64,000 bases of DNA from Vicinamibacterales bacterium (GTDB lineage: Bacteria; Acidobacteriota; Vicinamibacteria; Vicinamibacterales; UBA8438). The position numbers were made by a program, and so were the translations under genes. The DNA lies in the NCBI GenBank assembly GCA_029940535.1, contig JAPYUM010000014.1, positions 1,007 to 65,006 on the forward strand, written 5' to 3'. Of the stretch, positions 1-64,000 are shown in pieces; positions within the stretch are counted from its first letter, which is position 1, and every line of letters starts with the position of its first letter. The notes beneath the pieces are model-generated. The model made no database searches and was not told where the DNA came from. It saw only the letters and a program-made list of their open reading frames with translations.

Positions 1-1
1 G

Positions 2-304
2 GTGCCCCCGTCGACGTTGTGGTTTCCATCGCGTAGCCGGGTCTGGCGCAATGTCGAAGCGGCGAAGGAGTTGGCCGGCGACAGAGCGTTCGGGGTGATT
101 CTGGCGGTCGACGAGGAATCCGACGGCGTCGCCGCGCTGGCCCACGCGGCGCAGACGCTGGCCGGTAGCTACCCCCACCTCGACGGCGCGCCACGCACCG
201 AACTGGCCCGCCACTTGCTCGGGTTCGTCACGTGGTCGGAGGTCGTGGCGACATTCGGCCTGCCGCCTGAATGCCTGGTCGAGAGACCCTCACCCGCCGC
301 GTGA
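2..304 (+). CDS. 3' end of an unidentified protein-coding gene (partial, runs off the window start)
   Basis: Open frame from the window edge to TGA at 302-304, with GC-rich third codon positions like neighbouring genes. No recognisable motif. Confidence 0.35.
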   Translation: MPPSTLWFPSRSRVWRNVEAAKELAGDRAFGVILAVDEESDGVAALAHAAQTLAGSYPHLDGAPRTELARHLLGFVTWSEVVATFGLPPECLVERPSPAA

Positions 305-346
305 GTTCACAGCCCCGGCCGGTATCACCGACAAGCGGACGACGGG

Positions 347-1720
347 TTAGGGTGCGCCCGCCTGGAACTCGGCTCTGAGCGTGTCTCGATCGACCTTCAG
401 GCCCTGCAGATAGACATCGGAGATACGTCTGGTGTTGTTGATGTCGGCCAGCGGGTCGGCGTCGAGCACCACGAACGAGGCGCTGCGTCCCGCCGCGACC
501 ATCCCGAGGTCGTCGAGTCCGATCAACTCGGCGTTGACCCGAGTCGCCGCGACTAGCGCCTCCATCGGGCTGAGGCCGCAGGAGACCATGTCACGCAGCT
601 CGGTGTGGGTAGTCCACGCGACGCTCGTGCCTGAATCGGTCCCCATGCCGATGATCATGCCGGCTTCGCGATTCCGCGCGAGGTTGCGGCACTGGAGGTC
701 GAAGAGTGCGCCGGGCCCCTCGGCGGCCAGTCTCTCAGCTTGCTGTCGCAACGCGTGGACCTCGAACGGCGGCAACGTTTCGCTCAGCCAGGCGAGGTCG
801 GTCGCCGTGACCGGCGATCCCGGCAGGTTGGGGATGGTCCAGACGGCCGGGCGCGCTCGGACGAGCGCCAGATACTCGTCGTCGACATCGCGGTCGCGTA
901 CCGTATGGGCGAAACCGTCGATGCCGGCTTGGAGCAGGTCCTTGGCATCTTCGAGGGCACTGGTCGTTCCCACGTGGGCCACCACCCGTAAGCCGAGCGT
1001 GTGCGCCTCGTCGATGATCGCGCGGTACACATCCGGCCCCAGTTTCGGCACCGCCCCACCCCGGTCGTCGACCCAGATCTTGACGAGGTTCACGCCATGT
1101 GACCGCAGCTCCTGGACCGCCGCCCGCCCGTCGGCTGGACTGCCGGCTCCTCGGGGGATCCCGAGGCGATACGCTTGCTGCGGCCCCGCCATCGGCGTGG
1201 CGGCGATCCCGCGACCAGAGGTGAGCAACCTCGCTGTCCGTGGCCTCGGCTCGTCTCGCAGTGCGAACGCCAGCCCCTCGTCGGCCTCGAGTCCCAGGCT
1301 CATCGTGGCGGCGATCCCGTGATAGGCGAACCGATCGAGGTGTTCGATCAGATTGGCCCGTGTGTACTGTTCCTGACCGGTCGCGCCACTTCTTACGTTG
1401 GTCAGGCCAATATGTTGATGGGCGTCGATCAGCGCCGGGATGACGGTCTTGCCGCGCAAGTCCACGCGGTCTGCGTCCTCCGGCGCCGTCCGGGCGCCTT
1501 CCTGGCCCACCCAGCTAAACAGACCGTCTTCCACCAGGAAGGCGGCTCGTACGATCGGCTCGCCGCCCGTGCCATCGATCAGGGTGGCGCCCTCGAACCA
1601 GGTGGCGGTCGTGGTGACCTGGGACGGCGCCGGCGCGGGTGCGCAGGCCAGCGTCACGAGGAGTAGACCGGATAGCAGCGGCCGAAGCGATGACCGGTGC
1701 CGCCTGATGTGTAGTGTCAT
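347..1720 (-). CDS. Exported amidohydrolase-family metallohydrolase
   Basis: 457 aa. Hydrophobic N-terminal signal-like segment (LLSGLLLVTLACAPAPA). Metal-binding HxH motif IDAHQHIGL, later VAHVGT, GFAHTV and GTDSG, typical of the amidohydrolase superfamily. Confidence 0.85.
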   Translation of the reverse strand: MTLHIRRHRSSLRPLLSGLLLVTLACAPAPAPSQVTTTATWFEGATLIDGTGGEPIVRAAFLVEDGLFSWVGQEGARTAPEDADRVDLRGKTVIPALIDAHQHIGLTNVRSGATGQEQYTRANLIEHLDRFAYHGIAATMSLGLEADEGLAFALRDEPRPRTARLLTSGRGIAATPMAGPQQAYRLGIPRGAGSPADGRAAVQELRSHGVNLVKIWVDDRGGAVPKLGPDVYRAIIDEAHTLGLRVVAHVGTTSALEDAKDLLQAGIDGFAHTVRDRDVDDEYLALVRARPAVWTIPNLPGSPVTATDLAWLSETLPPFEVHALRQQAERLAAEGPGALFDLQCRNLARNREAGMIIGMGTDSGTSVAWTTHTELRDMVSCGLSPMEALVAATRVNAELIGLDDLGMVAAGRSASFVVLDADPLADINNTRRISDVYLQGLKVDRDTLRAEFQAGAP

Positions 1721-1897
1721 GGGGAGTCAGTCTCTGTTCGTGAGGCGAACTCGGGCGCTGGCTGAGACCGAGGCACCCGCGAATTCAACCACGAAGCTGG
1801 GGCCGTCGCAAACCCGGGCCCGGACGCGGTTGGCGCCGACGACCGACTGTGCAAGACTGCTCGCATTCGGGCACACGCTGTAGGTCGAGGACGAGAC

Positions 1898-3862
1898 ATG
1901 AGATACGGGCTGGATTGCGGTGGCGGGTCGCTGCTGGTCGTGCTGGCGCTGGCGGGCGGCGCCACAGTGGCGTCGGCCCAGTCGGGCGCGGCCGATGGTC
2001 AATGGCCGACCTATGGCGGAGATCTTGGCAGCACGCGATACGCGGCGCTCGACCAGATTGACGGCGGCAACTTCGACGACCTCGAGGTGGCGTGGCGGTT
2101 CAGCGCCGTCAACTTCGGGGCGTTCCCGGACTTCAACTATCAGACCACGCCGCTCATGGTCGATGGCGTCCTCTACGCGACCGCGGGGAGCCGCCGGGAT
2201 GTGGTGGCCCTGGATGGGGCGACCGGCGAGCTGCTGTGGCTCTACCGCATCGATGAGGGAGAGCGGGCCGGCAATGCGATTCGTCGGATGTCTGGCCGCG
2301 GCGTCGGCTATTGGACCGACGGCGAAGGTGACTCACGTATCTACGTCGTGACCATCGGCTATCAGCTCGTTGCGCTGGACGCCGAGACGGGTCGGCCGGT
2401 GCCGACGTTCGGGGTCGACGGCATCGTCGACCTCAAGCTGTACAACGACCAGGCCATCGACCCGCTGTCGGGTGAGATCGGGTGGAACGGGGCCCCGACC
2501 GTCGCCCGCGATGTCGTCATCGTCGGCGCTGCGCATCGCGCGGGCAGTGCCCCGCCAAGCCGGGAGAACGTGAAGGGCTACATTCGCGGTTTCGACGTCC
2601 GCACCGGTGAACGACGCTGGATCTTTCACACGATCCCGACCGCGGGCGAATACGGGCGTGACACCTGGTTGAGCGACTCAGCCGTCTACACCGGCAACAC
2701 CGGGGTTTGGACCAACATGACGGTGGACGCCGAACTCGGTCTGGCCTACCTCCCCGTCGAGATCCCAACTGGCGACTACTATGGGGGGCATCGGCCCGGC
2801 GACAATCTGTTCGGTGAGAGTCTGGTGGCCGTCGACATCGAGACGGGCGAGCGCCGCTGGCACTTCCAGTTCGTGCACCACCCCATCTGGGACTACGACG
2901 TCCCCTGTCCGCCGATCCTGGTCGACATCACGGTCGACGGTCGACAGATTCAGGCGGTGGCGCAACCGACCAAACAAGGCTGGGTGTATGTCTTCGACCG
3001 GCTCACCGGCGAGCCGGTGTGGCCCATCGAGGAGCGACCGGTGCCCGCGGGCACCGTGCCGGGTGAATGGTATGCGCCGACGCAGCCATTCCCGACCAAG
3101 CCGCCGCCCTTCGAGCGGCAGGGCTTCCCGATCGACGAGCTGATTGACTTCACGCCGGAGTTGAAGGCTGAGGCGCTCGAATTCGTGTCGCAGTATCGGA
3201 CCGGACCGGTCTTCACCCCGCCGATCGCGGCCGGCGACGGCGGGCTGTTGGGGACGCTGTTCGTGCCGAACGGAGCCAACTGGCCGGGCGGGTCGTATGA
3301 CCCCGAGTCCGGCATCATGTATGTCTACTCACACACCCTGACCCGTTCGGTCGGCCTTGTTCAGCCAGACGCCGAGCGATCAGACATGGAGTATGTGAAC
3401 GGTCGGGGTCGGCCCCTGACGGTGCGCGGGCTTCCGTTGCTACGGCCGCCCTGGGGGCGAATCACGGCCATCGACCTCAACGTCGGGGAAATCGTGTGGC
3501 AGGTCGCCCACGGTGAGACCCCGGATCGCGTGCGCAACCATCCCTCGCTCCGTGGACTCGACATTCCGCGCACCGGCCGCACGGGCGGGGCCGGTGGCAG
3601 CTCCGGTGGCATCGGTACCCTGACGACCCGAACGTTGGTCATCAGCGGCGAGGGCGGCACCATCACCATGCCGTCGGGCGAACGGGGTGCCATGGTGCGC
3701 GCCTACGACAAGGCGACAGGCGACGAACTGGGGGCGGTGCCGATCCCCGCCGCGCAGACCGGGTCGCCGATGACCTATATGCTCGACGGTCGCCAGTATC
3801 TCGTGCTGGCCGTCGGTGCCGGCACCCACCCGGGCGAACTCATCGCCTTTGCGTTGCCGTGA
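1898..3862 (+). CDS. PQQ-dependent dehydrogenase, soluble glucose/quinate/shikimate-like type (PQQ-A)
   Basis: 654 aa. Signal peptide ending VASAQ. N-terminal signature WPTYGGDLGSTRYAALDQIDGGNFDDLEVAWRF. Propeller motifs GERRWHFQFVHHPIWDYD and PTQPFPTKPPPF shared with PQQ-B, C and D. Confidence 0.9.
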   Translation: MRYGLDCGGGSLLVVLALAGGATVASAQSGAADGQWPTYGGDLGSTRYAALDQIDGGNFDDLEVAWRFSAVNFGAFPDFNYQTTPLMVDGVLYATAGSRRDVVALDGATGELLWLYRIDEGERAGNAIRRMSGRGVGYWTDGEGDSRIYVVTIGYQLVALDAETGRPVPTFGVDGIVDLKLYNDQAIDPLSGEIGWNGAPTVARDVVIVGAAHRAGSAPPSRENVKGYIRGFDVRTGERRWIFHTIPTAGEYGRDTWLSDSAVYTGNTGVWTNMTVDAELGLAYLPVEIPTGDYYGGHRPGDNLFGESLVAVDIETGERRWHFQFVHHPIWDYDVPCPPILVDITVDGRQIQAVAQPTKQGWVYVFDRLTGEPVWPIEERPVPAGTVPGEWYAPTQPFPTKPPPFERQGFPIDELIDFTPELKAEALEFVSQYRTGPVFTPPIAAGDGGLLGTLFVPNGANWPGGSYDPESGIMYVYSHTLTRSVGLVQPDAERSDMEYVNGRGRPLTVRGLPLLRPPWGRITAIDLNVGEIVWQVAHGETPDRVRNHPSLRGLDIPRTGRTGGAGGSSGGIGTLTTRTLVISGEGGTITMPSGERGAMVRAYDKATGDELGAVPIPAAQTGSPMTYMLDGRQYLVLAVGAGTHPGELIAFALP

Positions 3863-3874
3863 CGCCGAGTGTCC

Positions 3875-4675
3875 CTACTCGAGGTCGGCGAACGACACCC
3901 CGCGAGCTTCGAACGCCTCGGACGCCAGTCGCCCCGCGTTGACCGCCTTCGGCCAGCCGGCATAGAAGGTGACGTGCAGGATCACCTCTGACAGCTCCTG
4001 CGGCGTCACGCCGTTTTCGTCGAGCGCCCGCCCGATGTGGGTGCGTAGTTCGCTCGTGGCATAGAGCGCCTGGGTCACCGCCACCGTGATCAGGCTCCGG
4101 TCACGCTTGGACAGCTGGGGCCGCTCCCAGATATCGCCATAGAGCAGGCTGTTCCGCAGTTCCCCCAACCGTGGCACCGCCGCATAGGCACCGCTTGCCG
4201 TGGCGGGCGTGTCGGGCCGGTCGGCGGCGGCCGGTGCCCGGGCCAGCGGGCCGAGCGACAGGCCGCGCTCTGCGAAGACCTCGGCCGCGGTCAGCGAGGC
4301 CTGGACCCCGGTTGGCCAGCCGGCGTAGAAGGTGACGTGGAGGATGATTTCGGAGATTTCCTCAGGCGTGAGTCCGTTGTCGAGTCCCCGCGGCACGTGA
4401 AGCTCGAGTTCGTCGCGGACCAGGGCCTGAAGCACCGCGACCGTAATGAGACTCCGGTCGCGCTTCGAGAGTTGTGGTCGCTCCCAGATCTCGCCGTAGA
4501 CCAGACTGTTGCGCAGTTCGCCGAGATACGGCGACCCCGCATACAGATCGCTGATCGCCGGTGACGCAGGGCCTTGGCTGACTTCGGCCGCGTCTGTCGC
4601 GTCGTTCCCGGCGCACCCGGCGCCGGCGGTCAGTGTCATGAGTACGCACGCAGCCATTCCACGATTGATCATCAT
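3875..4675 (-). CDS. Exported protein with two tandem carboxymuconolactone decarboxylase (CMD/AhpD-like) domains
   Basis: 266 aa. N-terminal signal with a Cys (LTAGAGCAG, possible lipoprotein). Two near-identical halves each contain LGELRNSL.YG.IWERPQLSKRDRSLITVAV and ILHVTFYAGWP. Confidence 0.85.
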   Translation of the reverse strand: MMINRGMAACVLMTLTAGAGCAGNDATDAAEVSQGPASPAISDLYAGSPYLGELRNSLVYGEIWERPQLSKRDRSLITVAVLQALVRDELELHVPRGLDNGLTPEEISEIILHVTFYAGWPTGVQASLTAAEVFAERGLSLGPLARAPAAADRPDTPATASGAYAAVPRLGELRNSLLYGDIWERPQLSKRDRSLITVAVTQALYATSELRTHIGRALDENGVTPQELSEVILHVTFYAGWPKAVNAGRLASEAFEARGVSFADLE

Positions 4676-4699
4676 CGTTACTCCTCGTGCTGATGAGGG

Positions 4700-5278
4700 T
4701 TAGCGGTTCCAGCCGACCAGCTTCACAACGCTTCGCCCGAGGCCCTGAACGGACGTTTGCCGCTTGGCATCCAGGAGGTTGCCGTGGTCATCGAACACGG
4801 AGTGGGCCTGGGTGACGGCGACTTGGTCGGGTATGACGAGCACACCAATATTCGACAGAATGGATCGTAAGTGAACCAGGCCGCGTAGTCCGCCCAAGCC
4901 CCCAGGTGAGGCGCTCATCACGGCGGCTACCTTGTCGCGGTACACCGCGAGCATCGGCTCGCCGTCAGCGGGCCTCGACACCCAGTCGATGGTGTTCTTG
5001 AGCAGTGGTGAGATCGAGCTGTTGTATTCAGGTGAGGCAATCAACAACCCCTCGTGAGCCAGCATGATGCCTTTGAGCCGGGTGGCCTGCTCCGGAGGGC
5101 CCTCGGCCGCCTCGAGATCCTGGTTGAAGATCGGCATGGGAAAGTCTTTCAGGTTCAGGACCGTGACCTCCGCCCCGGCCTCCCTGGCTCCCTCCGCCGC
5201 GATGTTCACGAGTTTCACATTGAACGAGTCTGTGCGGGCACTGCCCGCGAAGGCGAGGACGCGTGGTTGATCGCTCAT
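4700..5278 (-). CDS. NAD(P)H-dependent FMN reductase family oxidoreductase
   Basis: 192 aa, no signal peptide. N-terminal VLAFAGSARTDSFNVKL (the GSxRxxSxN flavodoxin-like reductase motif) and SPEYNSSISPLLKN. Confidence 0.85.
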   Translation of the reverse strand: MSDQPRVLAFAGSARTDSFNVKLVNIAAEGAREAGAEVTVLNLKDFPMPIFNQDLEAAEGPPEQATRLKGIMLAHEGLLIASPEYNSSISPLLKNTIDWVSRPADGEPMLAVYRDKVAAVMSASPGGLGGLRGLVHLRSILSNIGVLVIPDQVAVTQAHSVFDDHGNLLDAKRQTSVQGLGRSVVKLVGWNR

Positions 5279-5310
5279 GGCGTTAGATTACTTTCATCGA
5301 GAGGGTGCCG

Positions 5311-5325
5311 AAGGCCTGCGCCACA
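5311..5325. repeat. Half-copy of the REP-like element (AAGGCCTGCGCCACA arm)
   Basis: Intergenic 5279-5345. AAGGCCTGCGCCACA followed by GGGCCTC matches the right arm and flank of the 8574-8625 element. Confidence 0.4.
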
Positions 5326-5345
5326 CGGGCCTCGCCCGGAAACCC

Positions 5346-6371
5346 CTAGAAGGTGGCAATGGGATTGATGGGGGATCCGGTGCCACGGGTCGGCAGAGGG
5401 GCAGCGGTCAGGAGGAACTCCCACCGGTTCAGGGTGGCGGCCACGTCACCCAGTGCCTCGAGGTCGAGGTTGTCGAACAGGGGCATCCCCAGATAGATCA
5501 GAGCGAATCGGTGCAGCGGTCGCGGACCAAGGTCGTCCGCGACGGTCACGGCTGGGTCGATGCCGGCCGGGGCGACGTCTTGAGGCGCTTCGCCGCCCAG
5601 CAGAGCGATGTCGCGCTGTTTGAGCCATGGAATGACTGACGCATGCAGGCCGGCCGCATCGTTGGCGATATCCCACGGCCCAACCTCCGCCCGGCGAGCC
5701 CATCGGCCAGTGCGGATCACGACCGCGTCACCGGAGGAGACCCGCAGGCCGGTCTCAGCCTCCCACGCCTCCAGGTCTTCGATATAGATCGGCGTCCCCG
5801 GGTCGAGATACGGCACGTTCTTGAACCGGGCCATGTCGATGAGCAGCCCACGCGTCACGATGCCGTGCTTCGCGTTGTGCACGGTGTTCCTGGCGTGCCC
5901 ACCCTCGGCCGCGACCACGGTCGGGTCTGGCGTGTAGCCGTTGTAGGTCACGCCCTCCCCGATGAAGTTGTGATTGAGAAAATCGAGGTGCGTGTGCATG
6001 AAGCCGTGGTACGCGATACGAATCTCGTCTGCGGTGATGCCGAGGGGGGTCACCTGATAGGGACGCGGATTGTCGACCGCCGCTTCCGTCTCGGCGTCAC
6101 GCGCGAGTGAGACCGAAATGCCGTCCTGCACGAGCGCGGTAGCCTGCCTTCGCTTGTCCGGAGTAATCAGGTTGAGGGTGCCGATCTCGTCGTCCGGACC
6201 CCACCGGCCCCAGTTCGTCAGTTCCTGCTTCCACCGCTCAACGTCAGCCTTGGTCACCGCCGGCCTCTCGCCGACGGGCCGCTGCGCCGGCTGGACCCCC
6301 GAGGCGCCCACGGTGGCGAGCGCAACGCCGATCGCGACGAGACCTAACGGCCGCAGCGGTATTCTTGGCAT
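5346..6371 (-). CDS. Exported cyclase-family protein (kynurenine-formamidase-like hydrolase fold)
   Basis: 341 aa. Signal peptide (LVAIGVALATVGASG). HGFMHTHLDFLNH resembles the cyclase-family HxGTHxDxxxH metal motif. Confidence 0.75.
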   Translation of the reverse strand: MPRIPLRPLGLVAIGVALATVGASGVQPAQRPVGERPAVTKADVERWKQELTNWGRWGPDDEIGTLNLITPDKRRQATALVQDGISVSLARDAETEAAVDNPRPYQVTPLGITADEIRIAYHGFMHTHLDFLNHNFIGEGVTYNGYTPDPTVVAAEGGHARNTVHNAKHGIVTRGLLIDMARFKNVPYLDPGTPIYIEDLEAWEAETGLRVSSGDAVVIRTGRWARRAEVGPWDIANDAAGLHASVIPWLKQRDIALLGGEAPQDVAPAGIDPAVTVADDLGPRPLHRFALIYLGMPLFDNLDLEALGDVAATLNRWEFLLTAAPLPTRGTGSPINPIATF

Positions 6372-6383
6372 CGGTCGTTCTCC

Positions 6384-8360
6384 CTACGGTAGCCGCAGCG
6401 CGATCAGTTCTGGCACTTCGCCACCAACGGTCAGCGCAATGTACTGGACGCCGTCGTGCAGATACGTCATCGGGGTGCCGATGGCGCCGCCCGGGAGATC
6501 CAGCGACCCGACGATCTCGCCGCTGGCCTTGTCGCGCGCAATCAGTCTGGGGCCCCCGGTCGATCCGCCGGCCGACAACGCACTGACGAGCAAGGTCTTG
6601 GTCAGCAACGGGCCGCCGTGTCCTTCGCCACCCAGGGGCGGCAGATCGAGGTCGCGCAGTTGCGGGTGCCGACGGAACCGGTCGCCGTCGCCGTTCGGTC
6701 GCATCCAGGCATGGTCACCTTCGTTGAGATCAATGGCCGTCATCCGCGAATAGGGCGGCTTGAGCAGCGGCAGACCCTGGGGGAGCGCGGGCTGCTTGCC
6801 GCTGCCGAATTCGGCCTGGGTGAACCGCAGGTTCCCACCCGCCCCTGGGTCCGGCGTGTAGTACTTCAGCACCGACAGCCGGTTTTCCGAGGGTACATAC
6901 AGAAGGCCCGTCTCCGGGTCGAAGGCCGCGCCGCTCCAACTCGCTGAGCCACCGATTTGTGGTCGTTGAATGGTGCCTTGCAGCCCGCCGTCTCGGCTTT
7001 GCATCGGCGGCGTAAACAGGGGGCCGAGCCGGAAGTCCCGCACCGCCTCGATCGCCATCGCCCGGATCTCGGGGGTGAAGTCGGCCAGATCATCGATGGT
7101 GACGCCCTGATAGTCGAACGGTGGTGGTTTGGTCGGGAATGGTTGGGTCGGCGACAGCACGTCGCCGTCCAGATCGGTGTCGGTCTCCACCGGACGCTCT
7201 TCGATCGGCCAGACCGGTTCGCCGGTGACGCGATCGAAGACGTAGGTGAACGCCTGCTTGCTGACCTGGGCCAGCGCTTTGATACGACGCCCGTCAACGG
7301 TGATGTCGACCAGATTCGGCGCCGCGGGGAAGTCGTAGTCCCATACCCCATGATGCACCGCCTGGAAGTGCCACATGCGCTGGCCGGTCTCAATGTCGAG
7401 CGCGACGATGCTCTCGGCGAACAGGTTGTCGCCCAGGCGGTGCCCCCCGTAGTAGTCGCTGGTGGGCGTGCCGGTGGGGAGGTAGAGATATCCGGTTTCT
7501 TCATCGGCACTCATTGGCGGCCACACGTTGACGTTGCCCGAATAGCGCCACGACTCGTTCTCCCAGGTGTCGGCGCCGAAGTCGTCAGCTTGGGGTACGG
7601 TCCGGAACATCCACTTGGTGTCGCCGGTGCGTGCGTCGATCCCTTTCAACCAGCCGGGCGGCGCCTCCTTCTTGACGACAAAGTCCGAAATAATGGTTGG
7701 GGCGACGACCACGTCGCGGAGAACGACTGGCGGCGACTTGACCCCGAGCAGGTTGCGTCCCTGGTAATTCATGTCTCCGCGGGTGGCTCGAGGAATGCCC
7801 TCGGTGAGATCGACTCGGCCATTGGTGCCGAACGTGGGGGGCGGCTGCCCGGTCTTGGCGTCGACGGCTTGCAGGTAGCCCTCGCTGGTGCCCCAGAAGA
7901 TGCGCTCGTCCTGTCCGTCGGTCCAATAGGCCACACCCCGCGACCCGTAACCGTGGGTCGGCTCTCCGCCCTCATAGACCCGGGGGTCGTAGATCCAGAC
8001 GGTCTCGCCGGTGCCGGCGTCGACGGCGGCCGCCTGATACATCGCGGTCGACAGATACAGGGTGCCGCCGACCATGAGCGGCGTGGCCTGGATGCCGTTG
8101 ATGGACACCCCGGAACGTTGTTCGCGGAGAGCGTCGAGGTCGAGCGCCCCGTCGGCGGACTGCCAGCGCCAGGCGACCTGCAGGTCGCCGAAGTTCGTTG
8201 CATCGATCTGGTCGAGCGGCGAGTATTTCGTGCTGCCCTGGTCGCCCGCGTAGGTCCGCCACTCGCCGTCGGTGGCGCCATACTGGCCCACGGCAATCGA
8301 CGGTGCCAGCGTCAGCGCGCACCACGCTACGCCTGCGAGAAACGGCGTCGAGTTCGTCAT
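6384..8360 (-). CDS. PQQ-dependent dehydrogenase, soluble glucose/quinate/shikimate-like type (PQQ-B)
   Basis: 658 aa, with signal peptide. EWRTYAGDQGSTKYSPLDQIDATNFGDLQVAWRW, plus GQRMWHFQAVHHGVWDYDFP and PTQPFPTKPPPF. Ends ALRLP like its paralogs. Confidence 0.9.
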   Translation of the reverse strand: MTNSTPFLAGVAWCALTLAPSIAVGQYGATDGEWRTYAGDQGSTKYSPLDQIDATNFGDLQVAWRWQSADGALDLDALREQRSGVSINGIQATPLMVGGTLYLSTAMYQAAAVDAGTGETVWIYDPRVYEGGEPTHGYGSRGVAYWTDGQDERIFWGTSEGYLQAVDAKTGQPPPTFGTNGRVDLTEGIPRATRGDMNYQGRNLLGVKSPPVVLRDVVVAPTIISDFVVKKEAPPGWLKGIDARTGDTKWMFRTVPQADDFGADTWENESWRYSGNVNVWPPMSADEETGYLYLPTGTPTSDYYGGHRLGDNLFAESIVALDIETGQRMWHFQAVHHGVWDYDFPAAPNLVDITVDGRRIKALAQVSKQAFTYVFDRVTGEPVWPIEERPVETDTDLDGDVLSPTQPFPTKPPPFDYQGVTIDDLADFTPEIRAMAIEAVRDFRLGPLFTPPMQSRDGGLQGTIQRPQIGGSASWSGAAFDPETGLLYVPSENRLSVLKYYTPDPGAGGNLRFTQAEFGSGKQPALPQGLPLLKPPYSRMTAIDLNEGDHAWMRPNGDGDRFRRHPQLRDLDLPPLGGEGHGGPLLTKTLLVSALSAGGSTGGPRLIARDKASGEIVGSLDLPGGAIGTPMTYLHDGVQYIALTVGGEVPELIALRLP

Positions 8361-8460
8361 GATGTTCTCCTTGCCCGCCGCGGCAGTCGCGGCTCACGGC
8401 CTGCCAGCGTGTGTGATTCGATTATAGGGCCGTGCGCGCTCCGGGGCTGACATCCGCTGG

Positions 8461-8466
8461 TAGAAT
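8461..8466 (+). promoter_or_regulatory. Candidate extended -10 box (TGGTAGAAT) upstream of PQQ-C
   Basis: TAGAAT preceded by TGG, in a divergent intergenic region. The same GGTAGAATC core recurs at 21602-21610 upstream of PQQ-E. No convincing -35 element. Confidence 0.25.
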
Positions 8467-8573
8467 CGCGCAGGTGAACGACAGCGTCGGCACGGCCTCA
8501 ACGAGAGTGGCAGTCCAGTGCGCATGTCGAATGCAGCGGGGTTGTGACAACCGGCTTCTGATAAGCCGTATGT

Positions 8574-8625
8574 TGTGGCGCACGGCTTTAGCCGTGCGAT
8601 CGCAGGCCTAAAGGCCTGCGCCACA
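8574..8625. repeat. 52-bp REP-like palindromic element, full copy 1
   Basis: TGTGGCGCA-[CGGC TTTA GCCG]-TGCGATCG-CA-[GGCC TAAA GGCC]-TGCGCCACA. Outer 9-bp inverted repeat enclosing two mini-hairpins. The same architecture occurs at 57493-57544. Confidence 0.6.
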
Positions 8626-8646
8626 GGGCCTCACCTGTTTCTGCCG

Positions 8647-8665
8647 GTCACACCTCGCGTGTGAC
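8647..8665. promoter_or_regulatory. Perfect 7-bp inverted repeat GTCACAC-N5-GTGTGAC just upstream of the PQQ-C ribosome-binding site
   Basis: Palindrome read directly from the sequence, 21 nt before the ATG at 8686 and adjacent to the AAGGAAG Shine-Dalgarno-like sequence. Could be an operator or a 5'-UTR hairpin. Confidence 0.3.
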
Positions 8666-8685
8666 AGGCTGGCGAAGGAAGAGCG

Positions 8686-10644
8686 ATGATTCGACACGGT
8701 CGATGGCGGTGGTGTCTCGGGTTGGTGGGGGGGCTGGTGGTTGCGGCCGGGCCCGCCCTGGCTCAGTCCGACGTGACGGGCGAGTGGCGTCACTATGGGG
8801 CCGACGGGGCGAACACCAAATACTCACCCCTCGACCAGATCACCGTCACAAACTTCAGCGACCTCCAGATTGCCTGGCGCTGGACCTCGGTCTCTACCGA
8901 AGTGGCGGAAGCGCGGGACGAGATCAACCCAGGCCTGTTCAAGGCAACACCGTTGATGGTGGACGGCATGCTGTATGTCAGCACCCCATTGGGGCAGGTC
9001 GCGGCGCTCGACCCCGGCACCGGCGAGGCGGTCTGGATCTACGATCCGCACAGCTACGACCGACTCGAGCGTCCGGCCAACATCGGATGGCAGCATCGCG
9101 GCGTCTCGTACTGGGAGGACGACACGAGCGACGACGCCCGTATTGTCATTGCCACGCACGACCTGCGACTCGTCGCGCTCAACGCCCGGACCGGTGCGTT
9201 GTATCCCACCTTCGGTGAGAACGGCATCGTCGACCTCAGCACCAGCCTCGGACGCGAGATTGACCGGTCGCGTATCACGCATTCGACGCCGGTTGCCGTG
9301 GTGCGCGACACCCTCGTCGTGGGGAGCACCTTGACCGACCAGACCACGACCCGCGAGGCGCCGCCCGGTCACGTGCGCGGCTTCGACGCGCGTACGGGCG
9401 CCATGAAATGGATATTTCACACCATCCCCCAAGGTGACGACTTCGGCGTCGATTCGTGGCAGAACGGGTCGTGGCGATACAGCGGCCACACGAATGTCTG
9501 GGGCAACATGCCGGTCGACGAAGAACTGGGGTACGTCTACTTGCCGGTCAGCACTCCGACGAACGACTGGTATGGCGGCATGCGCCACGGCGACAATCTC
9601 TTTGCCGAGAGCATCGTGGCCGTCGACGCCGAGACAGGCCAACGGGTGTGGCACTTCCAGGCGGTGCACCACGGACTCTGGGACTATGACTTCCCGACCG
9701 GTGGGAACCTGATCGACATCACCGTCGATGGACGTGACATCAAGGCGATCGCGCAGACGAGCAAGCAGGCCTTCACCTACGTGTTCGACCGCGTGACCGG
9801 CCAGCCGGTCTGGCCGATCGAAGAGCGACCGGTACCGGCGGGTGACGCGCCCGGCGAGTGGTACTCACCGACCCAGCCATTTCCGACCCGGCCGGCGGCG
9901 TTCGACCTGCAGGGCATCACGGTCGATGACCTGATCGATTTCACGCCCGAGCTGCGGGCAGAGGCGATCCGAATCGCCGAACGCGGCCAGTTGAGCCCGA
10001 TGTTTACACCGCCCACCGTGCGCGGCCAGGGGCGGCCGATGATTCAGGCCCCCGGCACTGGGGGCGGCGTGAACTGGCCCGGGTCAGCGGTGGACCCGGA
10101 GTCGGGGCGTCTGTTCGTGCCGTCGCAAACACGACTCAGGGCGATCGAACTGATCGAGTACGCTCCGCCCGCCACGGTCGGCTACTTCACCGAGACCTGG
10201 GCGGTGCCGGTACCCGGGCCGCAGGGCTTGCCACTGGTCAAGCCGCCGTACAAGCGGGTCACGGCGATCGATCTCAACACCGGAGACCACGCGTGGATGA
10301 GCCCGCATGGCGATGGCCCAAGGACCCACCCCGCCCTGAAGGATCTGCATCTGCCGGCGCTTGGGGGGCACAGCGGTGGCAATGCGGGTGGTCCGCTCGT
10401 GACGAAAACCCTGCTCATTGTCAATTCCGGCGGGCGCTACGTCGCCGACCAGGCCGAAGGCGCGCGTACCCTCGCGGCCTACCATAAGGGCAACGGAGAT
10501 TACCTTGGGTCCGTGGCCCTCCCGGCCGTACCCTCCGGCAATCCGATGACCTACCTGCACGATGGCCGGCAATACATCGTGGTGGCCGTTGGCGGAGGAG
10601 GCGGATCGGCCGCTCCTGAGCTGATCGCGTTGGCGTTGCCGTGA
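8686..10644 (+). CDS. PQQ-dependent dehydrogenase, soluble glucose/quinate/shikimate-like type (PQQ-C)
   Basis: 652 aa. Signal peptide ending ALAQ. EWRHYGADGANTKYSPLDQITVTNFSDLQIAWRW, GQRVWHFQAVHHGLWDYDFP and PTQPFPTRPAAF. Confidence 0.9.
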   Translation: MIRHGRWRWCLGLVGGLVVAAGPALAQSDVTGEWRHYGADGANTKYSPLDQITVTNFSDLQIAWRWTSVSTEVAEARDEINPGLFKATPLMVDGMLYVSTPLGQVAALDPGTGEAVWIYDPHSYDRLERPANIGWQHRGVSYWEDDTSDDARIVIATHDLRLVALNARTGALYPTFGENGIVDLSTSLGREIDRSRITHSTPVAVVRDTLVVGSTLTDQTTTREAPPGHVRGFDARTGAMKWIFHTIPQGDDFGVDSWQNGSWRYSGHTNVWGNMPVDEELGYVYLPVSTPTNDWYGGMRHGDNLFAESIVAVDAETGQRVWHFQAVHHGLWDYDFPTGGNLIDITVDGRDIKAIAQTSKQAFTYVFDRVTGQPVWPIEERPVPAGDAPGEWYSPTQPFPTRPAAFDLQGITVDDLIDFTPELRAEAIRIAERGQLSPMFTPPTVRGQGRPMIQAPGTGGGVNWPGSAVDPESGRLFVPSQTRLRAIELIEYAPPATVGYFTETWAVPVPGPQGLPLVKPPYKRVTAIDLNTGDHAWMSPHGDGPRTHPALKDLHLPALGGHSGGNAGGPLVTKTLLIVNSGGRYVADQAEGARTLAAYHKGNGDYLGSVALPAVPSGNPMTYLHDGRQYIVVAVGGGGGSAAPELIALALP

Positions 10645-10665
10645 CCTGCGTGCGCATGGCACGGG

Positions 10666-10686
10666 CGCTCGGCTCGGCGCCGAGCG
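10666..10686 (+). terminator. Possible terminator hairpin after PQQ-C (no U-tract)
   Basis: CGCTCGGC-TCGGC-GCCGAGCG, an 8-bp GC-rich stem starting 22 nt after the stop codon. Lacks a T run, so it is weak as an intrinsic terminator. Confidence 0.3.
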
Positions 10687-10834
10687 TTCGGACTTCCGCT
10701 TCGTTCAGTTGGGACCCGACCAGAATGGTCAAGTTATTCCTGATCGGGTCCTCCGGCCCGTATTACACTTCGCCCGTAGCGGCGGCAGGTCGGTTGACCT
10801 GTCGTTGTGCGGATGCCACCGAAAAGAGGATGCC

Positions 10835-11986
10835 ATGAGCATGAAACAGCTATTGACCTTGGTCACGATCACGACCTGCGTCCTGGTGGGCGCCACGGCA
10901 CGGGATACGGCGGCGCAGGACTTCAGCGCGGATGAGTTTGACTATGGATCACGTTTCGCCCTGCCCGATGGGCAGACGGCCGAGATCTGGAATCCAGCCA
11001 AGCGCAAACTGATCGAGGGCGGCCCGATGATTGGCGGGACCGTGCGGGCCACCGACCCGCGCACGTACTGCGCGATGGCGGCCGCCGGCTACGACTTCGT
11101 CTGGGTCGAGATGCAGCACGAGGCGATCTCCTGGGAACAGGTGGCGCGGTTCTGGCGCACCTGTCCGGGTCCGGCCGCGCCGGGAGTGCGGGTCGCGTAT
11201 GCCAACGAGCGTGAAATTCAGCATGCGACCGATATGGGGGCCGCGGTCATCGTGGTACCGACCATCGACTCCGTCGAGGAGGCGCAAGCGGCCGTCGACT
11301 GGACCTACTTTCCGCCCATCGGGCGACGGAGTTCCGGTGGTGGTCAGGGTCCCAGTGAGCTGTGGAACGATGTTCCCGGTGGGTATCGCCAGACCTGGAA
11401 CGACAATGTCGTCTTGTTCCTGATGATCGAGACGCTGGAGGGCGTGGAAGCGGCCCGCGAGATTGCCAAGTTGCCGGGCGTGACCGGGTTGTTCGCCGCG
11501 AGCGGCGACCTCGGGAATTTTTCTGGCTTTGGCGAGGGCGATGCCGAGTACGAAGGGCTGATTACCGAGGTGCTGGAGGCAGCACAGGACGCTGGCATCC
11601 ATGCCTGCGCCCCACTCCGCTGGGCCAACCGCCCAGGGTTCACCTGCTTCCAGGCGGGCACCGAGGGTGCGAACATCCGTCGCGGCGCAGCGGCTGAGAT
11701 TCAGCAGGCGGAGGAGCGTTTCGGGAGCACTGGCGCCGGTGGCACGCCAGTCACGGGTTCGGGCGCCGCGCCGCTTCTGGCGAACTTGACCGCGGAATGC
11801 GGCTCGATCACCTACGAGGCTGATTGCAACGCCGCGGTGCAACAGGCCGCCGCCGGCGCCAGCTCGATGGGCGCCGCCGAGCAGGAGCAGATTGTCCGTC
11901 GTCTGCGGGAGGTCATGGGGACCAACCCCACGCATGCCACACGCATCCGCGAAATTGCGTCGCAAGCCGGGTTGACGATCCGGTAG
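10835..11986 (+). CDS. HpcH/HpaI-family aldolase with an N-terminal signal peptide and a C-terminal extension
   Basis: Start moved to the ATG at 10835 (AAAAGAGGA Shine-Dalgarno upstream; MSMKQLLTLVTITTCVLVGATARDTAAQ looks like a signal peptide). Aldolase motifs GYDFVWVEMQHE, VVPTIDSVEEAQAAV and LMIETLEGVEAAREIAKLPGV. Confidence 0.8.
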   Translation: MSMKQLLTLVTITTCVLVGATARDTAAQDFSADEFDYGSRFALPDGQTAEIWNPAKRKLIEGGPMIGGTVRATDPRTYCAMAAAGYDFVWVEMQHEAISWEQVARFWRTCPGPAAPGVRVAYANEREIQHATDMGAAVIVVPTIDSVEEAQAAVDWTYFPPIGRRSSGGGQGPSELWNDVPGGYRQTWNDNVVLFLMIETLEGVEAAREIAKLPGVTGLFAASGDLGNFSGFGEGDAEYEGLITEVLEAAQDAGIHACAPLRWANRPGFTCFQAGTEGANIRRGAAAEIQQAEERFGSTGAGGTPVTGSGAAPLLANLTAECGSITYEADCNAAVQQAAAGASSMGAAEQEQIVRRLREVMGTNPTHATRIREIASQAGLTIR

Positions 11987-12030
11987 CGGATGCCTGACGG
12001 GCGGGTCGTCGGATAAAGACCATTTCGACC

Positions 12031-13161
12031 ATGCCGCAGAAACGGTCGCTTCCAACCGTGCTTGACCTGTCCAAGAGCGAGCTGGAAGCGCTGGTGGTTG
12101 GGACGGGCGAAGCGCCTTCTAGGACGGGGCAGCTGTGGCGTGCGCTGTATCACGAGCGGCGAGCATCCTTCGACGGCATGACGTTTCTTTCGCTTCGGTG
12201 CCGGGAGGCATTGAAGCGACGTTACGTCATTAGTCCGCTCGACCCGGTCCAGTGCCTGGCTTCGAAGGACGGGTCCACTGACAAAGCGGTGTTCAGACTC
12301 CCCGACGGTGAACTGATCGAAACCGTGCTGATGCGGTACGAACCGGACGGACATCGGAAGGTCCGCCGAACCGTCTGCGTTTCTACCCAGGCGGGCTGCG
12401 CCCTGGGTTGCACCTTCTGCGCCACCGGGCAGCAGGGCTTCAGGCGCCAGCTCTCGGTCGGCGAGATCGTGTCGCAGGTCATGTTCATGGAGCGACTCGC
12501 CGGGACCGACGAGGAGGCGCAGATGGCGGACGGAACGCAGACCAGGTCCGAACGTCAGAGCGTGACGAACGTCGTATTCATGGGCATGGGCGAGCCGTTG
12601 GCCAACTACGACAACACGCTGAGCTCGATTCGCACCCTGACCGATGACCAGGGACTCCACATCGGTGCCAGGCACATCACCGTCTCAACCGTCGGGCTTG
12701 TGCCGCCGATACTGAAACTCGCGGATGAGGACCAGCCGATCAACCTTGCCGTTTCACTGCATGCGCCCGACAACGTCACGCGTTCCGAGACGATGCCCGT
12801 GAACCGCCAGTACCCGATTGAGCGGCTGATCGAGGCGTGCAAGACCTATATCGCGAAGACACGCCGGCGGATTTTCTTCGAATACGTGCTGCTCCACGGC
12901 CAAAATGACCACGTTCACCAGGCGGAAGCCCTGGGCAGGCTGCTCACAGGCACGTTGTGCCATGTCAACCTGATCCCGGTCAATCCGACCGTTGACGGGC
13001 CGTATCGACGATCGGCTCGGGAGTGCGGCTCCGCATTCCAGGCGAAGCTGCGTGAGTACCGCGTCCCCTCCACGGTTCGGACGGAGAAAGGGATAGATAT
13101 CAATGCGGGCTGTGGGCAATTGAGAGCGCGTGCGGTGGCTGTAGACGCAGAGGTCCTCTGA
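12031..13161 (+). CDS. rlmN: 23S rRNA/tRNA (adenine-C2)-methyltransferase, radical SAM
   Basis: 376 aa. Radical-SAM cluster motif CVSTQAGCALGCTFCATG, plus GMGEPLANYD and NLIPVNP, all characteristic of RlmN. Confidence 0.9.
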   Translation: MPQKRSLPTVLDLSKSELEALVVGTGEAPSRTGQLWRALYHERRASFDGMTFLSLRCREALKRRYVISPLDPVQCLASKDGSTDKAVFRLPDGELIETVLMRYEPDGHRKVRRTVCVSTQAGCALGCTFCATGQQGFRRQLSVGEIVSQVMFMERLAGTDEEAQMADGTQTRSERQSVTNVVFMGMGEPLANYDNTLSSIRTLTDDQGLHIGARHITVSTVGLVPPILKLADEDQPINLAVSLHAPDNVTRSETMPVNRQYPIERLIEACKTYIAKTRRRIFFEYVLLHGQNDHVHQAEALGRLLTGTLCHVNLIPVNPTVDGPYRRSARECGSAFQAKLREYRVPSTVRTEKGIDINAGCGQLRARAVAVDAEVL

Positions 13162-13183
13162 CATCTACCAACGTCTCGACGGG

Positions 13184-13975
13184 GTGTCCCATGTTCTGGT
13201 CTCCGACAACGCCGTTCGACCGCCTATGACGGAGCCGCGCCGACCGGTCGTGCAGGGTCCTGGGCGACCGCCGCCCGGGGCGGTCGCCGTGCTGGTGGCC
13301 TGCGTCGTCGCGAGTCTGGCGTTGCCCTATGTTCCGGGTGGCCGCTTGGCGTGGTGGCCCCTGATGCTGTTGTCGACGCTCGCACACGAGCTTGGCCACG
13401 GGGTTGCCGCCGTGCTGGTGGGGGGGGATTTCGTCTCGCTCCAGGTGTTCGCGGACGGGTCTGGTGTCGCCGTGACCGCCCATGCGGGCGGCCGCGCGGC
13501 CCGCGCCCTGATCCCGGCCGGGGGCCTTGTCGGCCCTGCGCTGGTGGCCTGCGGGCTTTTCTTCTTCGCACGAACGGCCGGGCGCGCCCGCGCCGCGCTA
13601 GGGAGCCTGGCCGCGGTCCTTCTCCTAGTGGTCGCCGTGGTGGTACGCAATCCGTTCGGTGTCGTCTACGTGCTTGTCTTGAGTGCGCTGCTCGCGGCGC
13701 TCGTGCGCTTCGGGTCCGCTCGGATCGCGCGGTTTGGTCTCGTGTTCCTCGCCATCCAACTCTCGGTCAGCGTCTTTTCACGAAGCGACTACCTGTTTAC
13801 ACGCGTCGCTCGTACCGGCGCCGGGACCATGCCCAGCGATGTCGGCCAGATCGCAGAGGCGCTCCTGCTGCCGTACTGGGTGTGGGGTGGACTCTGTGGA
13901 CTCTTGTCCGTGCTGGTGCTCGCGCTCGGGATGTGGCTCTATCTACGGCCGATGCCGGTCCACGAGCGTCAGTAA
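13184..13975 (+). CDS. M50-family integral-membrane metallopeptidase
   Basis: 263 aa, multiple hydrophobic helices, zinc motif HELGH (LAHELGHGVAAV). GTG start at 13184; an alternative ATG lies at 13226. Confidence 0.7.
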   Translation: MSHVLVSDNAVRPPMTEPRRPVVQGPGRPPPGAVAVLVACVVASLALPYVPGGRLAWWPLMLLSTLAHELGHGVAAVLVGGDFVSLQVFADGSGVAVTAHAGGRAARALIPAGGLVGPALVACGLFFFARTAGRARAALGSLAAVLLLVVAVVVRNPFGVVYVLVLSALLAALVRFGSARIARFGLVFLAIQLSVSVFSRSDYLFTRVARTGAGTMPSDVGQIAEALLLPYWVWGGLCGLLSVLVLALGMWLYLRPMPVHERQ

Positions 13976-14015
13976 GTGCGTGGCGCCGGGCTGGCCCGGC
14001 GCGTGAGACGGGACA

Positions 14016-16202
<2,187 letters not shown>

Positions 16203-16246
16203 CAGACGGCTCCGTGCGATGCGACGATATCACCGCGGCTGAGCCT

Positions 16247-18535
16247 TCAATTCAGCAGATCGAACAAGGCGCTGTACTTGAGGGTCAGTGTACGCCCAGC
16301 CCCGGTCGGGATATTGCTGCCCAGTCCCTGGATGTCGTTGTAGACGATGAAGAGGCCGGTATTGGCGTCCGACAGCAGACCGAACCGGAGGTTGGAGGAC
16401 CAGAGGTCGGCGCGGTCGTTGTACTGGACGAGCGCCTGAAGGAACATGCGAGTCGTAAAGGAGTACGACATTCTGAAGCGCGCGAGATTGGTTGTGAAAT
16501 CCCCACCCGGTAACTTCAGGTCATTGTAGCTCCACTCGAAAATCGCATTGACGGTTTCGCCGACACGAGCGGCGATGGACGGGGTGATCGTGACCCGGTC
16601 GCCGCCGAACAGACCGCCGACGATGACGTTGATGTTGCCGTTGACCGGTGCGCCGAGATTGGTGTTCCCGGCGAGCTGCATCTCCTTGTGGTCGTACGTG
16701 CCCGGCGGAACAAAGACATCCGGGAATATCTCAAATTGCTCCAACACGCCCTCACGGGTGATGTTCATACCGGTGTGGACCTCGTATCCGTTCCGCCACT
16801 CGAGGTGGTTGTCGATGTGCGTGAACTGGGTTTCGTGATCACCGCTCACGAAGTCGAACACCGTGTTGTGGAACACGTGTGGCCGCACCTCGTGGAGGCC
16901 CCAGAAGTTCTCGGGGCGGAACGTGGTGAACACGCTGCCGTTCACCCGCCGGTAGCTCTCGCGGGCCAGGAACCCGGCCTGCGGATTGAAGTTCGGTGCG
17001 ACCTCGGTGTACCCCATCGAGAGCCGAGCCTGTTCCGACTCATGTTGGACATTGATCGCGTAGGCATGCGAGTTGGCGGTCGGGTCGTCGGCTTCGCCGG
17101 AGGTATCGGTGCCCGCCGCGAAGCCGGAGATCGTGCCGCCCTCCCCGATACCCCAGCGTCCGTCGACCGCGAACGTGCGGTTGTAGTCGTCGCCGGCCAG
17201 ATCTGTGCCGGCCAGCTCACCGTTGGCCTGCCGGTTCACGAACATGACTCCGATGTTGGAGCGATTCGCGAGGTCCTGTCGAACGCGCCCGACGGTGAAA
17301 TTCTGCCGTGGGGTTCCGGTGGAGCCGACGGAAGCGGTCTGCATGTTCAGGAAGCCGACGTTCGTGTTCGTCCCCACCTTGCCCGAGAGACGGCCGCCAC
17401 CCAGGATCGGAATCTGGGCCCCGTCCTCACTCAACCCGATGCGACGGCTGAAAAAGATGTCGACCGCCCCTGGTTGTCCCACTGAGAAGATGCCGGCGTT
17501 CTCCAGGAAGAACGGTCGCTTCTCCGGAAAGAACAGATTGAACCGGTCGAGATTGACCTGCTGGTCGTCCACTTCGACCTGGGCGAAGTCGGTGTTGTAG
17601 GTCAGGTCGAGCGTCATGCTCGGCGTCACGCTGTATTTGAGGTCAGCGCCGAAATCGCCGGTCGTGACGGTGCGCGAGTCTTCGGTCCGGGTCAGCGACT
17701 GGCCCAGCAGGTAGGGTGTGAGTTGAAGGTTTCGCTGGGCGGGGACCTCGATTCCCTGTAGCTCCCCAGCCAGGGAGATCCGGTTGATGTTGTACTGACG
17801 CGGCAGCGGCGACCAGTAGGCCTGCTCATTGCGCGCGCGGATGTTCCGCTGGAAATTCATCCCCCAGTTCTGCACGTCGTTCAGCGGATAGCGCAGCGTC
17901 CTGAACGGAATTGCGATTTCCGCCGTCCACCCGATGTCGGTCACCGCGGTGGCCACCTGCCAGGCCCCGTCCCAGTTGAGATTGAAGCCGCCGCCTGAGC
18001 CGCCCTGCTGTCGGTTGTTGCCGGGTCGTCCACCGCCGCCGAACCCCCCACTGCCCTGTCCCTCGCTATTCACCTGGCCGTCGTACTCGACCCCGGCCGG
18101 GTTCGTGCCGAAGACGAAGCCGTTCTGTCGGTCGAGATAGGTATCCAGCACGATTTGAAAACTGTCGGTTTCGGTGAGGTCGGAATCGCGGCGGCTGTCG
18201 GCCGCGATGATCGTGCCCACGTCCTCGGTGAAACAGATGACGCCAAAATACAGGGTGTCGGCGGTGTAGACGATACGCACTTCGGTTCGCTCAGAGGCCG
18301 GTTCTCCTTCGAACGGTCGGCTCTGCACGAAACCGGTCGCCGGCACCGCGTCGGCATAGGCTGGGTCATTTAGCACGTCGCCATCAACGATCGGGCCCTC
18401 GTCGACACGAAGCGACTGTGCCACGGGCACGTCGCCGTCTGGTATCGGCACTGGCTGTGCGTGCGCGACGGATTGAAGGCACCACCCGACTAGGAGCACG
18501 GGCACAAGTCGAACGTAGCGGAGAAGTCGTGTCAT
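16247..18535 (-). CDS. Exported CBM9-like plus DUF5916-type beta-barrel protein, paralog 1
   Basis: 762 aa, with signal peptide. Signature FNTDFAQVEVDDQQVNLDRFNLFFPEKRPFFLEN shared with 54483-57395. Ends in an aromatic-rich barrel-like C-terminus (LKYSALFDLLN). Confidence 0.75.
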   Translation of the reverse strand: MTRLLRYVRLVPVLLVGWCLQSVAHAQPVPIPDGDVPVAQSLRVDEGPIVDGDVLNDPAYADAVPATGFVQSRPFEGEPASERTEVRIVYTADTLYFGVICFTEDVGTIIAADSRRDSDLTETDSFQIVLDTYLDRQNGFVFGTNPAGVEYDGQVNSEGQGSGGFGGGGRPGNNRQQGGSGGGFNLNWDGAWQVATAVTDIGWTAEIAIPFRTLRYPLNDVQNWGMNFQRNIRARNEQAYWSPLPRQYNINRISLAGELQGIEVPAQRNLQLTPYLLGQSLTRTEDSRTVTTGDFGADLKYSVTPSMTLDLTYNTDFAQVEVDDQQVNLDRFNLFFPEKRPFFLENAGIFSVGQPGAVDIFFSRRIGLSEDGAQIPILGGGRLSGKVGTNTNVGFLNMQTASVGSTGTPRQNFTVGRVRQDLANRSNIGVMFVNRQANGELAGTDLAGDDYNRTFAVDGRWGIGEGGTISGFAAGTDTSGEADDPTANSHAYAINVQHESEQARLSMGYTEVAPNFNPQAGFLARESYRRVNGSVFTTFRPENFWGLHEVRPHVFHNTVFDFVSGDHETQFTHIDNHLEWRNGYEVHTGMNITREGVLEQFEIFPDVFVPPGTYDHKEMQLAGNTNLGAPVNGNINVIVGGLFGGDRVTITPSIAARVGETVNAIFEWSYNDLKLPGGDFTTNLARFRMSYSFTTRMFLQALVQYNDRADLWSSNLRFGLLSDANTGLFIVYNDIQGLGSNIPTGAGRTLTLKYSALFDLLN

Positions 18536-18580
18536 GGAAGTCGATGTCCCGGGTGTGGACGAACCACTGATTCTACCGGG

Positions 18581-20449
18581 CTACCCCTTGGGCGTGCGTG
18601 CCTTGGGTCTGGTTGTCTTTCCGCGGCCGGCGGCTTTGCCCCCGGTCTTTTTCTGGTCCCACCATTTTGGTTCGCCAGCGACTTTCTTGTGCTTGTGGCG
18701 TGCCTTGGCCGGCCCGGTGGATTTCGCAAACCTGTGAGATGCCTTGGTGTGGTCGCCGTTCGGCCGTCCCGGTCCGGCGTCGGAGACGTCTCCGGTGTCG
18801 AGCTGAATCGCGAGTGCCTGCTGGAGGACCCGGACCCGTCGTAACCGCAGGAGCACCTCTCCCGGCAGGTTTGCCGGCAGCTCCACCGTGCTGTGGGTCT
18901 CGTCGAGTCGGACGCGGCCGATTGACTTGCCGGTGAACCCCGCCTCGTTGGCGAGCGCCCCAACGATGTGGCGTGCGGTGGCACCGTGCGCGCGCCCCAC
19001 CTGGATTCTGTAGCGTTCGACTCCGGTGTCGTCCGGGTGCGAGGACGACGATCCCCGCGGGCCCTGATGTCGCCTTTCTCGGCGCGGCGACGATGGCTTC
19101 GGCGGCGGCCCCTTGTCCGGTGGCGGTTGGAGCGGCCGCTCGCGTTGCAGTTGGAACGCCAGCACTGCCGCCGCGTCCTCAGTCGAGCACGCATTGTCGG
19201 CCGCGAAGTCTCGGATCAGTTGCCGAAAGAACTCGAGCTCCTCGTCGCTGGCCAGAATGGCCTGCATCTTTTCCTTGAACGCGCCTATTCGCCGTTCCGC
19301 GAGCTGCTTCCGGCCGGGCACCTCGAGCCATGCGATGGGCGACCGTGTCGCTCGCTCGATGGCACGCAGCAAGTGGCGCTCGCGTGAGGTGACGAACGTG
19401 ATGGCGGTGCCGCCGCGACCGGCCCGGCCAGTACGTCCAATGCGATGGATGTAGGCCTCGGCGTCGTAGGGGATGTCGTAGTTGATGACATGGCTGATGC
19501 GCGGCACGTCGATGCCGCGGGCCGCGACATCGGTCGCAATCAGAATGTCGAGTGTGCCGGCCCGGAACCGGCCGATGGTTCGCTCACGCGCCTGCTGGTT
19601 CATGTCGCCGTTGAGCGCGTCGCAGGCGAATCCCCGCGCTTCGATCCGTTCTACGAGTTCGACGGTGGCGGTCTTCGTCCGTACGAAGACCAGCATCCCG
19701 TCGAAGTCCGCGGTTTCCAGCAGTCGGGTGAGGGCGTCGAGCTTGTCTGGTCCGAGCACCAGGCAGGCCTGCTGCTCGGTATCGGTCACGGTCGCGGTTT
19801 CCGAGACGATGCGGACCTCGGCGGGCTTCCGCAGATACGTCTCGGCGACCGTGCGAATCCGGGTCGGCATGGTGGCCGAGAACAGTGCGGTCTGACGCGT
19901 GTCCGGGGTGTGACGCAGGATCCACTCGACGTCGTCGAGGAATCCCATGCGCAGCATCTCGTCGGCCTCGTCGAGCACCAGGGTGCGCAGCTCGTCGAGC
20001 ACGAGGCTGCCCCGGTTGAGGTGGTCCATGACCCGGCCCGGGGTGCCGACCACGGCGTGCACGCCACGACGAAGCTGACGGAGCTGTCCCGAGTACTCCT
20101 GTCCGCCATAGAGCGGCACGACGTGGAAGCCTTTCATCTGGCTGGCGTAGCGTTGGAACGCCTCCGAGACCTGGATGGCGAGCTCGCGGGTCGGGGCCAG
20201 CACCAGGATCTGGGGCTTCGCGAGGCTCAGGTCGACACGCGACAGCAACGGCAGCGCGAACGCCGCGGTCTTCCCGGTGCCGGTCTGGGCCATGCCGATC
20301 AGATCGCGTCCGGCCAGCAGGGGGGGGATGCTCTCCGCCTGGATCGGCGTGGGCTGTTCGTAGCCGATTCGCTCAATGGCGCTCAACACGGCTGGCGCCA
20401 GATCCAAGGCGGCAAATCCGGCTTGAGAGGTCGTGTCTTCTTGGTGCAC
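18581..20449 (-). CDS. deaD: DEAD-box ATP-dependent RNA helicase (DeaD/CsdA-like) with a DbpA-type RNA-binding domain and a basic tail
   Basis: 622 aa. AQTGTGKT (motif I), VLDEADEML (DEAD), SAT, HRIGRTGRAG. Lys/Arg-rich C-terminal tail. Confidence 0.9.
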   Translation of the reverse strand: MHQEDTTSQAGFAALDLAPAVLSAIERIGYEQPTPIQAESIPPLLAGRDLIGMAQTGTGKTAAFALPLLSRVDLSLAKPQILVLAPTRELAIQVSEAFQRYASQMKGFHVVPLYGGQEYSGQLRQLRRGVHAVVGTPGRVMDHLNRGSLVLDELRTLVLDEADEMLRMGFLDDVEWILRHTPDTRQTALFSATMPTRIRTVAETYLRKPAEVRIVSETATVTDTEQQACLVLGPDKLDALTRLLETADFDGMLVFVRTKTATVELVERIEARGFACDALNGDMNQQARERTIGRFRAGTLDILIATDVAARGIDVPRISHVINYDIPYDAEAYIHRIGRTGRAGRGGTAITFVTSRERHLLRAIERATRSPIAWLEVPGRKQLAERRIGAFKEKMQAILASDEELEFFRQLIRDFAADNACSTEDAAAVLAFQLQRERPLQPPPDKGPPPKPSSPRRERRHQGPRGSSSSHPDDTGVERYRIQVGRAHGATARHIVGALANEAGFTGKSIGRVRLDETHSTVELPANLPGEVLLRLRRVRVLQQALAIQLDTGDVSDAGPGRPNGDHTKASHRFAKSTGPAKARHKHKKVAGEPKWWDQKKTGGKAAGRGKTTRPKARTPKG

Positions 20450-20533
20450 TGGGGCCTCGCGAGAACTGACGGTGTGCGGGTGTGAAGGGACCGAGGGCGG
20501 GAGTGACTCTGTAGTTTAGCACTGCGCGGGTCC

Positions 20534-21238
20534 TTATCGGCGTGAACGGGTCGTCCGTTCCTGCTGCGCCGGCTTGTGCCCCACGAAGATGGTGTGCTTG
20601 GAGCCACCCTTCTCACGGCGGGCCCGGACGCGGTCGGACTGTGCGTTGAACCCGTGGAAGCGTAGACGCTGCTCGAACTTCCTGTCATCCCAGGCCGACC
20701 AGACGGCCAGTGTCCCGCCGCGCTTGAGCGCCTGGTAGGCGGCGGCGACGCCGGCGTTGTCGTAGAGCCCGCAATTGTTGAGGGAGGTAAACGCGGAGGG
20801 ACCGTTGTCGACATCAAGCAGAATCGCATCGAATTTGTCGGAGTTCGCACGGAGTGTGAATCCGACGTCCGTCACGTCGATGCGCACGCGTCTGTCGCTC
20901 AGCGGGCGGTCGGCGAGCGGCGCGAGCGGTCCACGGTTCCACTGCACCACGGCCGGCACGAGTTCTGCCACCGTCACCACCGCGTCCGTCGGGAGCAGGT
21001 CCAGGGTTGCTCGCAAGGTGAACCCCATGCCGAGGCCGCCCACCAGCACGCGGGGCCGTTCGACGGTAGCCAGCCGGCCGCAGGCGCGGGTCGCCAGCGA
21101 TTCTTCGGACCCGTGGGCGCGGCTCGACATCAAGGTCTGCCCGTTCACCAGGATCACGTACTCTCCGTCACGCTCCGTCAGGCGCATGTCATTGCCGTCC
21201 GGCGTGTCAGTCTGCCCGAGCTCTTTCCACGGTTTCAT
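20534..21238 (-). CDS. Spermidine-synthase-like SAM-dependent methyltransferase-fold protein
   Basis: 234 aa. VLVGGLGMGFTLRA (GxGxG) and ILLDVDNGP, typical of the PABS-like family. Confidence 0.65.
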   Translation of the reverse strand: MKPWKELGQTDTPDGNDMRLTERDGEYVILVNGQTLMSSRAHGSEESLATRACGRLATVERPRVLVGGLGMGFTLRATLDLLPTDAVVTVAELVPAVVQWNRGPLAPLADRPLSDRRVRIDVTDVGFTLRANSDKFDAILLDVDNGPSAFTSLNNCGLYDNAGVAAAYQALKRGGTLAVWSAWDDRKFEQRLRFHGFNAQSDRVRARREKGGSKHTIFVGHKPAQQERTTRSRR

Positions 21239-21322
21239 GTCTGGGCGCCGAACTTTTTCACTACGCCGATGACGATGGGCGAAGGAACGGAGGAATGGTA
21301 CGACCCGCCGCGGAGTCGTCGG

Positions 21323-21580
21323 TCAGCCGCTGGAGTCTCCGGGTTCGGGTCGCCTCGGCGTAAATCGGATGGTGTATCTGGCCCCGTCCACCCGTTTGCG
21401 TTTGCCGTCGATCCATCCGTAACTGAGTGCTTCGTCGACTGACTCCGGCCAGGTGAGACTGGGGGTGCCGGTCGCCTTCTTGTAGTAGCCGACCCATAAC
21501 TCCTGTGAGGTGTCGTGATGGGTGTCGAGCCACCGTCGGAAGGCGTCAGGGGATTCGAAGTAGGTCGGTTCTTCGAGCAC
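21323..21580 (-). pseudogene. Truncated YdeI/OmpD-associated-family gene (N-terminal ~80 aa only)
   Basis: 85 aa. FESPDAFRRWLDTHH...ELWVGYYKK...SLTWPESVDEALSYGWIDGKRKRVDGARYTIRFTPRRP matches the N-terminal half of ~190-aa family members as I recall them. The remaining 84 nt before the next gene encode nothing similar in any frame. Confidence 0.45.
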
Positions 21581-21603
21581 GCCCTAAGAGTACGCTAGCG
21601 GGG

Positions 21604-21609
21604 TAGAAT
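21604..21609 (+). promoter_or_regulatory. Candidate -10 box (GGTAGAATC) upstream of PQQ-E
   Basis: TAGAAT lies 43 nt upstream of the ATG at 21652. It has the same 9-mer core as at 8459-8467. AT-rich hexamers are rare in this DNA. Confidence 0.25.
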
Positions 21610-21651
21610 CCAGACGATCATCGGCCACCTCTGGTTACCTGGAGTCTCGCG

Positions 21652-23415
21652 ATGGACCTACACCGTTCCGTGTTCCGACCTGCCTCCGTGTCGCTTGCCG
21701 GAGTCGTGTTCTTGGCGCTGAGCGGCGTCCACGCCGTGGCCCAGTCCGCGGCACAGGAAGGTCAGTTCGTTCCTGTCACGGACGCCATGTTGCAGAACCC
21801 GTCGCCTGACGATTGGCTCATGTGGCGCAGGACGCTCGACGGCTGGGGGTACAGTCCGCTCGATCAGATCGACCGCGACAACGTGGGCGATCTGCAGATG
21901 GTCTGGACCCGGGCGCTGGCGCCCGGGGCTCAGGAGGGCACGCCCCTGGCCTACGGCGGCACGCTGTATATGCCGAATCCGAACGAAATAGTGCAGGCAA
22001 TCGACGCGGTTACCGGCGACCTGCGGTGGGAGTACCGACGCGACATTCCGGACGATGTCGCCGAGGTGATGGGTGGGCTGACCGAGAATAACCGGAACAT
22101 CTCGATTTACGGCAACCTCATAATCGACACGGCCAACGACGACTACATCTACGCCCTCGACGTGGGCACCGGCGAACTGGTCTGGGAAAATCAGATTTTT
22201 GACTATCGTGTCCATCCGGCGCGGCACTCGGCGGGCCCGATTGTCGCCAACGGGAAAGTGATCTCCGGGCGGAGCTGCCGGCCTCGAGCCGGGCCGGTGT
22301 CCTGTGTGATCCTCGCGCACGATGCGGTCACTGGCGAGGAGCTCTGGCAGACTCGCCTCATTCCGCGCCCGGGTGAGCCGGGTGATGAAACCTGGGGTGG
22401 CGTGCCCTACGAGGAGCGGATGCATGTCGGGTCGTGGATGGTACCGAGCTACGACCCCGAGTTGAATCTCGTCTATGTCGGCACTTCCGTCACGTCGCCG
22501 GCGCCGAAGTTCATGCTGGGCGGCCACGAGAACCGTCACCTGTATCACAACTCGACACTTGCCATTGACGGCGACACCGGCGAGATCCGGTGGTACTACC
22601 AGCACCTCAACGACCACTGGGATCTCGACCATCCCTACGAGCGGTTGTTGGTCGATACCGCGGTGACACCGGACGCGAGTGCGGTGTCCTGGATCAACCC
22701 GCGGCTGCGGCCGGGGGAGACTCGAAAGGTGATCACCGGCATTCCCGGCAAGACCGGCGTGGTCTACACGCTCGATCGGGAGACGGGGGAATTTCTCTGG
22801 GCGACGCCGACCGTTCCACAGAACGTCATCAGCAGCATCGACGGCGCGACCGGCGCGGTGACTGAGAACGCCGAGGTCGTCTTTACCGGGCTGGGGCAGG
22901 AGGTGGTGTCCTGTCCTTCCTGGGCTGGCGGCAAGAACTGGCCCGCCGGCGCCTATAGCCCGTTGACCAATACCATGTATTTTCCGCTCAAGCAGACCTG
23001 CGCACGGGTACTGTCGACGATGGACGGGGGGCTCGCCATCTATCGTCTGGCGGCCAGATTCGAGCTGCCACCAGGCGTTGAAAATCTTGGCACCGTGCGA
23101 GCGATCTCGGTCGAGACGGGGAAGACGAGCTGGTTGCACGAGCAACGCGCCGCCACTCACTCGTTGGTCGCCACCGGCGGGGGACTGGTGTTCGGGGGCG
23201 ACGGCAACGGGCGGTTCCGCGCCTTTGACCAGGAGACGGGCGAGGTGCTGTGGGAGATCAATCTCGGCTCGCCCGTCACTGGGTTTCCGATCACCTACGC
23301 GGTCGATGGACGGCAGTACGTGGTGGCGAGCACCGGGACTCGCACCGAGGGGCTCACCCCGGAACTGCGGCCGAGCGCCGGCAACAACCTGTTCGTCTTC
23401 GCCCTTCCGGACTAG
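21652..23415 (+). CDS. PQQ-dependent dehydrogenase, methanol/ethanol-family-like propeller, no cytochrome domain (PQQ-E)
   Basis: 587 aa, with signal peptide. [33 protein letters not shown]; repeated propeller W-motifs; ends FVFALPD. Confidence 0.85.
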   Translation: MDLHRSVFRPASVSLAGVVFLALSGVHAVAQSAAQEGQFVPVTDAMLQNPSPDDWLMWRRTLDGWGYSPLDQIDRDNVGDLQMVWTRALAPGAQEGTPLAYGGTLYMPNPNEIVQAIDAVTGDLRWEYRRDIPDDVAEVMGGLTENNRNISIYGNLIIDTANDDYIYALDVGTGELVWENQIFDYRVHPARHSAGPIVANGKVISGRSCRPRAGPVSCVILAHDAVTGEELWQTRLIPRPGEPGDETWGGVPYEERMHVGSWMVPSYDPELNLVYVGTSVTSPAPKFMLGGHENRHLYHNSTLAIDGDTGEIRWYYQHLNDHWDLDHPYERLLVDTAVTPDASAVSWINPRLRPGETRKVITGIPGKTGVVYTLDRETGEFLWATPTVPQNVISSIDGATGAVTENAEVVFTGLGQEVVSCPSWAGGKNWPAGAYSPLTNTMYFPLKQTCARVLSTMDGGLAIYRLAARFELPPGVENLGTVRAISVETGKTSWLHEQRAATHSLVATGGGLVFGGDGNGRFRAFDQETGEVLWEINLGSPVTGFPITYAVDGRQYVVASTGTRTEGLTPELRPSAGNNLFVFALPD

Positions 23416-24104
23416 TAATCGGCGGCTTCGACTCGCCGCAGGAGATCGATGGCCGTGGTCGCCGCCGCGCGCTCTCCGGAGCGAAGTTCGCGAGCCAGCA
23501 CGCCGGTGACGTTCGCCACCGCCAGGCTGAGACCACTCAGCTCGTTCGTTGGCGCCACTCCCGGCATCGGTCTCGGGTAGCCGGATGCGTGACACGTGGG
23601 CGGCCCGTCGTCACGGTCGTCGACCCTTACGTCCAGCCGCGGACATCCCCAGTCCAGTTCGACCGGGACGACGCCCGGCAGGCTCCCCGGCAGATAGTCG
23701 ACGCCATCATGCGCTCGAGCAGCGACGAGGAGCGCGCCGGCGCGGGACGCGTCCTCGACCGCCTGTCGCAACCGGCGTGCAGGGCCCGGCACCGTGGTCC
23801 CGAGACTGAGATTGATCAGGTCGACCTGTCGGCGAGCGGCCCAGACAATGGCCGAGACCAGGGTCTTCACCGGTGCCGTGAGGGCCCAATCGAACACCTT
23901 CACCACGAGCAATTCGGCCCCCGGCGCGCGCTCCTGTATGGCCGCGGAGACGGCCGTCCCGTGGCCGAGCCGATCGAAGTAGTCAGGAGAGGTCGAGCCG
24001 TCCGGTCTGATGGTCACGCCCATGGCGACCGGCCCGATCTGTGGGTGAGCGAGGCTCACACCACTGTCGATGACCGCCACGCGAACTGGCTCGTCTGGCA
24101 TCAC
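23412..24104 (-). CDS. Small signal-less subtilase (S8)-like protein, possibly with a degenerate oxyanion hole
   Basis: 230 aa. VAVIDSGV (Asp), GHGTAVS (His), INLSLG, and GLSLAVANVTG in place of GTSMAxPHVxG (Ser). The AAGN motif reads AARA. No signal peptide. Confidence 0.6.
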   Translation of the reverse strand: MMPDEPVRVAVIDSGVSLAHPQIGPVAMGVTIRPDGSTSPDYFDRLGHGTAVSAAIQERAPGAELLVVKVFDWALTAPVKTLVSAIVWAARRQVDLINLSLGTTVPGPARRLRQAVEDASRAGALLVAARAHDGVDYLPGSLPGVVPVELDWGCPRLDVRVDDRDDGPPTCHASGYPRPMPGVAPTNELSGLSLAVANVTGVLARELRSGERAAATTAIDLLRRVEAADY

Positions 24105-24164
24105 GGTCAGACGATGCTGGCTCCGGCACCGGCGAGAGGCGTCGGTCCCAGGGTGACCGGTGGG

Positions 24165-25775
24165 TTACGCGCCGACGAGCACGCCCATGCTGGCCGCCCG
24201 GCGCTCGAGAAACTCCGTGTAGGTGTAGTGGTGGTCCAGGAGGTCGTCCTCGGTGATCTCGATGACCCGGTTGCTCAGCGACTCGATCAGCTCGACGTCG
24301 TGCGACCCGAAGATGAGGGTGCCGGTACGTTTGGCCAGCGCGGTGTTCAGCGACGTAATCGATTCGAGGTCGAGGTGGTTGGTGGGGCCGTCCAGAATCA
24401 AGCACTGCGGGTCTTCGAGCATCAAGCGGGAAATCATGCATCGAACCCGTTCACCGCCGGACAGCACAGTCACGGACTTTCGTGACTCTTCACCGGTGAA
24501 CAGCATGCGGCCCAGGAACTGACGGATGAACCCTTCGTCTTTCTCGTCGCTGAACTGACGCAACCAGTCGATGACGCTGAGGTCCTTCTCGAACAGGTGT
24601 CCGTAGTCCTTCGGGAGAAATGAGCGTCGGATCGAATCACCCCAGAGTACGGTACCGGTGTCCGGCTCCTCCACCCCGGCGAGAATCTCCAGGAATGCCG
24701 TCACGGCCACGGAGTTTCGCGACACCACCACCACGCGTTCGTCCCGGCCGATCGTGAGGTTGACACCCTCGAACAGCCGTTGCCCACCGGCGGACTTCGA
24801 CAGGTTCTTCACGCTCAGCATCGCCTTCCCGTGGACCTTGGAGGCGTCGAACACGATGTGCGGGTATTTTCTCGATGAGGGCGCAATGGCCTCCACGTCG
24901 AGCTGGTTCAGCATTTTCTTGCGCGAGGTTGCCTGCTTCGACTTGGACGCATTGGCGCTGAACCGGGCGATGAATTCTTTGAGTTCGCGCGCCCGATCCT
25001 CGTTCTTGTCTTTCTTGGCCTGTCGGTGCCGAAGTGCGATCTCGCTGGCTTCGCGCCAGAAATCGTAGTTACCGGTGTACATCCGAACCTTCTGAAAATC
25101 GATGTCCGCGGTATGGGTGCATACCTTGTTCAGAAAGTGGCGGTCGTGCGAAACCACGATGACCGTGTTCTGAAACGAGAGCAGAAATTCCTCGAGCCAG
25201 AGAATCGAGTCGACGTCCAGGTGGTTCGTCGGCTCATCCAGCAGGAGGATGTCGGGGTCCCCGAACACCGCCTGAGCCAGCAGCACCCTGACCTTGTCAC
25301 CGTCGTCGAGATCGCGCACCAGGACCTCGTGGCGAGACACCGGAATGCCCAGTCCACCCAGGAGCTCGCCGGCCTGGGCTTCGGCCTCCCAGCCGTTCAG
25401 CTCGCCGAACTCCGCCTCCAACTCGGCCGCTCGCATGCCGTCGGTCTCATCGAAGTCCGACTTCGCATAGAGGGCGTCCTTTTCCTGCATGACGGCATAC
25501 AGGCGCTCGTGCCCCATCAGCACCGTCGTCAGTGCCTCGACGTCATTGAAGGCGAAATGGTCCTGCTTGAGGACGGCCAGGCGTAGACCCGGCGGGACGA
25601 TGACCTGCCCGGCGAACGGGTCGACGTCACCCGACAAGATCTTCAGCAGCGTGGACTTGCCGGCGCCGTTGGGCCCGATCAGGCCGTAGCAGTTGCCCTC
25701 GGTGAACTTGAGTGACACATCCTCGAAGAGGACGCGTTCCCCGTACTGGAGACATAGCCCTTGCGTACTAATCAT
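24165..25775 (-). CDS. ABC-F family ATPase (YbiT-like) with a degenerate second nucleotide-binding site
   Basis: 536 aa. NBD1 is canonical: GPNGAGKST and LLLDEPTNHLD. The linker RFSANASKSKQATSRKK is typical of ABC-F. In NBD2 the Walker A reads SRNSVAVT (no Gly-Lys), Walker B reads LILDGPTNHLD (Glu to Gly), and the LSGGE signature is intact. Confidence 0.88.
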   Translation of the reverse strand: MISTQGLCLQYGERVLFEDVSLKFTEGNCYGLIGPNGAGKSTLLKILSGDVDPFAGQVIVPPGLRLAVLKQDHFAFNDVEALTTVLMGHERLYAVMQEKDALYAKSDFDETDGMRAAELEAEFGELNGWEAEAQAGELLGGLGIPVSRHEVLVRDLDDGDKVRVLLAQAVFGDPDILLLDEPTNHLDVDSILWLEEFLLSFQNTVIVVSHDRHFLNKVCTHTADIDFQKVRMYTGNYDFWREASEIALRHRQAKKDKNEDRARELKEFIARFSANASKSKQATSRKKMLNQLDVEAIAPSSRKYPHIVFDASKVHGKAMLSVKNLSKSAGGQRLFEGVNLTIGRDERVVVVSRNSVAVTAFLEILAGVEEPDTGTVLWGDSIRRSFLPKDYGHLFEKDLSVIDWLRQFSDEKDEGFIRQFLGRMLFTGEESRKSVTVLSGGERVRCMISRLMLEDPQCLILDGPTNHLDLESITSLNTALAKRTGTLIFGSHDVELIESLSNRVIEITEDDLLDHHYTYTEFLERRAASMGVLVGA

Positions 25776-25837
25776 GATTTTCTGCCAGCTGTATCGAATG
25801 ATGCCCGACGTCTGGGTTGACCCGCGTCCGGCGTGAC

Positions 25838-27127
25838 CTACGCCTCGCCGTACGAGCGCTCGAACAGGTCCTCGATCGCCTGTCGGCCAGCATCAGTCAG
25901 AAACCGGGTTCCCGTGCCGGCAAAGCGAGTCCGATGGATCCGCAGCGCCTCCACCTCGGTCCAACGGTCGCCGGTCCAGCTAAACCACTGGAGCTTGGTC
26001 TGGTCATAGACAAACAACCGCTTCCGCAGGTGCTTGGCCAGCTCCGCTCCCCAGCCGGTCCCACCCTTGACCGTGTCGTCGTCGAGAATCTCTCCGATGA
26101 CGAACACTTCTCCGGCGGTCGACACTTGATGCCAGATCGACTTCAACAGCCGCTGAAACGTTGGAGTATCCGGAAACGACCGATGCAGCTGCGCGGTGAT
26201 GTAGGCCTCGCTGACGCTGCCTCGCTCGAGTTCCGCGTCAGACAGTTCGACGAGCCCTCGGCGGCGGGCTGGATCCCGTCCGGCAAACGAGAAATTGATC
26301 TCACTCAGCCCTCGGCGCTCCGCCGCGGCGCCAAACGCGGCCTCGGCCCCGTTGGCGCCGCCGGACAGGAGCGTGAATGCCCGAGGCGGTAGGGCAATCT
26401 CTGTCTCGGCCGCGCCATCCTCAACGAGACGCATCGTATCGGTGTGCAACTGCAGTGACGTATCCGCCGGCGGGTCCGTCTCGTGATCCTTGACGAGCCG
26501 CACACTGACATGCGTGCCCTCCGGCTCCAGAAAGACCCCGATGTCGATCACCTCGGCGTAGGCGGCGCAGGGTGGGGTGAGTGACGTGGGGTGCGCCGGG
26601 GTGACGTCGCGATGGGTCTGGGCCGACAGCCACAGCACCGCGCCCAGCCGCTTGGCCACGAGCTTCAGTGCGCCGAGTTCGGCGGCTCGCTCGACGACGG
26701 CTCCGGACTCCCAGTCCAGGCCATCGATGATGATCACGGCCGGCTTGAACCGTGCCCGGTCGTACAGCGTGACGATGTCCTCGAGACGCGCGTGGCCAAA
26801 GTCCGTGTCGGCCGATGCCTGGATCACCCGGTGCTCGTTGATCACCGCTCGTACCTGCTCACGGTCCTCGAGCTGGGTGGTGTGAGCCAGATCATCGAAC
26901 AGCGCGTCGTACCAGGACCGGACGTGTTCCAGGTCCTGTCCCAGGGCCACGTGGAGCACGGGCTGCTTCCGCATGGCGGCATCGAGTCCGACCTGCACCA
27001 GGAAGGCGGTTTTGCCGACACCGGCGCGCGCCATGACGACGCCCAGTTCGCCGGGCACCAGACCCCCGCGGCAGCAGCGCTCGAGGATGCGGATGGGACT
27101 GTTGTTGCTGACTTGTTCTGCGTACAT
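25838..27127 (-). CDS. RecA/KaiC-like P-loop ATPase fused to a C-terminal SLOG-like (YpsA/DUF2493/LOG-type) Rossmannoid domain
   Basis: 429 aa. N-terminal half: RGGLVPGELGVVMARAGVGKT (Walker A) and PAVIIIDGLD (Walker B), KaiC/RadA-like layout. C-terminal half: LLSGGANGAEAAFGAAAERRG and KGGTGWGAELAKHL, resembling the two Gly-rich SLOG motifs. Domain assignment is by motif only. Confidence 0.55.
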   Translation of the reverse strand: MYAEQVSNNSPIRILERCCRGGLVPGELGVVMARAGVGKTAFLVQVGLDAAMRKQPVLHVALGQDLEHVRSWYDALFDDLAHTTQLEDREQVRAVINEHRVIQASADTDFGHARLEDIVTLYDRARFKPAVIIIDGLDWESGAVVERAAELGALKLVAKRLGAVLWLSAQTHRDVTPAHPTSLTPPCAAYAEVIDIGVFLEPEGTHVSVRLVKDHETDPPADTSLQLHTDTMRLVEDGAAETEIALPPRAFTLLSGGANGAEAAFGAAAERRGLSEINFSFAGRDPARRRGLVELSDAELERGSVSEAYITAQLHRSFPDTPTFQRLLKSIWHQVSTAGEVFVIGEILDDDTVKGGTGWGAELAKHLRKRLFVYDQTKLQWFSWTGDRWTEVEALRIHRTRFAGTGTRFLTDAGRQAIEDLFERSYGEA

Positions 27128-27147
27128 CTGATTCTGCCCTCAGGACA

Positions 27148-29229
<2,082 letters not shown>

Positions 29230-29545
29230 GCTCTCTTACCTTTCGACACACAACGGTCGCATTCGCGAGTGCGATGAGCAACGGCACGCTGGCCGACCTG
29301 ACGGCCGCCAGCCCTGAGGGCACTTTTCTGAGCCGTGTCCTCAGCACATCAGCGTCCGCCCACCGAGTGGGCAACGCCGGGGCAATTTCCGATGGATGCG
29401 GGGCCCTCGAATTCAACCGGCGCGGGACGCGCGGCACGATTCACGGGCGAGGGCCCAAAACTCACATGCGGGGATGCGGATCACCGTCGCACAGTCTCAC
29501 AGTGTACCTCAATCAGAGCCGAAGAGGTAGACAGGTGTTCAGCCA

Positions 29546-31540
29546 TCACTCCGGCAAGGCGAACGCCCAGAACCCCAGACCAGACGCGATCGCGACATAC
29601 TGTCGCCCGCCGACCATGTAGGTCATCGGCGACGCCTTCCAGTCTTGATTGGCTTGGAAGTGCCACAACGGTTCGCCGGTGCGAGCGTCGAGCGCGGCAA
29701 ACGCGCCGCTGTCTTCCCCGAAGAACACCAGGTCACCAGCGGTCGACAGCACGCCGGAATACGTCTGCGCCTTCCCCGTCTGCGCGTAGCTCCAGGCGAC
29801 ATCGCCGGTCTGGATGTCGATGGCTCGGATGAACTTCTGGTTGGGCGAGCCCTCCGCGAGGCGCACCGACCCACCCAGCCAGCTTCGGCCGCGTTGCCAG
29901 TCCTGATCGTTCTTGGTGTAGGTCATACACGACTCGTGGGCGAGCAGGTAGAACAGCTTGGTCCCGGGGTGATAACTGGTCGCCCACCAGTTGGTGGCGC
30001 CGCGAATGGCGGGGCAGACGTCCGACCCGGTGTCGGTCGGGTCCGTCCCCGGCAACACGATGGGGCGGCCGCTGTCGTCCATGCCCTCGGCCCAGGTCTG
30101 ATTGACGAACGGCTCACCCAGCAGGAACTGCCCGGTGGTACGGTCGAGCACGTAGAAGAACCCGTTGCGGTTGCCTTGCACCAGCAGCTTGCGCGGCCGG
30201 CCCTGGAACTCTTCGTCAATCAGCAGCAGCGGTTCCTGGGCGTCCCAGTCGTGGGTGTCGTGGGGGGTGAACTGGAAATACCAATCGAGCGTACCCGTGG
30301 CTGGCTCCAAGGCGAGCACGGAATTCGTATAGAGGTTGTCCCCCGGGCGTCGCTCGCCGTTGAGATCCGGACAGGGGTTGCCGGTCGACCAGTAGAGCCG
30401 GTCGAGTTCGGCGTCGTAGCTTCCGGTGAGCCAGGTCGCGCCGCAGCCGCGCGCCATCACCGCCGGGTCACCCCAGGTCTCAGACCCGGGTTCGCCGGGA
30501 CCGGGGATGGTCCAGAACCGCCAGGCCCGCTCGCCCGTGTCGGCATGATAGGCGTCGAGGAAGCCCCGGAGGCCGGTGTCGCCGGCGCTGACTCCCGCAA
30601 TGACGAGGTCGTTCACCACCAGCGGGGCCGCCACCGCGCCATAGTGGTCGTAGGAGTCGGCCATTTCGGTGTCCCAGACGAGCGCCCCGGTGAACCGGTC
30701 GAGGGCGATGACGTGCGCGTGGTCGGTGACCGTAAACAGCAGGTCCCCGCGCACCGCGACACCGCGATTGAGCCCGATGGCAGGATCACCGACCAGACCC
30801 TCGGTGCGGGGCTGTGAATAGCGCCAGAACTCGCGGCCCGTCGTGGCATCGAGGGCGTAGACCTGGTTCGGGGCGGTCACATACATGACGCCGGCGATCA
30901 CCACCGGGGTGCCCTCGATCATCGGCATGTCCGGAATCGGAAAGAACCACTGGACGGCCAGTTGGTCCACGGTGTTGCGGTCGATCTGATCGAGGAGACT
31001 GTGTCGATTCGACGTGTCGCTCCCGTTGTAGGATGCCCAGTCGACGGACGGATGGATGTCGTCCTCTCGGTATGCCTCTCCGGCTCGCCGAAGCAAGTGG
31101 AGGCTGCCATCGTCCGTCCGAATCTGCGCGTCGAAGCCGCTTTCGTTCAGGATGGTGCCGCTGAGGGCGGTGCCGGCGATCAGGCTGAGGGTCCCCTGCC
31201 GTGGTCGTGGGGCACGCGGGTCGAGAGCGCCGGGGGAAGCTGCGGCGGCCAGCGTCTTCAAATAGGTGACGAGCGGGCCCAATTCCTCGACCGGGACCTC
31301 GATCGCCGGCATCCCTTTCGAGGCGACACCGTCCGTGATGATGGTGGCCAGTCGGTCGGTCGCGCTGGTCTGCAGCGTCGGGATGATCGAGGGGGCTCGG
31401 TCCGTGCCCTCGGCGTCACTGCCGTGGCAGAGTGCGCAGCGGGTCTGATACGACTCCGCGCCTTGAGCCGCGGTCAGACCTGGTGCCGACAGGAGCAGCA
31501 GCGACGTAACAGTCACCGTAGCGGAGAGTGAGGATTTCAT
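29546..31540 (-). CDS. Quinohaemoprotein: N-terminal cytochrome c domain plus PQQ propeller (PQQ-G)
   Basis: 664 aa. Signal peptide, haem motif CALCHG near the N-terminus, then DWASYNGSDTSNRHSLLDQIDRNTVDQLAVQW and propeller repeats. Ends AFALPE. Confidence 0.85.
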   Translation of the reverse strand: MKSSLSATVTVTSLLLLSAPGLTAAQGAESYQTRCALCHGSDAEGTDRAPSIIPTLQTSATDRLATIITDGVASKGMPAIEVPVEELGPLVTYLKTLAAAASPGALDPRAPRPRQGTLSLIAGTALSGTILNESGFDAQIRTDDGSLHLLRRAGEAYREDDIHPSVDWASYNGSDTSNRHSLLDQIDRNTVDQLAVQWFFPIPDMPMIEGTPVVIAGVMYVTAPNQVYALDATTGREFWRYSQPRTEGLVGDPAIGLNRGVAVRGDLLFTVTDHAHVIALDRFTGALVWDTEMADSYDHYGAVAAPLVVNDLVIAGVSAGDTGLRGFLDAYHADTGERAWRFWTIPGPGEPGSETWGDPAVMARGCGATWLTGSYDAELDRLYWSTGNPCPDLNGERRPGDNLYTNSVLALEPATGTLDWYFQFTPHDTHDWDAQEPLLLIDEEFQGRPRKLLVQGNRNGFFYVLDRTTGQFLLGEPFVNQTWAEGMDDSGRPIVLPGTDPTDTGSDVCPAIRGATNWWATSYHPGTKLFYLLAHESCMTYTKNDQDWQRGRSWLGGSVRLAEGSPNQKFIRAIDIQTGDVAWSYAQTGKAQTYSGVLSTAGDLVFFGEDSGAFAALDARTGEPLWHFQANQDWKASPMTYMVGGRQYVAIASGLGFWAFALPE

Positions 31541-31665
31541 CTGCCGCTATCATCCCTCGAATGGTGGAGCCTGAATCAATATGTATGCCGAATCCCGTGT
31601 CTTCAAGTACAATGTGAGCGGATCTATTTTCGCCGGAGGCCACTCCGGCTTTGGGGGACGACTAC

Positions 31666-33018
31666 ATGGCACGGACAGGCAGAGTTCTTGGCCGCTTGGC
31701 GCTCGGCGCGATCGGCGTGACCCTGGTCTTACCGGGGCTAGCGCTCGCGCAGGATGACGCGACGCCGACCTATTCGAAGGACGTGGCGCCGATTTTTCGT
31801 GAGAGCTGCGAGGCCTGCCATCGGCCGGGCTACATCGCGCCGATGTCGCTGCAGAATTACGCGGAGTCGCGGCCCTGGGCCCGGTCGATCAAGAACCGGG
31901 TCGAGACGCGCCAGATGCCGCCCTGGCACATCGACCCGGCGGTTGGGGTCCAGGAGTTTCAAAATGATCGGTCCCTGACCCAGGTCGAGATCGAGACGAT
32001 CGTCCGCTGGGCGGACGGCGGGGCACCGCAGGGTAATCCGGCCGACCTCCCGCCGGCCGCGGTGTTCGCCGACGACGACGTCTGGAACTACGCCGACCGG
32101 TTTGGCGGACCGCCCGACCTGATCGTCACGTCGACGCCTCACACCATGCCGGCGCTCTCGCAGGATCACTGGTGGAAGCCGCTTGTCCCGACCGGTTTGA
32201 CCGAGGACCGGTGGGTCCGCGCCATCGAGATCCGCCCGTCCACCACGGAGGGGCGCAAGATCACCCACCACGCTCTGGCCAGATTGCAGCAGGAAGAGGA
32301 CGACGTCGACAAGGAGTCGCTCGTGGCCGCCGGCGGCGCCGGACTGCTCATGGAATGGGCGGTCGGCAAAGAAGGCGAGATCATGCGGGAGAACAGCGGC
32401 AAGCTGATCAAAGCCGGATCCGAGATTCTCTGGGACATCCACTATTCATCCGCGGGCGAAGAGGTCACCGACTCGGTCGAGCTGGGGCTCTACTTCTATC
32501 CGAAGGACGCGCCGCCGAAGCATCGCCAGGTGCTGAACATCTGGATGGGCATCGAGGGTGGCCCCAACAACCTGCTGCTCCCGCCAAACACCGTGACGAC
32601 CACATCGCAGCACCATGTGATGCGGCAGAATGGTCGGCTCGAGAACTTCCAGCCGCATCAGCATCTGCGGGGCAAGGGGATGCAGATGACCGCGATCACG
32701 CCGGACGGCCGGAGCCGGGTGCTGAGCCGGGTGAGCGACTTCAACTTCAACTGGCACAACAACTACGTCTACGCCGACAACGCCGCGCCGTTGCTGCCCA
32801 AGGGGACGGTGGTCGAGATCACGTCGTGGTGGGACAACACCTCGGCCAATCGTGCGAATCCTGATCCCAACCAATGGGTCGGCTGGGGCGACCGCACGGT
32901 GGACGAGATGGCTCACGCCTGGGTCAACGTCACCTACCTGGACGATGAGGACTTCGAGGCGGCAAAGGCGGAGCGTGAGGCCGCGCTGGCCGAGACGACT
33001 GACGGCGGCGAACAGTAA
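31666..33018 (+). CDS. Exported protein with an N-terminal CxxCH module and a PHM/DBH-like copper monooxygenase core
   Basis: ATG at 31666, with signal peptide. CEACHRPGYIAPMSL...RQMPPWH. His/Met set in PHM order: ITHHAL, WDIHYS, PHQHLRGKG, VDEMAHAW. Confidence 0.6.
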   Translation: MARTGRVLGRLALGAIGVTLVLPGLALAQDDATPTYSKDVAPIFRESCEACHRPGYIAPMSLQNYAESRPWARSIKNRVETRQMPPWHIDPAVGVQEFQNDRSLTQVEIETIVRWADGGAPQGNPADLPPAAVFADDDVWNYADRFGGPPDLIVTSTPHTMPALSQDHWWKPLVPTGLTEDRWVRAIEIRPSTTEGRKITHHALARLQQEEDDVDKESLVAAGGAGLLMEWAVGKEGEIMRENSGKLIKAGSEILWDIHYSSAGEEVTDSVELGLYFYPKDAPPKHRQVLNIWMGIEGGPNNLLLPPNTVTTTSQHHVMRQNGRLENFQPHQHLRGKGMQMTAITPDGRSRVLSRVSDFNFNWHNNYVYADNAAPLLPKGTVVEITSWWDNTSANRANPDPNQWVGWGDRTVDEMAHAWVNVTYLDDEDFEAAKAEREAALAETTDGGEQ

Positions 33019-33060
33019 CTGGCCGCGATCGGCGTTGGAGATTCACTATTGGCACTATCT

Positions 33061-33089
33061 GGAGCCGCTCCGTACTTCGGGGCGGCTCC
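33061..33089 (+). other. Intercistronic 12-bp stem-loop between the monooxygenase-like gene and the next ORF
   Basis: GGAGCCGCTCCG-TACTT-CGGGGCGGCTCC (one G-U pair), 43 nt after the stop codon. No U-tract. Followed by GGAGG and the ATG at 33112. Confidence 0.4.
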
Positions 33090-33111
33090 GTCACGTACGA
33101 GGAGGTTGGGC

Positions 33112-33942
33112 ATGCGGTTGTTGCGGGCTGGCGCGGTCTGCGCGCTGATGGCCATCGCGGTCGGATCGGCGTCGGCGCAGCCGCCGGGAAGCCTGCGCGC
33201 GTTCGGGGCCCAGGTGGCCCCGATGTTCGAGGGCTGGTACGAGAATGCCGACGGCACAGCCACCGTGCTCGTTGGATTCTTCAACGCGAACTCGGAGGAG
33301 ACAGTCGAGATTCCGGTCGGCGAGCTGAATCGGTTCGAACCTGGTCTTGAAGATCGGGGTCAGCCTACACATTTTCCGCCGGGACGCAGTTGGGGAGTCT
33401 TGAGTATCCAGGTTCCGCGTGACTTCGACGGCGACCTTCGCTGGGTGCTGAGCGCCAACGGCCAGCCGACCTCCATGCCGGTGCATCTACAGCCGCCGTA
33501 CTTCATCGAGCCGCTCAGGGACGCCGCGGACGGCAACGAGCCGCCGACGATCCGCTTCGCATCCGCCGGGGCCGGGGTCACCGGCCCGCCCATCGGCATT
33601 GCGCACACACTGTCAGCCAGTGTCGGCACCCCCATCGATCTGAGCGTCTGGACCTCGGATGTCAAGCCGGAAGGCGGCGGTGAGGGCGGGCCGGGTGGCT
33701 TTCGACGGTCAGCATTGACCCTGCGCTGGCACCATCATAGCGGGCCGGGTGCCGTCGAGTTTGGTGAGACCTCGCAACGATTCACGGACACTGCCGATCA
33801 GAATCCGACGACGACTGCGATCTTCAGCGCGCCCGGCGACTATGTGCTGCGCGCCGAGGCGCTCGACGAGACCGGCGCTGGCGGCGGCGGGTTTCAGTGC
33901 TGCTGGACCTCCGCCCTGGTCCAGGTGACCGTCTCGCCCTAG
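33112..33942 (+). CDS. Exported hypothetical protein with an Ig/PKD-like C-terminal region
   Basis: ATG at 33112 after GGAGG. Signal peptide MRLLRAGAVCALMAIAVGSASAQ. C-terminal GPGAVEF...PGDYVLRAEALDE...VQVTV resembles Ig-like domains. No catalytic motif seen. Confidence 0.55.
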   Translation: MRLLRAGAVCALMAIAVGSASAQPPGSLRAFGAQVAPMFEGWYENADGTATVLVGFFNANSEETVEIPVGELNRFEPGLEDRGQPTHFPPGRSWGVLSIQVPRDFDGDLRWVLSANGQPTSMPVHLQPPYFIEPLRDAADGNEPPTIRFASAGAGVTGPPIGIAHTLSASVGTPIDLSVWTSDVKPEGGGEGGPGGFRRSALTLRWHHHSGPGAVEFGETSQRFTDTADQNPTTTAIFSAPGDYVLRAEALDETGAGGGGFQCCWTSALVQVTVSP

Positions 33943-34045
33943 CCGCACGACCGCGGTCGGACCGGCGGCGTGGGACGAGGCGTATCCTAGTCGCTCGCGA
34001 TTTCGGATTAGGAGCGGCGAGCATAGAGACGCGTGATCAGGGAGA

Positions 34046-35080
34046 GTGCAGATGCATGACCAGAAGGAGCGGGATTCACACATTGGGGTCGGGACCGTCC
34101 TGGCCGTCATGGTCGCCTCTGCCGTGTTCTTCGTGACGGGGGAGCAGCCTGCGGCGGCTCAATCTTCTGCGCCGCGCACCGCGTGGGGGCAACCTGATCT
34201 GCAAGGCGTGTGGGATTTTCGCACCATCACGCCGATGCAACGCCCAGAGAGGTATGGCGATCAGGAGTTTCTGACTGCCGAGGAGGCCGCGGCCTTGGAT
34301 CAGGCCGCCGTCGACCGGGAGGCCCGCCTGTGGAACAAGCCGCCCGAGCGGACTACGAGCGGCGAAAATGTGGACCGGAGGGGAGCGGGCGAAGCCCCGG
34401 GCTCCTACAACCAGTTCTGGATTGATTCGGGCACCAGGAGCATCGATACGCGGCGTACAGCGCTCATCGTGTTCCCTCCCAACGGCCGATATCCGTCCTT
34501 GACCGCGGCTGGCCAGCGACGGGCGGACGAGCGGCGGGCGTATGCGGCCGAGCATCCGGCCGACACCTGGGAGAACTTCAGCTCCGGGGTGCGCTGCATT
34601 CTGGGCTTCAATGCCGGCCCTCCGTTTACCCCGAGCGCCTACAACAACAATATGCAGTTGTTTCAGACGCCGGACACGGTTGTCGTGATGACCGAGATGG
34701 TCAATACATCACGGGTCATTCCGCTGGATGACACGCCCCATCTCGACCCCGACGTGCTGCAGTGGTCTGGCGACTCGCGTGGTCACTGGGAAGGGGACAC
34801 GCTCGTGGTCGAGACCCGGAATTTCGACGCCAAGCGGAAGTGGAGAGGCACCACCGCCAGTGCCCGGCTCGTCGAGCGGTTTACCCGCGTTGACGCCGAC
34901 ACGCTGGAGTACACGTTCACGGTGACCGACCCCGAAACCTGGACCAGCCCCTGGACCGCGTCAGTGCCGTTGCGTTTGAACCCCGAGCCGATGTTCGAGT
35001 TCGCCTGCCACGAGGGCAACTACTCGATGCCGGTCATGCTGGGCGGCGCGCGGGTGGAGGAGGCGGAGGCGGGGCAATGA
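34046..35080 (+). CDS. Exported or membrane-anchored hypothetical protein
   Basis: 344 aa. Hydrophobic N-terminal segment, then WGQPDLQGVWDF. GC3-rich frame. Its stop overlaps the next gene's start by 4 nt. Start is uncertain (GTG 34046 or ATG 34052). Confidence 0.55.
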   Translation: MQMHDQKERDSHIGVGTVLAVMVASAVFFVTGEQPAAAQSSAPRTAWGQPDLQGVWDFRTITPMQRPERYGDQEFLTAEEAAALDQAAVDREARLWNKPPERTTSGENVDRRGAGEAPGSYNQFWIDSGTRSIDTRRTALIVFPPNGRYPSLTAAGQRRADERRAYAAEHPADTWENFSSGVRCILGFNAGPPFTPSAYNNNMQLFQTPDTVVVMTEMVNTSRVIPLDDTPHLDPDVLQWSGDSRGHWEGDTLVVETRNFDAKRKWRGTTASARLVERFTRVDADTLEYTFTVTDPETWTSPWTASVPLRLNPEPMFEFACHEGNYSMPVMLGGARVEEAEAGQ

Positions 35081-35949
35081 CCAGCATGCGTCGTGCCACG
35101 GTCACCGTGCTGGTTACACTGCTCGGGCTGAGCGCGCCGGCCTCGGCCCAGCTCTCGCCACCCAACGACGCGGGCGTGGCCATGGGACACCTGCACTACT
35201 ACGTGCGGGACGTCGAAGCGAACCAACGGTTCTGGGAGTCGCTGGGCGGCGAGGCCGCGTCCTTCGGTCAATCGGTGGTGATGAAATTTCCAGACGTGCT
35301 GGTGTTTCTCAGCGAAGGCGAACCGGAGGGTGGCACCGAAGGATCGATCGTGAACCACATGGCGTTCAGGGTGCAGTCGCTCGACACTATTGTCGCGGCT
35401 GGGTTCGAGTTCGAGCCGCCGCCGTCCGGCGTCACGAACGTGTTTTCGCCGGAAGGGGAGCGGATCGAGCTGTTCGACGACACCGCCACCAACCTGACGT
35501 TCACCCTGGATGATGATGAAGATGCCGGCGTGGCAGCCCAGGTCGCGTCGCGACACAACCGCCGGCTCGACGTACCGGTCATTGCACATCATCTGCATCT
35601 GTACCTGACTGAGGGCGCTGACGCGGTCGAGATGGCGCAGGAGTGGTACGCGACGATGTTCGGCGGTACGCCCGGTACGCGCTGGCGCTACGACGCCGTC
35701 GACCTGCCCGGCATTAACCTCAACTTTTCCTACAACGCTGACGCCGGGGGCGCGCCGACCAGGGGCAGGATGCTCGACCACATCGGATTTGAGATTACGA
35801 ATCTGGAGGCGTTCTGCCAGCGGCTCGAAGCGCAAGGCGTGACCTTCGACGCACCCTATACGCTCCACTCCTCCGGCATCGGCTACGCCTTCCTGACCGA
35901 CCCATGGGGCGTCTACATCGAGCTGACCGAAGGCCTGCGCGGACTGTAG
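35077..35949 (+). CDS. Exported two-domain VOC (glyoxalase/bleomycin-resistance/dioxygenase) family protein
   Basis: 290 aa. Signal peptide ending ASAQ. Two VOC-like modules (MGHLHYYVRD...HMAFRV, then HHLHLYL...LDHIGFEI...GVYIELTE). Confidence 0.8.
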   Translation: MTSMRRATVTVLVTLLGLSAPASAQLSPPNDAGVAMGHLHYYVRDVEANQRFWESLGGEAASFGQSVVMKFPDVLVFLSEGEPEGGTEGSIVNHMAFRVQSLDTIVAAGFEFEPPPSGVTNVFSPEGERIELFDDTATNLTFTLDDDEDAGVAAQVASRHNRRLDVPVIAHHLHLYLTEGADAVEMAQEWYATMFGGTPGTRWRYDAVDLPGINLNFSYNADAGGAPTRGRMLDHIGFEITNLEAFCQRLEAQGVTFDAPYTLHSSGIGYAFLTDPWGVYIELTEGLRGL

Positions 35950-35963
35950 GAGCCGGTGCGGTC

Positions 35964-37286
35964 TCAGTTGCGTTCGACGATGGCCTGGTAGGCCATGAGC
36001 CGGAACTTGTCCTGGATATCTGACGTGCCGGGAAACACCTGGGTCATCAGGACGCCGATCAGCTGCTCCGTCGGGTCAATCCAGAAGACGGTGTTGAAGA
36101 AACCACTCCAGTAGTAGGCGCCGGACGAGCCGAGCTCGCCGTCCACGCTGGGGCCGCCGCGGATCGCGACGCCGAGCCCGAACCCGGCGCTGCCAGGTTG
36201 CACGATTGAGCCGGCCGGAGCGGTCCCGATCTGGTTGCTCGTCATCAGGTCGACGGTCATCGGGCTGAGAATCCTGGCGCCGTCCAACTCGCCGCCATTC
36301 AGCAGCATCTGGAGCAATCGCACGTAGTCCTGGGCGGTGGACGAGAGACCGGCCCCCCCGGAGAAGTTACGGCGCGGCTCGCCGGTCGAGTACGTGGAGG
36401 AGTAGATGAGGTGGGTGCCCTCGACCGTCCCCTCGACTTCCGCGAGACCGCTGCTGGTCGGCGTGTAGACCGCGGCCATCCGGCTGGCTTTCGAGGCCGG
36501 CACGTAGAACGAGGTGTCGTCCATCCCCAGCGGTTCAAACAGGCGGGTGCGAAGGAATTCGTCGAACGACACGCCGGACACGACTTCGACCAGCCGACCG
36601 AGGACGTCGTCCGACAGCCCGTAGCTGAAGGCCGCGCCCGGTTCGTGCAGTAGGGGAAGCGTGCCGAGGGCGGTGACGAGCTCCTCGATGGTGCCGTCAT
36701 GCTCGGCCAGACCATCCCCGATGCCCGCCTGCCCGTAGAGCTCAGCCAGTCGCCGCAACTTCGCGCCGCCACCAAGGTCGCCCAGAAATCGGTAGCCAAT
36801 ACCGGACGTGTGGGTCAACAGATGACGGATGGTCATCGGTTGTTGCGACGCGGTCCGCGTAAAGGAGGTGCCGTCGGCGGTCGCGGTCAGCACGTCGAGC
36901 GACGCGAGTTCCGGAAGAAACTGGCCGACGGGGTCGTTGAGCTTGAAGTGCCCCTCTTCATACAACATCAGCACGGCCACGCTGGTGACAGGCTTCGACA
37001 TCGACGCGATCCGAAAGATCGTATCGGCGGTCATTGGCGTCCCGTCGTTGCGGTCGGCCATGCCGTACGCTTGGAGATGCGCTTGCCGGCCCCGGCGGGC
37101 AATCAGGGTGACGGCGCCGGCGATGGCCTGTTCATCCACGTACCGCTGCATGACAGCCTCGAGACGGTCGAGGCGTTCTTCTGAGAGCCCGACCGCGGCG
37201 GGGGCGGTGGTGGGCAACCCCTGCGCCCACCCGGTCGTGGCGACCAGTCCGGTGAGCAGGCAGGCGAGGAATGTGCGTGTGTGCAT
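35964..37286 (-). CDS. Exported serine hydrolase of the beta-lactamase/DD-peptidase (class C-like) family
   Basis: 440 aa, with signal peptide. SxxK motif IASMSKPVTS; a YxN-like region; typical length. Confidence 0.85.
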   Translation of the reverse strand: MHTRTFLACLLTGLVATTGWAQGLPTTAPAAVGLSEERLDRLEAVMQRYVDEQAIAGAVTLIARRGRQAHLQAYGMADRNDGTPMTADTIFRIASMSKPVTSVAVLMLYEEGHFKLNDPVGQFLPELASLDVLTATADGTSFTRTASQQPMTIRHLLTHTSGIGYRFLGDLGGGAKLRRLAELYGQAGIGDGLAEHDGTIEELVTALGTLPLLHEPGAAFSYGLSDDVLGRLVEVVSGVSFDEFLRTRLFEPLGMDDTSFYVPASKASRMAAVYTPTSSGLAEVEGTVEGTHLIYSSTYSTGEPRRNFSGGAGLSSTAQDYVRLLQMLLNGGELDGARILSPMTVDLMTSNQIGTAPAGSIVQPGSAGFGLGVAIRGGPSVDGELGSSGAYYWSGFFNTVFWIDPTEQLIGVLMTQVFPGTSDIQDKFRLMAYQAIVERN

Positions 37287-37436
37287 CGATACGTCCCCTT
37301 AGTTGGTGTGCCGATTGTCCCTCAAATTGGCTCCAGGCGCCCAGCCTGGGTGAGCTGCTCCGGAGGACGGCCGGTCGAGACCGGTGTATAACTGCGTTGA
37401 ACCGGGCCGTTGGGGGGGACTCCGGTGGGGAGACTG

Positions 37437-38312
37437 ATGAGCATGACACGATGGTTTACGGCGTGTGTTCTGGTCGCGATGCCGACGGCCGCGGTCGCGC
37501 AGGCAGACTTCGAGCTCGGTCCAGACTCGCAGCGGCACGCCGGCGTGCCACGAGGTGAGGTGACCGCGCTTCGGTGGGTGGACAGCCGTGTGTACCGGAA
37601 TACCGAGCGCGACTGGTGGATCTACGTGCCGGCGCAATACGACGGCGAGACACCGGCCGCGTTGATGGTGTTCCAGGACGGCGGGAACTATCTCAGGGAG
37701 GACGGACAGATCCGGGTGCCGGTGGTGTTCGACAACCTGATCCACGCGGGAGAGATGCCGGTCACGATCGGAGTGTTCGTCAATCCGGGTCGTTTCATCG
37801 GCGACAACCCCGAGGGACCGGCCCGCAACCGCAGCACGGAATACGATTCGATGACAGAGCAGTATTCGCGGTTTCTCCTGGAAGAGATCATTCCGGAGGT
37901 CCGGCGGACGTATCGGATTACCGACGACCGGGAGGGGTGGGCCATCGGGGGCATCAGCTCGGGCGGCATCTGCGCCTTTACCGTGGCCTGGCAGCGTTCC
38001 GACCAGTTCAGCAAGGTCGTGAGCCACGTCGGCAGTTTTACCAACATACGGGGCGGGCATGTGTATCCGGATCTGGTCAGGCAGAGCGCCGCGAAACCGA
38101 TACGCGTGTTTCTGCAGGACGGGTCGAACGATCTCAATATCCGACCTGGGAACTGGTGGCTCGCCAATCAGCAGATGGCCGACTCACTCGATTTCGCCGG
38201 CTACGACTATCGGAAGGTGTGGGGCGAGGGCGGGCATAGCCTGGAACACGGCGGCGCGATTTTCCCCGACACCATGCGCTGGTTGTGGCGCGACTATGGG
38301 TCGGGATCGTGA
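37437..38312 (+). CDS. Exported alpha/beta-hydrolase esterase (esterase-D/enterochelin-esterase-like)
   Basis: ATG at 37437 after GGGGAG, with signal peptide. [11 protein letters not shown]..., nucleophile elbow GGISSGG, and SHVGSF. Confidence 0.75.
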
Positions 38313-38328
38313 GCCCGCAGGAGACGAG

Positions 38329-40359
38329 ATGACCAGCAAGAATGTTCACCGCGCGTTGTTCGCGCTGTTGTTCGCGAGTGTTGCGGCGGGTCCACGAGGG
38401 GCCTCCGGTCAAGATGTGGCGGCAGGGCAGACCGCCTATCAGCAGTCGTGCGCCGAGTGTCACGGAAGCCGGCTGCAGGGCGGCGCGCATGGGCCGGCGC
38501 TGACCGGGGTCGGATTCAGCAGCGTGTGGGGCGATCGCAGCGCCGAGGCGTTACTCGAATTCGTGCGGCGAGAGATGCCGCCCGGGCAGCGACGGCTGCA
38601 GGACGCCGTGTACCCGAACATCGTCGCGTTCGTGTTGGAGACCGGCGGTCGGGCGTCGGGCGAGGTGATCGAGGCGGCGGCCGATGTCGAGATGCCGGCG
38701 CCCGGGGGGAGCACGACCCGATACGGAGACCGAGAGGCGACCGGTCTGAGCCGGGTGACCGACGCGATGCTCCACCAGCCTCCCGCCGCCGACTGGCTCA
38801 CGTGGCGGCGCACCCTGGACAACCACGGCTACAGCCCCCTCGACCAGATTTCGCGCGACAACGTGGGCGAGCTCCGGCTGGCCTGGGTGATCTCGATGCG
38901 GAACGGTGTCAACCAGACCACCCCGGTCGTGCACGACGGCGTGATGTTTCTGGCGAATCCCGGCAATGTCGTGCAGGCGCTCGATGCCGCTGACGGCGAT
39001 GTCATCTGGGAATACCGCTATGAGGTTCCGCCCGACGCGGTGACCGGCGTCGGCGCTACGCGTGGTCTGGCGCTCTACGACGACAAGGTGTTTCTGTCGA
39101 CCTACGACGCGGCGATTGTGGCGCTCGATACCCGCACCGGCGAACAGGTCTGGCGCACTGTCAAGGCGGACTACACGCAGGGATTCACCCAGACCAGCGC
39201 CCCCGTCATTGCGAACGGCGTGGTGGTCAGCGGCATCAATGGCTGCGAGCGGTTCACCGATGACGGCTGTTTCATTACCGGGCACGATCCGGCGACCGGC
39301 GAGGAACTGTGGCGCACATCCACCATCGCCATGCCGGGCGACCCGAACAGTGGATCCTGGGGCGACATGCCGCCGCACTTGCGCGGTGGGGGCGATACGT
39401 GGATTCCTGGTAGCTACGATCCTGACCTCGACCTGTTCTACATCGGCACCGCCCAGGCGAAGCCCTGGGTGGCCGACAGTCGTGGCCTGTCGACGGGCAA
39501 TGACGCCCTCTATACCAACTCGACCCTGGCGTTGAAGCCGTCTACCGGACAGGTCGAATGGTATTTTCAGCACGTCCCGGCCGAGACGCTCGACCTGGAC
39601 AGTGTCTACGAGCGGGTGCTGATTGACGTTGACGACCAGCCGCTGCTGTTCACCACCGCCAAAGACGGTCTGCTCTGGAAGCTCAACCGGCGGACCGGGG
39701 AGTTTCTTGACGTCAGAGAAACGGTCTTCCAGGACATCTTCGAGTCGATCGACAAGCAGACCGGCCGGGTGACGTACCGGCAGGACATCCGGGACGCCAA
39801 GGTCGGCGACACCGTGCCCGCGTGTCCGGGACTCTTCGGGGGGCACAACTGGCAGGCGTCGGCATACAGTCCGGAGACCGGCGCGCTGATCATCCCGCTC
39901 CAGCAGATGTGCATGACCATGACCGGTCGACCGGTCGACCTGGTGGCGGGCAGCGGCGGCGTGGCCGGCATTCCCCAGATTCTTCACATGCCGGGGACGA
40001 ACGACAACGTCGGCAAACTCGCGGCCTACGACGTGCGCACGTTGGAGGAATTGTGGAGTCGCGAGCAGCGGGCCGCGTTTTTGACATCGGCCACGACCAC
40101 AGCCGGCGGGGTGGTGTTCATCGGCGACGTCGACCGGTACTTTCGAGCCCTGGACGTCCGCACCGGTGACGTGCTGTGGGAAACGCGCCTGGGCCACGCG
40201 GCGCACGGGTATCCGATCACCTATGAGGCTGGTGGCACCCAGTATGTGGCGGTGCCGACCGGGCTCGGACTCTTTCGGGGGGTGTCGGCGACGCTGAGCC
40301 CTGAAATTTTTACCGCCGAGACCGGCAACGCGCTCTATGTCTTCGCGCTGCCAGACTAG
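38329..40359 (+). CDS. Quinohaemoprotein: N-terminal cytochrome c domain plus PQQ propeller (PQQ-H)
   Basis: ATG at 38329, 16 nt after the esterase stop codon. Signal peptide, CAECHG, then [33 protein letters not shown]. Ends YVFALPD. Confidence 0.85.
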
Positions 40360-41693
40360 TTCCCGCCTACCTGGAGGACGGGGGCAGCCGCCCCAGACGC
40401 CTGATACTCCGGAATCACGCGGGCCAGAGTCTTGAAGATCCCTTGGCGTCGCTCGTCGTCACATTCGAGCAAGGTGATCCGGAACCCGTGCCGCTCACAG
40501 CAGAACGAGGACAGCGGGACGACGACAATGCCGGTCGCGCCCATGAGGTAGTAGACGAATCGGAAATCGGCCTCGGCAGGTGCGGCGGTGAACTCCTCGA
40601 CCACGCGCTGCACGCGCCCATCGGGGATGGGCAGAGACATCGACTGGGTCAGGGCCCCACGGTCGAACAGTACCGTTAAGTAAAAGGCGCCCTGCGGCTC
40701 GTTCACCGTGATGCCCGGGACGCCGGACAAGACAGCGCAGGCCTCGGCCGCCCGATGTTTGAACTCCGCCGCCCGCCTGGCCAGATGCGCGGCGTAGCGC
40801 GCGTCTCCCATAATGCGAGGAATCGCGCGTTGGGGCAGCGTGGTCGAGCAGACCTCCAACATCTTGGCGTCTACGAGACTCTTGGCGAAGCGAGCGAAGA
40901 TCGGGTCCGCGTCTTGGTTGTAGAACTCGACCCATCCGCATCGAGATCCGGGCCACGGGACCTCCTTGGAAATGCCCTTGAGCGACAGACCGCATACGTC
41001 GCCGATGACGTCAGACAGATGCACGGCGGGCGCGCCGTTGTAGGTGATGTTGATGTAGACCTCGTCGCACATGACGAAGAGATCGAACTGCCGCGCGATT
41101 TCGACCACGCCTTCGAGCGTGCTTCGTGAGTAGACCACCCCGGTGGGGTTGTCGGGGTTGATCAGCAGGATGCCGGCTATGGACGGGTTGTAGCGCACTT
41201 TCTGGCGAATTTCGTCCAGGTCCGGCTGCCAGCCCTGGTCGGGATCCAACGTATAGGTGAGGGGACCGTCACCGGCGTGGGCGCCCTCGGCTGACGAGTG
41301 TGTCGAATAGGCGGGCGAGGGGCCGATGACCCGCGCTTCACGCCGCAGAAACCCCAACGCCTTCGACACCGCATCACCGAGACCGTTGAAGAAGAGGATG
41401 TCGTTTGGGCCGATCTGGGCGCCGCCGCGCGTGTTGACCCGCGTGGCCAGAAACTCGCGGGTCGCCGGCTCGCCTCTGGTGGGGCAATAGGCGTAGGACG
41501 CGTCATCCCGCACGAGGTCGGCGACGATGTCCTTGATCCAGTCCGGAATCCGTTCACCCTTCTGGACGGGGTCTCCGATGTTCTCCCACGACATCGTCAC
41601 CCCCAGGGCTTCGAGACGTCCGGCCTGTTCGACGATTTCTCGGATGGCGTAGGTGAGCTCGCCGGCGCCGATGTGGACAATGTTGCGTCGCAC
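40356..41693 (-). CDS. PLP-dependent class I/II aminotransferase (alanine-aminotransferase-like)
   Basis: 445 aa. Typical fold-type I layout with the Lys-containing [19 protein letters not shown]. Confidence 0.85.
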
Positions 41694-41700
41694 GTGTCTC

Positions 41701-42558
41701 CTAGACCCTGACCGAACGGCGCAGGGGCTCCTCCCGGGCGGAGGCTACCACCACCACGTAGTTGCTGGGATTCCGGGAGTTGGCGACCACGACCCGATTG
41801 GTGCCCGAGATGAAGGCGACGCCGGAACTGTCGTCGGCGAGGCGGAGCGGCGTGTCGCTCAGGCTGCCTGACAGATCAGCCGGGTCGAACAGATAGAGTC
41901 CTGCCGTGGCACCGATCACGGCCCCGCGCGTGCCGGCGTCGTTCAGAGCCAATCCCTCCACGAATGGCGCCACCTCGACCCGCTCCACTTCCTCCAAGGC
42001 GGCCAGATCGTAGACGGCCACGCTCCCATTGGTCTCGGCTTCGCCGAAGAGACTGACAAAAGCGTGGCCGAGGCGTTCGTCGATGGCCACCATGATCGGG
42101 AGGTCGTCGGTTGGGAACTCGGCCAGCACCTGTCGAGTGGTGAGATCCAGAATCACCACCCCAGACCCGGTGTTCGGGAGCGTGTCGGTGTCGACCCCGA
42201 GTCGTTCGCCGACAAACGCCAAGACTCCTTGCGATAGCAGCACGACGGCTCGCGTGCCGTCGGCCGTGATGGCCATGGTCAATGGGCCCTGCTGGTCCGC
42301 GGGCGCGAGCTGCAGGCGTTCGACCAACGCGCTGTCGCGCGTGCCGTCGGAGGCGACCAACGCGTCTAGATCGAAGAACGAAACGCTGCCGTTGAAGAGG
42401 TCGGCGGAGATGGCCAGCGTGGTCGGGGCTGTTTCAGCCGAGGGTGACTCCACCGAGGCGGGGGGCTCCGCGTCCCCGGAGCAACTGGCGATCAGGAGAG
42501 ACGCCAGGACGGCCGGAAGCATCGACCAGCGTGTCCGGCGTTCAGTGGTCAGCGACAT
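41701..42558 (-). CDS. Lipoprotein with YncE/YVTN-like beta-propeller repeats
   Basis: Start moved to the ATG at 42558 (MSLTTERRTRWSMLPAVLASLLIASCSG, lipobox-like LIASC). The longer ORF would overlap the upstream gene. Repeated ...DG.RAVV.../...VYDL... blades. Confidence 0.55.
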   Translation of the reverse strand: MSLTTERRTRWSMLPAVLASLLIASCSGDAEPPASVESPSAETAPTTLAISADLFNGSVSFFDLDALVASDGTRDSALVERLQLAPADQQGPLTMAITADGTRAVVLLSQGVLAFVGERLGVDTDTLPNTGSGVVILDLTTRQVLAEFPTDDLPIMVAIDERLGHAFVSLFGEAETNGSVAVYDLAALEEVERVEVAPFVEGLALNDAGTRGAVIGATAGLYLFDPADLSGSLSDTPLRLADDSSGVAFISGTNRVVVANSRNPSNYVVVVASAREEPLRRSVRV

Positions 42559-42644
42559 TAGTGTCCTTCTGAGTCGTGTGGCAGCGCCCGGAAGATCGGG
42601 GCTCATGTGCCCGCATGCCCGGGTCGTCGAGGGCTGAGCCGCCG

Positions 42645-44102
42645 CTACGGTGAGAGACGGCGAACCTTGATGTTCCGGAACGCCACCGGGTCCCCATGGT
42701 CCTGGATGGCGAGATGACCGCTCGTTTCTCGGCCATACCTCGGGATGTCGGCGAACTTGCTGGCCAGGACTCCGCGCTGCCAGTCGGCGCTGCCCAATTC
42801 GTATTCCAGCAGCTTCACGCCGTTCATCCAGTGTTCGACATGGGTGCCCTTGACGAAGAGGCGAGCGGTATTCCATTCGCCGACCGGGCGGGTGACGTCA
42901 CGGACCGGTGGGTGCACGGCGTAGTTGCTGCCGGCTGAGGTGATGGGCGCCTCGCCGTCACGGTGCCCGGCGTTGTGCAGTACCTGGAACTCTGGTCCGG
43001 TGTGCCATGGCGGCCCGTCCGTCTCGGCGACCCGGAACATGACTCCACTGTTGCCGCCCTGCTGCACCTGCCAGTCGAACCGGAGCTCGAAATCGTCAAA
43101 CTGTTCGACGGTGACGAGGTCGCCACCCTGACCCACACGTGCGAGGGCCCCGTCGACCGCACGCCAGCCCTCGGGTCGGTCTTCTCGTTTGTAGCCTCGC
43201 CACGACGCCAACGACTCGCCGTCGAACAGCAGCCGCCAGCCCGCCGCCGTCTCTTCGGGAGTGAGGGTGTTCTGGACGGTCTGGGTGGTCAGGGACGCTC
43301 GGTTGCCCATCGTCCAGTTGATGCCTTCCAGCAGGTGTCGCTGGAACCGCGCGTCGTCCCAGACCTCGGGACGATGCCCCAGCGCGGTGTAGAACACCCG
43401 ACCGGCCCCTTCCTCTCGGGTCCAGGCCAGCGCAAAGTCACCGTCGTTCCGCTTGATACCGCGCGCGGTCATGTCGACCGAGCTCACGTCGAGGCTCAGC
43501 AGCACGTCAACCGTGTCGCGCGACCAGTCGCGGTGTTGGTATATCTCGTCGTGAATCCGAAACGATTCACCCAGATGCTGGGTGGACGGGTGGGCCCCGT
43601 CTTCCACGCGGACGGTGACCTCCTGGTGCCACGGGTGGCCATCGAAATATCCGCCGATGAGGGCGAGGTACCCGGGCCAGTCGTAGAAGGTATCGGTGGC
43701 GCTATGTACCCCGACGAACCCGCCGCCAGCCCGCACGTAGGAGAGGAGGGCTGCTCGCTGTCCGGTATTCATCGGGAGCTCGCCGGTGGTGAAGAACACC
43801 ACCGCGTCGTACTGCCTGAGCGTGTCGGCGGTCAGCACTGAGGCGTCGTGCGACACCGTCAGATCGAGCTGATCCGATTCGGCCGCGAGGCGCGTCATGA
43901 CCTCCTCCGAATGGGGCAAGACAGGGTGCGGGAACGCGGCCGACTGGGTAAGGTAGAGCACCCTCGCCGGCGCGGCCTCCAGACCCGATCGTTGTCCGTG
44001 GCTCAGGAGTGAGACGGCAAGCATGCCAACGAACAAAGTGGTGTGTCGCACGGTGTTCTCCCTCACTCGGTCAGGTGCGCCCGCGTCAGACGGTAGGCTC
44101 AT
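42645..44102 (-). CDS. ThuA-like domain fused to a DUF1080 (3-keto-disaccharide-hydrolase-like) domain
   Basis: 485 aa. ThuA-type VVFFTTGELP...GGGFVGVHSATDTF...GGYFDGHPWHQ. C-terminal GWRLLFDGESLASWRGY...GGNSGVMFR...HLAIQDHGDPVAFRNIKVRRL is typical of DUF1080. Start may be 44102 or 44024. Confidence 0.8.
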   Translation of the reverse strand: MSLPSDAGAPDRVRENTVRHTTLFVGMLAVSLLSHGQRSGLEAAPARVLYLTQSAAFPHPVLPHSEEVMTRLAAESDQLDLTVSHDASVLTADTLRQYDAVVFFTTGELPMNTGQRAALLSYVRAGGGFVGVHSATDTFYDWPGYLALIGGYFDGHPWHQEVTVRVEDGAHPSTQHLGESFRIHDEIYQHRDWSRDTVDVLLSLDVSSVDMTARGIKRNDGDFALAWTREEGAGRVFYTALGHRPEVWDDARFQRHLLEGINWTMGNRASLTTQTVQNTLTPEETAAGWRLLFDGESLASWRGYKREDRPEGWRAVDGALARVGQGGDLVTVEQFDDFELRFDWQVQQGGNSGVMFRVAETDGPPWHTGPEFQVLHNAGHRDGEAPITSAGSNYAVHPPVRDVTRPVGEWNTARLFVKGTHVEHWMNGVKLLEYELGSADWQRGVLASKFADIPRYGRETSGHLAIQDHGDPVAFRNIKVRRLSP

Positions 44103-44146
44103 TCTACCCCTCCCGCCGGCTCATGCTACAGTCTCGCCCATTCGCT

Positions 44147-45646
44147 ATGGCTGTACTCGGCATCGATATTGGCACCGGCGGCTCGCGAGCGGTGATCGTG
44201 GACGATATGGGACGGGTCTTGGCGTCATCGACCCAGGCCCACGTGCCGTTCGACTCGCCCCAGACCGGCTGGGCCGAGCAGGATCCGGACGACTGGTGGC
44301 ACGCCGCGCAGGTGGCGATCCGGGCGGTCCTGACCGACGGTCCCGTCACCTCGGCTGACGTCCGGGCCGTCGGGCTGTCGGGGCAGATGCATGGCGCGGT
44401 GCTGCTCGACGAAGCCGGCGTCGTCGTGCGCCCCGCCATCATCTGGTGCGACCAGCGCACCGACGCGCAATGCCGCTGGCTGACGGACCAGATAGGCGCG
44501 TCCCGTCTGAACGATCTGGTGAGCAACCCGGCGTTGACCGGGTTTACGTTGCCCAAGCTCCTCTGGGTCCGGGAGCAAGAGCCGGCGCGCTGGGACCGCG
44601 TGCATACCGTGCTGTTGCCAAAAGACTACGTGCGGTGGCGTCTCACCGGCGAGCGTGCCACCGACGTGGCGGATGCCTCCGGCACGTTGTTGTTCGATGT
44701 CGCTCACCGGTGCTGGTCGTCCGCGATGCTGAGTGCGGTGGGGATGGATGCGGCCTGCTTGCCACGCGCCCACGAGGGGCCGACGGTGACCGGCCTCGTC
44801 ACCGCTCAGTCGGCCGACGCGACCGGGTTGCGGCCAGGGACACCGGTGGTGGCCGGTGGCGGCGACCAGGCCGCCGGCGCGGTGGGGATGGGTGTGGTCA
44901 GACCCGGCACGGTGAGTGCCACGATTGGGACGTCAGGTGTCGTCTTTGCCGCAACCGACCGACCGGCGCTCGACCCTCGCGGTCGCGTGCACACCTTCTG
45001 TCACGCGGTGCCCGGTCGATGGCACGTCATGGGCGTGACGCAGGGCGCGGGTCTGTCGTTGCGGTGGCTCAGAGACATTTTTGGCATCAGTCGTGGCCCG
45101 GCGCATGCCACCGGCGATCCCTACGACCAGCTTTGCGAGGAAGCGGCGCAGGCCCCACCCGGGGCGGACGGCGTCATGTGGGCGCCGTATCTGATGGGAG
45201 AGCGGACGCCTCATCTGGACCCGCACGCCCGGGCCGCCCTGGTCGGCCTGTCGGCATCGCACACCCGGGCTCATGTGACGCGGGCCGTGCTCGAGGGGGT
45301 GGCATTCAGTTTGCGAGACACGTTCACCATTCTTGAAGAGATGGGCGTGCCCACCACACAGATTCGTCTCGGCGGCGGCGGGGCGCGGTCCAGGTTGTGG
45401 CGGCAGATACAGGCCGACGTGTATGGCCATGACGTCGAGCTGTTGGCGGCGGAGGAGGGGGCAGCGTATGGGGCGGCGCTGCTCGCTGGCGTCGGGGCGG
45501 GGCAGTGGGCGACGGTCGAGGAGGCCTGTAGTTGTGTCGTGCGGGTCACCGAGACGGTGACGCCAGTGGCGGCTGACGTGGAAGTCTTGCGCACACGTTA
45601 CGATCGCTTCCGCACGCTCTATGCGGCGCTGCATCCAGCGAGTTGA
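44147..45646 (+). CDS. xylB: Xylulokinase (FGGY carbohydrate kinase)
   Basis: Start at 44147 (MAVLGIDIGTGGSRAV). FGGY motifs throughout, ~499 aa, immediately upstream of xylA. Confidence 0.85.
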   Translation: MAVLGIDIGTGGSRAVIVDDMGRVLASSTQAHVPFDSPQTGWAEQDPDDWWHAAQVAIRAVLTDGPVTSADVRAVGLSGQMHGAVLLDEAGVVVRPAIIWCDQRTDAQCRWLTDQIGASRLNDLVSNPALTGFTLPKLLWVREQEPARWDRVHTVLLPKDYVRWRLTGERATDVADASGTLLFDVAHRCWSSAMLSAVGMDAACLPRAHEGPTVTGLVTAQSADATGLRPGTPVVAGGGDQAAGAVGMGVVRPGTVSATIGTSGVVFAATDRPALDPRGRVHTFCHAVPGRWHVMGVTQGAGLSLRWLRDIFGISRGPAHATGDPYDQLCEEAAQAPPGADGVMWAPYLMGERTPHLDPHARAALVGLSASHTRAHVTRAVLEGVAFSLRDTFTILEEMGVPTTQIRLGGGGARSRLWRQIQADVYGHDVELLAAEEGAAYGAALLAGVGAGQWATVEEACSCVVRVTETVTPVAADVEVLRTRYDRFRTLYAALHPAS

Positions 45647-45658
45647 GGAACTTCCACC

Positions 45659-46828
45659 ATGGCGAGTGATGCGTTTGCCTCACGGCCCGAGCACAAGTTC
45701 TCGTTTGGCCTGTGGACCGTGGGGAATCCGGGTCGCGATCCGTTCGGCGAGCCGGTGCGTCCGCGTCTGTCACCTGTACAACTGGTGGCGCTGCTCGGCG
45801 AGGTCGGCGCCTGGGGCGTCAACCTGCATGACAACGACCTGGTGCCGATCGACGCCACCGCGGCCGATCGCGATCGGATCGTGCGCGACTTCCGGCACGC
45901 ATGCCGAGACCACGGTCTGGCGGTACCAATGGTGACGACCAATCTGTTCACCGATCCGGCATTCAAGGATGGGGCGTTCACCGCCAACGACCCGGCCGTG
46001 CGGGCGCTCGCGGTCCAGAAGGCGATGGGCGCGATGGACCTGGGCGCCGAGCTCGGGGCCAGGATCTTCGTCATGTGGGGTGGTCGTGAGGGGACGGAGA
46101 CCGACGGGTGTCGTCGGCCCGATACGGCCATTCAACGGCTGCGCGAAGCGGTCAACTACCTGTGTGAGTATTCGCTCGACGCGGGGTACGACTACCGGTT
46201 TGCGTTGGAGGCGAAGCCGAACGAACCGCGAAGCGACATCTACATGGCGACCACGGGCGCCTATCTGGGGTTCATCGCGACACTGGAGCACCCGGAGTTG
46301 GTGGGGGTCAATCCCGAAGTCGCGCACGAGCACATGGCGGGGTTGAACATGACCCACGCCGTGGGACAGGCCTGGGAAGCGGGCAAGCTCTTTCACATTG
46401 ATCTGAACGACCAGGTCATCGGCCGGTACGACCAGGATTTCCGTTTCGGCGCCGCGAACCCGAAGGCGGCGTTCTGGCTGGTCAAGTTTCTGGAAGAGGT
46501 CGGCTACGACGGCCCCCGCCACTTCGACGCGCACGCCTATCGGACCGAGGGGCCCGAGGGGGTCAAGGACTTCGCGCGGGGATGCATACGCACCTATCTG
46601 ATCTTGAAAGACAAGGCAGCCCGCTGGGCCGCCGATCCGGAGATCCGCGAGCTGGTGGCTGGTTTTGCGGGGAGCTCGCAACCGGCGCCCCCGGTAGGTC
46701 GGTACTCTCCGGCCGGGGCGTCCGCGATCAAGTCACACCGGTTCGACCGAGTCGCGCTCGGTGCCCGGGAACTGTTCTACGAGCGGCTCGATCAACTGAC
46801 GACGGAGATTCTGCTGGGGGTACGCTAG
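45659..46828 (+). CDS. xylA: Xylose isomerase, short class I (actinobacterial-type)
   Basis: 389 aa. N-terminal [19 protein letters not shown] and FHDNDL-like NLHDNDL; the length is typical of class I XylA. Confidence 0.9.
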
Positions 46829-46981
46829 CACCGGGTGACGTATGTTCCCAGTGCCTGGCTGGGCGTGCGCCTGGTGCGAGGACGACACACCGGGTGAACG
46901 GGAATGTAGAATTGGGCCGGTCTCGACGACATTCGTGTCGAGCCGGGCACGGAGAATGCGGAGATCGCTGGGTCTTACGGG

Positions 46982-46996
46982 TGGCCCGCGTCTTGC
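46982..46996 (+). promoter_or_regulatory. Candidate sigma-54 (-24/-12) promoter upstream of glnII
   Basis: TGGCCC-GCGTC-TTGC versus the consensus TGGCAC-N5-TTGC (one mismatch; GG and GC spacing exact). Lies 117 nt upstream of the ATG at 47113. Confidence 0.35.
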
Positions 46997-47112
46997 TCTC
47001 CATCAAGACCATTAGAATGACCTGCGCCCGGACGGCGCGCGTGACGAACGACCTGGAGAGGCTTTTTTTCGGATAGACAACCGGTACAGACGGACAGGGA
47101 GGAACACGAACA

Positions 47113-48123
47113 ATGCCAAGCAAATTGGAATACATCTGGTTGGACGGGTACAAGCCCACCCAGAGCCTGCGATCGAAGACCCGCGTGCAGCGAGATTTCG
47201 GCGGCACGCTCGAAGAGTGCCCGATGTGGTCGTTCGACGGCAGTTCGACCGAGCAGGCGGCGGGCAACAACTCGGACTGTCTGTTGAAGCCGGTGGCGAT
47301 TTTCCCGGACCCTGAGCGCACGAACGGCTATCTGGTCATGACTGAGGTCATGAACGCGGACGGCACGCCGCACGTTTCGAACGGGCGGGCCACGATCGAT
47401 GACGACGATGACGATTTCTGGTTCGGATTCGAACAGGAGTATTTTCTCTGGGACGCGATGACGCACCTGCCCCCAGGGTTCCCGCCGGGCGGATACCCGG
47501 GGCCTCAGGGGCCGTACTATTGTTCCGTCGGCGCGAAGAAAGCCTACGGCCGCTCGTGCGTCGATGAACACCTCGACGCGTGCCTGGCCGCCGGCATCAA
47601 CGTCGAAGGGATCAACGCCGAAGTGGCGTCAGGCCAGTGGGAGTTCCAGGTGTTCGCCAAGGGCGCCAAACGGGCCGGTGATGAGACGTGGGTCGCTCGG
47701 TATCTGCTCGAACGCATCGGCGAAAAGTACGACTACGCGATCGAATTGCATCCGAAGCCACTGGGCGATACCGACTGGAACGGTTCCGGTATGCACGCGA
47801 ATTTCTCCAACACGGTGATGCGAACGTCCGGCAAGGAAGAGACGTTCACCAAGATTTGCGAGGCCTTCGGGGAGCGGATACCACGGCACATCGACGTCTA
47901 CGGCGCTCACAACGAACTGCGGCTCACCGGTGCCCACGAAACAGAGCGGTTGGACTCGTTCAGCTTTGGGGTGTCTGACCGGGGAGCCTCGATTCGCATC
48001 CCCGTCGGCACGATTGATGACGGCTGGAAGGGGCGTCTCGAAGATCGTCGGCCGGCGTCCAACGCCGACCCCTACAAGGTCGCGTCGGCCATCATCAAGA
48101 CGGTCAAGGAATCGGGCGTCTAG
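47113..48123 (+). CDS. glnII: Glutamine synthetase type II (eukaryote-like GSII)
   Basis: 336 aa. [68 protein letters not shown] and EDRRP, co-linear with rhizobial GlnII. Confidence 0.88.
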
Positions 48124-48151
48124 GCCGACGACGTCTCGCGATACGCACGAC

Positions 48152-48194
48152 CGGGCAGGCCCTCGATACGTGACGAGGGCTTGCCCGTCTTTTT
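48152..48194 (+). terminator. Rho-independent terminator after glnII
   Basis: CGGGCAGGCCCTCG-ATACGTGA-CGAGGGCTTGCCCG (14-bp stem, one G-U pair) followed by TCTTTTT, starting 29 nt after the stop codon. Confidence 0.65.
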
Positions 48195-48244
48195 GTACCG
48201 CGTCCATCTTATCGGCGAGCGGGCGGTTGTGGTATGACTGTGCG

Positions 48245-49234
48245 ATGGCGCGACACGTCACGTTGTTCACTGGACAGTGGGCCGATCTACCGCTGGCGGA
48301 ACTGGCCCCGAAAGCGAAGGACTTCGGGTTCGATGGTCTGGAGCTCGCATGCTGGGGGGACCATCTCGATGTGGACCGCGCGGCCACGGACCAGGCGTAC
48401 TGCGACGGCCAGCGTGCGCTCCTCGACGGGCATGGGCTAGGGTGCTGGGCCATTTCGCATCACCTGGCTGGCCAGCTGGTCTGTGACCTCAATGATGATC
48501 GGTCAGACGCCTTCGCGCCCGAGACGGTGCATGGCGACCCGGAAGCGAAACGGCAGTGGGCCATCGACACGATGAAGCAGACCGCGCGCGCGGCCCGGAA
48601 TCTTGGTGTCGACGTCGTGTGTGGATTCACGGGGTCGCCCATCTGGCATCTGATCTACTCGTTTCCACCGGTGTCGGCCGAGATGATCGACACCGGCTAT
48701 CAGCGGTTCGCAGACTTGTGGCACCCCATCCTCGATGTCTTCGACGAGTGCGGCGTCCGGTTCGCGCTGGAGGTGCATCCGACTGAGATCGCGTTCGACA
48801 TCGTGAGCGCGCATCGGGCGCTCGAGGCAATCGGACGCCGGGAGGCGTTCGGGTTCAACTTTGATCCGAGCCATCTGCAATGGCAGGGGATGGAACCGGC
48901 ACGTTTCATCACGGAATTCTCGGACCGGATCTATCACGTGCACATGAAAGACGCGGCCGTCACCCTGGATGGACGGACCGGGATCTTGGGGTCGTATCTG
49001 GCGTTCGGCGCGGCCGAGCGTGGGTGGGATTTTCGGTCGGTGGGTCGTGGCGACGTCGACTTCGAGGCGATCATTCGGGCGCTCAACCAGAGTGGCTATC
49101 GTGGGCCGTTGTCGGTCGAGTGGGAGGACTCGGGGATGGATCGGGAGCACGGCGCCCGCGAGTCGTGCGAGTACGTCAAGGACATCGACTTCGAGCCGTC
49201 CCACGTCGCGTTCGACGCTGCGTTTGAAAAATGA
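48245..49234 (+). CDS. Sugar phosphate isomerase/epimerase (xylose-isomerase-like TIM barrel)
   Basis: Start at 48245 ([43 protein letters not shown]). The longer ORF overlaps glnII and its terminator. Typical AP-endonuclease-2/TIM-barrel family layout. Confidence 0.8.
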
Positions 49235-50433
49235 TGAGTGACGAGCCAGCGATGACCGGTCCCGTGTCACGTGTGTTGCGGATGGGGATGGTCGGTGGCG
49301 GCCCTGGCGCCTTCATCGGCGACGTGCATCGGCGGGCGGCCTGTCTTGACGGCGATGTCCAGCTCGTGGCCGGCGCGTTTTCGACGAGCCCGACTCGGTC
49401 GCGGCGGAAGGGGAGCGACCTCGGGCTCAGCCGCCGCCGCAGCTATGGGTCGTACACCGAAATGATCGAGCGAGAGCTCGGGCTACCGGCCAGCGAGCGT
49501 ATCCATTTCGTCTCTATCGTGACCCCGAACCATGTGCACTTCCCGGTGGCGACTGCGTTTCTGGAAGCTGGGTTCCACGTGGTGTGCGACAAACCGATGA
49601 CGCTCACCGTCTCCGAAGCTCGATCGCTGAAGCAGACCGTGCGGAAGACCCGTCGAGTGTTCGCCCTCACGCACAATTACACCGGCTATCCCATGGTGAA
49701 GCTTGCGCGCGACATGGTAAGTCAAGGAGACCTGGGTGCGCTCCGCAAGGTCGTCGTGGAGTATCCGCAGGGCTGGCTGGCGACCCGGCTCGAGGACACG
49801 GGGATGAAGCAGGCCGCCTGGCGGACCGACCCGGCTCGCAGCGGGGGGGCCGGGTGCATGGGTGATATCGGCACCCACGCCGAAAACCTGGCTGAATACG
49901 TCACGGGCCTTCGGATTGTCGACGTGTGCGCCGACTTGACGACTTTCGTGCCGGGGCGTCGACTGGACGACGACGGCAACGTCTTGTTGCGGTTGCAGAA
50001 GGGCGTGCGGGGCGTCTTGCACGCCAGCCAGGTGTCGGTGGGCGAGGACAACGCGCTGTCGATCCGCGTGTATGGCGAGCACAAGGGGCTCGAGTGGCAC
50101 CAGGAAGAGCCCAACGTGCTCCGGGTGAAACCGGATCGCGCTCCGGTCCAATTGTGGAGCCGCGGGCACGACTACGTCGCGGCGAAAAGCCCCGCCGCCG
50201 CTCGGGCCAGCCGGTTGCCCGCGGGGCACCCGGAGGCGTTCCACGAAGCGTTCGCGAACGTCTATCGCAACGCTACCGACACCATGCGCGCGCGGCTGAC
50301 ACGCACGCGTCCGGACCCCCTAGCCCTGGACTACCCGACCGTGGACGACGGCCTGCGCGGCATGCTGTTCATAGAGGCGCTCCTGAAGAGCGCCCGCTCG
50401 ACCCGCAAGTGGACGCGCGTACCAGCGCGGTAA
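49231..50433 (+). CDS. Gfo/Idh/MocA-family NAD(P)-dependent oxidoreductase
   Basis: 400 aa. Rossmann start [22 protein letters not shown] start/stop overlap with the upstream isomerase gene. Confidence 0.85.
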
Positions 50434-50523
50434 GCCCGCTTGGGTCTTCGTAGGCGCGGGTCTTCAGACCGACCATCCCGACTATCTAGCTCGACCCCCA
50501 CTAGCCAGCCCCATCCTCGGACC

Positions 50524-52515
50524 CTACGGCAGGCGCAGGGCCACCAACTCGGGGACCTCGCCGCCGATGGTGAGGGCGACATACTGCGCGCCGTCGTGCA
50601 TGTAGGTCATCGGGGTGCCCACGGCGCGGGCGGGAAGGTCGACCGAGGCGACGATCTCTCCGCTGGCCTTGTCTCTCGCGATCAGGCGTGGACCATCATC
50701 GGTCCCACCCGCCGTCAGCGCGCTGATGAGCAGAGTGCTGGTCAGTACCAGACCGGTCCGACCGTCTCCACCCAGAGGCGGGAGGTCGAGGTCGCGCAAC
50801 ATCGGATGATTGCGAATGCGGTTGCCGTCGCCATTTGGCTGCATCCACGCGTGGTCGCCCTCGTTGAGGTTGATGGCCGTCGTGCGCGTGTACGGCGGCT
50901 TGAGCAGCGGCAGCTCCTGTGGCATCCGGGGCTGGATTCCGGCCGCCAACCCACGCATGGTGTACCGGAGATTGCCCCCTTCAGCCGGGTCCGGCGTGTA
51001 GTACTTGATCACCGAGAATCGGTTCACGGACGGCACATACAGCAGTCCCGTCTCCGGGTCGGCGGCCGCTCCCGCCCAGCCGGCGCCGCCGCCGACGTGC
51101 GGGCGCTGAATGGTGCCCTGCAGCCCATCGTCGTAGCTCAACATCGGCGGGGTGAACAAGGGGCCGAGTCGAAAATTCGCCACCGCCTCGACCGCCATCG
51201 CCCGAATCTCAGGGGTGAAATCGACCAGATCGTCCACCGTCACACCCTGGTACTCGAAGGGCGGCGGCTTGGTCGGAAACGGCTGGGTCGGCGACAAGGC
51301 CTCGCCCTCCATGTCGCCGTCGGTCGCCACCGGACGTTCCTCGATTGGCCACACCGGGTCGCCGGTCGCCCGGTCGAACACGTAGGTGAATCCCTGTTTG
51401 CTGACCTGCGCCACCGCCTTGGTCGTCCGCCCGTTGGCGTTGATGTCAATCAGGGTCGGCGCGGCGGGGAAGTCGTAGTCCCACACCCCGTGGTGCACCG
51501 CCTGGAAGTGCCACATGCGCTGGCCGGTCTCGATGTCGAGCGCCACCAGGCTTTCGGCAAACAGGTTGTCGCCGGGCCGGTGTCCCCCGTAGTAGTCCCC
51601 GGTCGGCGTCCCGATCGGCAGATAGATGTACCCGAGTTCGTCGTCCACACTCAGCATGGACCAGACGTTGGTGTTGCCCGAGTACCGCCACGATTCGTTC
51701 AACCAGGTCTCGGCGCCGAAGTCGTCGGCTTGCGGGACGGTCCGGAACATCCATTTGGTGTCGCCGGTCCGGGCGTCCACACCCTTGAGCCAGCCCGGGG
51801 GCGCCTCTTTCGTGGTCGTGCCGTCGGAAATCACGCTGGGGGTGACCACGATGTCGTGCGCGACGATCGGCGGCGAGGCGACGCCGAAGCGATTGCGTCG
51901 GTTGGCGCCAACGCCGCGTACGGCGCGCGGAAGCCCTTCCATCAGGTCGACGCGGCCGTTGTCGCCAAAGTCGAGTACCGGGGCTCCGGTGTCGGCATCG
52001 AGCGCGATCAGGTAGCCCTCGTTGGTCCCGAAGAAGATGCGCGTGTCGGTGATTCCAGGTCGGTCGTCGGACCAGTAGGCGACGCCGCGCGAGTTGTAGA
52101 AATGGGTCGGACGTCCGCCCAGATAGGCTTCGGGATCGTGTAACCACAGGGTCTCGCCGCTGGCGGCATCAACCGCCGCGACCTGATGCAGCGCGGTGGA
52201 AATATACAAGACGCCGTCGACCATCAGCGGGGTCGCCTGGAACATCCGGAACTGGATGCGCGGCACCGTCTCTCGAATGGTGTCGAGGTCGAGCGAGGCG
52301 TCGGCTGTTTGCCAGCGCCACGCCACACGCAAGTCGGCGAAGTTGGTGGCGTCGATCTGATCGAGCGGAGAGTATTTCGTGCTCCCGAGGTCGCCCCCAT
52401 AGCTGCGCCACTCGCCGTTCGCCGCGCCGTATTGCGCCGCCGCGGTGACCGGCGCGGCGAGTATCGCAACGCCACTCAGGATTCCGACGATGGCTTGAGT
52501 CACCAGGTTGTGCAT
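50524..52515 (-). CDS. PQQ-dependent dehydrogenase, soluble glucose/quinate/shikimate-like type (PQQ-D), close paralog of PQQ-B
   Basis: Start at 52515 (MHNLVTQAIVGILSGVAILAAPVTAAAQ, GGGGAG Shine-Dalgarno). EWRSYGGDLGSTKYSPLDQIDATNFADLRVAWRW. Long identical stretches with PQQ-B, e.g. GQRMWHFQAVHHGVWDYDFPAAP. Confidence 0.9.
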   Translation of the reverse strand: MHNLVTQAIVGILSGVAILAAPVTAAAQYGAANGEWRSYGGDLGSTKYSPLDQIDATNFADLRVAWRWQTADASLDLDTIRETVPRIQFRMFQATPLMVDGVLYISTALHQVAAVDAASGETLWLHDPEAYLGGRPTHFYNSRGVAYWSDDRPGITDTRIFFGTNEGYLIALDADTGAPVLDFGDNGRVDLMEGLPRAVRGVGANRRNRFGVASPPIVAHDIVVTPSVISDGTTTKEAPPGWLKGVDARTGDTKWMFRTVPQADDFGAETWLNESWRYSGNTNVWSMLSVDDELGYIYLPIGTPTGDYYGGHRPGDNLFAESLVALDIETGQRMWHFQAVHHGVWDYDFPAAPTLIDINANGRTTKAVAQVSKQGFTYVFDRATGDPVWPIEERPVATDGDMEGEALSPTQPFPTKPPPFEYQGVTVDDLVDFTPEIRAMAVEAVANFRLGPLFTPPMLSYDDGLQGTIQRPHVGGGAGWAGAAADPETGLLYVPSVNRFSVIKYYTPDPAEGGNLRYTMRGLAAGIQPRMPQELPLLKPPYTRTTAINLNEGDHAWMQPNGDGNRIRNHPMLRDLDLPPLGGDGRTGLVLTSTLLISALTAGGTDDGPRLIARDKASGEIVASVDLPARAVGTPMTYMHDGAQYVALTIGGEVPELVALRLP

Positions 52516-52541
52516 GATTGTCTCCCCACGGCGGCCGTGCA

Positions 52542-54251
52542 TTAGTCCGGAAGCGCGAACACGAACAGTCCGTTTCCACCGACGGGGCGCTTCACTTCCG
52601 GAGTGAGCTGCTGAGGCAGCATACCGCCCCAACTGGCCCCGCCCGCGCCGGTCGGCACCGCCAGATACTGTTTGCCGTCCACGGCGAAGGTGATCGGGAA
52701 CCCTTGGATCGAGGTGGGGAGCTTGGTGGACCAGACCGTATCGCCGGTGTTGACGTCGAAGGCGAAGATGTCGCGGTCCCAGCCGCCTGCGAAGGCCAGC
52801 CCCCCGCCCGTGGTCAGGGCGGCGCTGGTGATCGGCGTGCGGAATCGCCGTCGCCATTTTACCGCACCGGTGCGCATGTCCATGGCCAGGAACTCGCCCA
52901 ACTGTTCGCCACTGTCAGGATGATGGTGGTTGGTCCGCCGGACTGGCCCAGTGCCTCCGCCTCCGGCCACCCGGTCGACCGGTCCGAACACCGCGGTTTC
53001 GCAGTTCAAGTTGATCGGAATGAAGAAGGTCTCCAACTCCGGGTAGTACGACATCGCCCGCCAGCTCTTGAAACCGGCCGTACTGGGACACCAGTGCACC
53101 TCTTCGCCGATCACGGGGATGGTGCCCTCGAGATACGTCACTTGGCCGGTGGTCGGGTTGATATCCGCCACGGTCTGGTAACCCAGGTCATGGGCGTTGC
53201 GGAAGCGACCGGTCTGGAGCGCCATCTCCCACAGGACACCGATCTTGCCCATCGTGAATACCGAGCGCCGGTCGTCATAGTCAACGAGCACGCGCTCGAA
53301 CACTTCGTCCATGTCGAGTGTCTCGCCGGGCAGGTGCTGGTAGTACCACTTCATTTCGCCGGTATCCGGGTCGAGCGCCAGGGTCGAGTTGGTATAGAGC
53401 GCGTCGCCATCGGTCCCACGTACGGCGCGCGCCCACGGTTTGGCCTGCGAGGTGCCATGAAAGAGCGTGCGCGTCACTGGGTCGTAGCTGCCGGGAATCC
53501 AGGAGTCGCTCCCGGCCCTGAACATCGGAGGCAGGTCGCCCCAGGAGTCGCCACCGCGTGTGCCAGGCAAGGCGACCGTAGACGTGCGCCACAGCTCCTC
53601 GCCGGTGCGCGCGTCGAGTCCGACGATGTAGCAACTTTCTTCACGGTAGCGCCCGCAGCCGGTGAGACCGGAGACGACCTTCCCATCCGCGACGATTGAC
53701 CCGCTCGAGAACTGGTAGCCGACGCCCTGGTCAATGTCGGCATCCCAGATCTCTTCCCCCGTCGCGGCGTCAACCGCGACGACGTGCGCGTCGGCCGTGT
53801 TGAGAAAGATCTTGTCCTCGTACATCGAAATGTTCCGGGTCATGCGGCCCGGCGGCGGTCCGCCGAAGCTACTGCCGGGGGCGTCCGCTCCACGTTCGTA
53901 CTCCCAGATCAAATCGCCGGTGGCGGCGTTGATGGCGTGGATGATCTCACCGGGATTCGCGATATACAGCACCCCGTCGTGCACCAGTGGTGTCGTCTGC
54001 TGGGGCCCGGTTCGCAAGGCCCAGCTCCAGACCAGACGCAGGTCGCCGACGTTGTCGGCCGTGATCTGATCGAGCGGGCTGTGAGCCTGGGCATCCAGGG
54101 TGCGGCGCCAGTTGAGCCAATCATCAGGGTCCGGATTCTGGAGCATGGCGTCGGTGACCGCTACATAGTTCTGAACCTGGGCCGTGGCCGCCGAGGCGGT
54201 GAAGGTGGAGACCAAGGCCAGCGCAACGACCGTTACACAGCAACGTGTCAT
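52542..54251 (-). CDS. PQQ-dependent dehydrogenase, methanol/ethanol-family-like propeller, no cytochrome domain (PQQ-F)
   Basis: Start at 54251 (MTRCCVTVVALALVSTFTASAATAQ after AGGAG). DDWLNWRRTLDAQAHSPLDQITADNVGDLRLVW. Ends FVFALPD. Paralog of PQQ-E. Confidence 0.85.
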   Translation of the reverse strand: MTRCCVTVVALALVSTFTASAATAQVQNYVAVTDAMLQNPDPDDWLNWRRTLDAQAHSPLDQITADNVGDLRLVWSWALRTGPQQTTPLVHDGVLYIANPGEIIHAINAATGDLIWEYERGADAPGSSFGGPPPGRMTRNISMYEDKIFLNTADAHVVAVDAATGEEIWDADIDQGVGYQFSSGSIVADGKVVSGLTGCGRYREESCYIVGLDARTGEELWRTSTVALPGTRGGDSWGDLPPMFRAGSDSWIPGSYDPVTRTLFHGTSQAKPWARAVRGTDGDALYTNSTLALDPDTGEMKWYYQHLPGETLDMDEVFERVLVDYDDRRSVFTMGKIGVLWEMALQTGRFRNAHDLGYQTVADINPTTGQVTYLEGTIPVIGEEVHWCPSTAGFKSWRAMSYYPELETFFIPINLNCETAVFGPVDRVAGGGGTGPVRRTNHHHPDSGEQLGEFLAMDMRTGAVKWRRRFRTPITSAALTTGGGLAFAGGWDRDIFAFDVNTGDTVWSTKLPTSIQGFPITFAVDGKQYLAVPTGAGGASWGGMLPQQLTPEVKRPVGGNGLFVFALPD

Positions 54252-54350
54252 GTAGAACTCCTGTTGGCGACCAGTGTCCATGGAGTCGTCGCGCCCCGAA
54301 GGGGCACCGCGACCGAGGACCAACTACGTGAATGCAGAGATTATAGCCCC

Positions 54351-54365
54351 TGGCACCTATCTCGC
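54351..54365 (+). promoter_or_regulatory. Candidate sigma-54-like -24/-12 element upstream of DUF5916 paralog 2
   Basis: TGGCAC-CTATC-TCGC (GG/GC spacing exact, one mismatch in the -12 box), 118 nt upstream of the ATG at 54483. Confidence 0.25.
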
Positions 54366-54482
54366 CGTTTGTGTGCCAAACCGCGTAAACGACTCGATCG
54401 ATTGGTCGTATCCTTAGACGGTGTGACTATCCGTCGTTCGACCCAACCTGACCGTCTCGGTGTTCTCGGAGTTGAACTGAGT

Positions 54483-57395
54483 ATGAGGCTTGCCCGCGTC
54501 CCCCCGGTCGTCGCGTTCGTGGGGCTGCTATCACTGTTGGGTCAGGTTCCGGCGTCGGCGCAGCCCGGCCAAGGCGTGGTCGAGCCATCGTCCTCGACCG
54601 TCGTGGTCGTCCCCTTTGCGAACCTGACCGGCGAAGCCGTCGACGCCTGGATCGGCGCCGGTATCGCCGAGTCGCTAGCCACTGGGTTTCCCCCAGGTTC
54701 GGCGGTCGTTGCGTCCTTGCCGGCCGGTGTCGCGTCGCTCGGCGAAGAGTCGGTAAGGGTTCAGGCGCTGGAAGTCGGTCGCGGCCTGGGGGCCCAGTTC
54801 GTGGCCAGCGGGGCCTACCAACGGCTCGGGGAGTCGATCCGGATCACCGGCCGGCTCGTCGACCTGGCGGACGGCTCGGTCGTGCGCTCCGTGAAGGTCG
54901 ATGGTGCGGTTGGCGATCTCTTTACCTTGCAGGACCAGGTGGTCGCGGAGATGTCCGGCCCGCTGCCGACTCCGGGCCTGCCAGCCGTCGCGGCACCTGC
55001 GGCCACGAGGGCAACGACCGCAACAACTTCCGGTGTTGCGCCGGCATCGACCACATCCGGCTCGGCGCCGCCAGCCTCTGCCGCCGCCGGGGTCACCTCC
55101 ACTGGGTTTTCGGTTCAGCTTCCCAGCGCGATGCTTGCCGCCATTGACGGCCCAGCGCCCCCCGTGGCGCCGGCCGTCATGAACCGCGACGAACAGGGCC
55201 GCACCACGGTTCGCGCGATCAGGTTGGCGGCGGGCATCCGGCTCGACGGCACCCTCGACGAAGCGGTCTATGCGAACGTGCCGGCCATTACGGACTTCAT
55301 CCAGCAGGTGCCGGTGGAGGGGGCGCCGGCGACCGAGAAGACCGAGGCGTGGATCATGTTCGATGACACGAACGTGTATGTCTCGGCCCGGGTCTGGGAT
55401 TCAGCCCCGGAGAGCCAGTGGATCGCCAACGAAATGCGCCGCGACACCAACCAGTTGCGGCAGAACGACACATTTGCCGTGTTCTTCGACACCTTTTACG
55501 ACCGACGCAACGGGTTCAACTTCTATACCAACCCGCTCGGCGCGCGCGCCGATCAGCAGTTCACGAACGAAGGGAACCCGAACGGCGACTGGAATCCCGT
55601 CTGGGATGTGCGAACCGGACGGTTCAACGGTGGTTGGACCGTCGAGATGGAGATTCCATTCAAAACGCTCCGCTACCGGTCCGGACCGGCGCAAGTGTGG
55701 GGCGTGCAGCTTCGCCGTGCGATTCGTCGGAAGAACGAGTGGGTCTACCTGACCCGTCTCCCGATCTCGGCCGGGGGCGGTGGTGGTTCGTCCGGCATCT
55801 TCCGGGTGTCGGCGGCCGGCACGCTGGTGGGCATCGAGCCCCCGGTGGCCAGTCGGAACATCGAGGTCAAGCCGTATGCCATCGGCGGTATCATCCGTGA
55901 CGAGGTGAACAATCCGGACGGCGGTGACGTGCGTGATGGCGACTTCGGTCTCGATGTGAAGTACGGCATTACACGGAACCTCACGGCGGATATCACCTTC
56001 AACACCGACTTCGCCCAGGTCGAAGTGGATGAACAGCAGGTCAACTTGACCCGCTTTAGCCTCTTTTTTCCAGAGAAGCGGGAGTTTTTCCTGGAGAGCC
56101 GCGGGGTGTTCGATTTCGCGCGCGGCGGCATCGGGGGAGCTGGTCCGGGGGGCGGCGGCGGCGGATTCTTCGGTGGCGGCAACGCGCCGACGCTGTTCTA
56201 CAGCCGGCGTATTGGTCTGGACGCCGGGGAGGTGGTGCCGATCCTGGGCGGCGGCCGGGTGACCGGCAAGATTGGACAATTCAACGTGGGCGCGCTGAGT
56301 ATTTCGACCGACGACCAGGCCTTGGGCGCGGCCGAGTCCACGAACTTCACGGTGGCGCGGGTCAAACGTGACATCTTGCGCCGCAGTTCCATCGGCGGCC
56401 TGTTTTCGAACCGCTCGGTCTCGGTGTCCGGCGATGGCGCCAGCCAGACCTATGGGGTCGACGGGACGTTCGCCTTCTACGAGAACATTTCGATGCTGGG
56501 GTACTTTGCGAAGACCGAGACACCTGACGATCCTGACGCGCCGGCCGCGGTCCGTGAGAACACCAGTTATCAGGGTAAGTTCGGATACGGCGCCGACCGC
56601 TACGGCATGCAGGTCGACCATCTGCTTGTCGAGCGCGATTTCAATCCAGAAGTTGGCTTCGTGCGACGCGACAACTTCCGACGGACGTTTATCGAGGGGC
56701 GCTTCAGTCCTCGGCCCAGTGCGATCGACGCGGTGCGGCAGTTCCGGTTCATCGGGAGCGTGGATTACATCCTGACCGCCGATCAGAATCTGTTGGAGAC
56801 ACGCACGAACCAGCTCGCGGTGCAGACCGAGTTCGAGAGTAGCGACCGGCTCGGCGTCACCCTCAGAGACAACTACGAGTTGTTGCTGGACACGTTCACG
56901 CCGTCCGGCGCGGAGTTCGACATTCCGGTCGGTGGCTACTCGTTCAACGATGTCGAGGTCGCCTATTCATTCGGCCAACAGCGGCGGGTGAGCGGCGGTG
57001 TCACGTTGCTGCGAGGCGGTTACTTCGGCGGAAACATCACGACACTGTCGTTTCGTCGGGGACGTATTGCAGTGTTGCCGCAGATGTCGATCGAGCCGAG
57101 CTTTTCCCTGAACTGGATCGACACACCGGTGGGTGAACTCCGAACCACGCTCGCGGTGACCCGTATCAATTACGCGTTCAATCCCCGCATGTTCTTCAGT
57201 GGTCTGGTCCAGTACAACTCGGCCGCCAACAGCGTGAGCAGCAACATGCGTTTCCGCTGGGAATACAGTCCCGGGAGTGAAGTGTTCGTGGTCTACTCCG
57301 AAGACCGCGACACCGAGACCCTGCGGCCCAATCGGTTCACGGACCTGCGCAACCGCGGTTTCGTCGTCAAGTTCAACCGCCTGTTCCGCTTTTAG
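54483..57395 (+). CDS. Exported multidomain protein: N-terminal TolB-N/LpoB-like module, Ala/Thr/Ser-rich linker, CBM9-like plus DUF5916-type barrel (paralog 2)
   Basis: Start at 54483 (MRLARVPPVVAFVGLLSLLGQVPASAQ); the 1203-aa ORF's first 233 aa overlap PQQ-F antisense. FNTDFAQVEVDEQQVNLTRFSLFFPEKREFFLES matches 16247-18535. Ends NRLFRF (barrel-like terminal Phe). Confidence 0.75.
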   Translation: MRLARVPPVVAFVGLLSLLGQVPASAQPGQGVVEPSSSTVVVVPFANLTGEAVDAWIGAGIAESLATGFPPGSAVVASLPAGVASLGEESVRVQALEVGRGLGAQFVASGAYQRLGESIRITGRLVDLADGSVVRSVKVDGAVGDLFTLQDQVVAEMSGPLPTPGLPAVAAPAATRATTATTSGVAPASTTSGSAPPASAAAGVTSTGFSVQLPSAMLAAIDGPAPPVAPAVMNRDEQGRTTVRAIRLAAGIRLDGTLDEAVYANVPAITDFIQQVPVEGAPATEKTEAWIMFDDTNVYVSARVWDSAPESQWIANEMRRDTNQLRQNDTFAVFFDTFYDRRNGFNFYTNPLGARADQQFTNEGNPNGDWNPVWDVRTGRFNGGWTVEMEIPFKTLRYRSGPAQVWGVQLRRAIRRKNEWVYLTRLPISAGGGGGSSGIFRVSAAGTLVGIEPPVASRNIEVKPYAIGGIIRDEVNNPDGGDVRDGDFGLDVKYGITRNLTADITFNTDFAQVEVDEQQVNLTRFSLFFPEKREFFLESRGVFDFARGGIGGAGPGGGGGGFFGGGNAPTLFYSRRIGLDAGEVVPILGGGRVTGKIGQFNVGALSISTDDQALGAAESTNFTVARVKRDILRRSSIGGLFSNRSVSVSGDGASQTYGVDGTFAFYENISMLGYFAKTETPDDPDAPAAVRENTSYQGKFGYGADRYGMQVDHLLVERDFNPEVGFVRRDNFRRTFIEGRFSPRPSAIDAVRQFRFIGSVDYILTADQNLLETRTNQLAVQTEFESSDRLGVTLRDNYELLLDTFTPSGAEFDIPVGGYSFNDVEVAYSFGQQRRVSGGVTLLRGGYFGGNITTLSFRRGRIAVLPQMSIEPSFSLNWIDTPVGELRTTLAVTRINYAFNPRMFFSGLVQYNSAANSVSSNMRFRWEYSPGSEVFVVYSEDRDTETLRPNRFTDLRNRGFVVKFNRLFRF

Positions 57396-57492
57396 GTTTG
57401 CTGGCGATCCGTCCGCCTGGCGGCGTTACTGCGTCGGTCACCCCCGCCCGGCCGGGGCGGACGCCTGGGCAGGAAACGGTCAACAGTGGTTC

Positions 57493-57544
57493 TGTGGCGC
57501 AGGCCTTCAGGCCTGCGATCGTAGGGCTAAAGCCCTGCGCCACA
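57493..57544. repeat. 52-bp REP-like palindromic element, full copy 2
   Basis: TGTGGCGCA-[GGCC TTCA GGCC]-TGCGATCG-TA-[GGGC TAAA GCCC]-TGCGCCACA, in a convergent 329-nt intergenic region. Same architecture and spacing as 8574-8625. Confidence 0.6.
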
Positions 57545-57724
57545 ATGAGTTCTGTGTCCGGTCGAGGTGGCCGGCTCCTACGTTTCCTCAGGAGACGAAC
57601 GGCTTGCCAGGAAACCGCTCCTTCGTCAGAAAACCCCCTCTGACATCTTGTGGCGACCGGCGTGGGCTGGCAGGTCTGGCGACCCGCGGCTACGAGAATG
57701 GCGGTCCGTGAGTTCGAGGGGGAT

Positions 57725-59233
57725 TCACCGACTGGTCGTGCTGTCGGGGTCGGTGGCGCCGAGGCGTTTCAGCAGTTCTGCGACGGGGGGGCCGGTAGGC
57801 TGCACGTACCCGCCGCGGAAAGGCTGGGCGCGGTCGGCGAGGCTCAACGGAGTTTGTCCCCGCTCGTTGGTGGCGTTGAGGTCGGCCCCAGCGGCCGCGA
57901 GTAGCTCGATCACTGATCCGTAGCCCTGGCGCACCGCATAGTGCAGCGCCGTATCACCCCGGTCGTCGGCGGTCGTGACATCGACCCCGAGGTCGAGCGT
58001 GATCTGGGCGAGCCGATAGGCGAGCTGTTCGGCTTCGGTTGGATCGGGTGGTGGGATGCCGACTCGATTGCGCCGATCCTCGGTGGATTGGGTGATACCC
58101 ATCGCAGCCTGGAGCGATGACATGCCGTTGGCGGGAGTGGACAGCGAGTCTGCTCCGCGTTCCGCCAGCAGACGCAGGATCTTGAGTTCGCCGTATTTTG
58201 CGGCGAGCCAGAAGACGTTCGCATCGATCCACTGATAGCGCAGGCTGTAGTCAGCGCTGAAGCGACGACCGGGGGTTCCGTGCTCGAGGACGGCGTTCAT
58301 ATCGGCGCCGTGGTCGAGGAGCGCGCGCGCGAGATGGACCTGGCTGCGGAGCACGGCCGCATGCAGCGCGGTGTAGCCGGCGCCGCCCGCGTTCGGGTCG
58401 GCTCCTTGCTCGAGCAGATAGATGCCGAGCGGTCCGTGACCGCTATGGGCCGCGACGACGAGCGCGCTGGTTCCGGCGGCCGAGGTGTCGTTGACATCGG
58501 CGCCCGCGTCAACGAGGACCCGGGCGGCGTCGAGGTCGCCCTGCCGAGCCGCGAAGAGCAACGGTGTCGACCCGCCATGCGACATCCGGTAGTTGCCGAT
58601 CGGGTTCGTGTTGCCGGCCGTGTTCTCCAACTGATCCCAGACCGCGGTCCGGGCGTGAATGTTCGCCCCGTGGTCGATGAGGACCTGCGCCACCCGCGGG
58701 TGCTGCTGGGCGGCGGCCCACATGAGGGCGGTCTGCTGCCGCTCCTGCTCAACGGCATTGACGTCCGCGCCGTGAGCCAGCAACAGCTCCACCGTCTCGA
58801 GGTCACCGCTGCGGGCGGCCGTCATCAACGGCGTTTCTCCCATCGTGAGCGCCGCGTCGACATCGGCACCGGCGTCCAACAGGCGCGACACCATCGAGGC
58901 GCTACCGTTCATCGCGGCCAGCCACAGGGGGGTGGCGCCCAGGTCGTTGGCGGTGCCGACCGTGGCGCCGGCCTCTATCAGCAGCTGGACCGCGTCCAGA
59001 TCGTCTCGATGCGCCGCGTGGTGCAGCGCGGTCGCCCCGTCGCCCTGCGTCGTGTTCGGGTCGGCGCCGTTGTCGATCAATGCCCCGGCGACGTCGAGCC
59101 GGCCGTCCCTGACCGCCTGGATCAGGTCGGGTGCGGGTTGGGCGACCGCGGCGACCGCGCTCAAGAGTATGCCGAGTCCGCCGGTGGCCACCGCGCGTCG
59201 GCTCAGACGGGCGAGACGCATGTATTGCCGCAT
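57725..59233 (-). CDS. Exported ankyrin-repeat protein (about a dozen ANK repeats)
   Basis: 502 aa, with signal peptide. Repeated G.T.LH.AA..G....V..LL..GAD.N units throughout. Confidence 0.85.
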   Translation of the reverse strand: MRQYMRLARLSRRAVATGGLGILLSAVAAVAQPAPDLIQAVRDGRLDVAGALIDNGADPNTTQGDGATALHHAAHRDDLDAVQLLIEAGATVGTANDLGATPLWLAAMNGSASMVSRLLDAGADVDAALTMGETPLMTAARSGDLETVELLLAHGADVNAVEQERQQTALMWAAAQQHPRVAQVLIDHGANIHARTAVWDQLENTAGNTNPIGNYRMSHGGSTPLLFAARQGDLDAARVLVDAGADVNDTSAAGTSALVVAAHSGHGPLGIYLLEQGADPNAGGAGYTALHAAVLRSQVHLARALLDHGADMNAVLEHGTPGRRFSADYSLRYQWIDANVFWLAAKYGELKILRLLAERGADSLSTPANGMSSLQAAMGITQSTEDRRNRVGIPPPDPTEAEQLAYRLAQITLDLGVDVTTADDRGDTALHYAVRQGYGSVIELLAAAGADLNATNERGQTPLSLADRAQPFRGGYVQPTGPPVAELLKRLGATDPDSTTSR

Positions 59234-59338
59234 TTCGCCTCATAGTAGCGCACGCGGTTACGGATTGACACTCTTCGATGGGTCCGCCACACTACGGTGA
59301 TCTGCAAGATCTCAGACGCACAGGAGGGCCGAAAGACG

Positions 59339-61810
59339 ATGTCACGAGGGTCACGGTTGGTTGCCGGACAGGGAGTGTTCCTGGTGGCCGTGGCGGCGCT
59401 GACCATGTCGTCCCGTCCGCACGTAGCCACTCTCGCGGCGCAGACGCGTACCGACGCCACCGCCGAGCTTCTGAACAGCACGGTCGAGCGGTACTGCATC
59501 ACTTGCCACAACGACCGGTTGCGCACGGCTGATCTCAGTCTGGCGGACCTCGACCTGACTCAGGTCGGCACGCACGGCGAACTCTGGGAGGGCGTGGTCG
59601 CCAAGCTGCGGACACGGGCGATGCCGCCGGTCGGACGGCCGCGTCCCGAGACCGCCGTGTACGACCAGTTGGCTGGCTGGATCGAAACGGAAATTGACCG
59701 CGTTGCTGCCGCGCGGCCGAACCCCGGGCGCACAGAGGCGGTGCATCGCCTCAACCGGGCCGAATACGCCAACGCCGTGCGCGACCTGCTCGCACTCGAC
59801 ATCGATGTCGCCGCCCTGTTGCCGGCGGACGACTTCGACGAATTCGGCTTCGACAACATGGGGAACGTGCTCAGCGTGTCGCCGGCGCTGATGGGGCGAT
59901 ATTTGTCGGCGGCGCGCAAGATCGGCCGCCAGGCGCTGGGCGAGACGCCGCTGGGGCCGGCCATCGACACCTACGAGGTGCCGATTCTGCTGGTGCAAAA
60001 CGACCGGATGGGCGACGACCTGCCGTTCGGGTCACGCGGTGGGATCGGCGTTCGTCACTATTTTCCGGTCGATGGTGAATACGATCTCCAGATTCGCTTG
60101 CACCGCAACTATGTCGACTACGTTCGCGGCATGGGCTCACGACATGAACTGCACGTGCGGCTGGATGGCGCCCTCGTGCGCACGTTTACCTTCGGCGGCG
60201 AGGAGCCGGACGTGGTGCAGGCTCCGGCGAGCTACGGGGGTAACCAGTTCGGCGATCCCGAGTGGGAAGAGTACATGCTCTTCGCCGACGCCAACATGCG
60301 GGTGCGTTTCCAGGCCGAGTCCGGTCCGCATGTGGTGGCCGTGTCGTTCGTCCGGAGATTCACCGAGCCGGAAGGCGTGCTGCAGCCGCGGCAAAGCGTC
60401 TTCGCAGTCGCCATCAACGAGATGCGCGACGGAGACGCGGCGGTTGAGCATGTAGCGATCGGCGGACCCTATTCAAGCCGAGGTCCCGGCGACACGCCAA
60501 GCCGTGACGCGATTTTTGTCTGTCAGCCGGCCAGCGATGCTCGGGCTGAGGAAGAATCCTGCGCCCGCACCATTCTTGGGTCGCTGGCGCGCCGTGCCTA
60601 TCGTCGCCCGGTCGAGGGCGGCGACGTGGATGTCCTCATGGACTTCTATCGCGCCGGCCGCGATGACGGCAGCTTTGACGCCGGCATTCAGCTGGCGCTC
60701 GAGCGTCTGCTGATTGCGCCGGATTTCCTGTTCCGCGTGGTCCGTGACCCGACGGATGCCGAGCCGGCGACCGCCTATGCGTTGAGCGACCTCGACATGG
60801 CCTCGCGGTTGTCGTTCTTCCTCTGGTCCAGTGGTCCGGACGAGGAGTTGCTGACCCTGGCCGAGGCCGGACGCCTCAACGAGCCCGAGGCGCTGGAGCA
60901 GCAGACGCGACGGATGCTGGCCGACCCACGCGCGACAGAGTTGGTTCGCAACTTCGCAGGTCAGTGGTTGTATCTGCGAAACCTGCGGGCCGCCGTGCCG
61001 GACGCGATCGCGTTCCCGGAGTTCGACGAGAACTTACGTGATGCGTTCCAGCGGGAGACGGAACTGTTCGTCGAGAGCCTGATCCGGGACGACCGGAGCG
61101 TGTTGGACCTGCTGGGGGCTGACTACACGTTCGTCAACGAGCGGCTCGCCACCCACTACGGCATTCCCAACGTCTACGGCAGCCACTTCCGGCGGGTGGC
61201 GCTCGACGCCGAGACGGCCGAACACCGGGGCGGGATCTTTGGCCACGGCAGTCTGCTGACGGTGACCTCCTATCCGAATCGTACGTCGCCGGTCCTGCGC
61301 GGCAAGTGGATGCTGACGAACGTGCTGGGTACCCCGCCGCCGCCGCCGCCGGCCAACGTCCCGGACTTGCCGGAGCGGGGCGAGGACGGCCAGGCGGCCA
61401 CGGTGCGCGACCGATTGGCGCGGCATCGTGAGAGTCCCGCCTGTTCGGTGTGTCATGCGCCGATGGATCCGCTGGGCCTGGCCCTGGAGAATTACGACGC
61501 CATCGGTCGGTGGCGTACGACCGGCGAGGCGGATCTACCGATTGACTCGTCCGGACAGCTTCCCGACGGCACGGCGTTCGAGGGGCCGATGGGGCTGCGG
61601 TCGCTCCTGCTGGAACGGCGCGACCAGTTCGTCGGCACGTTGACCGAGAAGTTGTTGGCCTATTCGCTCGGTCGGGGGCCAGAGTACTTCGATCGACCGA
61701 CGGTGCGGGCCATCACGCGCGCGGCTGCCGTCGACGACTACCGCTGGTCGGCTATCATTGTGGGTATCGTGCAGAGTGCACCGTTCCGGATGCGGAAGGC
61801 AGAGTCATGA
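59339..61810 (+). CDS. DUF1587/DUF1592/DUF1595/DUF1588/DUF1585-type haem-motif protein (planctomycete-style PSD family)
   Basis: ATG at 59339 after AGGAGG. CITCHN near the N-terminus, RLSFFLWSSGPDEELL, FAGQWLYLRNL, and CSVCHAPMDPLGLALENYDAIGRWR. Confidence 0.8.
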   Translation: MSRGSRLVAGQGVFLVAVAALTMSSRPHVATLAAQTRTDATAELLNSTVERYCITCHNDRLRTADLSLADLDLTQVGTHGELWEGVVAKLRTRAMPPVGRPRPETAVYDQLAGWIETEIDRVAAARPNPGRTEAVHRLNRAEYANAVRDLLALDIDVAALLPADDFDEFGFDNMGNVLSVSPALMGRYLSAARKIGRQALGETPLGPAIDTYEVPILLVQNDRMGDDLPFGSRGGIGVRHYFPVDGEYDLQIRLHRNYVDYVRGMGSRHELHVRLDGALVRTFTFGGEEPDVVQAPASYGGNQFGDPEWEEYMLFADANMRVRFQAESGPHVVAVSFVRRFTEPEGVLQPRQSVFAVAINEMRDGDAAVEHVAIGGPYSSRGPGDTPSRDAIFVCQPASDARAEEESCARTILGSLARRAYRRPVEGGDVDVLMDFYRAGRDDGSFDAGIQLALERLLIAPDFLFRVVRDPTDAEPATAYALSDLDMASRLSFFLWSSGPDEELLTLAEAGRLNEPEALEQQTRRMLADPRATELVRNFAGQWLYLRNLRAAVPDAIAFPEFDENLRDAFQRETELFVESLIRDDRSVLDLLGADYTFVNERLATHYGIPNVYGSHFRRVALDAETAEHRGGIFGHGSLLTVTSYPNRTSPVLRGKWMLTNVLGTPPPPPPANVPDLPERGEDGQAATVRDRLARHRESPACSVCHAPMDPLGLALENYDAIGRWRTTGEADLPIDSSGQLPDGTAFEGPMGLRSLLLERRDQFVGTLTEKLLAYSLGRGPEYFDRPTVRAITRAAAVDDYRWSAIIVGIVQSAPFRMRKAES

Positions 61811-63141
61811 TCATTACCAAGAAGGCAATTCCTCGTCGCACCATACTCCGCGGGCTGGGGGCGTCGTTGGCGCTCCCCCTGCTGGACGGCATGGTTCCCG
61901 CGTTCGCGGCGGTCCGCAACACGGCGGCCAACCCGACGCGTCGGCTGGGGATTGTGTATGCCCCGAACGGAATGATGATGGACCACTGGACCCCGACGAC
62001 CGAGGGGATCGGGTTCGACTTCCCGACGATTCTGCAGCCGCTCCAACCGTATCGTGATGACATCCATGTGTTGTCCGGTATGCACGGCGTGGAGAGCGAG
62101 GGGCCACACGCCCGTGCCTCCACCCGGTTCCTGACCGGCGTGCCGTCCAAACCGGACGACGGGTCCGACCTGCTGGGCGGGGTGTCGATGGACCAGATCG
62201 CGGGGCGCGTGCATGGTGGCGAAACGCAGCTCGCCACGCTCGAGCTGGCGCTCGATGGTCGCGATTTTGCCGGGTCCTGCGACGATGGATTTAGTTGTGC
62301 GTACACGAACACCATCGCCTGGGCGAACGAGTCGACGCCGCTGCCGATGGAGAACAATCCGCGCGCGGTGTTCGAGTTGCTGTTCGGCGATACCGGGAGC
62401 ACCGACCCGGCCATCCGACAGGCGCGGCTGTCGAAGGATGCGAGCTTGCTGGACTCGGTCACCGAGCGTGCCGCCGAACTGTCACGACAGCTCGGGGGAA
62501 GCGACCAGGCCAAGCTGGGTCAGTATCTCGACGCCGTACGGGACATCGAGCGCCGGATTCAGATGGCTGAAGCGCAGAGCGACCGTGAGCTGCCGGTCGT
62601 CGCGCAGCCGGCCGGCATTCCCGGCACCATGGCTGAGCACGCGAGGCTCATGTTCGACCTGATGGCGGTGGCCTACGAGACCGATCTCACGCGCGTGACC
62701 ACGTTCATGCTGGGTCGCGAGATCACGGGACGGACCTACGCCGAGATTGGCGTGCCGGATGCGCACCACCCGATCTCGCACCACCAGAAGGACCCGGAGA
62801 AGCTGGCCAAGCTCACCAAGATCAACCAGTACCACGTACAGCTCTTCGCCGAGTTCATCGAGCGTCTCAGAACCACACCAGACGGTGACGGTTCCCTGCT
62901 TGATCATTCGATGATCGTCTACGGCGCCGGGATGGGCGACAGCAACACCCACGCGTCCCAGAATCTCCCGATTCTGCTCGCCGGCGGGGGCGCGGGTACC
63001 GGTGGCCGCCATACCAGGTATCCGGAGGATACGCCGCTGGCGAACCTGCACCTGAGTCTGCTGGACAAGATGGGCGTACCGTTGGACCAGCTCGGGCACA
63101 GCACTGGGCGGCTTCCGCTGGATCCGCTGTTGAACGCGTAA
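61807..63141 (+). CDS. DUF1552-family protein with a twin-arginine-like signal
   Basis: 444 aa. RRTILRGLGASLALPLL, HHPISHH, and a 4-nt overlap with the DUF1592-type gene, its usual partner. Confidence 0.8.
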   Translation: MIITKKAIPRRTILRGLGASLALPLLDGMVPAFAAVRNTAANPTRRLGIVYAPNGMMMDHWTPTTEGIGFDFPTILQPLQPYRDDIHVLSGMHGVESEGPHARASTRFLTGVPSKPDDGSDLLGGVSMDQIAGRVHGGETQLATLELALDGRDFAGSCDDGFSCAYTNTIAWANESTPLPMENNPRAVFELLFGDTGSTDPAIRQARLSKDASLLDSVTERAAELSRQLGGSDQAKLGQYLDAVRDIERRIQMAEAQSDRELPVVAQPAGIPGTMAEHARLMFDLMAVAYETDLTRVTTFMLGREITGRTYAEIGVPDAHHPISHHQKDPEKLAKLTKINQYHVQLFAEFIERLRTTPDGDGSLLDHSMIVYGAGMGDSNTHASQNLPILLAGGGAGTGGRHTRYPEDTPLANLHLSLLDKMGVPLDQLGHSTGRLPLDPLLNA

Positions 63142-63165
63142 CGCGTCCCGCAGTCGAAGTTCGGA

Positions 63166-63197
63166 GGGCCGGTCCCGGGGTGGGACCGGCCCTTTTT
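63166..63197 (+). terminator. Rho-independent terminator after the DUF1552 gene
   Basis: GGGCCGGTCCC-GGGGT-GGGACCGGCCC (perfect 11-bp stem) followed by TTTTT. Confidence 0.7.
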
Positions 63198-63235
63198 CGT
63201 GTGGACTGAGGACCCGCGGTCCGGGTGGAGGAGTC

Positions 63236-64000
63236 ATGGACACTCACGACGCGCTCATTCGGCAGGAGTTTACGAAGCAAGCCGATGCCTATGCCAGTAA
63301 TCCGACGATTGTCGACAGCGACTGGTCGGGACGACTCGTCGAATCGCTCGGCCCAACGTCCGATGATCGCGTGTTGGAGGTAGCGACCGGACCCGGCTAT
63401 GTGGCACTCGCCTTTGCCACGGTGGCCCGCGAAGTGGTCGGGGTCGATCTGACCGACGCCCCGCTGGCGGTCGCCCGGAGGAACCAGGCCGACCGGGGTG
63501 TGACGAATGTGTCGTTTCAGTCGGCCGATGCCAAAGCCCTCCCGTGGCCCGACGGGTCATTCGACATCGTCGTCTGTCGACTCGCGTTTCATCATTTCGA
63601 ATCCCCGGCCAGGGTCCTGGCCGAAATGGTCCGCGTCTGCTGCGACGGCGGGAAAGTCGCGGTCGAGGACATGATCGCCAGCGAGCAGGCGGTCGGTGCC
63701 GACTACTACAACCGCTGGGAGCGACTCCGTGACCCGTCGCATGTTTCCGCGTTGTCCCTTGGTCAACTCGTGTCCTTGTATCGCGATGCGGAACTGGAGA
63801 TCGCCGGACTCAGGCTCGAAGAACGCACGCAGGATGTGGAGCGATGGTTGCGCACGACCGAGACGGCTTCCGACACCGGCGAGAAAATTCGGCGATTGAT
63901 CCGGGACGATGCACGCCGTCAGATCAGCGGGACGCCGATCTTCGACGACCTAGAGGGACGTTTGTGCTTCAGTCATCGAATGGTGACGATAGTGGGGCTG
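63236..64000 (+). CDS. Class I SAM-dependent methyltransferase (type 11/UbiE-like), 3' end runs off the window
   Basis: My own translation from the ATG at 63236 (GGAGGAG upstream): MDTHDALIRQEFTKQADAYA...VLEVATGPGYVALAFA...VVGVDLT...FDIVVCRLAFHHF. Open to the window end; absent from the ORF track. Confidence 0.75.
   Translation, partial: MDTHDALIRQEFTKQADAYASNPTIVDSDWSGRLVESLGPTSDDRVLEVATGPGYVALAFATVAREVVGVDLTDAPLAVARRNQADRGVTNVSFQSADAKALPWPDGSFDIVVCRLAFHHFESPARVLAEMVRVCCDGGKVAVEDMIASEQAVGADYYNRWERLRDPSHVSALSLGQLVSLYRDAELEIAGLRLEERTQDVERWLRTTETASDTGEKIRRLIRDDARRQISGTPIFDDLEGRLCFSHRMVTIVGL

Follow-up and report, generated by a model that had tools for sequence, protein, structure and literature searches.

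What function is served by a protein that joins a RecA-like module to a SLOG-type domain is the question raised by a gene of a Vicinamibacterales bacterium. The gene lies in a 64,000-nt stretch of contig JAPYUM010000014.1, which is referred to here as the window. The gene and an overlapping reading frame are located as follows.

25838-27127, minus strand: target open reading frame (RecA-SLOG gene), ATG start, TAG stop, 429 aa
26591-27151, plus strand: 186-aa open reading frame, opposite to the target and overlapping it

The target had an unremarkable base composition, and its GC contents at codon positions 1, 2, and 3 (0.71, 0.46, and 0.80, respectively) were typical coding values here. A search of a 90%-clustered database gave 1,103 homologs at E ≤ 1e-3, which in most cases were full length, and the family comprised 1,806 clusters at 50% identity; these numbers indicated that the target is not a chance reading frame. 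The 186-aa frame was rejected as a gene, being an antisense artefact of a kind common in high-GC DNA. The 80 best species genomes with the target were mostly those of Acidobacteriota and Myxococcota. The reading frame and all the motifs quoted from it in an earlier, sequence-only reading (RGGLVPGELGVV at aa 20-31, ARAGVGKT, VIIIDGLD, LLSGGANGAEAAFGAAAERRG, and KGGTGWGAELAKHL) were found in the target, and the quoted motifs were the conserved ones. In an alignment of 51 diverse members there were 17 invariant columns, all within the SLOG-type domain. Mean identity was 57% in the C-terminal half versus 47% in the N-terminal half. The target is an uncharacterized protein in which a RecA-like module for nucleotide binding is followed by a SLOG-type pocket domain. 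Its N-terminal part comprises the following elements.

26423-27127, minus strand: RecA-superfamily P-loop NTP-binding module of the DnaB/gp4/RadA/KaiC type, aa 1-235, from profiles and Foldseek
27008-27031, minus strand: Walker A ARAGVGKT, aa 33-40, from sequence and conservation
26714-26737, minus strand: Walker B strand VIIIDGLD, aa 131-138, aligning with the helicase Walker B strand
26381-26422, minus strand: inter-domain linker, aa 236-249, of lower confidence and variable

The N-terminal half belongs to the RecA superfamily and has the RecA-type alpha/beta fold. It matched Pfam AAA_25 (E 1.3e-6) and the DnaB-like phrog_19 (3e-15), and the family profile matched T4 gp41 helicase (2e-11), RadA (1e-5), and KaiC (1e-3) in the PDB. 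With the AF2 model of the target (pLDDT 85.6), a Foldseek search of the PDB gave KaiC, RAD51 paralogs, T4 gp41, and T7 gp4, with probability 1.0 and E values of about 1e-11, so that the KaiC/RadA-type layout claimed in the sequence-only reading was borne out. Foldseek searches with the full-length model were swamped by RecA-fold matches, and the C-terminal domain was therefore modelled separately. The full-length alignments to KaiC had an rmsd of about 17 Å and gave no evidence of a KaiC-like double domain, which was rejected. In 10-residue blocks covering aa 231-250 the pLDDT was 66-70, and this region was variable and gapped in the alignment.

The module has both signatures of the superfamily, a Walker A GxxxxGK[T/S] and a hydrophobic Walker B strand ending in Asp. 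G36, G38, and K39 of Walker A were 94-100% conserved in fused forms and in forms consisting of the N-module only. D135 was 94% conserved in the fused forms; in the N-only forms Glu was the most frequent residue of this column, yet at just 40%. Like the cores of gp41, T7 gp4, DnaB (C-domain), RadA/Sms, and KaiC, the target has the fold, strand order, Walker A GVGKT, acidic Walker B strand, and a strand containing Q/H/R after beta-4. Unlike them, it consists of a single module of about 235 aa, has Gly in place of the catalytic Glu (S-L/M-E-M), and occurs in a context of translation, not replication. The scores of the N-terminal half were below the curated cut-offs for DnaB_C (18.4 vs 27) and KaiC (14.6 vs 26.6) and the NCBIfam cut-offs for TIGR00416 RadA (18.5 vs 403) and TIGR00665 DnaB (14.4 vs 385), and neither a DnaB N-domain nor a zinc finger, Lon-like domain, or second KaiC domain was present in the target. 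The target is not DnaB, RadA/Sms, or KaiC proper.

The canonical catalytic Glu after strand 2 (SLEM of DnaB motif H1a, E227 of gp41) was not conserved in the alignment of the family. The ISMEM of gp41 aligned with valgq of the family, which reads A-L-G63-Q-D65 in the target, and the position of the Glu was occupied by Gly in the target, by G/R/T/Q/S across the fused forms, and by Asp in the N-only forms. An early view of the module as an inactive ATPase was softened, as acidic residues (Asp or Glu) are frequent one or two residues away from this position; judged from the alignment, such an acid might substitute for the catalytic Glu, and hydrolysis is uncertain, not excluded. Proteins of the DnaB/RadA/KaiC branch usually form hexameric rings with ATP sites between subunits, and R100 and R173, which were conserved in the family, are candidates for trans-acting residues.

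The C-terminal half contains the following elements.

25841-26380, minus strand: SLOG-type Rossmannoid domain (YpsA/cpYpsA/DprA-like side) with a Trp-rich beta-hairpin insert, aa 250-429, from the model
26309-26371, minus strand: first glycine-rich loop LLSGGANGAEAAFGAAAERRG, aa 253-273, with the GxD/E motif G260-A-E262, from conservation
26027-26068, minus strand: second glycine-rich loop KGGTGWGAELAKHL, aa 354-367, with GGxGxxxE spacing, from conservation and the model

For this half, neither sequence nor profile searches of the PDB nor NCBIfam gave a match, and the lead came from structure comparison only. The model of the C-domain (pLDDT 93, pTM 0.90) matched 3imk, the cpYpsA "MoCo carrier", at E 5e-3, probability 1.0, and TM 0.53/0.61; this was the sole PDB match above generic Rossmann folds. 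Weaker matches in BFVD included DprA-like and MoCo-carrier proteins, phage proteins matched at TM 0.8, and the "DprA-like" phrog_768 matched at 1e-4. The segment of the first loop matched Pfam YAcAr (PF10686) below threshold, at 12.7-14 bits in the target and 25.3 bits in the best member of the family (gathering threshold 28.2), with matches at E<0.1 in 4 of the 51 members. These matches, together with the invariance of G260 and E262, agreed with the SLOG-like character assigned to this half in the earlier reading. Support for the SLOG-type Rossmannoid fold is moderate, not strong, consisting of the one PDB match, itself moderate, and sub-threshold profiles, a point that counts against the partner reading given below. 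The domain is nearest to the YpsA/cpYpsA/DprA side of the superfamily and below every curated family threshold. A Pfam D5_N match to aa 363-396 (21.7 bits, just below the cut-off) covered about 30 residues of the Trp-rich hairpin and was rejected as a chance or local similarity.

In the first loop G260, E262, F265, and G266 were invariant among the 51 members. The YpsA clade is characterized by a GxD/E motif, located on the loop that follows strand 1 and predicted to bind substrate (PMC6459960); the target carries it as G260-A-E262. The target shares with this clade (cpYpsA 3imk, YAcAr PF10686, and YpsA) the Rossmannoid fold, the GxD/E first loop, and recurrent YAcAr matches, but differs in having an additional beta-hairpin rich in Trp and a conserved GTGTR strand at the C-terminus, and is without conflict-system neighbours. 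In the second loop, which comes after the central strand and begins a helix in the model, G355-G356-T357-G358-W359 were invariant and E362 was at least 90% conserved. The motif of the LOG family is PGGxGTxxE. LOG proteins (cytokinin-riboside 5'-monophosphate phosphoribohydrolase/PpnN type) likewise have two glycine-rich loops, after beta-1 and the central strand; GGTGWGAE of the target has the spacing of the LOG motif, but with Trp in place of the LOG Thr, and catalysis is at most predicted.

These loops bear on whether the target is an enzyme that modifies or de-modifies the EF-G encoded next to it (described below) or the ribosome, the SLOG domain carrying out an NAD+/ADP-ribose-type or LOG-like N-glycosidase reaction and the RecA-like module providing targeting. 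Pocket loops with invariant positions that include the acidic E262 and E362, the LOG-like spacing, and a conservation of the C-terminal half above that expected of a simple sensor are consistent with an enzyme, as is the prediction that YAcAr and YpsA-clade domains use NAD+/ADP-ribose (PMC7824862, PMC6459960). We nevertheless regard an enzyme as improbable: close relatives are without known catalytic activity, no Pfam or NCBIfam LOG/Lysine_decarbox profile matched the target, and lineages with only the N-module keep the pairing with EF-G in the absence of a fused SLOG domain, which indicates that the enzyme part is not needed for pairing.

The features on either side of the target, all on its strand, are as follows.

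27148-29229, minus strand: EF-G of 693 aa and five domains, spdEFG1/mitochondrial-EFG1-like, immediately upstream of the target
27128-27147, minus strand: EF-G/target junction of 20 nt, with a Shine-Dalgarno-like GAGGG 9 nt before the ATG and without a terminator
24165-25775, minus strand: ABC-F ATPase gene (NF011646, 635 bits), 62 nt downstream of the target

The partner EF-G scored 960 bits with TIGR00484 and had all five Pfam EF-G domains. A three-residue KDG insertion in switch I is diagnostic of spdEFG1 (Margus 2011, PMC3150367). Switch I of the EF-G in the window contains GKDG, and an insertion of this type was present in 77/77 readable partner EF-Gs, 72 with G[KR]DG and 5 with variants of the same length. 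Neither rpsL nor rpsG was present in the window, and neither ever adjoined a partner EF-G, which places the gene outside the str operon. Myxococcota with an spdEFG1-type EF-G possess an EFG in the str operon as well (Atkinson 2015 supplement). With its KDG insertion, non-str location, and five domains, the partner EF-G fits the definition of spdEFG1; the view that it is the main fusA of the cell was rejected on account of the insertion, the missing rpsL/rpsG, and the published paralog tables.

In the window and in 87/88 homolog loci, the gene directly upstream of the target and on its strand encoded an EF-G; the sole locus without a visible EF-G had just 90 nt of upstream sequence. Across 90 related loci the EF-G/target gap had a median of 14 nt, with several overlaps of 1-4 nt; such gaps and overlaps are typical of translational coupling. 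All neighbours other than EF-G differed between lineages, and the pair spans at least four phyla: Acidobacteriota, Myxococcota, Eisenbacteria, and Latescibacterota. In one protein (P0139) the G-domain of EF-G is fused directly to the target. The ABC-F gene was downstream in only one of the 88 loci, that of the closest relative (L009); with no terminator found between it and the target, it is possibly co-transcribed, though lineage-specific and outside the conserved pair. No terminator-like site was found on the minus strand over 23900-29700, and a promoter and terminator scan yielded nothing useful. An Rfam scan of the operon and a 316-nt leader gave a chance antisense-RNA match alone (E 0.28) and no riboswitch clue to a ligand.

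Homologs of about 233 aa consisting of the N-module only, from Eisenbacteria, Latescibacterota, and Acidobacteriota, were paired with EF-G in 4/4 testable clusters, and standalone C-domain homologs in 0/4. The linkage to EF-G belongs to the RecA-like N-module. This N-only family had 260 matches, and the C-domain, which also exists as an autonomous protein of about 187 aa, had about 6,900; neither family reached a Pfam or NCBIfam family threshold.

Since the evidence for coupling is gene order alone, the adjacency could be passive synteny without functional coupling, the target having an unrelated role. At one locus (L016) a mobile element interrupts the EF-G gene and leaves the target intact, which suggests that the target may work without EF-G. 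The divergences of target and EF-G were correlated (Pearson r = 0.74, n = 74), as shared vertical descent could explain. Passive synteny is nonetheless quite unlikely in our judgement, given that the pair persists in four phyla while other neighbours change, that its spacing is of the coupled kind, and that only one EF-G subfamily takes part in the pairing.

Among named proteins, both modules are closest to DNA proteins (DnaB-type helicases, RadA, and DprA), and with such relatives a role in DNA fits better than one in translation; this too counts against the partner reading. The target could be a mediator of recombination or repair, a RadA/DnaB-like and DprA-like fusion that binds ssDNA and aids strand exchange or replication restart, the EF-G being incidental. 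Besides the replicative helicases and RadA that match the N-module, the C-module matches phrog_768, whose phage proteins (e.g. gp133 of Agrobacterium phage Atu_ph07) were found by tblastn down to 2e-15 and superimposed over the domain at TM 0.80, with only 25-35% identity. RefSeq names the phage relatives "DprA-like DNA recombination-mediator", which is an annotation and not an experimental assignment, and one of them is a helicase fusion. The standalone paralog of the C-domain has RarA/MgsA as its neighbour and MutL nearby, but RarA is convergent to it and not in the same operon. No Pfam or NCBIfam DprA model matched the target family, the phage protein itself had no match to the Pfam model, and bona fide DprA has additional domains and a role in transformation. 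With scores far under the RadA, DnaB, and KaiC cut-offs, the helicase catalytic Glu not conserved, EF-G as the neighbour in fused and N-only loci, and no DNA-metabolism gene recurring beside the fused gene, a DNA mediator appears unlikely.

The sequence-only reading had suggested that the target could be a switch or sensor of nucleotide signals in phage defence or conflict. SLOG domains are found in conflict systems (PMC6459960), and both jumbo and crAss-like phages have relatives of the C-domain, in some cases as part of polyvalent proteins; the crAss-like relative, which showed in-frame stops with translation table 11, was set aside. PADLOC detected 0 families, however, and no effector, nucleotide cyclase, or mobile element recurred among the neighbours. 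The target is single-copy in ordinary, housekeeping chromosomal contexts of at least 590 species genomes, and its divergence follows taxonomy and parallels that of EF-G; together with the unremarkable base composition, this makes a conflict switch very improbable, and the target is more likely an unrecognized partner of EF-G than an immune switch. The statement in that reading that the fusion is not a characterized protein was borne out, as was its view of the domains; the neighbourhood was that of an EF-G pair and not of defence. What that reading had missed was the decisive context, namely the conserved position of the target as downstream partner, in one operon, of an EF-G of the spdEFG1 type.

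Weighing these alternatives, we assign a probability of about 0.5 to the target being a dedicated, co-expressed partner of an accessory EF-G of the spdEFG1 (mitochondrial-EFG1-like) type. FusB-type proteins provide a precedent for a dedicated small protein that tunes EF-G; their fold is unrelated to that of the target, and they occur in the context of resistance. In the papers searched that mention spdEFG1, no accessory protein for it was described, and searches of the literature for an association of EF-G with RecA-like or SLOG proteins gave no earlier description of the neighbour.

The linkage to EF-G is observed as gene order; the mechanism we infer from it is as follows. The target and spdEFG1 would be produced from one mRNA. 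The RecA-like module would bind ATP or another NTP, probably at the subunit interfaces of an oligomer, with hydrolysis that may be weak since the canonical catalytic Glu is not conserved, and would make contact with either spdEFG1 or the ribosome. In Acidobacteriota of the Vicinamibacterales type and Myxococcota, the fused SLOG pocket would bind or process a nucleotide or nucleotide derivative, candidates being NAD+/ADP-ribose-type ligands, purine nucleotides, and alarmones. In this way, how active or available the alternative translocase is would depend on the nucleotide or stress state of the cell. We tentatively propose, at odds somewhat below even, that the RecA-like protein, with or without SLOG, is an unrecognized accessory factor of the spdEFG1/mtEFG1-type translocase, NTP-bound, possibly oligomeric, and binding this EF-G or the ribosome; in Acidobacteriota and Myxococcota it would gate or modify the EF-G according to a nucleotide-derived ligand in the SLOG pocket.

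EF-G paralogs are widespread, and a known purpose for them is largely confined to organisms in which spdEFG1 and spdEFG2 replace EF-G. A protein encoded almost invariably a few nucleotides behind spdEFG1 in several phyla gives a concrete, testable handle on their purpose elsewhere, and cultured hosts exist in Anaeromyxobacter, Sorangium, and Polyangium. A SLOG-type pocket, usually tied to conflict systems and DNA uptake, is now placed beside the translation machinery. The analysis also revealed two sizeable unannotated families, the RecA-like partner of about 233 aa and the standalone SLOG-like protein of about 187 aa, and would still correct the annotation of two uncatalogued domain families if the link to EF-G were incidental. 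If the accessory-factor reading is true, the target would represent a new class of translation-factor regulators and would help explain why bacteria with a canonical EF-G retain spdEFG1.

The 429-aa open reading frame that the sequence-only reading had described was recovered at 25838-27127 on the minus strand of the window, with an ATG start and a TAG stop, and all five motifs quoted for it were found in the translated protein. Its codon-position GC was typical for genes of the window (65% GC). A search of a 90%-clustered database returned 1,103 homologs at E ≤ 1e-3, the top 120 of which were all essentially full length (57-95% identity), and 1,806 related clusters emerged when representatives at 50% identity were searched exhaustively. 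When one genome per species was scanned, relatives were present in at least 590 genomes; the best 80 of these belonged to Acidobacteriota (Vicinamibacterales and others) and Myxococcota, and included cultured Sorangium, Polyangium, and Anaeromyxobacter. The gene is thus genuine and widespread. The homologs were named only "hypothetical protein" or, by JGI, the generic "KaiC/GvpD/RAD55 family RecA-like ATPase". The gene lies among the following features:

18581-20449 (-), 21652-23415 (+), and 29546-31540 (-): a DEAD-box RNA helicase and two apparent PQQ-dependent dehydrogenases, assigned by eye
24165-25775 (-): ABC-F family ATPase (NF011646, 635 bits), 62 nt downstream of the fusion gene
25838-27127 (-): the RecA-SLOG fusion gene
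27148-29229 (-): EF-G, 693 aa

The start codon of the fusion gene was 20 nt past the stop codon of the EF-G gene, with GAGGG 9 nt upstream of the ATG, and no terminator was found at this junction in the window. In each of three divergent homologs examined on long contigs, the immediate upstream gene was EF-G and all other neighbours were different. By tblastn, 87 of 88 homolog loci had EF-G as the adjoining upstream gene in the same orientation, the one exception having just 90 nt of sequence upstream of the homolog. The median distance from the EF-G stop to the start of the homolog was 14 nt, and several pairs overlapped by 1-4 nt. This co-directional, tightly spaced pair was kept over at least four phyla. 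Identities of the two proteins were correlated over 74 loci (r = 0.74, a value that shared phylogeny alone could yield), which fits joint vertical inheritance; that the adjacency is passive synteny we consider improbable. At two loci the partner EF-G appeared to be fragmented or frameshifted: the sole EF-G-domain gene call of L008 was a 94-aa EFG_C fragment, with only residues 531-691 recovered by tblastn, and L061 gave two overlapping tblastn pieces whose frames differed. Pseudogenes or errors of long-read assembly may account for both cases. One metagenomic protein (P0139, 738 aa) joined an EF-G G-domain (aa 1-296, 44% identity to the window EF-G) directly to a complete homolog (aa 310-735); this single case may be a true fusion of the Rosetta-stone kind, or may stem from a deletion or an assembly artefact.

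Profiling of the neighbourhood exposed a conserved context, the EF-G linkage, that the sequence-only reading had missed. The proposal of a signalling or defence switch made in that reading was not supported: the protein had no PADLOC match, effector or mobile neighbours were absent, and the gene is chromosomal, single-copy, and vertically inherited; we regard a defence switch as very improbable.

Because rpsL and rpsG were absent both from the window and from every locus, the partner was rejected as the str-operon fusA. Four EF-G subfamilies have been defined, among which spdEFG1, the bacterial subfamily that is sister to mitochondrial EFG1, is diagnosed by three inserted residues, "KDG", in switch I (Margus et al. 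2011, PMC3150367). The window EF-G had this insertion, as did all 77 partner EF-Gs whose N-terminus was on the contig (72 with G[KR]DG and five with variants of the same length), so only a single EF-G subfamily takes part in the pairing. Anaeromyxobacter has a canonical EFG adjoining EF-Tu in addition to spdEFG1, spdEFG2, and EFGII, and Sorangium has EFG, EFGII, and spdEFG1 (Atkinson 2015 tables, PMC4342817 supplement); the partner is therefore an accessory paralog. In line with this status, the spdEFG1 gene of a Ca. Marinacidobacterales chromosome (OZ253507.1; L016:2591-5354) was split by an insert of approximately 2.7 kb with the downstream fusion gene intact. The insert encodes an IS1595 transposase, an N6/N4 DNA methylase, and an MvaI/BcnI-type restriction endonuclease, and looks like a mobile R-M cassette within the EF-G paralog.

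The search of 50%-identity representatives also exposed stable half-length families. Proteins of approximately 233 aa consisting of the RecA-like module only (260 members detected; database proteins P0221 and P0271-P0389, loci L090, L092, and L095-L100), all annotated "hypothetical", occurred in Candidatus Eisenbacteria, Latescibacterota, and Terriglobia/Acidobacteriota. In all four testable clusters the gene directly upstream, overlapping or at most 16 nt away, encoded an EF-G of 694-702 aa, and the KDG insertion was present in all three readable EF-Gs (L090, L092, L095). Standalone C-terminal domains of approximately 187 aa made up a very large and highly conserved family (6,929 hits, the top 120 at 75-92% identity; P0203 and P0390-P0508, loci L089, L094, and L103-L106). 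They were detected by no Pfam or NCBIfam model and occurred, among other groups, in Vicinamibacterales, to which the closest fused relative with a name (L010) belongs; two JGI entries carried the odd name "ribosomal protein L20A (L18A)". EF-G was nearby in none of the four clusters examined. At three of the four loci the recurring neighbours were convergent (tail-to-tail) RarA/MgsA, SpoU methylase, and GreA, with MutL and CorA also near, and the fourth was flanked by arginase and a TetR regulator. Since the RecA-like proteins keep the EF-G pairing and the standalone C-terminal domains do not, the pairing depends on the RecA-like module, and spdEFG1 with this module is the conserved unit. The SLOG-type domain, an autonomous module, was fused onto the RecA-like partner in the Vicinamibacterales/Myxococcota type.

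In Pfam, the N-terminal module (aa 1-235) scored just over the cut-off of AAA_25 (28.6 versus 27 bits) and under those of DnaB_C and KaiC, and in NCBIfam it gave only far-sub-threshold matches to RadA, DnaB, and KaiC. It was therefore rejected as DnaB, RadA, or KaiC proper. A family profile built from 51 diverse members matched the T4 gp41 replicative helicase (E = 2e-11), RadA (1e-5), and KaiC (1e-3); PHROGs gave a DnaB-like helicase (3e-15), and the AlphaFold model (pLDDT 85.6) matched KaiC, RAD51 paralogs, gp41, and T7 gp4 at ~1e-11. The module is a member of the RecA superfamily. Gly36, Gly38, and Lys39 of Walker A were 94-100% conserved, and the Walker B Asp was 94% conserved among fused forms. 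In the alignment the catalytic Glu of this helicase branch (gp41 "ISMEM") corresponded to "ALGQ" in the window protein; fused forms have Gly, Arg, Thr, or Gln at the position, and RecA-only forms have Asp. With the Walker motifs kept but this position variable, NTP binding is likely and vigorous hydrolysis doubtful.

The alignment of 51 sequences had 17 invariant columns, every one of them in the C-terminal module (aa 250-429), including Gly260, Glu262, Phe265, Gly266, Gly355-Gly356-Thr357-Gly358-Trp359, Trp381, and Gly406, and mean identity to the window protein was 57% in this half versus 47% in the N-terminal half. The SLOG-type pocket loops are thus invariant. No Pfam or NCBIfam model reached threshold; the sole recurring match was YAcAr, a SLOG family related to YpsA, over the first glycine loop (at best 25.3 versus 28.2 bits). 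The residues of the second loop, GGTGWGAE, are spaced as in the LOG motif, PGGxGTxxE. The module modelled alone (pLDDT 93, pTM 0.90) had its best PDB likeness in 3imk, a "putative molybdenum-carrier" protein of the cpYpsA family of SLOG (E = 5e-3, probability 1.0, TM 0.53/0.61), the sole match above generic Rossmann dehydrogenases. The YpsA clade has a conserved GxD/E motif of predicted substrate binding (PMC6459960), and its counterpart is the invariant Gly260-Ala-Glu262. We assign this uncatalogued family to SLOG with moderate confidence from the structural and sub-threshold profile matches. At the superfamily level, then, the description as RecA/KaiC-like (AAA_25, gp41, and the structural matches) and SLOG-like (3imk, GxD/E, and YAcAr) was supported for the N- and C-terminal halves, respectively.

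Among predicted viral structures, the C-terminal module matched domains within giant proteins of crAss-like phages and uncharacterised proteins from the Agrobacterium jumbo phage Atu_ph07 (both TM ~0.8; E down to 3.5e-14 in the viral set), with DprA-like and MoCo-carrier proteins lower in the list. By tblastn, sequence relatives with E values as low as 2e-15 were found in jumbo phages (Atu_ph07, CBB, GAP32, Phosso, XaC1, and uncultured phages of 460-735 kb), within giant proteins of crAss-like phages, and in the "virion RNA polymerase" from Klebsiella phage Pylas. An NAD synthetase gene was one gene away from Atu_ph07 gp133 (L101). The giant annotated CDS KNV54_gp38 of crAss-like phage cr113_1 (L102) had in-frame stops under table 11, six in the correct frame over ~900 nt, which suggests stop-codon reassignment. 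Several phage relatives are named "DprA-like DNA recombination-mediator protein" in RefSeq, and phrog_768, the PHROG of DprA-like phage proteins, matched the window module at 1e-4. Named relatives of both modules would favour a DprA/RadA-like role on DNA, but this is contradicted by the gene context and we consider it unlikely.

No terminator was found between the fusion gene and the ABC-F gene, and spdEFG1, the fusion gene, and ABC-F may form a three-gene translation-related operon in this lineage; apart from the window, only L009, the closest relative, had the ABC-F neighbour. When the operon leader was compared with Rfam, no riboswitch that could point to a ligand was found. The flanking DEAD-box helicase and PQQ-dependent dehydrogenase genes were not kept beside the pair in other lineages. 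By eye, the helicase had a long basic C-terminal tail, and one dehydrogenase had a haem-binding CxxCH motif at its start.

The fusion fails every curated family threshold, and no description of it or of any spdEFG1-linked partner was found in the searchable literature, in agreement with the sequence-only reading that it is not a characterised protein. Both folds are known, and the functional association is potentially new. The fusion protein would be co-translated with spdEFG1 and work jointly with it, its RecA-like module binding NTP, probably as an oligomer, and contacting spdEFG1 or the ribosome. A sharper version, in which the protein is an enzyme modifying spdEFG1 or the ribosome, seems rather unlikely. 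For the general model, in which the SLOG domain would bind or process a nucleotide-type ligand and thereby tune the alternative translocase, we estimate a probability of about 0.5, and a much lower one for any specific ligand or direction of regulation within it.
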